From an uncultured Nitrospirales bacterium (lineage in GTDB: Bacteria; Hydrogenedentota; Hydrogenedentia; Hydrogenedentales; GCA-2746185): DNA of 14,064 bases. The stretch spans positions 3,672 through 17,735 of the forward strand of contig CAYUZD010000025.1 in NCBI GenBank assembly GCA_964449475.1, given 5' to 3'. A program made the position numbers and the translations under genes. Under the pieces are notes generated by a model, which made no database searches, was not told the DNA's origin, and worked only from the letters and a program-made list of their open reading frames with translations. Of this stretch, positions 1-14,064 are shown one piece after another (position 1 is the first letter of the stretch; the number at the start of each line of letters is the position of its first letter).

Positions 1-194
1 ACTCGGGCGCGATGCAACTATTGAACGACTCGCGCGTGACGCGCCCGTTCGGCGAAATGGCGCTCAAGGCCGCGTGGTGGTCCGCCACCGATGCGGGCCG
101 CGACTATATCGAGCGCACGGGACGCTCGCACCCGTCCGCCGACGTGCGCCGGTTGGCCGCCGACATCCTCGCGAGCTGGCCGCCGCCGGAGTAA
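1..194 (+). CDS. 3' end of a CDS that continues upstream of the window; the C-terminal fragment resembles a HEAT/PBS-lyase-like repeat (SADVRRLAADILA)
   Basis: The frame is open from nt 3 (no stop before ATG at 12), with stop TAA at 192-194. Codon usage is GC3-rich like the neighbours. The only functional clue is the HEAT-like motif DVRRLAADIL. Confidence 0.4.
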   Translation, partial: SGAMQLLNDSRVTRPFGEMALKAAWWSATDAGRDYIERTGRSHPSADVRRLAADILASWPPPE

Positions 195-223
195 CCCCGC
201 GCGAGTCCGGTAGAATCGCCGGT

Positions 224-1012
224 ATGACGCGCGCGGAACTCAAGCCTGAACTGGACGCGTTGCACGCGCGGCTCAACCGCCGCGAGTTCGTGTCGCCGGA
301 TCCGCTCGAGGTCGTCTACCGCTACGCGTCGGACGCCGACCGGGAAGTCGCGGGTCTCGTCGCGGCCTGTCTCGCGTACGGCCGGGTCGCGCAAATCCTG
401 CGCAATCTCGACACGGTGTTGGCCGCGCTGGGGCCGCACCCGGCGGACGCGCTGCGTCACGACGGCGGCCAATTCGCGCGGCGGCTCAACGGATTCCAGC
501 ACCGCTGGACCACGCGAGACGACATCGGCGCGCTCTTCGACGGCATCGGCCGCGCGCTGCGCACTCACGGATCGCTCGAAGCCTGCTTCCTGTCGCACCA
601 ACCCGCCGGCGCGGACTCGACGCTGCCCGGCCTTACCGGATTCGCGCGCGAGCTGCGCCTCGGACGTCCGCCGGATAGCCTCGTCTCCGCGCCGGAGAAG
701 GGCAGCGCGTGCAAACGCCTGCATCTGTATCTGCGATGGATGGCGCGGCGGGACGACGTCGATCCGGGTTGCTGGACCCGGCTCGATCCCGCGCTGCTTA
801 TCGTCCCGCTCGACACGCACATGCACCGCGCGGCGCGCGCGCTCCGGCTCACGCGGCGCAGGCAGCCCAACCTCGCCGCGGCGCTCGACGTGACCGCATT
901 CTTCCGCGCGATCAGCCCCGGCGACCCGCTCAAGTACGATTTCGCGCTCACGCGCCTCGGCATTCGCAGCGACGAGGACATGGGCGCATTCCTCCGCCGA
1001 ATCCGTTCGTGA
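224..1012 (+). CDS. TIGR02757 / DUF2400 family conserved hypothetical protein (262 aa)
   Basis: The ATG at 224 is the first start after the upstream gene's stop; the longer 74.. extension overlaps the upstream CDS out of frame. Hallmark motifs of this family are present: KRLHLYLRWMARRD..DPGCW, IVPLDTHMHR, DPLKYDFALTRLG. It is followed by a hairpin terminator. Confidence 0.75.
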   Translation: MTRAELKPELDALHARLNRREFVSPDPLEVVYRYASDADREVAGLVAACLAYGRVAQILRNLDTVLAALGPHPADALRHDGGQFARRLNGFQHRWTTRDDIGALFDGIGRALRTHGSLEACFLSHQPAGADSTLPGLTGFARELRLGRPPDSLVSAPEKGSACKRLHLYLRWMARRDDVDPGCWTRLDPALLIVPLDTHMHRAARALRLTRRRQPNLAAALDVTAFFRAISPGDPLKYDFALTRLGIRSDEDMGAFLRRIRS

Positions 1013-1022
1013 ACCAAGGCGC

Positions 1023-1052
1023 CACGCCTAAGCGGGGTTCAGCTTAGGCGTG
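1023..1052. terminator. Bidirectional stem-loop (11-bp stem cACGCCTAAGC / GCTTAGGCGTg, 8-nt loop GGGGTTCA) between convergent genes
   Basis: A perfect inverted repeat read directly from the sequence. It lies in the 68-nt gap between the DUF2400 stop (1012) and the ispE stop (1081). U-tracts on both sides are weak, which is typical of high-GC genomes. Confidence 0.5.
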
Positions 1053-1080
1053 TTGCCTACCTTCCGCGCGACCGTTGTGC

Positions 1081-1980
1081 CTAACCCACCCGCCGCACAC
1101 CATGCGGGATCGTGCGTACGACGGACGAAGCCACTTCCGTAAACCGCGCCGCGATCGCCTTCGCGTGCGCCTCGTCCTTGCACAGGCCGTACAACGTCGG
1201 TCCACTGCCGCTCATCGCCGCGCCCGCGCACCCCGCGTCGAGCAACCGCTGCTTCCATACCGCCAACTGCGGATATTCGGAGAACACCGGGATCTCCATC
1301 GCGTTGTGCAGTACATCGGGCAGCAGCCCGCGCGACAACGTCTCGAGCGTGTTGCGAAACGTCTTCGTTGTCCCGTCGATGCGCTCCTCGCGCGTCTTCT
1401 TCAGCATCACGTGGTTGTACACGCGCGCGGCGCTCACCTCCATCGGCGGATGCAACAACACCAGCCACGTCTCCCGCAGCGGTTCGAGCGGACGCAACAC
1501 CTCGCCCCGGCCCGTGGCCGACATCGTGCCGCCGGTTAGCACGAACGGGACATCCGATCCGAGTTCGACGCCGATCGCGCGGAGCGTCTCGACGCTCAGC
1601 CCCAGTCCCCACATCTCGTTCAGGCCCGTCAAGACCGCCGCCGCGTCCGCCGAGCCGCCGGCGAGCCCCGCCGCGATCGGAATCCGCTTCGCGAGACTGA
1701 TGTGTACACCGCGTCCAGGCGCGTACCGCTCACGCAGGATGCGCGCAGCGCGCAACGCAAGGTTGTCGGGGATCTCGAGCGCGGGATTCGTGCAGGACAA
1801 TGCCGGTTCGCCGTCGCGCGGCGTCAGCGTGACTTCGTCGGCGAGGTCAATCGACTGAAAGATCGTTTCAATGTCGTGGTAGCCGTCTGTCCGGCGGTCG
1901 ATCACCGACAGGTAGAAATTGATCTTCGCGTGGGCGTGGTACTGGAGTGGGGAGGCGGAAGAGGTGGGATGTCCGCTCAA
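1081..1980 (-). CDS. ispE: 4-(cytidine 5'-diphospho)-2-C-methyl-D-erythritol kinase (IspE, GHMP kinase family)
   Basis: N-terminal AKINFYL and the GHMP ATP-binding motif IPIAAGLAGGSADAAAVL are present, with IspE-like overall length. The start is ambiguous. A TTG at 1980 would give 299 aa and overlaps the upstream gene's TGA stop as ATTGA (translational coupling). The alternative is the GTG at 2028 (315 aa), which would overlap the upstream CDS by 52 nt. Confidence 0.85.
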   Translation of the reverse strand: MSGHPTSSASPLQYHAHAKINFYLSVIDRRTDGYHDIETIFQSIDLADEVTLTPRDGEPALSCTNPALEIPDNLALRAARILRERYAPGRGVHISLAKRIPIAAGLAGGSADAAAVLTGLNEMWGLGLSVETLRAIGVELGSDVPFVLTGGTMSATGRGEVLRPLEPLRETWLVLLHPPMEVSAARVYNHVMLKKTREERIDGTTKTFRNTLETLSRGLLPDVLHNAMEIPVFSEYPQLAVWKQRLLDAGCAGAAMSGSGPTLYGLCKDEAHAKAIAARFTEVASSVVRTIPHGVRRVG

Positions 1981-3590
1981 TCCCGGCCGCCCGCCCGCAT
2001 CTGACGCGGCGGTTCCTGCGCGCAGCACGCCATCCCGACCGCCTCGCGCACGTTCTTCTTCGGCGTGCCGACAATCTCGATCGGCCCGCCGAACCCGTGG
2101 ATCGCGTCTGCCAGCGGCCGCGACACGGCGCCGATGCGTTCGCTATCCACGCGCATCGGGCCGGCCGAAATGCCGTATGTCTGCATCACGGACATCGTCT
2201 CCGTCGCATTCTGCCATTGCGCGAGGTTGTCCGCGATCGTCAGCGTCGGCGACGGAATTACGGGGTATCCGCTCGCCGCGATCGTGAAGATCTCAAGCGC
2301 GTACAGGTCGGCCTGTTCGCGCGTCACGTTGAACTTCTGCAATACGTCGTCCGGAATCTTTGAATTCTCAACGACGAAGAACTGGTATCCCTGGTTCACC
2401 AGCTTGTCCACGCGTTCCGCGGCGAACCCGCGCGCATCTTCAATGCCCAGGTTCAGCCAGAATGTCCCGTCCGCCGCCTTCACCGTCAGTCGGCCCTCGG
2501 CGCCGTCGGCGCCGAGCGGGTCGAAACTAATCCCGGGAACCATCCCGCCCTGGATGAGGTCGCGCGCGACCTTGCCCATGTCCTTCGGGTAATCCGGCGC
2601 GCGGCCGTTCAGACTGCCGGGCGACTCCTGCCACCCCGACGGCACCAGCGCGTACTTCACGTAATTGTCTTTCCACGCCTCCGCCACGCGGAGCAGGTCC
2701 GCGGCCGGCGCGCCGTTCTGCACGGTCACCCAGCCCTTCGGCAGCGCGCCGGGGCTCGTCGTCTTCATGCCCGTCATCTCGGACCAGACGTGCGTCTGCA
2801 GGACTTGCGCGGCGTCGCTCTGGAACAGCGACATCCACACCGGGTCGCACCCGACCTTTGACTTCGGCTGGATCGTCAGCGACGGGGTGTACTCGCACCG
2901 GACCGATCCCACCCACGACTTGCCCGACGGGCGGAGGTCCACGTACGAATTCACCATCCCCGAGCGCAGCACGCCCACGCCGAGCGTCATCTTCGGCTGC
3001 CGCATCGACATCAACACCAGGCCCGCGCCGGCACCCGCGTTCATCATCGAGTAATTGCCTCGCCGCTGCGTCAGCGCCTGGGTCACCACAACCGAGTCGC
3101 CTAGTTCCGCGACCGATCCCGGGTCGAACACCGCGGGGCGGATTTCGCGAATCGCGATCGGCTGCGAACTCGGGTTCGTCAGAATGATATGGATCATCAG
3201 GAACGGGCGCGTCTTGAATCGCGCGACCGAGAAATCGACCATCAGCCCCTTGTGCGTCAGAAACAACGAACGGAATCGGGTGCCTTCGCCGAGCGGGCCG
3301 TCGAAGTCCTCGCGCTCGTCCTTCACCGCGCGCGACGAACTCAGCCGCTCGACCACGCCGTCCGCGTACTCGATCTCGCACTGCGCGTCCTTCACCAGCA
3401 CGCCGAGTTGCGAAACCTCGACCATCCATTCGCCGGTCTGAACGTCGAATTTGAACGTCGAATAGTCGCCCGTAAAGCTGTAGTGGTCCCGCAACGCCCA
3501 GGGTTTGTACTCCTCGCCAGCGGCCAAGACGGAGAACAAAAGGAGGCCTGCGGCGAGGCACAACCGACCCGCGCGCATGTACGACTGCAT
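1977..3590 (-). CDS. Secreted glycoside-hydrolase-like protein (537 aa): N-terminal signal peptide, beta-sandwich N-domain, then a GH27/GH36 (alpha-galactosidase/melibiase)-like TIM-barrel region
   Basis: The ATG at 3590 is preceded by GGAGGGGG 8 nt upstream. The signal peptide is MQSYMRAGRLCLAAGLLLFSVLAAGEE. The region ...GMVPGISFDPLGADG...WLNLGIEDARGFAAERVDKLVNQGYQFFVVEN resembles a GH27/36 catalytic barrel. The family assignment is tentative. Confidence 0.65.
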   Translation of the reverse strand: MQSYMRAGRLCLAAGLLLFSVLAAGEEYKPWALRDHYSFTGDYSTFKFDVQTGEWMVEVSQLGVLVKDAQCEIEYADGVVERLSSSRAVKDEREDFDGPLGEGTRFRSLFLTHKGLMVDFSVARFKTRPFLMIHIILTNPSSQPIAIREIRPAVFDPGSVAELGDSVVVTQALTQRRGNYSMMNAGAGAGLVLMSMRQPKMTLGVGVLRSGMVNSYVDLRPSGKSWVGSVRCEYTPSLTIQPKSKVGCDPVWMSLFQSDAAQVLQTHVWSEMTGMKTTSPGALPKGWVTVQNGAPAADLLRVAEAWKDNYVKYALVPSGWQESPGSLNGRAPDYPKDMGKVARDLIQGGMVPGISFDPLGADGAEGRLTVKAADGTFWLNLGIEDARGFAAERVDKLVNQGYQFFVVENSKIPDDVLQKFNVTREQADLYALEIFTIAASGYPVIPSPTLTIADNLAQWQNATETMSVMQTYGISAGPMRVDSERIGAVSRPLADAIHGFGGPIEIVGTPKKNVREAVGMACCAQEPPRQMRAGGRD

Positions 3591-3640
3591 ACTGCCCCCT
3601 CCGGCGCCAACCCCTCGCGCCCTGTTGTGTAAACCATTGA

Positions 3641-3646
3641 ATTATA
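3641..3646 (-). promoter_or_regulatory. Perfect TATAAT -10 hexamer on the minus strand, 51 nt upstream of the glycoside-hydrolase-like gene start
   Basis: Plus-strand ATTATA at 3641-3646 is TATAAT on the minus strand. It sits in the AT-rich 135-nt divergent intergenic region. No good -35 was found. Confidence 0.35.
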
Positions 3647-3663
3647 CCGGATTCCGGCGAAAG

Positions 3664-3692
3664 TTGTGTACTATTCGATGACCATTTATACC
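3664..3692 (+). promoter_or_regulatory. Candidate sigma70-like promoter for the GTPase operon (TTGTGT-N17-TATACC)
   Basis: The hexamers are read from the sequence in the AT-rich gap and would give a leader of about 23 nt to the ATG at 3726. The candidate promoter overlaps the alternative ATG at 3666, which supports start 3726. The consensus match is weak. Confidence 0.3.
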
Positions 3693-3725
3693 CACCAACC
3701 GCGGCGGCCTGCACCCGAATCCAGC

Positions 3726-5501
3726 ATGGAAAACCCTATCGGAGATGGACTCACCGCGTTCGAGGCCGCCCTGGGCCGCCTCGACGCCGCGCTGGCTCCC
3801 TACGCCGAACTCCACGGGGAAGTTTTCGCCGAGTCCCAGGCCTGGCGCGACCTGCTTACCTACAAACTCGTCCCGCACATGGCGGGTACCGGCTGCCTCG
3901 TCGCCGCGGTCACCGGCGGCACCAACACCGGCAAATCGACCGTGTTCAATCTGCTCGTGGGCCGCACCGCGAGTCCCATGGCCAGCACCGCCGCCGCCAC
4001 CTGCCACCCCGTGCTCGCCGCCAACGCCCGGCGCGCGGCCGAATCGCTCGACGCCAAGCTCGTGCCCGAATTCAAACCGCGCACGCTCGATGTCGCCGCG
4101 CACGCGACCGATCCCGCGCTGCCCGCCGAGGCGCTCTTCGTCGTACGCGACGATTCGCTGCCCGATCATCTCGTGCTGATGGACACGCCCGACGTCGATT
4201 CCATCATGCGGCAGAACTGGGAGGTCACCGCGCACCTCCGCGCGGCCGGCGACGTCATGATCGCCGTCATCACCGGCGAGAAGTACAAGGACGACCGCGT
4301 CGTGCAGTTTTTCCGCCAGGCCGCCGCGTCCGGGCGCGTGATCGTCCCCGTGATGAACAAGGCGAACCCGGCGAACGACTTCGCCGTCGCGCGCCGCCAG
4401 CTCGCCGATTTCTGCGCGGATGTCGGGACCGATTCACCGGTCTTCGTGATCCCGCACGATTTCAGCATCGGCGACAACCTGCAAACGCCCGTCCGCGCAC
4501 TCGACGGCGCGCTCGAACTGCGCGCGCATCTCGAATCGCTCGACGTCGCCGCGATCAAGTCCCGCGTCTACGAGGGCACCGTCGCCCGGTTCATCGCCGA
4601 CGCCGAATCGTTCCTCGGCCGGCTCGAGGCCGCCGCCGAACCCCTCCGCGAAGTGGACGACGCGCTTGCCGGACTCGTGGACGCCGCCGCCGAAACGTAC
4701 GACCCCGTGCCCGGCCGCGAGGTCGGCGGACTCTTTCATGCCTACGTCCAGTCCAAGCGCGGGCCCATTCGCCGCACCATCGGCGCGACCAGCGCCACCG
4801 TCGTGCGCGGTGCCGGCGCGCTCACCCGCGCCGTCCGCGGCGCCTTCGTCCGCCGCGCCACGCTCGAGGCGCCCGACACGCCCGCCGCAAACGCCGCCGA
4901 TGACGCGCTGCGTGCGTTGCACCGCGACGCGGTCGAACGCATCGCGCGGGACCTCGTCGCCGAGTGCGCCGATCGCGCGCGCACCTTCGGCCAGCCTGCC
5001 CGCGGCATCATCGGCGATCGCTTCGCCGAACTCGATGCGGAGGCGGCCTGTGCCGCCGTGTCCGCCGAGGCGTTGCACCCGGGTCCCCTCTCCGAAGCGT
5101 TTGAGCAGCATGCGCAGAAGACGCTCGACGCATGGTGGCAGGACCACAAGGGCCGCCGCCGCGCGCTCGAGGCGCTCGACGCCGTCCTCTCCGTGATGCC
5201 CGCCGCCATCGCCGCGCCGATCGCGCTGCACACCGGCGGGCTCGGCGCGGCGGAGGCCGCCGTGTTCCTCGGACCGTTCGCGGCGCAGTTCGTCGCGCGC
5301 GTGATGGAGTACCAGTTCGGCGACGCACTCTTCGATTTCCTGTCGCCGTGGAAGAAGGAGCAGCGGGCCCGCCTGCGCGGCGCGCTCGCGGCGCACGTCG
5401 CCGGCGCGGGGCTCGCGCCGCTCCATGCCGCCCTCGGCGCGATGCAGGGCGAACCCCTCGACACCATGCGGAGCGCGCTCGAATCATGCCGGAATCGCTG
5501 A
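3726..5501 (+). CDS. Dynamin-like / mitofusin-like large P-loop GTPase, soluble partner (591 aa), with non-canonical G3 and G4 motifs
   Basis: Walker A/G1 AAVTGGTNTGKST (GKS at about nt 3930-3938). G3-like hhhhDTPD (LVLMDTPDVDS, 4182-4193). G4-like NKAN (4356-4367). A long alpha-helical, Ala-rich C-terminal half follows. Start 3726 (MENPIG...) is preferred over 3666 because codons in 3666-3725 (ATT, TAT, CAA) are atypical for this genome and a promoter candidate overlaps that region. It is a paralog of the downstream gene. Confidence 0.8.
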   Translation: MENPIGDGLTAFEAALGRLDAALAPYAELHGEVFAESQAWRDLLTYKLVPHMAGTGCLVAAVTGGTNTGKSTVFNLLVGRTASPMASTAAATCHPVLAANARRAAESLDAKLVPEFKPRTLDVAAHATDPALPAEALFVVRDDSLPDHLVLMDTPDVDSIMRQNWEVTAHLRAAGDVMIAVITGEKYKDDRVVQFFRQAAASGRVIVPVMNKANPANDFAVARRQLADFCADVGTDSPVFVIPHDFSIGDNLQTPVRALDGALELRAHLESLDVAAIKSRVYEGTVARFIADAESFLGRLEAAAEPLREVDDALAGLVDAAAETYDPVPGREVGGLFHAYVQSKRGPIRRTIGATSATVVRGAGALTRAVRGAFVRRATLEAPDTPAANAADDALRALHRDAVERIARDLVAECADRARTFGQPARGIIGDRFAELDAEAACAAVSAEALHPGPLSEAFEQHAQKTLDAWWQDHKGRRRALEALDAVLSVMPAAIAAPIALHTGGLGAAEAAVFLGPFAAQFVARVMEYQFGDALFDFLSPWKKEQRARLRGALAAHVAGAGLAPLHAALGAMQGEPLDTMRSALESCRNR

Positions 5502-7138
5502 ACGAACTGTTGCACACGCTGGACGCGCTCGCGGCCTATGCCGGGCCGTGGGAGCCGCTCCGGCGCGAGGCGGACCTGCTCCGCGCGCGGCTCGACGAAC
5601 TCCGCGAGCGCGAGGTCCGGCTCGACGACCTGCTCGTCGTCGCGCTCGTCGGCGGGTCCGGTGTCGGCAAATCGACGCTGCTCAACGCGCTCGCGGGCGA
5701 CGAACTCGCGAAGACGTCCGAGTACCGCCCGTGCACCGCGATCCCCACGATCTATCACCCGCCCGGCGCGCGGTTGCCCTTCGGCGAAGGCTGGGAACGC
5801 AAGTCCGGTTCCGCGCTCGAAAACCTCGTCATCGTGGACACGCCCGACTCCGACACCATCGTCCGCGAGCATCGCGCGCTCGTGCAGCAGGCGTTGCGCG
5901 AGTGCGATCTCGTCGTAATGTGCGCGGACTCGGAAAAATATCTCGACGAAGCGACGTGGTCCCTCCTGCGCCCGCTCAAGGACGAGCGCGCGCTCGTCTG
6001 CGTTGAGACCAAGGCCTCAGCCGCGCCGAGCATCCGAGAGGACTGGTTGCGGCGGCTCGGCGAGGCCGGCATCCGCGTCTCCGGTTACTTCCGCGTGAAC
6101 AGCATCCGCACCTTCGACCGGAAAGTCGCGGGCCGCGCGCCCGGCCCGGACGAGTACGACTTCGCCGCGCTCGAGGCGTTCCTCGCGAAGGAACTGACCG
6201 CCGACCGCATCCGCCGCATCAAACGCTCGAACACCGCCGGGCTCCTCGCAAAGACCATCGCCACGCTCGAAGAACGCGTCGCCGCGCGCACACCGGGCCT
6301 CGACGAGGCGGACGCCGCACTGCGCGCCGCGGAGGCCGCGCTCGCGCAAACCGCGCACGACATCGTGCGCCGGCGCCTGTTTACCGAACCGCACCTCTGG
6401 AACTACGCGCTCGGCCGCGAGATCGGCCTGCGCTCGAAGGGGTTCGTCGGCGCGCTTTATCGTCTGGTCGAATCGGTCCGCACACTGCCCGCGCGCCTCT
6501 CCACGTGGTCGCTCTGGCCCGTGCGGTCCGCCGCCGGCCACCGCGCCGCGCGCATTCTCGGCGACGCCGGTCTCTTCGAGGAACACCTCGACCTTGGCTC
6601 CGACGAACTTCGCCGCGCGTTCGACTCGCAGGCCAGCCACGTCCGTCTCGCGATGGCGCAGGCGGGGTTCGCGCCGATCGCGCGCGACGGCGAGTTTGAG
6701 GCGTTCACCGCGAAACTCAGCGTGGCCGTCGAGACCGTCCTGCGCGGCCCCGCACGCGATCGCGTCGTCGCGCGGGCCCGCGCGCTCACAAGCTGGCCGC
6801 TCGCCGTCCTGCTCGACGCCGCGCCGGTCGGATTCTTCGGCTACACCGCGTTCCTGCTCGTCACGGATTACTTCCAGGCGGATGTCTGGACCGGCCCGGA
6901 ACTGATCCACGCGACCACCGTCCTCGGGATCATGCTCGTCGTCGAAATCTTCGGGCTGTCCGCCGCCGCGCGGTTCCTCGCGTGGAACGCCCGCCGCGCC
7001 GCCGCGCGCGATCTCCGGCTCGCACTCGCGCCCGGCACGCACGCATTCGCCGCCGAACAGCAAACGGTCGCCGAGGCACGGGCGCTGGTGGCTCAGTTGG
7101 ATCGCGCGTCCGAATCAATGCGCGAGAACGCGCGGTAA
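5486..7138 (+). CDS. Dynamin-like / mitofusin-like large P-loop GTPase, membrane-anchored partner (550 aa), with a C-terminal transmembrane hairpin
   Basis: The ATG at 5486 is in frame inside the long 5132..7138 ORF and overlaps the upstream stop (5499-5501) by 16 nt. G1 VALVGGSGVGKST. G3-like VIVDTPDSDT (5837-5848). Conserved EKYLDE. G4-like TKAS (6008-6019). Two adjacent hydrophobic helices near the C-terminus: LAVLLDAAPVGFFGYTAFLLVTDYF and TTVLGIMLVVEIFGLSAAARFLAW. The Arg-rich N-terminal extension 5132-5485 is rejected as an out-of-frame overlap with the upstream gene. Confidence 0.8.
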   Translation: MPESLNELLHTLDALAAYAGPWEPLRREADLLRARLDELREREVRLDDLLVVALVGGSGVGKSTLLNALAGDELAKTSEYRPCTAIPTIYHPPGARLPFGEGWERKSGSALENLVIVDTPDSDTIVREHRALVQQALRECDLVVMCADSEKYLDEATWSLLRPLKDERALVCVETKASAAPSIREDWLRRLGEAGIRVSGYFRVNSIRTFDRKVAGRAPGPDEYDFAALEAFLAKELTADRIRRIKRSNTAGLLAKTIATLEERVAARTPGLDEADAALRAAEAALAQTAHDIVRRRLFTEPHLWNYALGREIGLRSKGFVGALYRLVESVRTLPARLSTWSLWPVRSAAGHRAARILGDAGLFEEHLDLGSDELRRAFDSQASHVRLAMAQAGFAPIARDGEFEAFTAKLSVAVETVLRGPARDRVVARARALTSWPLAVLLDAAPVGFFGYTAFLLVTDYFQADVWTGPELIHATTVLGIMLVVEIFGLSAAARFLAWNARRAAARDLRLALAPGTHAFAAEQQTVAEARALVAQLDRASESMRENAR

Positions 7139-7142
7139 CGCG

Positions 7143-9191
7143 TTACTGCTGCGGCGTCGCGGGCGCTTCCTCGGCGGGAGCGGTTTCGACCGGCGCGGCC
7201 TCGACAGGCGCAGATTCCACCGGCGCGCCCTCGGTCGCTTCCGGAATGATCACCGGCGTATCAACCGCCTGCTCCGCGTCCTCGGCCTGTTGCTCCGCGG
7301 CCGGTGCGGGCGCTGCGGGGAGCGGCGACGCCGGAGTGGTTGCCGCGGCGTCCTTCAGCCCGAGAATCTCGAACACCAGGTCGTAATCCTTCTGGATCTG
7401 CGCGGCGTCGTTCGCCTCCGCGACAAGGTATTGCATGTAGTCCATCCGCCGCTGGAGCTGACGCGTCGCGAGCAGTTGCTGCTTGATCTCCGCCTTCTCC
7501 GTCTCGAACTGCGCGTCCCACGTCTCGCCTTCGGGCACGGTCTTCTCGACAAGTTCGATGAACTGCGGCACGCGCAGCATGTCCACATACGGTCCGGTGA
7601 AGCTGCCCACGTCCTCGCCGATCAGCCGGCCGAACACCTGCCGCGTGTCGATGAACAGCCCCTGGCTGAACAGCATGTCGTCCATGCCGAACGGCGTCGT
7701 TTCTTTCACCGTAAGCGGCAATTCGGGGAACTTCGCCTGCACGTCCGCGACGCTCGTCGCTTCCTCGGAAATCCGCTTCACGTAGTTCGACACGCGTTCC
7801 TGGTACTCAGGCGTCGCCTTGTGGTCGCGCTCTGCCGCCGTCACCACGTCCGCGCGCGCCTCGTCGAACGTCCGCTGCACCGGCGGATGCAATTCGGCCA
7901 CCTGTGCGATGAACAGGTTTTCGCCGCCCTCGATCACCTGCGAGAGCTGGTCCACCGCCAACTCCGACACGTCCCGCCGGAACTGGAACGAATCCGCCTC
8001 TGAAATCCCCTCGATGGTCTCCGTCCGCGCGGAGAACCGCCCGGTCCGCTTCACCTCGAGACCCGCGTCCGCCGCCGCGACGTGCAGCCCGGCGTTGCCC
8101 GCGGCCGCCGCCGCCCGCAGCGCGTCCGCCTGCGCCTTGCGCGCGGCCTTCTCCGTCTCATCCAGCACGGGCCGCAGCAGAATCTGCCGCGCATGGGCCT
8201 CGCGATTGCCCTGCGCGTCCGTGCGGACCTCTTCCACCTTGTAAATGTGCAGCCCGAGCACGCTGCGCACCGGCCCGCGCACTTCGCCTGGCTGCATCTC
8301 GAACAGTACCTTCTCGTGCTCGCGCAACCCCGCCGACTCGTTGATCCAGCCCAGGTCGCCGCCGCTGTCCGCGTCGAACGACTCCGAATGCGCCTTCGCC
8401 AGTTCCCCGAAGTCCTCGCCCGCGTTCGCCTTCGCGATGATCTCGTCCACCAGCGGCGGCACCGGCGGCAGAATCGACACCGCGATGTATTCCGCCACGC
8501 GCTCGTCCGGCGTCATGAACTGGTCGAGATTCGCATCGTAGAACGCGCGCAGCTCTTCGTCGGTCAGCGGAACAGTCGGTTCGACGCCGATCGCCTTGAC
8601 CTTCAGCTTCGTGTTCCGATCGTTGAAGAAGTCGCGGATTTCCGCCTGCGTCACGCGCGCCGACGCGCCGATCAGATACAAATACGTGTCGTTGTTGATC
8701 TGGTCCGCCATGCTGCTGAAAAACGCGTCCCAGTTGAATTTCGACGTCGTCGCGTTCTGCACCCACTGGTTGTACAGGCTCGCGTCGAACTCGCCCTGCT
8801 CGTTCTGGAAATACGGGTCTTCCTTCAGCCGCTCGTGCAGGAAATCGTCGTCCGGCCGCACCGGCTGGTCCTTCGTCTGCTCCTTCACCAGCGCCTGGTT
8901 CACCAGGCTGTCCAGGATCGCGTCCACGGTCCCGTCGCTCACCAGGTCCTGCGCCGTCGCCGGCTGGCCGTACCGTTGCCGCTCGTCCTGCGCCTGCAGG
9001 AACCGCTGGTAGAACTCCTCCGCCGTTACCGGCGTCGAGCCCGCCTGCGCCACCGTCACTCCGGTCCCCGGCGCCGAACCGAACGTGAATTGCGCCGCGC
9101 CGGGGATGAAGAACACCATCGGCAGACCAATGAACAGGAAAATGAGAAGTCCGCCGAGACGCTTGTGGCGGTTCACGCGATCGAAAAGCAC
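7143..9191 (-). CDS. ppiD: Membrane-anchored periplasmic chaperone / peptidyl-prolyl cis-trans isomerase, PpiD-like (SurA-type with parvulin domain), with a Pro/Ala/Glu-rich C-terminal extension
   Basis: The GTG start at 9191 has AGGAG 8 nt upstream. There is an N-terminal TM helix (RLGGLLIFLFIGLPMVFFIP) and a parvulin signature (DFGELAKAHSESFDADSGGDLGWI). The 682-aa length fits PpiD. The C-terminal (APVEx)n repeats are encoded by 15-nt tandem units at 7150-7230. Confidence 0.75.
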   Translation of the reverse strand: MLFDRVNRHKRLGGLLIFLFIGLPMVFFIPGAAQFTFGSAPGTGVTVAQAGSTPVTAEEFYQRFLQAQDERQRYGQPATAQDLVSDGTVDAILDSLVNQALVKEQTKDQPVRPDDDFLHERLKEDPYFQNEQGEFDASLYNQWVQNATTSKFNWDAFFSSMADQINNDTYLYLIGASARVTQAEIRDFFNDRNTKLKVKAIGVEPTVPLTDEELRAFYDANLDQFMTPDERVAEYIAVSILPPVPPLVDEIIAKANAGEDFGELAKAHSESFDADSGGDLGWINESAGLREHEKVLFEMQPGEVRGPVRSVLGLHIYKVEEVRTDAQGNREAHARQILLRPVLDETEKAARKAQADALRAAAAAGNAGLHVAAADAGLEVKRTGRFSARTETIEGISEADSFQFRRDVSELAVDQLSQVIEGGENLFIAQVAELHPPVQRTFDEARADVVTAAERDHKATPEYQERVSNYVKRISEEATSVADVQAKFPELPLTVKETTPFGMDDMLFSQGLFIDTRQVFGRLIGEDVGSFTGPYVDMLRVPQFIELVEKTVPEGETWDAQFETEKAEIKQQLLATRQLQRRMDYMQYLVAEANDAAQIQKDYDLVFEILGLKDAAATTPASPLPAAPAPAAEQQAEDAEQAVDTPVIIPEATEGAPVESAPVEAAPVETAPAEEAPATPQQ

Positions 9192-9333
9192 GGGGAACGC
9201 TCCTCAGGATGCTCGCTTCGGCAGACCCGACAGGTCGAGAGACGCCATCGCGCCCTCAAACCGCAGAGGGTAACATACGCGCGAAAAACCCTTCAAAGAT
9301 CGCGGGTTGCACGCGATCCGCACGCAGCACGCG

Positions 9334-9362
9334 TTGATCCGCCGCCAAACACGCCGTATAAT
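9334..9362 (+). promoter_or_regulatory. Near-consensus sigma70 promoter for tRNA-Ala (TTGATC-N17-TATAAT)
   Basis: TTGATC is at 9334-9339 and a perfect TATAAT at 9357-9362, with an exact 17-nt spacer. The predicted TSS is about 9369, giving a leader of about 25 nt before the mature tRNA 5' end at 9395. Confidence 0.6.
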
Positions 9363-9394
9363 CCCGCTTTGCGCCCGCAGACCCGCGATCGCAT

Positions 9395-9470
9395 GGGGGT
9401 ATAGCTCAGTTGGGAGAGCGCCTCGCTGGCAGCGAGGAGGCCAGGGGTTCGACTCCCCTTACCTCCACCA
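9395..9470 (+). tRNA. tRNA-Ala, anticodon GGC, 76 nt with genomically encoded CCA
   Basis: Manually folded. The acceptor stem GGGGGTA/TACCTCC includes the G3:U70 wobble pair, which is the alanine identity element. D-arm GCTC-AGTTGGGA-GAGC. Anticodon stem CCTCG/CGAGG with loop CTGGCAG (anticodon GGC). Variable loop AGGCC. T-arm AGGGG-TTCGACT-CCCCT. Discriminator A plus CCA. Confidence 0.9.
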
Positions 9471-9489
9471 TTTCGATTCCAGGGCGTGG

Positions 9490-9519
9490 CAGGCTTAAGC
9501 GAAGTCCAGCTTAAGCCTG
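9490..9519. terminator. Bidirectional stem-loop (11-bp stem CAGGCTTAAGC / GCTTAAGCCTG, 8-nt loop GAAGTCCA), downstream of tRNA-Ala and of the convergent flotillin gene
   Basis: A perfect inverted repeat read from the sequence. It is followed on the + strand by TGTTGTGCTTC. It lies in the 73-nt gap between the tRNA 3' end (9470) and the flotillin stop (9544). Confidence 0.55.
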
Positions 9520-9543
9520 TTGTGCTTCAGAGCAAAGCCTCCA

Positions 9544-11208
9544 TCACGCCGCAGGCGCAACGTTTCCGTCGCCGCTCGCCGTCGACTTCGTATCGTCCAC
9601 CATCCGGATGATCGATTCGGGGAACTCGACGCCGCCCACGTCCTTCATCACCTGCATCATCGGCGGCAGGGTGTTCGCGAGGTTGTTCAGGAAGCCCGCG
9701 GCCGATCCCTTGCCATTCTCGCCGCCGTTCTCCCACACGATGACCTTGTCGAACTTGATGTTCGAGATCGCCTGCGCCGACGTGTGCGCCAGCGTGTCGA
9801 GGTGCTCCAGCATCAACAGCCGGAACGCGGAATTCGCGTCGCCGCACGCCGCCACGATCGCCTTCAACCCGTCGGCCTTCTTCGCCAGAATCTCGTATTG
9901 GCCCTTCGCTTCCGCCTCGAGCTTGGCGAAAATCGCCGCCGCCTCGCCCTCGGCCTCGAGCCGCGTCTGCTGCGCCTTTGCCTCGGCCTCCACAATCGTC
10001 CGCGCCTTCTCGGCCTTGGCCTTCGCCTCGAGTTCCGCGCGGAACTCCGCTTCGACCAGTTCCGCCTCGGCCAGCGCCGCCTTTGCCAGTGCACGGTTCT
10101 TCGCCTCGAGCACGCTCGCCTTCGCGATCTCTTCCTTCGTCGCGCCCACCTGAAACGACTCGGCTTCCTTCACGCGCAGCGTCGCATTCGACACCGCGAT
10201 CGCCGCCTTGGACTCGTTCTCGCCCTCGATCGCGCGCGCGTTCGCCTCCGCGACGCGAATGCGCATCTGCTTCTCCGAATCCTTGACCTTGATGTCCTGG
10301 TCGAATGCGGCGGCCGCCTCGCCCACTTTCGCGGTCGCGTCCGCGTTCGCGACGGACACGCGCTTCTCGCGTTCCGCCTCCTTGACCTGCACCTCGCGCT
10401 GGAACGCCGCCTGCTGCTCGCCGACGACCTGTTCCTTCTCGAGTTCTGCCACGCGCACGGCCTGTTCGCGCTTCGCCTCGCGCGTGCCGATCTCCTGCAA
10501 CTTCGTGTTGTTCGCGACCTGCACCAGCTTGTCGCGGTCCGCCTCGGCCACGCGGATTTCGCCCTTCTTGAGCTCGTCCGCCACGTCGCCGCGCGCGCGC
10601 TGGATCGCCTCGGACGCCGCCTTCTTGCCGATGGCCTCGATGTATCCCGAGTCGTCCGTGATGTCCGTGATGTTGACGTTGATCAGCACCATGCCGATCT
10701 TCCGCAGTTCCGGCTCGAGGTTCGTCTGGATGTTGTGCAGGAACGCGTCGCGGTCGCGGTTGATGTCCTCGATCCGCATCGACGCGATCACCTGGCGCAA
10801 CTGCCCGAATATGATGTCTTCCGCCTGCTTCTTGATCGCGCCCGTGTCCAGCCCCAGGAGCCGGATCGCCGCGTTGTTCATCATGTCCGGCTCGGTCCCG
10901 ATCGCCACCGTGAACACGCTCGGCACGTTGACGCGGATGTTTTCCATGGACAGCGCGTCCTTGAGCGGGATCTCGATCTGGATCGGTTCGAGGCTGAGGT
11001 ACTCGTAGTCCTGGATCAGCGGAATCACGAACGCCGCGCCGCCGTGGATGCACCGCGATGACGTGCCCGACCCGACCTTGCCGTAGATCACGAGGATCCG
11101 GTTGCTCGGGCAGCGTTTGTACCGCCGGCTCGCCAGCACGAAGAACGAGAACAGGAACAGCGCCGCGACGGTGACCGTCACGACAATCCAGATGGTGGGT
11201 TCGCCCAT
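9544..11208 (-). CDS. floT: Flotillin family protein (SPFH/band-7 domain, YqiK/FloT-like), 554 aa
   Basis: N-terminal membrane anchor (IWIVVTVTVAALFLFSFFVLA). SPFH domain. A long Glu/Ala/Lys-rich coiled-coil (EA-repeat) region. A flotillin C-terminal region. ATG at 11208, 27 nt downstream of the nfeD stop, consistent with an operon. Confidence 0.85.
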   Translation of the reverse strand: MGEPTIWIVVTVTVAALFLFSFFVLASRRYKRCPSNRILVIYGKVGSGTSSRCIHGGAAFVIPLIQDYEYLSLEPIQIEIPLKDALSMENIRVNVPSVFTVAIGTEPDMMNNAAIRLLGLDTGAIKKQAEDIIFGQLRQVIASMRIEDINRDRDAFLHNIQTNLEPELRKIGMVLINVNITDITDDSGYIEAIGKKAASEAIQRARGDVADELKKGEIRVAEADRDKLVQVANNTKLQEIGTREAKREQAVRVAELEKEQVVGEQQAAFQREVQVKEAEREKRVSVANADATAKVGEAAAAFDQDIKVKDSEKQMRIRVAEANARAIEGENESKAAIAVSNATLRVKEAESFQVGATKEEIAKASVLEAKNRALAKAALAEAELVEAEFRAELEAKAKAEKARTIVEAEAKAQQTRLEAEGEAAAIFAKLEAEAKGQYEILAKKADGLKAIVAACGDANSAFRLLMLEHLDTLAHTSAQAISNIKFDKVIVWENGGENGKGSAAGFLNNLANTLPPMMQVMKDVGGVEFPESIIRMVDDTKSTASGDGNVAPAA

Positions 11209-11235
11209 GGTGTGCGGAATCCTTTCGCGCGGCGC

Positions 11236-11823
11236 CTAGTCCGCCGCGGTGCCGTCGTCCAGTGAAATCTCCAGCGTGTTCGGGTCGCTGATGCCCGTAA
11301 TCTTCACGCGACTACCCGTCTTGAGTTCGCCGGCACCCGTGATCGCCGGATACGTCATCGTCCGGCCCTGCACCGATACTTCGACCTTGCCCGTGCCCGA
11401 CCGGTGGCCCGGCACGGTCAGATAGACGGTGCCCGTCGCGCCCAGCGCGTTCTGGATCCGGACGTTGCCCTCCGACTTCATCTCGTGCAGCAGGCGCATC
11501 ATGGCGGCGACGCCCAGCATCGCGGCAAACCCCAGGCCGAACGCCCACAGCAGCGCGATGAAGTTGCCCAGGTCGAACGCCAGCGCCATGCGCCCACCCA
11601 ACCCGAAAAACGCCACGAACGCCGTAACCGATCGCAGCGACAGCACGCCGAAGAACCAGTTCGACATCCCGTGGTGATCGGCGAGTTCGTCGCCCATCTC
11701 CAGGTCGTCCCCGGCCTCCATGATCGGTTCGTTGTCGCTATCGAGCCCGAACAGCGTCATCGCGACCTGCACCAGCAGGACGACGATGCCCGCCACGGCA
11801 CACACGGTGTACACGGTGATCAT
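11236..11823 (-). CDS. nfeD: NfeD-family membrane protein (YqiJ/YuaF-like), partner of flotillin, 195 aa
   Basis: Hydrophobic N-terminal half with several TM helices and a C-terminal NfeD-type OB-fold beta-barrel (TGTVYLTVPGHRSGTGKVEVSVQGRTMTYPA...GSRVKITGISDPNTLEIS). It lies immediately upstream of flotillin on the same strand, the classical nfeD-floT/yqiJK arrangement. GGAG is 8 nt upstream of the ATG. Confidence 0.8.
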   Translation of the reverse strand: MITVYTVCAVAGIVVLLVQVAMTLFGLDSDNEPIMEAGDDLEMGDELADHHGMSNWFFGVLSLRSVTAFVAFFGLGGRMALAFDLGNFIALLWAFGLGFAAMLGVAAMMRLLHEMKSEGNVRIQNALGATGTVYLTVPGHRSGTGKVEVSVQGRTMTYPAITGAGELKTGSRVKITGISDPNTLEISLDDGTAAD

Positions 11824-12019
11824 GCTGTGGTCTCCGGCGCCGGCCGTGGAACTCCGGCCCGCGCCTCAGTGCCTCGTATCCATCCGATTACTACCGCGAA
11901 GTCTGGCCCGTATTCGCAGGGATGTCCCGCCGGAGATACACGACCCCCGATCGGTCGGCGATGGACCCCCGTGGAAATACGCGCCCTCCCCCGCACTACC
12001 CCCGCTTTCTGCGCCGGGT

Positions 12020-12460
12020 TCAGCCTCCCAGCGAGTCGTTCAGATACCCTTCCATCGACGCGAGCGAATCGTTCAACTCGAAGATCCGGTTCTCGAGCAA
12101 CTCACACAGCGCAATGAGGCCCGTGTACCGGCCCCACTTGTCCACCAACACCAGATGCCGGATGCGGTACTCGCGCATCAAGCGCAGGCACTCGTCCGTC
12201 GTCAGCGTGTCCGCCGCCGTCACGATGTCCGTCGACATCACGTCGCCCAGCAACGTAGCGTTCGGATCGCGATCGACCGCGACCACCTTGCCGAGCAGGT
12301 CCTTCTTGCTGAATACCCCGATCGCCCGCCGACGATCGTCGATCACCGCGATCGCCCCGGTGTCGAAGTCGATCATGTTGCGCACCGCGGCCTTGACGGT
12401 GTCGCCGGGCTTCATCGAGAGAGGGCGCGAGGTTTCGCGAGAGAGATGTGCGACTGCCAT
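12020..12460 (-). CDS. Small tandem CBS-domain protein (146 aa)
   Basis: The start is chosen at ATG 12460, which has a strong SD (GAAGGAGG) 8 nt upstream. The longer 12568 start would run through low-GC noncoding-looking sequence. Two CBS-like repeats are present (VIDDRRRAIGVFSKKDLL...; IRHLVLVDKWGRYTGLIA). Confidence 0.8.
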   Translation of the reverse strand: MAVAHLSRETSRPLSMKPGDTVKAAVRNMIDFDTGAIAVIDDRRRAIGVFSKKDLLGKVVAVDRDPNATLLGDVMSTDIVTAADTLTTDECLRLMREYRIRHLVLVDKWGRYTGLIALCELLENRIFELNDSLASMEGYLNDSLGG

Positions 12461-12732
12461 AGGTCGTTCCTCCTTCACAGCCATGATGAGAGGACTTACT
12501 TGGCCATCCGGGGCAGGATAACACAGGTTGCTACGATCCGAACGCCTCAATTCAAGATTTCGTTCCAAAATGGATTCGTCAACCTAAGGCATTGATACAA
12601 AATGGTTTACGTGCTACGGTCTGGTGCATTTCGGACCCGCGGATTCGATTGCGGTTCATTCACCTGCAATTTTGGTCCACCGCCCTGCGTTCTGACCCAT
12701 CGTCCCCAGGGCTGCTTTCCATTCCCATTCGT

Positions 12733-12751
12733 CCGCAGATATGATCTGCGG
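12733..12751. promoter_or_regulatory. Perfect palindrome CCGCAGAT-ATG-ATCTGCGG (8-bp arms, 3-nt spacer), a candidate operator or RNA hairpin in the OYE gene leader
   Basis: Read from the sequence. It lies 28 nt upstream of the OYE start codon and 13 nt upstream of its SD (GAGGAG, 12764-12769), within a low-GC divergent intergenic region. Confidence 0.4.
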
Positions 12752-12778
12752 CTTTCGAACCCGAGGAGTCTCCGCCGA

Positions 12779-13915
12779 ATGAGTTCCGCCGTCACCGCCG
12801 CCCAATCCGCCTCTACCCTCTTCAAGCCGTTCAAGTTCGGCAAGGTCACGCTGCCCAATCGCGTGGTCATGGCGCCGATGACGCGCAGCAAGTCGCCCGG
12901 CAACGTCCCCGGCGAAGACGTCGCGGCGTACTACCGCCGGCGTGCGGAAGGCGGTGTCGGTCTCATCGTCACCGAGGGCACTCCGCCCTGTCCCGCGGGT
13001 CACAGCTACCCCGACGTGCCCGCGTTCTACGGCGAGAAGGCGCTGCAAGGCTGGAAGCGCGTCGTGGACGCCGTGCACGGCGTGGGTGGATTCATCATCC
13101 CGCAGCTCTGGCACGTCGGCAGTTTTCGCCAACCCGGCATGGAGCCCGATCCGTCGCTGCCCGGCTACGGCCCGTCCGTCGTGCTCCATCCCGCGCTGGC
13201 CGGACAGGACGGCATGAAGCCTCCCGTCGCGATGACGCAGAAGAACATCGACGACGCCATCGCGGCCTTCGCCGCGGCCGCGGGCAACGCGAAGGCGCTC
13301 GGCTTCGACGGCGTCGAACTCCACGGCGCGCACAGCTACCTCATCGATCAGTTCTTCTGGTCCACGACAAACCAGCGCATGGACCAGTACGGCGGCACGC
13401 TCCCGCAACGCACGCGGTTCGCCGTCGAGCTCATCCGCGCGGTCCGCGCCGCAATCGGTCCGGATTTCCCGCTCGTCCTGCGGTTCTCGCAGTGGAAGCA
13501 GGGCGACTATTCGCACAAAATGGCGAAGACGCCCGATGAACTCGCTGCGTTCCTGCAACCGCTCACGGACGCGGGCGTCGATTACTTCCACTGCAGCACG
13601 CGCCGATTCAACGACCCCGAGTTCGACGGTTCCGATCTCAATCTCGCCGGGTGGACCAAGAAGCTCACCGGCAAACCCACGATCACCGTCGGCAGTGTCG
13701 GACTCGACAGCGACTTCCTGCGCACGTACGCCGGCAAGGACACGCACAAGGCTGGCATCGACGCGCTCCTCAAGCGGCTCGAACGTGAGGAGTTCGACCT
13801 CGTCGCCGTCGGACGCGCACTCCTCGCCGATGCCGCCTGGTCGAACAAGATTCACGCGGGCCGCGAGGCCGACATCATCGAGTTCCAGCGCGAGCATATG
13901 GCCGTACTGACGTGA
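12779..13915 (+). CDS. NADH:flavin oxidoreductase / alkene reductase, Old Yellow Enzyme family (378 aa)
   Basis: ATG at 12779 with GAGGAG upstream; codons in 12602-12778 are AT3-rich and atypical, so that stretch is leader rather than coding. OYE motifs are present: LPNRVVMAPMTRSKS, QLWHVGSFRQ, HGAHSYLIDQFFWSTTNQRMDQYGG. Confidence 0.85.
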   Translation: MSSAVTAAQSASTLFKPFKFGKVTLPNRVVMAPMTRSKSPGNVPGEDVAAYYRRRAEGGVGLIVTEGTPPCPAGHSYPDVPAFYGEKALQGWKRVVDAVHGVGGFIIPQLWHVGSFRQPGMEPDPSLPGYGPSVVLHPALAGQDGMKPPVAMTQKNIDDAIAAFAAAAGNAKALGFDGVELHGAHSYLIDQFFWSTTNQRMDQYGGTLPQRTRFAVELIRAVRAAIGPDFPLVLRFSQWKQGDYSHKMAKTPDELAAFLQPLTDAGVDYFHCSTRRFNDPEFDGSDLNLAGWTKKLTGKPTITVGSVGLDSDFLRTYAGKDTHKAGIDALLKRLEREEFDLVAVGRALLADAAWSNKIHAGREADIIEFQREHMAVLT

Positions 13916-13993
13916 TCCGCCGCGCCCCACATTGAAGGGATTGACGCGCTTCCCGTATCGTTTTAGCGCGAGGAGAGGGAAGGAGCAGTTGCC

Positions 13994-14064
13994 ATCGAGT
14001 CCCTTCGCAAGATCAAGGACGATAACCGCGTTCGCCGGGTGACCATCGAAGGCGTCGACCCGGA
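13994..14064 (+). CDS. 5' end of a further CDS with a strong SD but no canonical start codon (candidate ATC start); continues beyond the window
   Basis: The frame is open from 13967 to the window end and encodes (A)IESLRKIKDDNRVRRVTIEGVDP with host-typical GC3 codons. GGAAGGAG lies at 13977-13984, 9 nt before ATC at 13994. There is no in-frame ATG/GTG/TTG before the GTG at 14039. Confidence 0.3.
   Translation, partial: MESLRKIKDDNRVRRVTIEGVDP

What the first reader, a model, noticed from the sequence alone, without database searches (positions are those of the whole stretch)
1023..1052. Two related palindromic hairpin elements (here and at 9490-9519) with a compensatory base-pair change: a small REP-like repeat family used as bidirectional terminators
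The hairpins at 1023-1052 (cACGCCTAAGC GGGGTTCA GCTTAGGCGTg) and 9490-9519 (CAGGCTTAAGC GAAGTCCA GCTTAAGCCTG) both have 11-bp stems and 8-nt loops. They are about 80% identical over the core G C[C/T]TAAGC G[GG/AA]GT[T/C]CA GCTTA[G/A]G C. The one stem position that differs, C-G versus T-A, is changed on both arms, a covariation that preserves pairing. Similarity extends upstream (CCAAGGCGCC versus CCAGGGCGTG) and downstream (GTTG in both). Of the three convergent gene junctions in the window, these are the two with an intergenic gap: DUF2400 against ispE, and tRNA-Ala against flotillin. Each is 10-25 nt from the stop codons. This points to a dispersed, structured intergenic repeat such as a REP/BIME-like element or a conserved terminator family, rather than two independent terminators. 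Such elements can also serve as binding sites (for example REP-associated transposase, gyrase or IHF sites) or as mRNA-stability determinants.
Basis: seen in the sequence. Interest (0 to 1): 0.55.

Follow-up and report, generated by a model that had tools for sequence, protein, structure and literature searches.

The report
REP hairpin repeats with RAYT transposase
The two similar hairpins are real copies of a dispersed REP repeat family (short palindromes spread by a dedicated "RAYT" transposase), a well-known kind of bacterial element found here in an undescribed lineage, and there is no evidence that they are purpose-built terminators.

Summary
Both hairpins exist exactly as described: perfect 11-bp stems and 8-nt loops at 1023-1052 and 9490-9519. 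They are homologous, not convergent. A scan of 185,579 species-representative genomes found the core in essentially one genome, a close relative of the window's organism (MAG CAYPNI01, labelled Nitrospirales; flotillin 93% identical). That MAG holds about 50 copies in the 207 kb retrieved. The unit is 35 nt: GTGG-CAGGCYTAAGC-GNNGTYCA-GCTTARGCCTG-T, a GT[A/G]G head at the foot of a palindrome. Copies occur as singlets, tandem arrays and tail-to-tail inverted doublets. One array and one doublet flank a gene that passes NCBIfam's "REP-associated tyrosine transposase" equivalog cut-off. Copy 9486-9520 is a near-consensus "A-type" unit. Copy 1019-1053 belongs to a sister "B-type" (CCACGCC stem), whose doublets flank a 53%-identical RAYT in a related soil contig. 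Both window copies are missing from the orthologous junctions of the nearest relatives, so they are lineage-specific insertions. The "bidirectional terminator" reading is not: there is no U-tract, relatives do without the hairpins, and copies also sit at co-directional and divergent junctions. This is a new member of a known kind.

The parts
9486..9520 (+). REP copy 2, A-type, near-consensus. Head GTGG 9486-9489; stem arms 9490-9500 and 9509-9519; loop GAAGTCCA 9501-9508; trailing T 9520. Lies 15 nt after tRNA-Ala and 23 nt before the flotillin stop codon.
   Evidence: sequence; 3 mismatches to the 35-nt consensus, all in the loop; 58.4 bits, E 1e-17, with a model built without window sequences; the RNA fold extends to a 19-bp stem at 9482-9527 through G-U pairs, -28.5 kcal/mol, z -3.1.
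1019..1053 (+). REP copy 1, B-type (CCACGCC stem). The head position reads GCGC at 1019-1022, against the B-type consensus GTGC. Stem arms 1023-1033 and 1042-1052; loop GGGGTTCA 1034-1041; trailing T 1053. Lies 6 nt after the DUF2400 stop codon and 27 nt before the ispE stop codon.
   Evidence: sequence; 46.8 bits, E 7.5e-14; stem arms identical to the B-type REP next to the RAYT of L044 (GTGCCACGCCTAAGC...GCTTAGGCGTG); the fold extends to 1017-1058, -33.9 kcal/mol for the 68-nt spacer, z -3.3.
9395..9470 (+). tRNA-Ala(GGC), the upstream neighbour of copy 2. Context only, not part of the element. In relative L046 it lies 8 nt from the flotillin stop codon with no REP.
1013..1080 (.). 68-nt convergent spacer between the DUF2400 and ispE stop codons that holds copy 1. 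In syntenic relatives L038-L040 the two genes are called as overlapping, with no spacer and no REP.
9471..9543 (.). 73-nt spacer between the tRNA-Ala 3' end and the flotillin stop codon that holds copy 2. The same junction is 8 nt long in L046.

Best explanation
The two hairpins are singlet members of a REP (repetitive extragenic palindrome) family of the GT[A/G]G-tagged type. Such elements are short non-autonomous DNA units that a cognate HUH/Y1 'REP-associated tyrosine transposase' (RAYT, TnpA-REP) recognises as single-stranded hairpins with a 5' tetranucleotide at the foot, then cleaves and copies. Shown here: (i) a 35-nt unit, GTGG + 11-bp palindrome + 8-nt loop, is present about 50 times in the sampled part of a close relative's genome; (ii) it occurs as singlets, tandem arrays and tail-to-tail inverted doublets (REPIN/BIME-like); (iii) a RAYT gene in that genome is flanked by these units (a REPtron), and a 53%-identical RAYT in a related soil contig is flanked on both sides by doublets of the sister B-type; (iv) both window copies are absent from the orthologous junctions of the nearest relatives, so they arrived by insertion, or were lost elsewhere, recently. 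Copy 2 is an intact A-type unit. Copy 1 is a B-type unit whose head has changed (GCGC instead of GTGC), so it is probably an immobile relic that keeps a perfect stem. Inferred, not shown: that the RAYT actually mobilises them, and that the window's own genome carries the RAYT and many further copies. As a secondary effect, stable hairpins this close to gene ends are expected to influence the 3' ends of the DUF2400, ispE, flotillin and tRNA-Ala transcripts, as an exonuclease barrier and possibly by weak attenuation. That would be a by-product of where such elements are tolerated, not the reason the family exists.
For:: the core pattern occurs in 34 stretches of 185,579 genomes, 32 of them in one MAG (CAYPNI01); all MAG copies share the unsearched flanks GTGGCAG and CTGT, with head variants GTAG, GTCG and GCGG; 10 copies are identical over 35 nt; 98% of cells are paired; pair 20-39 is U-A in 27 copies, C-G in 15 and broken in 1; 50 hits of at least 43.8 bits in 207 kb; tandem arrays (L005, L011, L015) and tail-to-tail doublets (L001, L004, L022, L028) with a second subtype that has a 7-nt loop. 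L005:5254-5811(-) is a 185-aa protein scoring 99.4 bits on NCBIfam NF047646 REP_Tyr_transpos (cut-off 80) and 31 bits on Pfam Y1_Tnp, with motifs NHAH, WQ and YIHNNP. It is flanked by a four-copy array (4989-5248) and a doublet (5823-5913); its only PDB match is 4ER8, TnpA-REP; the RAYT of L044 is flanked on both sides by a 96-nt B-type doublet; an independent model scores the window copies at 58.4 and 46.8 bits, strand-specifically; empty orthologous sites. Literature: a canonical REP is a 5' GT[AG]G at the foot of a hairpin, and REPtrons are described (PMC6006769). GTAG degenerates to GTRG or GTGG in some families; stems are 5-13 bp; HH/TT dimers, clusters and a position mostly downstream of ORFs are typical (PMC3733652). 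The tetranucleotide is required for RAYT binding and cleavage (PMC3479197).
Against: The window's own genome could not be retrieved: its contig is not returned by the look-ups. Its copy number and its RAYT are therefore inferred from a relative with 93% flotillin identity. Only two copies are seen in 14 kb. Copy 1 lacks the GT[AG]G head. No transposition chemistry, target site or duplication could be defined; the empty-site comparison (8 nt against 73 nt) does not give clean boundaries. The family was found in no other genome and no JGI metagenome, so all family-level evidence rests on one MAG plus one soil contig.
Confidence: 0.85

Rival explanations
1. The hairpins are a family of bidirectional, U-tract-less intrinsic terminators selected to stop convergent transcription.
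For: Both window copies lie between convergent transcription units, 6-28 nt from the gene ends. The folds are stable on both strands: -33.9 and -29.2 kcal/mol, and -28.5 and -24.4 kcal/mol, for the two spacers. No other terminator-like site lies in either spacer. In the MAG only 3 of 33 classified clusters lie between divergent genes. REPs are reported to lie predominantly downstream of coding regions (PMC3733652).
Against: There is no run of T after the stem on either strand, and the consensus scan does not report the sites. The same junctions in relatives have no hairpin: 8 nt in L046 and overlapping genes in L038-L040. In the MAG 21 clusters are co-directional, 9 convergent and 3 divergent (crude gene calls). 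Orientation relative to transcription is unbiased, 6 sense against 12 antisense. Exact conservation of the unpaired head and loop, tandem arrays, inverted doublets and the RAYT linkage are all unexplained by termination.
Confidence: 0.1
2. The two window hairpins resemble each other by chance convergence of GC-rich palindromes and are unrelated to each other.
For: Unrelated palindromes containing GCTTAAGC do occur: the same pattern hit Lachnospiraceae, Lewinella and three metagenome contigs.
Against: Those chance hits lack the head and tail and score only 16-22 bits over model positions 18-41. The window copies score 58.4 and 46.8 bits over all 55 positions with a model built without them. Both match defined subfamilies that flank RAYT genes.
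Confidence: 0.01
3. They are units of another repeat class: a CRISPR-like array, integron attC sites, or a conventional MITE with terminal inverted repeats mobilised by a DDE transposase.
For: Some MAG loci have regularly spaced tandem copies with a period of 50-68 nt. The arms GCCTAAGC and GCTTAGGC superficially recall the attC core sites RYYYAAC and GTTRRRY (from my own knowledge).
Against: The linkers between tandem copies are themselves repeated and only 15-33 nt long (L005, L011). Copies are mostly singlets dispersed over more than 30 contigs. The unit is 35 nt, too short for attC. The protein linked to the copies is a Y1/HUH RAYT, not Cas, IntI or a DDE enzyme. I did not search systematically for cas or intI genes.
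Confidence: 0.03

Closest known systems
GTAG-tagged REP families and their RAYTs (TnpA-REP): E. coli REP/BIME with RayT (PDB 4ER8), Pseudomonas REPINs, and the GTAG-1 to GTAG-24 families of Di Nocera et al. 2013 (PMC3733652)
   Same: A 35-nt unit with an unpaired GT[A/G]G at the 5' foot of a palindrome. Extragenic and mostly at gene 3' ends. Occurs as singlets, clusters and inverted doublets. Subfamilies differ by complementary stem changes and loop length, like Y/Z REPs. A single-copy RAYT flanked by its own REPs (a REPtron). Family restricted to a narrow lineage.
   Different: The head is GTGG (A-type) or GTGC (B-type) rather than GTAG; GTGG as the majority form is reported only for Opitutus terrae GTAG-20 (PMC3733652). 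The stem is long and perfect (11-12 bp) with an 8-nt loop. The host carries a Nitrospirales label, a phylum not listed among REP hosts in that survey. The RAYT is at most 53% identical to any other protein in the 5.8-billion-cluster collection. Doublets are tail-to-tail with heads outward.
TnpA-Y1 subclass 2.4 (or 2.6) of Quentin et al. 2018 (PMC6006769)
   Same: The RAYT motifs NH[IFV]H-like (NHAH), WQ and YIxNNP (YIHNNP), and a length of 185 aa against about 194, match the table entries for these subclasses. Canonical long REPs flank the gene.
   Different: Subclass assignment was not tested phylogenetically here. No REP insertion inside the RAYT gene, a hallmark noted for subclass 2.4, was seen.
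Rho-independent (intrinsic) terminators
   Same: A stable GC-containing hairpin shortly after stop codons and after a tRNA gene.
   Different: No U-tract on either strand. Sequence conservation of head and loop. Multicopy with a transposase. Dispensable at the same junctions in relatives.

Membership tests
REP (GT[AG]G-tagged repetitive extragenic palindrome) | Short (about 20-40 nt) palindromic unit able to form a stem-loop | tested here: met
   35-nt unit with a perfect 11-bp stem and 8-nt loop in both window copies. 98% of cells are paired over 43 copies.
REP (GT[AG]G-tagged repetitive extragenic palindrome) | Conserved unpaired GT[AG]G tetranucleotide at the 5' foot of the hairpin | tested here: met
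   Copy 2 has GTGG at 9486-9489. MAG copies have GTGG in more than 90%, with GTAG in L019 and L034. Not met by copy 1, which reads GCGC at 1019-1022 against the B-type consensus GTGC in L044. Copy 1 is therefore filed as a degenerate member.
REP (GT[AG]G-tagged repetitive extragenic palindrome) | Many dispersed copies per genome, in extragenic space | tested here: inconclusive
   Met in the close relative CAYPNI01: 36 exact-pattern matches on more than 30 contigs and 50 model hits of at least 43.8 bits in 207 kb. 33 of 38 clusters are intergenic by crude gene calls. In the window's own genome only 2 copies in 14 kb can be seen, because the rest of that genome was not retrievable.
REP (GT[AG]G-tagged repetitive extragenic palindrome) | Occurrence as singlets, clusters and inverted doublets (BIME/REPIN), with subtypes differing in stem or loop | tested here: met
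   tandem arrays in L005, L011 and L015; tail-to-tail doublets in L001, L004, L022, L028 and L005; partners with 8-nt and 7-nt loops. The window copies themselves are singlets.
REP-RAYT system (REPtron) | A cognate RAYT (HUH + Tyr, IS200/IS605-related) flanked by REPs of the same family | tested here: met
   L005:5254-5811(-) scores 99.4 bits on NF047646 (cut-off 80) and is flanked by A-type REPs. The L044 RAYT P0122 is flanked on both sides by B-type doublets. Not testable for the window's own genome; no RAYT lies within the 14-kb window.
REP-RAYT system (REPtron) | Mobility: presence/absence polymorphism at orthologous sites | tested here: met
   The tRNA-Ala/flotillin junction is 73 nt with a REP in the window, and 8 nt without one in L046 (flotillin 91% identical). 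The junction is rearranged and REP-free in the MAG locus L045 (93%). The DUF2400/ispE junction is REP-free in L038-L040, and so are the 72 nt after the ispE stop in L045. Exact insertion boundaries were not resolved.
REP-RAYT system (REPtron) | RAYT binds the single-stranded hairpin plus head and cleaves or joins DNA | not testable with these tools
   Known for E. coli TnpA-REP (PMC3479197). It needs biochemistry with the L005 or L044 proteins.
Intrinsic terminator | GC-rich stem-loop followed directly by a U-rich tract | tested here: not met
   After the stems the + strand reads TTGCCTACC and TTGTGCTTC, and the - strand reads GCGCCTTGG and CCACGCCCT. Neither site is reported by the terminator scan.

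The most novel reading that the evidence does not exclude
Two sister REP subfamilies, A (GTGG-CAGGC...) and B (GTGC-CACGC...), differ by a head base and by compensatory stem pairs. Each is tied to its own RAYT (53% identical to the other) in closely related uncultured lineages, and relics of B survive in the A-dominated genomes. This would be a natural record of RAYT and REP co-evolving, with a specificity switch at the guide tetranucleotide and stem, in a phylum where REP-RAYT systems have not been described. A further possibility is that such units have been co-opted as the only 3'-end hairpins of a tRNA and of several mRNAs in a U-tract-poor, high-GC genome.
Probability: 0.3. Interest if true: 0.45.

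Novelty: new member of a known kind. Interest (0 to 1): 0.3.

Why it matters
It resolves the finding into a well-understood class, REP elements with their domesticated HUH transposase, and shows that the "compensatory change" reflects subfamily structure. Beyond that, it adds a REP-RAYT system from an uncultured, Nitrospirales-labelled soil lineage. The system has a GTGG/GTGC head, an unusually long perfect stem and a RAYT with no close homologue. It also supplies a ready A/B pair for testing how RAYTs read the guide tetranucleotide and stem. For annotation, these 35-nt units explain otherwise puzzling conserved hairpins and contig breaks in MAGs of this lineage.

Tried and rejected
(1) Retrieving the window's own contig. 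Exact look-ups of four window proteins and of the 100%-identical P0001 found nothing, so copy number in the source genome could not be measured.

(2) Rfam. Only the tRNA matches; no known RNA family covers the hairpins.

(3) Metagenome scan with the core pattern. It gave three hits, all unrelated palindromes, so no environmental distribution was obtained.

(4) Whether the window is from the MAG CAYPNI01 itself. The tetranucleotide correlation is 0.96 and the RAYT is unique, which suggested so. However, the MAG has its own orthologous locus with 93% flotillin identity and a different gene order. I rejected this: it is a close relative, not the same genome.

(5) The second RAYT-like ORF, L027:2338-2607, as the B-type partner. 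It is only 26-28% identical to both RAYTs and is truncated, so it is unrelated to this family.

(6) CRISPR, attC and MITE readings, rejected on architecture and on the linked protein (see the rival explanations).

(7) Orientation bias of REPs relative to transcription, as a sign of RNA-level function. The count is 6 sense against 12 antisense at co-directional junctions (crude gene calls), which is not significant.

(8) Names for the nearest DUF2400 homologues, to place the window taxonomically. No names were held. The best named hits are only 55-58% identical, from Hydrogenedentes.

Full report
**Observation**

The window has CACGCCTAAGC-GGGGTTCA-GCTTAGGCGTG at 1023-1052 and CAGGCTTAAGC-GAAGTCCA-GCTTAAGCCTG at 9490-9519. 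Both are perfect 11-bp palindromes around 8-nt loops.

- DUF2400, 74-1012(+)
- a GHMP kinase (ispE-like), 1081-2028(-)
- tRNA-Ala(GGC), 9395-9470(+)
- a flotillin/Band_7 gene, 9544-11208(-)

Over the whole stem two positions differ between the copies (3 and 6), and both are compensated. Neither hairpin is followed by a run of T on either strand, and the consensus terminator scan does not report them. Rfam finds only the tRNA.

**Is it a family?**

One scan of 185,579 species-representative genomes with GCYTAAGCNNNGTNCAGCTTARGC returned 34 stretches. Of these, 32 come from a single MAG, CAYPNI01, labelled 'uncultured Nitrospirales bacterium', with about 64% GC.

All MAG matches share bases that were not in the pattern: GTGGCAG on the 5' side and CTGT on the 3' side. 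Window copy 2 has exactly these. The two other genomes hit, and the three hits from the metagenome scan, lack these flanks and are chance palindromes. They score 16-22 bits over the palindrome only.

The unit is therefore 35 nt: GTGG-CAGGCYTAAGC-GNNGTYCA-GCTTARGCCTG-T.
- Ten MAG copies are identical over all 35 nt.
- In a 43-copy alignment 98% of stem cells pair. The Y/R position is U-A in 27 copies, C-G in 15 and broken in one.
- A covariance model built from the 41 MAG copies alone scores the window copies at 58.4 and 46.8 bits on the + strand, against 22.8 and 15.2 bits on the - strand. Nothing else in the window exceeds 7 bits.

The two window hairpins are therefore oriented members of this family, and they are the only two in the window.

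**Architecture in the relative**

The model finds 50 hits of at least 43.8 bits in the 207 kb of MAG sequence held. They occur in three arrangements:
- singlets
- tandem arrays: four copies with a period of about 68 nt in L005, 66 nt in L011, 50-54 nt in L015
- tail-to-tail inverted doublets with heads outward: L001 3169/3221, L004 2124/2176, L022 885/937, L028 5288/5339. These usually pair an 8-nt-loop unit with a 7-nt-loop unit.

This is the REP/BIME/REPIN pattern described in the literature: subfamilies with complementary stem changes, HH/TT dimers, and clusters (PMC3733652). The head varies as GTGG, GTAG, GTCG or GCGG. [quoted passage not shown]

**The transposase**

A phmmer search with E. 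coli RayT (taken from NC_000913) against all six-frame ORFs of the loci gave two hits. The first, L005:5254-5811(-), encodes 185 aa.
- It scores 99.4 bits on NCBIfam NF047646 'REP-associated tyrosine transposase' (equivalog, cut-off 80) and 31 bits on Pfam Y1_Tnp.
- It carries NHAH (HUH), WQ and YIHNNP motifs, as listed for TnpA-REP subclasses 2.4 and 2.6 in PMC6006769.
- Its only PDB match is 4ER8, TnpA-REP.
- It is flanked by the four-copy REP array on one side and a REP doublet on the other, which makes a REPtron.
- In the 5.8-billion-cluster collection its nearest homologue is 53% identical.

That homologue, P0122, lies on a farmland-soil contig (L044). It is flanked on both sides by a 96-nt tail-to-tail doublet of a sister REP type: GGGTGCCACGACTAAGC-GGGGTTCA-GCTTAGTCGTGT ... 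GCACGCCTAAGC-AAACCCC-GCTTAGGCGTGGCACCC.

Window copy 1 (GCGCCACGCCTAAGC-GGGGTTCA-GCTTAGGCGTGT) has exactly this 'B-type' stem and differs from the B-type head by one base (GCGC against GTGC). Decayed B-type fragments also occur in the MAG. The stem-position-3 'covariation' between the two window copies is therefore the diagnostic difference between two REP subfamilies. The position-6 covariation is a polymorphism within the A-type.

**Relationship of the window to the MAG, and empty sites**

The window's own contig is not returned by exact look-ups. A flotillin 93% identical to the window's is encoded on CAYPNI010000073.1 (L045), in a rearranged neighbourhood. The MAG is therefore a close relative, not the source. 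The tetranucleotide signatures correlate at 0.96.

The orthologous junctions compare as follows:
- In L046 (flotillin 91% identical) the flotillin stop codon is 8 nt from the tRNA-Ala(GGC) 3' end. In the window the gap is 73 nt and contains the REP.
- In L045 three genes separate flotillin from the tRNA. No REP is found in the locus, nor in the 72 nt after the ispE stop.
- In the syntenic, more distant L038-L040 (same gene order from DUF2400 to PpiD) the DUF2400 and ispE calls overlap, and there is no REP in 51 kb.
- L035 (DUF2400 81% identical) has none in 17 kb.

Both window copies are therefore lineage-specific insertions, or were lost in every relative sampled. The junctions function without them elsewhere.

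**Function**

With a crude GC3-based gene caller, the 38 MAG REP clusters classify as follows:
- 21 at co-directional junctions
- 9 at convergent junctions
- 3 at divergent junctions
- 4 inside long ORF calls. Three of these are start-codon over-calls; one, in L027, is mid-ORF and in frame.
- 1 unclassified

Orientation relative to transcription at co-directional junctions is 6 sense against 12 antisense. The bias toward gene 3' ends is the known REP pattern (PMC3733652) and does not single out convergent junctions.

The hairpins are stable as RNA on both strands, and more so on the + strand because of G-U pairs. They plausibly act as 3' exonuclease barriers or weak attenuators.

From my own knowledge, E. 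coli REPs stabilise upstream mRNA, and REPs within about 15 nt of a stop codon can depress expression of the upstream gene (Liang, Rudd and Deutscher 2015). I could not retrieve that paper here. Copy 1, 6-10 nt after the DUF2400 stop codon, would be a candidate.

A dedicated bidirectional-terminator role is not supported, for four reasons:
- There is no U-tract.
- The hairpins are dispensable in relatives.
- The unpaired head and loop are conserved exactly.
- The units are linked to a RAYT.

**Verdict**

The element is a new member of a known kind. No paper in the searchable library links RAYTs or REPs to Nitrospir* beyond a figure legend. The survey of REP hosts lists Proteobacteria, Cyanobacteria, Chloroflexi and the PVC superphylum for GTAG repeats (PMC3733652). 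Interest is modest. The most useful by-product is the A/B REP pair with co-diverged RAYTs.

Noticed in passing
L027:1024-1058 (-), inside ORF L027:582-1694 (-): One A-type REP lies in frame in the middle of a 370-aa ORF and is translated as ...GVAGLSEVQLKP.... It sits between an N-terminal region and a C-terminal cytochrome c domain (Pfam hit at residues 271-328). This is a possible intragenic REP, a phenomenon reported for other REP families (PMC3733652).
   Followed up: partly
L007:1400-1445 and 1520-1565; also L016 near 6555, L019 near 2530, L034 near 7105, L029 near 4195; variant in L010 near 1255: A second repeat, ...CCTGTCATTGCGAGGAGCG(G)GGTCTGTGACGAAGCAATCTC..., recurs next to REP copies in the MAG. 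In L007 and L010 it forms about 110-nt composite tandem units with the REP. It is not present in the window.
   Followed up: no
L027:2338-2607 (-): A second, truncated RAYT-like ORF of 89 aa with HVH and YVANNP motifs. It scores 76 bits on NF047646, just under the cut-off of 80. It is only 26-28% identical to the REP-flanked RAYTs and lacks the N-terminal part.
   Followed up: partly
window 9334-9362: A strong sigma-70-like promoter match (TTGATC-17-TATAAT, 10 of 12) lies 33 nt upstream of tRNA-Ala. This suggests the tRNA is its own transcription unit, running into REP copy 2.
   Followed up: no
window 74-9191; L038, L039, L040: A conserved gene block, DUF2400 > < ispE < 540-aa unknown | two adjacent dynamin-like GTPases > > | < PpiD/SurA-like, is syntenic in relatives with only 64-68% DUF2400 identity. 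The 537-aa protein at 1977-3590(-) has no Pfam match. The two GTPase ORFs overlap as longest ORFs (3666-5501 and 5132-7138).
   Followed up: no
L045:6778-8372 compared with window 9471-9543 and L046:5364-5371: In the MAG three genes (DUF1801, AHSA1, DUF1801) lie between flotillin and tRNA-Ala(GGC). They are absent from the window and from L046. The GTPase/ispE block is also placed differently, which indicates local rearrangement next to the tRNA among close relatives.
   Followed up: partly
L010:1383-1400: A run of N follows directly after a duplicated 111-nt REP-containing unit. These repeats seem to break or scaffold the MAG assembly, and L011 ends inside a REP array.
   Followed up: no
window 74-1012: The longest DUF2400 ORF (312 aa, GTG start) is probably over-extended. 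The identical database protein P0001 is 262 aa, covering 84% of the query.
   Followed up: no

Follow-up and report, generated by a model that had tools for sequence, protein, structure and literature searches.

The window, i.e. the whole stretch of 14,064 nucleotides that was analysed, contains two genes on its plus strand, both of them encoding dynamin/mitofusin-like NTPases. Gene A ranges from position 3726 to 5501 (ATG 3726, stop codon 5499–5501) and encodes 591 amino acids, and gene B ranges from position 5486 to 7138 (ATG 5486, stop codon 7136–7138) and encodes 550 amino acids with a predicted membrane hairpin towards the C-terminus. These coordinates, including a start of gene B 16 nt inside gene A, had been proposed in a sequence-only reading of the locus and were confirmed from the open reading frames, and the start codons of both genes match the N-termini of homologs (about 50 for each gene). 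The overlap of 16 nt (5486..5501, plus strand, ATGCCGGAATCGCTGA) places B in the +2 frame relative to A. According to the ORF coordinates, an intergenic region at 3591..3725 separates gene A from a divergent gene of 537 amino acids, and this region is presumed to hold the promoter of the A-B operon. A consensus scan of 3591..3725 yielded no sigma-70-like promoter for gene A, the consensus being uninformative for this phylum; the sole sigma-70-like match there lies on the minus strand at 3670–3641. A Shine-Dalgarno-like element GGAG is located within the end of gene A (5470..5473, plus strand), 12 nt upstream of the start of B, and GGAG or GGAGG is similarly placed in many loci. As the same bases encode conserved arginine codons of A, a role of this element can only be presumed. 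Synthesis of A and B would be coupled, with roughly equal amounts of the two proteins.

The paralogy proposed for the two proteins stood for the G domain. BLASTP found 26% identity over 160 amino acids (E 2e-9), and profile-profile comparison with hhalign aligned residues 55–309 of A to residues 47–281 of B with a probability of 97.9% and an E value of 4e-13, an extent which corresponds to the G domain and the first stalk helix. Between the C-terminal halves, which are both predicted to be all-helical, no sequence likeness was detectable. Judged from these alignments the paralogy is beyond chance and limited in extent.

All the motifs which had been pointed out in the two proteins were found, each of them on the plus strand. 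The P-loop (G1) of A, GGTNTGKST at 3915..3941, carries an asparagine at the GxxNxGKS position, with GGTNTGKS present in 109 of 120 homologs, and the P-loop of B, GGSGVGKST at 5651..5677, occurs in 117 of 120. The G3 position is contained in segments of the type hhhhDTPD (LVLMDTPD in A, LVIVDTPD in B). It reads DTPDVD in A (4182..4199; DTPD[VI]D in 117 of 120 homologs), with the Walker B aspartate and with an aspartate for the glycine of DxxG, the classical G3 consensus (PMC4159319), and DTPDSD in B (5837..5854; kept in all 120 homologs). Throughout the wider family, which comprises over 1,500 clusters, DxPDxD invariantly replaces DxxG. A family motif follows, EKYKDD in A (4278..4295; lysine 186, tyrosine 187, and aspartate 189 invariant) and EKYLDE in B (5933..5950; lysine 151, tyrosine 152, and aspartate 154 invariant), of which the lysine and the tyrosine are invariant across the wider family. 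At G4, A has NKAN (4356..4367) with asparagine for the aspartate of NKxD, found as NKAN in 99 and as NKAD in 18 of 120 homologs. In B the motif is TKAS (6008..6019), where the aspartate of [NT]KxD is lost; it is retained in 24 of 120 homologs, this position being freely variable within Hydrogenedentota and an invariant aspartate in the wider family. A candidate G2/switch-I threonine (RPCT, TAAAT) is invariant. Another finding was that A possesses both asparagines of the potassium site of Era/EngA/MnmE-type GTPases, the P-loop asparagine and asparagine 75, and B only one of them; in MnmE, FeoB, and EngA the site consists of the P-loop asparagine and an asparagine at Lys+5 (PMC3466195).

In both proteins, G1 and a candidate G2 are present, and the DxxG of G3 and the aspartate of G4 are absent. 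The earlier designation as GTPases is provisional, the G domain having proved to be Era-sized and to lack DxxG and, in this clade, the NKxD aspartate. As the G4 aspartate has been lost in this clade, the nucleotide used by A and B may be other than GTP, and as the NKxD aspartate is invariant in the wider family, the ancestral state would have been guanine-specific. Going by the motifs, binding and hydrolysis of GTP may be altered or lost in A and B. It could even be envisaged that the dynamin-like architecture operates without a GTPase motor, either with ATP or another nucleotide (compare the EHD ATPases) or as a hydrolysis-dead scaffold of membrane domains. This explanation would account for the aspartate in place of the G3 glycine in every family member and for the asparagine or freely variable residue at the fourth G4 position of A and B, respectively, and the same D-to-N exchange alters the base specificity of Ras, EF-Tu, and FtsY, shifting these GTPases toward xanthine nucleotides (PMC3466195). 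We regard it as distinctly unlikely: the invariant P-loop, candidate switch-I threonine, Walker B aspartate, and potassium-site asparagines point to an active nucleotide site, the invariant NKxD aspartate of the wider family to a guanine-specific ancestor, and the whole G domain is under strong purifying selection, which fits catalysis.

The dynamin-like reading of the pair gained support from Pfam, where B passes the gathering cut-off of Dynamin_N (PF00350) with 36.6 bits against 27. A of the window stays under this cut-off with 23.6 bits. In the families, matches to Dynamin_N at E<1e-4 were obtained for 53 of 53 B proteins and for 39 of 57 A proteins, and the A ortholog of Ca. Hydrogenedens terephthalaticus reaches 49.7 bits over model positions 1–167 of 168. 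The best PDB sequence match of the B-family profile is BDLP of Nostoc (E 1.5e-5). A rather unlikely reading, which nevertheless has several results in its favour, is that A and B are regulatory GTPases of the Era/EngA/YihA (TEES) type with an unrelated helical extension and an anchor, the likeness to mitofusin being convergent; they would then act as a nucleotide-controlled membrane switch or assembly factor, for example for a protein complex or in the biogenesis of the envelope, with no mechanochemical remodelling. MMR_HSR1 is the top Pfam match of both proteins and passes its cut-off, and outside the family the sequences of the two G domains match MMR_HSR1, EngA, and Era best. In NCBIfam and in the PDB, the closest sequences to A are Era, Der, and MnmE, which for B rank behind BDLP. 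According to the AF2 secondary structure the G domain spans approximately residues 58–245 in A and 50–215 in B, i.e. 165–190 amino acids as in Era, on which it superposes at 2.7–2.8 Å with 20–28% identity. A dynamin G domain of about 300 amino acids with dynamin-specific insertions is absent from A and B, and so is a large G domain of the GBP type with a three-helix-bundle middle domain. The two potassium-site asparagines of A are a further likeness to Era, EngA, and MnmE. The NCBIfam scores, however, amount to 20–32 bits against cut-offs of 116–380 and cover the P-loop only, and neither the equivalog scores nor the accessory domains of TEES proteins (Era, EngA/Der, MnmE, YihA) were found, including a KH or other RNA-binding domain.

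Structural comparison argues in the same direction. The AlphaFold models of A and B, from which all the structural evidence derives, have a pLDDT of 82–84, and their best structural matches are mitofusin/Fzo1, IniA, BDLP, Cj-DLP1/2, and SynDLP, ahead of Era-type small GTPases, by a margin over Era of a modest 2–4 Z units approximately. The fold search, which had been suggested as a check of the dynamin-like reading, thus came out in its favour, with matches extending into the helical bundles: 230–330 residues, including the HD1/neck helices, are aligned to MFN2, Fzo1, and IniA, versus about 150 for Era. These bundles make up some 350 residues which Era, EngA, and MnmE do not have. For B the top Foldseek matches are IniA, BDLP, Cj-DLP1/2, and MFN1, with E values from 3e-9 to 1e-5 in full-length alignments and low TM-scores of 0.26–0.38 (0.5 versus mini-MFN1), and all top full-length matches are dynamin-family proteins. 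In the models, helices of a neck (BSE/HD1) and of a trunk (stalk/HD2) flank the G domain on both sides. The order of the parts, N-terminal helices, G domain, helices, hydrophobic hairpin, and C-terminal helix, is that of BDLP and mitofusin, whose topology was used for comparison (PMC6104087). The N-terminal helices, the C-terminal hairpin, and the tandem paralogs are hallmarks of bacterial dynamin-like proteins (DLPs) and speak against membership among the Era-type GTPases.

In the C-terminal third of B a helical hairpin (residues 437–463 and 470–500; 6794..6985, plus strand) with a short acidic loop is predicted to form a membrane anchor with both termini inside. AF2 places its helices at residues 437–463 and 470–514 with a pLDDT of about 90. 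The family-mean Kyte-Doolittle score over 19 residues is 1.41 for helix 1, which is marginally hydrophobic and contains an invariant aspartate and a proline, and 2.27 for helix 2; aspartate 444 and glutamate 487 are invariant. Lysines plus arginines average 5.0 and 3.75 in the 20-residue flanks versus 0.13 in the loop, and a homolog from Verrucomicrobiota retains the hairpin. This positive-inside pattern, which bears out the membrane hairpin suggested earlier, fits an N-in/C-in transmembrane anchor as far as can be judged from charge distribution. The suggestion that B alone carries a hydrophobic pair of helices held insofar as its pair is the stronger one; a conserved weaker pair is present in A at residues 480–524 (5163..5297, plus strand), joined by a five-residue TGGLG turn. 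Its family-mean scores are 1.81 and 1.26, aspartate 485 and glutamate 510 are invariant, the pLDDT is low (46–67), and the C-terminal flank is acidic, unlike in a classical transmembrane hairpin. Possibly it represents a paddle-like or monotopic membrane element. As shuffled versions of these alanine-, leucine-, and valine-rich proteins score equally high in single-sequence hydropathy, the case for a membrane anchor rests on conservation and charge distribution and not on the magnitude of hydropathy. With the hairpin of B in the membrane, the G domain and the stalk would remain cytoplasmic, and A is probably a peripheral partner.

In nearly all loci with upstream DNA gene A lies directly upstream of gene B, a tandem paralogous operon pair as is typical of bacterial DLPs, most of which are encoded side by side in operon pairs (PMC6104087, PMC4159319). 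The comparison of homologous pairs, again a check proposed beforehand, showed adjacency with an overlap of 4–28 nt in about 71 of 73 loci, with 16 nt in 22, 19 nt in 26, and 28 nt in 13 of them. A-like/B-like pairs extend to Planctomycetota (Pirellulales, Isosphaeraceae, and Tepidisphaeraceae) and to one further lineage. As solo genes occur among members of the wider family (L085, L087), pairing is not obligatory. Two lineages carry insertions between A and B that encode bPH_2 membrane proteins, which fits a membrane-related operon. No third gene was conserved beside the pair among the loci compared, in agreement with the self-contained two-gene module that had been claimed. The flanks of the pair consist of ispE and of genes for a PpiD-like and a flotillin-like protein. 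The most common neighbours are the housekeeping genes ispE and PpiD-like, which would also suit regulatory GTPases of the Era type, and neighbours differ between lineages.

The sequence-only reading had further hinted at a link to defence, where the pair would be a dynamin-type anti-phage system akin to LeoABC, 'Dynamins' or DynA which delays lysis or seals the membrane in infected cells. DynA of Bacillus subtilis aids phage defence via membrane binding (PMC12998192), and PADLOC returned weak matches to LeoA/LeoBC with E values of 2.6e-6 and 2.3e-4 for B and 2.6e-3 for A. This hint did not hold up, and a defence function appears very improbable. The PADLOC matches span about 40–65 residues around the P-loop of models with 559–601 positions, no PADLOC model matched any flanking protein, and no defence genes were found near the pair, whose neighbours are housekeeping genes and vary with the lineage. 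Membership in LeoABC or 'Dynamins' was rejected on the same grounds, i.e. P-loop-only matches and the lack of a defence-island context. Representative genomes of about 100 species hold the pair, nearly all of them Hydrogenedentota, with identities down to 30%, which suggests vertical inheritance and not the patchy occurrence of a mobile defence island.

Among characterised systems, DLP1/DLP2 of Campylobacter jejuni and BDLP1/2 of Nostoc are likewise encoded by adjacent paralogous genes in one operon, and Cj-DLP1/2 and BDLP share with A and B the N-terminal helices, the G domain, and the neck and trunk; their lipid-binding element is situated in the C-terminal third, as is the predicted one of B. 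Compared to these, A and B are shorter by 100–150 amino acids, their G domain of about 170 amino acids is Era-sized, DxPDxD stands for DxxG and the G4 aspartate is lost, B has a predicted transmembrane-type hairpin versus the transient paddle of BDLP, and identity is limited to 13–18%. The layout inferred for B and A, an anchored protein plus its partner, is the same as in the DynA/DynB operon of Streptomyces, where DynB has two transmembrane segments and binds DynA (PMC8748795). This likeness is drawn from description, as the fold searches brought up no structure of DynA or DynB, and motif differences are expected as for other bacterial DLPs; Streptomyces DynA/B function together with FtsZ, SepF, and SsgB at the sporulation septa, whereas no division genes were found flanking the window pair. 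Mitofusin/Fzo1 are permanently attached to the membrane through tip helices (PMC6104087), as predicted for B, and occur in heterotypic isoform pairs, as A and B would. Identity to mitofusins is 12–17%. Mitofusins are about 740–850 amino acids long and have a large G domain with canonical DxxG and NRxD and a long HD2/HR2 after the transmembrane region. Mycobacterial IniA, which is paired with IniC, is induced by drug stress from the iniBAC operon; a BDLP fold is described for it, and a canonical G3 is expected in it. The PDB chain of IniA comprises 561 amino acids, so 550–590 amino acids are unexceptional for bacterial DLPs, contrary to the small size for the class that had been stated. In atlastin/Sey1 about 550 amino acids are arranged as G domain, helical bundle, two close transmembrane helices, and a short C-terminal helix, which resembles B in order of parts and size and provides a useful model for its action.

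The pair is a compact form of an already known paired bacterial dynamin-like system and is itself uncharacterised. With moderate confidence, based on the models, we consider A and B a two-gene operon encoding a heterotypic compact pair of the dynamin superfamily, nearest to the mitofusin/BDLP branch, which serves membrane tethering or remodelling. A and B would work as a hetero-oligomer in which membrane-bound B recruits A. Nucleotide binding would lead to dimerisation of the G domains and to hinge movements of the helical bundles, by which the cytoplasmic membrane would be tethered, fused, sealed or otherwise remodelled, as is assumed for Cj-DLP1/2, Streptomyces DynA/DynB, B. subtilis DynA, mitofusins, and atlastins. 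As far as the motifs tell, the catalytic chemistry is atypical; the nucleotide used may differ from GTP, and one or both partners may hydrolyse it. As the pair is kept throughout the uncultured phylum Hydrogenedentota in housekeeping contexts, a role in membrane maintenance or division is likelier than one in phage defence, and the pair would most likely be a housekeeping membrane tether or remodeller.

Two overlapping genes lie on the same strand of the window, which has a G+C content of 61–74%. Gene A, encoding a dynamin/mitofusin-like NTPase of 591 amino acids, extends on the forward strand from an ATG at 3726 to a stop codon at 5499–5501, and gene B, encoding its 550 amino acid partner, extends on the same strand from an ATG at 5486 to a stop codon at 7136–7138. 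The overlap amounts to 16 nt (ATGCCGGAATCGCTGA), a GGAG is found at 5470–5473 on the forward strand, 12 nt 5' of the ATG of B, and translation of the two genes may well be coupled. Longer starts are also present (GTG 3666 in A, ATG 5132 in B) but are unsupported: in alignments with about 50 homologs per protein, the N-termini agree with the shorter forms. Besides this gene arrangement, the motifs listed in the sequence-only reading were all found, namely GGTNTGKST and GGSGVGKST, hhhhDTPD, EKYKDD and EKYLDE, and NKAN and TKAS. Its proposal that A and B are paralogs was borne out by BLASTP (26% identity over 160 residues, E 2e-9) and by profile–profile comparison of the A-family with the B-family alignments (97.9% probability, E 4e-13, A55–309 against B47–281), the latter match comprising the G domain and the first long helix. 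Sequence similarity was undetectable between the C-terminal halves of the two proteins, and a conserved insert (TAAATC...PEF) between the P-loop (G1) and the DxxG position (G3) is present in A and absent from B. In their N-terminal halves, then, A and B are paralogs of ancient origin, and an all-helical C-terminal architecture is common to both.

The closest relatives, of equal length and at least 50% identity, form about 350 clusters for B and about 250 for A and stem, where named, from MAGs of Candidatus Hydrogenedentes/Hydrogenedentota. A species scan with one genome each yielded 103 relatives, from which 80 loci were retained, nearly all of them from Hydrogenedentota; the lowest identity, 30%, was that of Ca. 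Hydrogenedens terephthalaticus. An A homolog was located directly upstream of B in nearly every retained locus with upstream DNA, and the two genes overlapped by 4–28 nt in 71 of the 73 measurable junctions. The two non-overlapping junctions (L050:6677–7962 and L068:2390–3642, from two Hydrogenedentota lineages) share one and the same insert separating A from B, which consists of two paralogs encoding YdbS/YdbT-like membrane proteins with a bacterial PH domain (bPH_2). At E<1e-3 the B profile, used without a word index, retrieved 3,874 cluster representatives, and at E<1e-10 it retrieved 1,567; the majority measure 550–660 amino acids. Named members of this wider family belong to Verrucomicrobiota, Planctomycetota (Isosphaeraceae, Tepidisphaeraceae), Tectomicrobia/Entotheonellia and Acidobacteriota. 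Labels given to them are 'hypothetical', 'GTPase', 'EcfA2', 'EngB' and, in one case, 'dynamin family protein'; public names within the family also include '50S ribosome-binding GTPase' and 'SAR1 family'. Abutting or overlapping A-like/B-like pairs were found in Pirellulales, Isosphaeraceae, Tepidisphaeraceae and one further lineage, and two other members of the wider family are solo genes. Homologs thus occur as conserved adjacent pairs, as had been anticipated, and the occurrence of pairs in Hydrogenedentota and in lineages of Planctomycetota together with the two solo genes indicates that the pair is old and its linkage strong, without being universal.

In one long-read MAG of Pirellulales (L082:7929–9714) the B-like gene is split into overlapping reading frames of 402 and 239 amino acids, probably owing to a frameshift or to misassembly. 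One Hydrogenedentota MAG (JAJRPE01) contains two differing A–B pairs (L040 and L072) with 48% and 62% identity to B of the window, which point to a true duplication or else to a mixed bin. Many TPA MAGs with close homologs, of up to 86% identity to B (L004, L005, L010, L012 and others), are titled 'uncultured Nitrospirales/Nitrospiraceae bacterium'. The remaining named sources are Hydrogenedentota, save single Rhodothermaeota and FCB-group MAGs, and the Nitrospirales/Nitrospiraceae titles probably reflect errors of taxonomic assignment. When the literature was searched for bacterial dynamin-like proteins (DLPs) in Hydrogenedentes no result was obtained, and a search on Planctomycetes and Verrucomicrobia turned up nothing specific to the A/B family.

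At G3 all close and wider family members have D-x-P-D-x-D, with an aspartate in place of the glycine of DxxG. The aspartate of G4, the NKxD position, is invariant in the wider family and gone from most Hydrogenedentota proteins: G4 of A reads NKAN in 99 of 120 homologs, and in B the fourth position varies freely, aspartate being retained in 24 of 120. The window has NKAN in A and TKAS in B. If nucleotide specificity co-evolved in the two partners, loss of this aspartate in one would be expected to go with its loss in the other; across genomes no such correlation was found (Fisher p = 0.71). In other GTPases an exchange of aspartate for asparagine at the G4 position shifts specificity toward xanthine nucleotides, and in MnmE, FeoB and EngA two asparagines, one in GxxNxGKS and one at Lys+5, form the K+ site (PMC3466195). 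A has both of these asparagines and B only the one at Lys+5. The G domains of A and B are small, with 165–190 amino acids. The DxPDxD motif, the loss of the G4 aspartate, the pattern at the K+ site and the small G domain distinguish the family from bacterial DLPs as well as from canonical dynamins, and A and B of the window may not be strictly guanine-specific.

AlphaFold2 models calculated with the family alignments as input are confident (pLDDT 82.4 and pTM 0.77 for A, pLDDT 83.6 and pTM 0.65 for B). For both proteins they predict two to three N-terminal helices and a compact alpha/beta G domain, after which the chain is helical throughout. Structural matches of the A model were Fzo1 (16.8), MFN2 (16.7, 328 residues), SynDLP (15.0), IniA (14.2) and OPA1 (14.0). 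With Foldseek, as an independent method, the best matches of the B model were IniA (2.9e-9), BDLP (3.5e-9), Cj-DLP1/2 and MFN1 with full-length alignments; the TM-scores were low (0.26–0.38, and 0.5 against mini-MFN1), as is expected for hinged multi-domain proteins. The Pfam model Dynamin_N was matched above the cut-off by B and below it by A of the window. At E<1e-4 it recognised 53 of 53 B-family and 39 of 57 A-family members, and the A ortholog of Ca. Hydrogenedens terephthalaticus covered the whole model with 49.7 bits. Searches of Pfam, NCBIfam and PDB with phmmer/hmmsearch recognised the G domain alone and found no family covering the C-terminal 350 residues. The main rival explanation, according to which A and B are Era-type regulatory GTPases with a convergent helical extension, draws on the compact G domain and on features typical of the TEES class (Era, EngA/Der, MnmE, YihA), which keep it plausible; long structural alignments and a gene organisation like that of DLPs speak against it, and neither the models nor the Foldseek and Dynamin_N matches yielded a simple Era/EngA fold devoid of a stalk. 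The best-supported reading is that A and B are a heterotypic pair of compact dynamin-superfamily proteins.

Hydropathy of the single sequences did not tell the hydrophobic helices of A and B apart from shuffled controls and the membrane reading was built instead on family averages and charge distribution. Hessa-type insertion energies, calculated without position weighting, are indicative only. In B two helices are predicted at residues 437–463 and 470–514 (AlphaFold2, pLDDT about 90), with family-mean KD19 values of 1.41 for the moderately hydrophobic helix 1 and 2.27 for the clearly hydrophobic helix 2. Lysine plus arginine averages 5.0 in the 20 residues before the hairpin, 3.75 in the 20 residues after it and 0.13 in its acidic loop. 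This charge pattern is a positive-inside signature, from which an N-in/C-in orientation is predicted, and with a hairpin so oriented the G domain and the stalk of B would lie in the cytoplasm. The hairpin, including a glutamate within helix 2, is kept in a full-length Verrucomicrobiota homolog (E 4e-38). The sequence-only reading had assigned a hydrophobic helix pair to B only; the pair in B stood, being conserved and positive-inside, and the restriction to B did not, as A has a conserved but weaker pair at residues 480–524 (KD19 1.81 and 1.26). The helices of A are joined by a five-residue turn and followed by an acidic flank, and model confidence is low there; the pair looks more like a paddle or buried hairpin than a transmembrane anchor. 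Acidic residues amid the hydrophobic helices are invariant (118–120 of 120 homologs), these being aspartate 444 (6815–6817) and glutamate 487 (6944–6946) in B, and aspartate 485 (5178–5180) and glutamate 510 (5253–5255) in A.

A TIGR02757/DUF2400 protein and an OYE flavoenzyme are encoded in the window flanks. Divergent from A, a protein of 537 amino acids that begins with a signal-peptide-like segment and matches nothing in Pfam, NCBIfam or PADLOC is encoded on the reverse strand at 1977–3590, next to ispE (CDP-ME kinase, 1081–2028, reverse strand; TIGR00154, 243 bits). The longest ispE reading frame overlaps the end of the 537 amino acid gene by 52 nt; the true start is probably further downstream, because the ortholog in L002, a locus of a relative, has 299 amino acids and a 1-nt overlap. 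A PpiD-like periplasmic chaperone of 682 amino acids with SurA_N and rotamase domains (7143–9191, reverse strand) is convergent with B, 4 nt separating the stop codons; no terminator-like hairpin was found at this junction, the scans for promoters and terminators being uninformative overall. A tRNA (9395–9467, forward strand; RF00005, 67.7 bits), the sole Rfam match and well outside the A–B operon, separates the PpiD-like gene from that of a FloT-like flotillin (Band_7/SPFH, 554 amino acids; 9544–11208, reverse strand), 2.4 kb downstream of B. This protein reaches 125 bits with NCBIfam FloT, for which the cut-off is 700, and upstream of its gene is a 195 amino acid reading frame (11236–11823, reverse strand). 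Flotillins and DynA have been functionally linked in Bacillus; the flotillin-like gene here was in no neighbour cluster common to other loci. For about 80 loci, clustering of all reading frames of at least 90 amino acids that lie no more than 5 kb from the pair showed ispE (21 loci), the 537 amino acid secreted protein (15, upstream) and PpiD (8, downstream) to be the commonest neighbours, and the flanks of more distant relatives were entirely different. A conserved third gene was not found, and since no neighbour cluster occurred in more than 21 of these loci there is no obligate partner. The A/B module is self-contained and its surroundings are housekeeping, in agreement with the two-gene module with unrelated flanks described before. 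The accompanying hint of a link to phage defence found no support: PADLOC assigned no defence model to A, B or any flanking protein in the window and, with housekeeping surroundings, a defence system is unlikely.

In this heterotypic pair the cytoplasmic membrane would hold B by its anchor, with A as the partner translated together with it, and the two presumably form a complex. By analogy, they may remodel membranes, through nucleotide-driven tethering, fusion, sealing or shaping, possibly in a housekeeping role. Analogues are Cj-DLP1/2 (PMC6104087), DynA/DynB of Streptomyces, where DynB has two transmembrane segments (PMC8748795), and IniA (PMC6715688). Mitofusins are further analogues. Paired bacterial DLPs, including pairs with one transmembrane-anchored partner, are already known, and the organisation of A and B is thus not itself new. 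New are the family itself, which is large and unstudied and has a minimal G domain, the different and invariant G3 motif, and the asymmetric K+-site signature together with the clade-specific loss of a guanine-specificity residue.

A tentative interpretation, which we consider rather doubtful, is that the module represents an undescribed, ancient and minimal dynamin/mitofusin branch acting as a heterotypic, asymmetric membrane tether or fusogen. Such a branch may combine an Era-sized G domain and an invariant DxPDxD for DxxG with K+-site asparagines in one partner only and a true transmembrane hairpin with invariant intramembrane acidic residues. It may be a core component of Hydrogenedentota that Planctomycetota also have, with B-type relatives, solo or of unchecked pairing, in Verrucomicrobiota and Tectomicrobia, and its Hydrogenedentota clade may have moved off strict guanine specificity. 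If this is true, A and B could link TEES-type small GTPases with dynamin-like mechanoenzymes.

Bacterial DLPs are few and poorly understood, and have been studied mostly in Firmicutes, Actinobacteria, Cyanobacteria and Proteobacteria. The A/B family is large and uncharacterised; at E<1e-10 it numbers about 1,570 cluster representatives. Its small size and high predicted order would make the pair a good target for structural and reconstitution work, and a naturally asymmetric heterodimer with the full K+-site signature in one partner would be suited to dissecting heterotypic DLP function. A stripped-down mitofusin/BDLP architecture with another G3 could reveal what a dynamin engine cannot do without. 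The module is kept both in a phylum without cultured members and in Planctomycetota, a group in which the organisation of membranes has long attracted interest.
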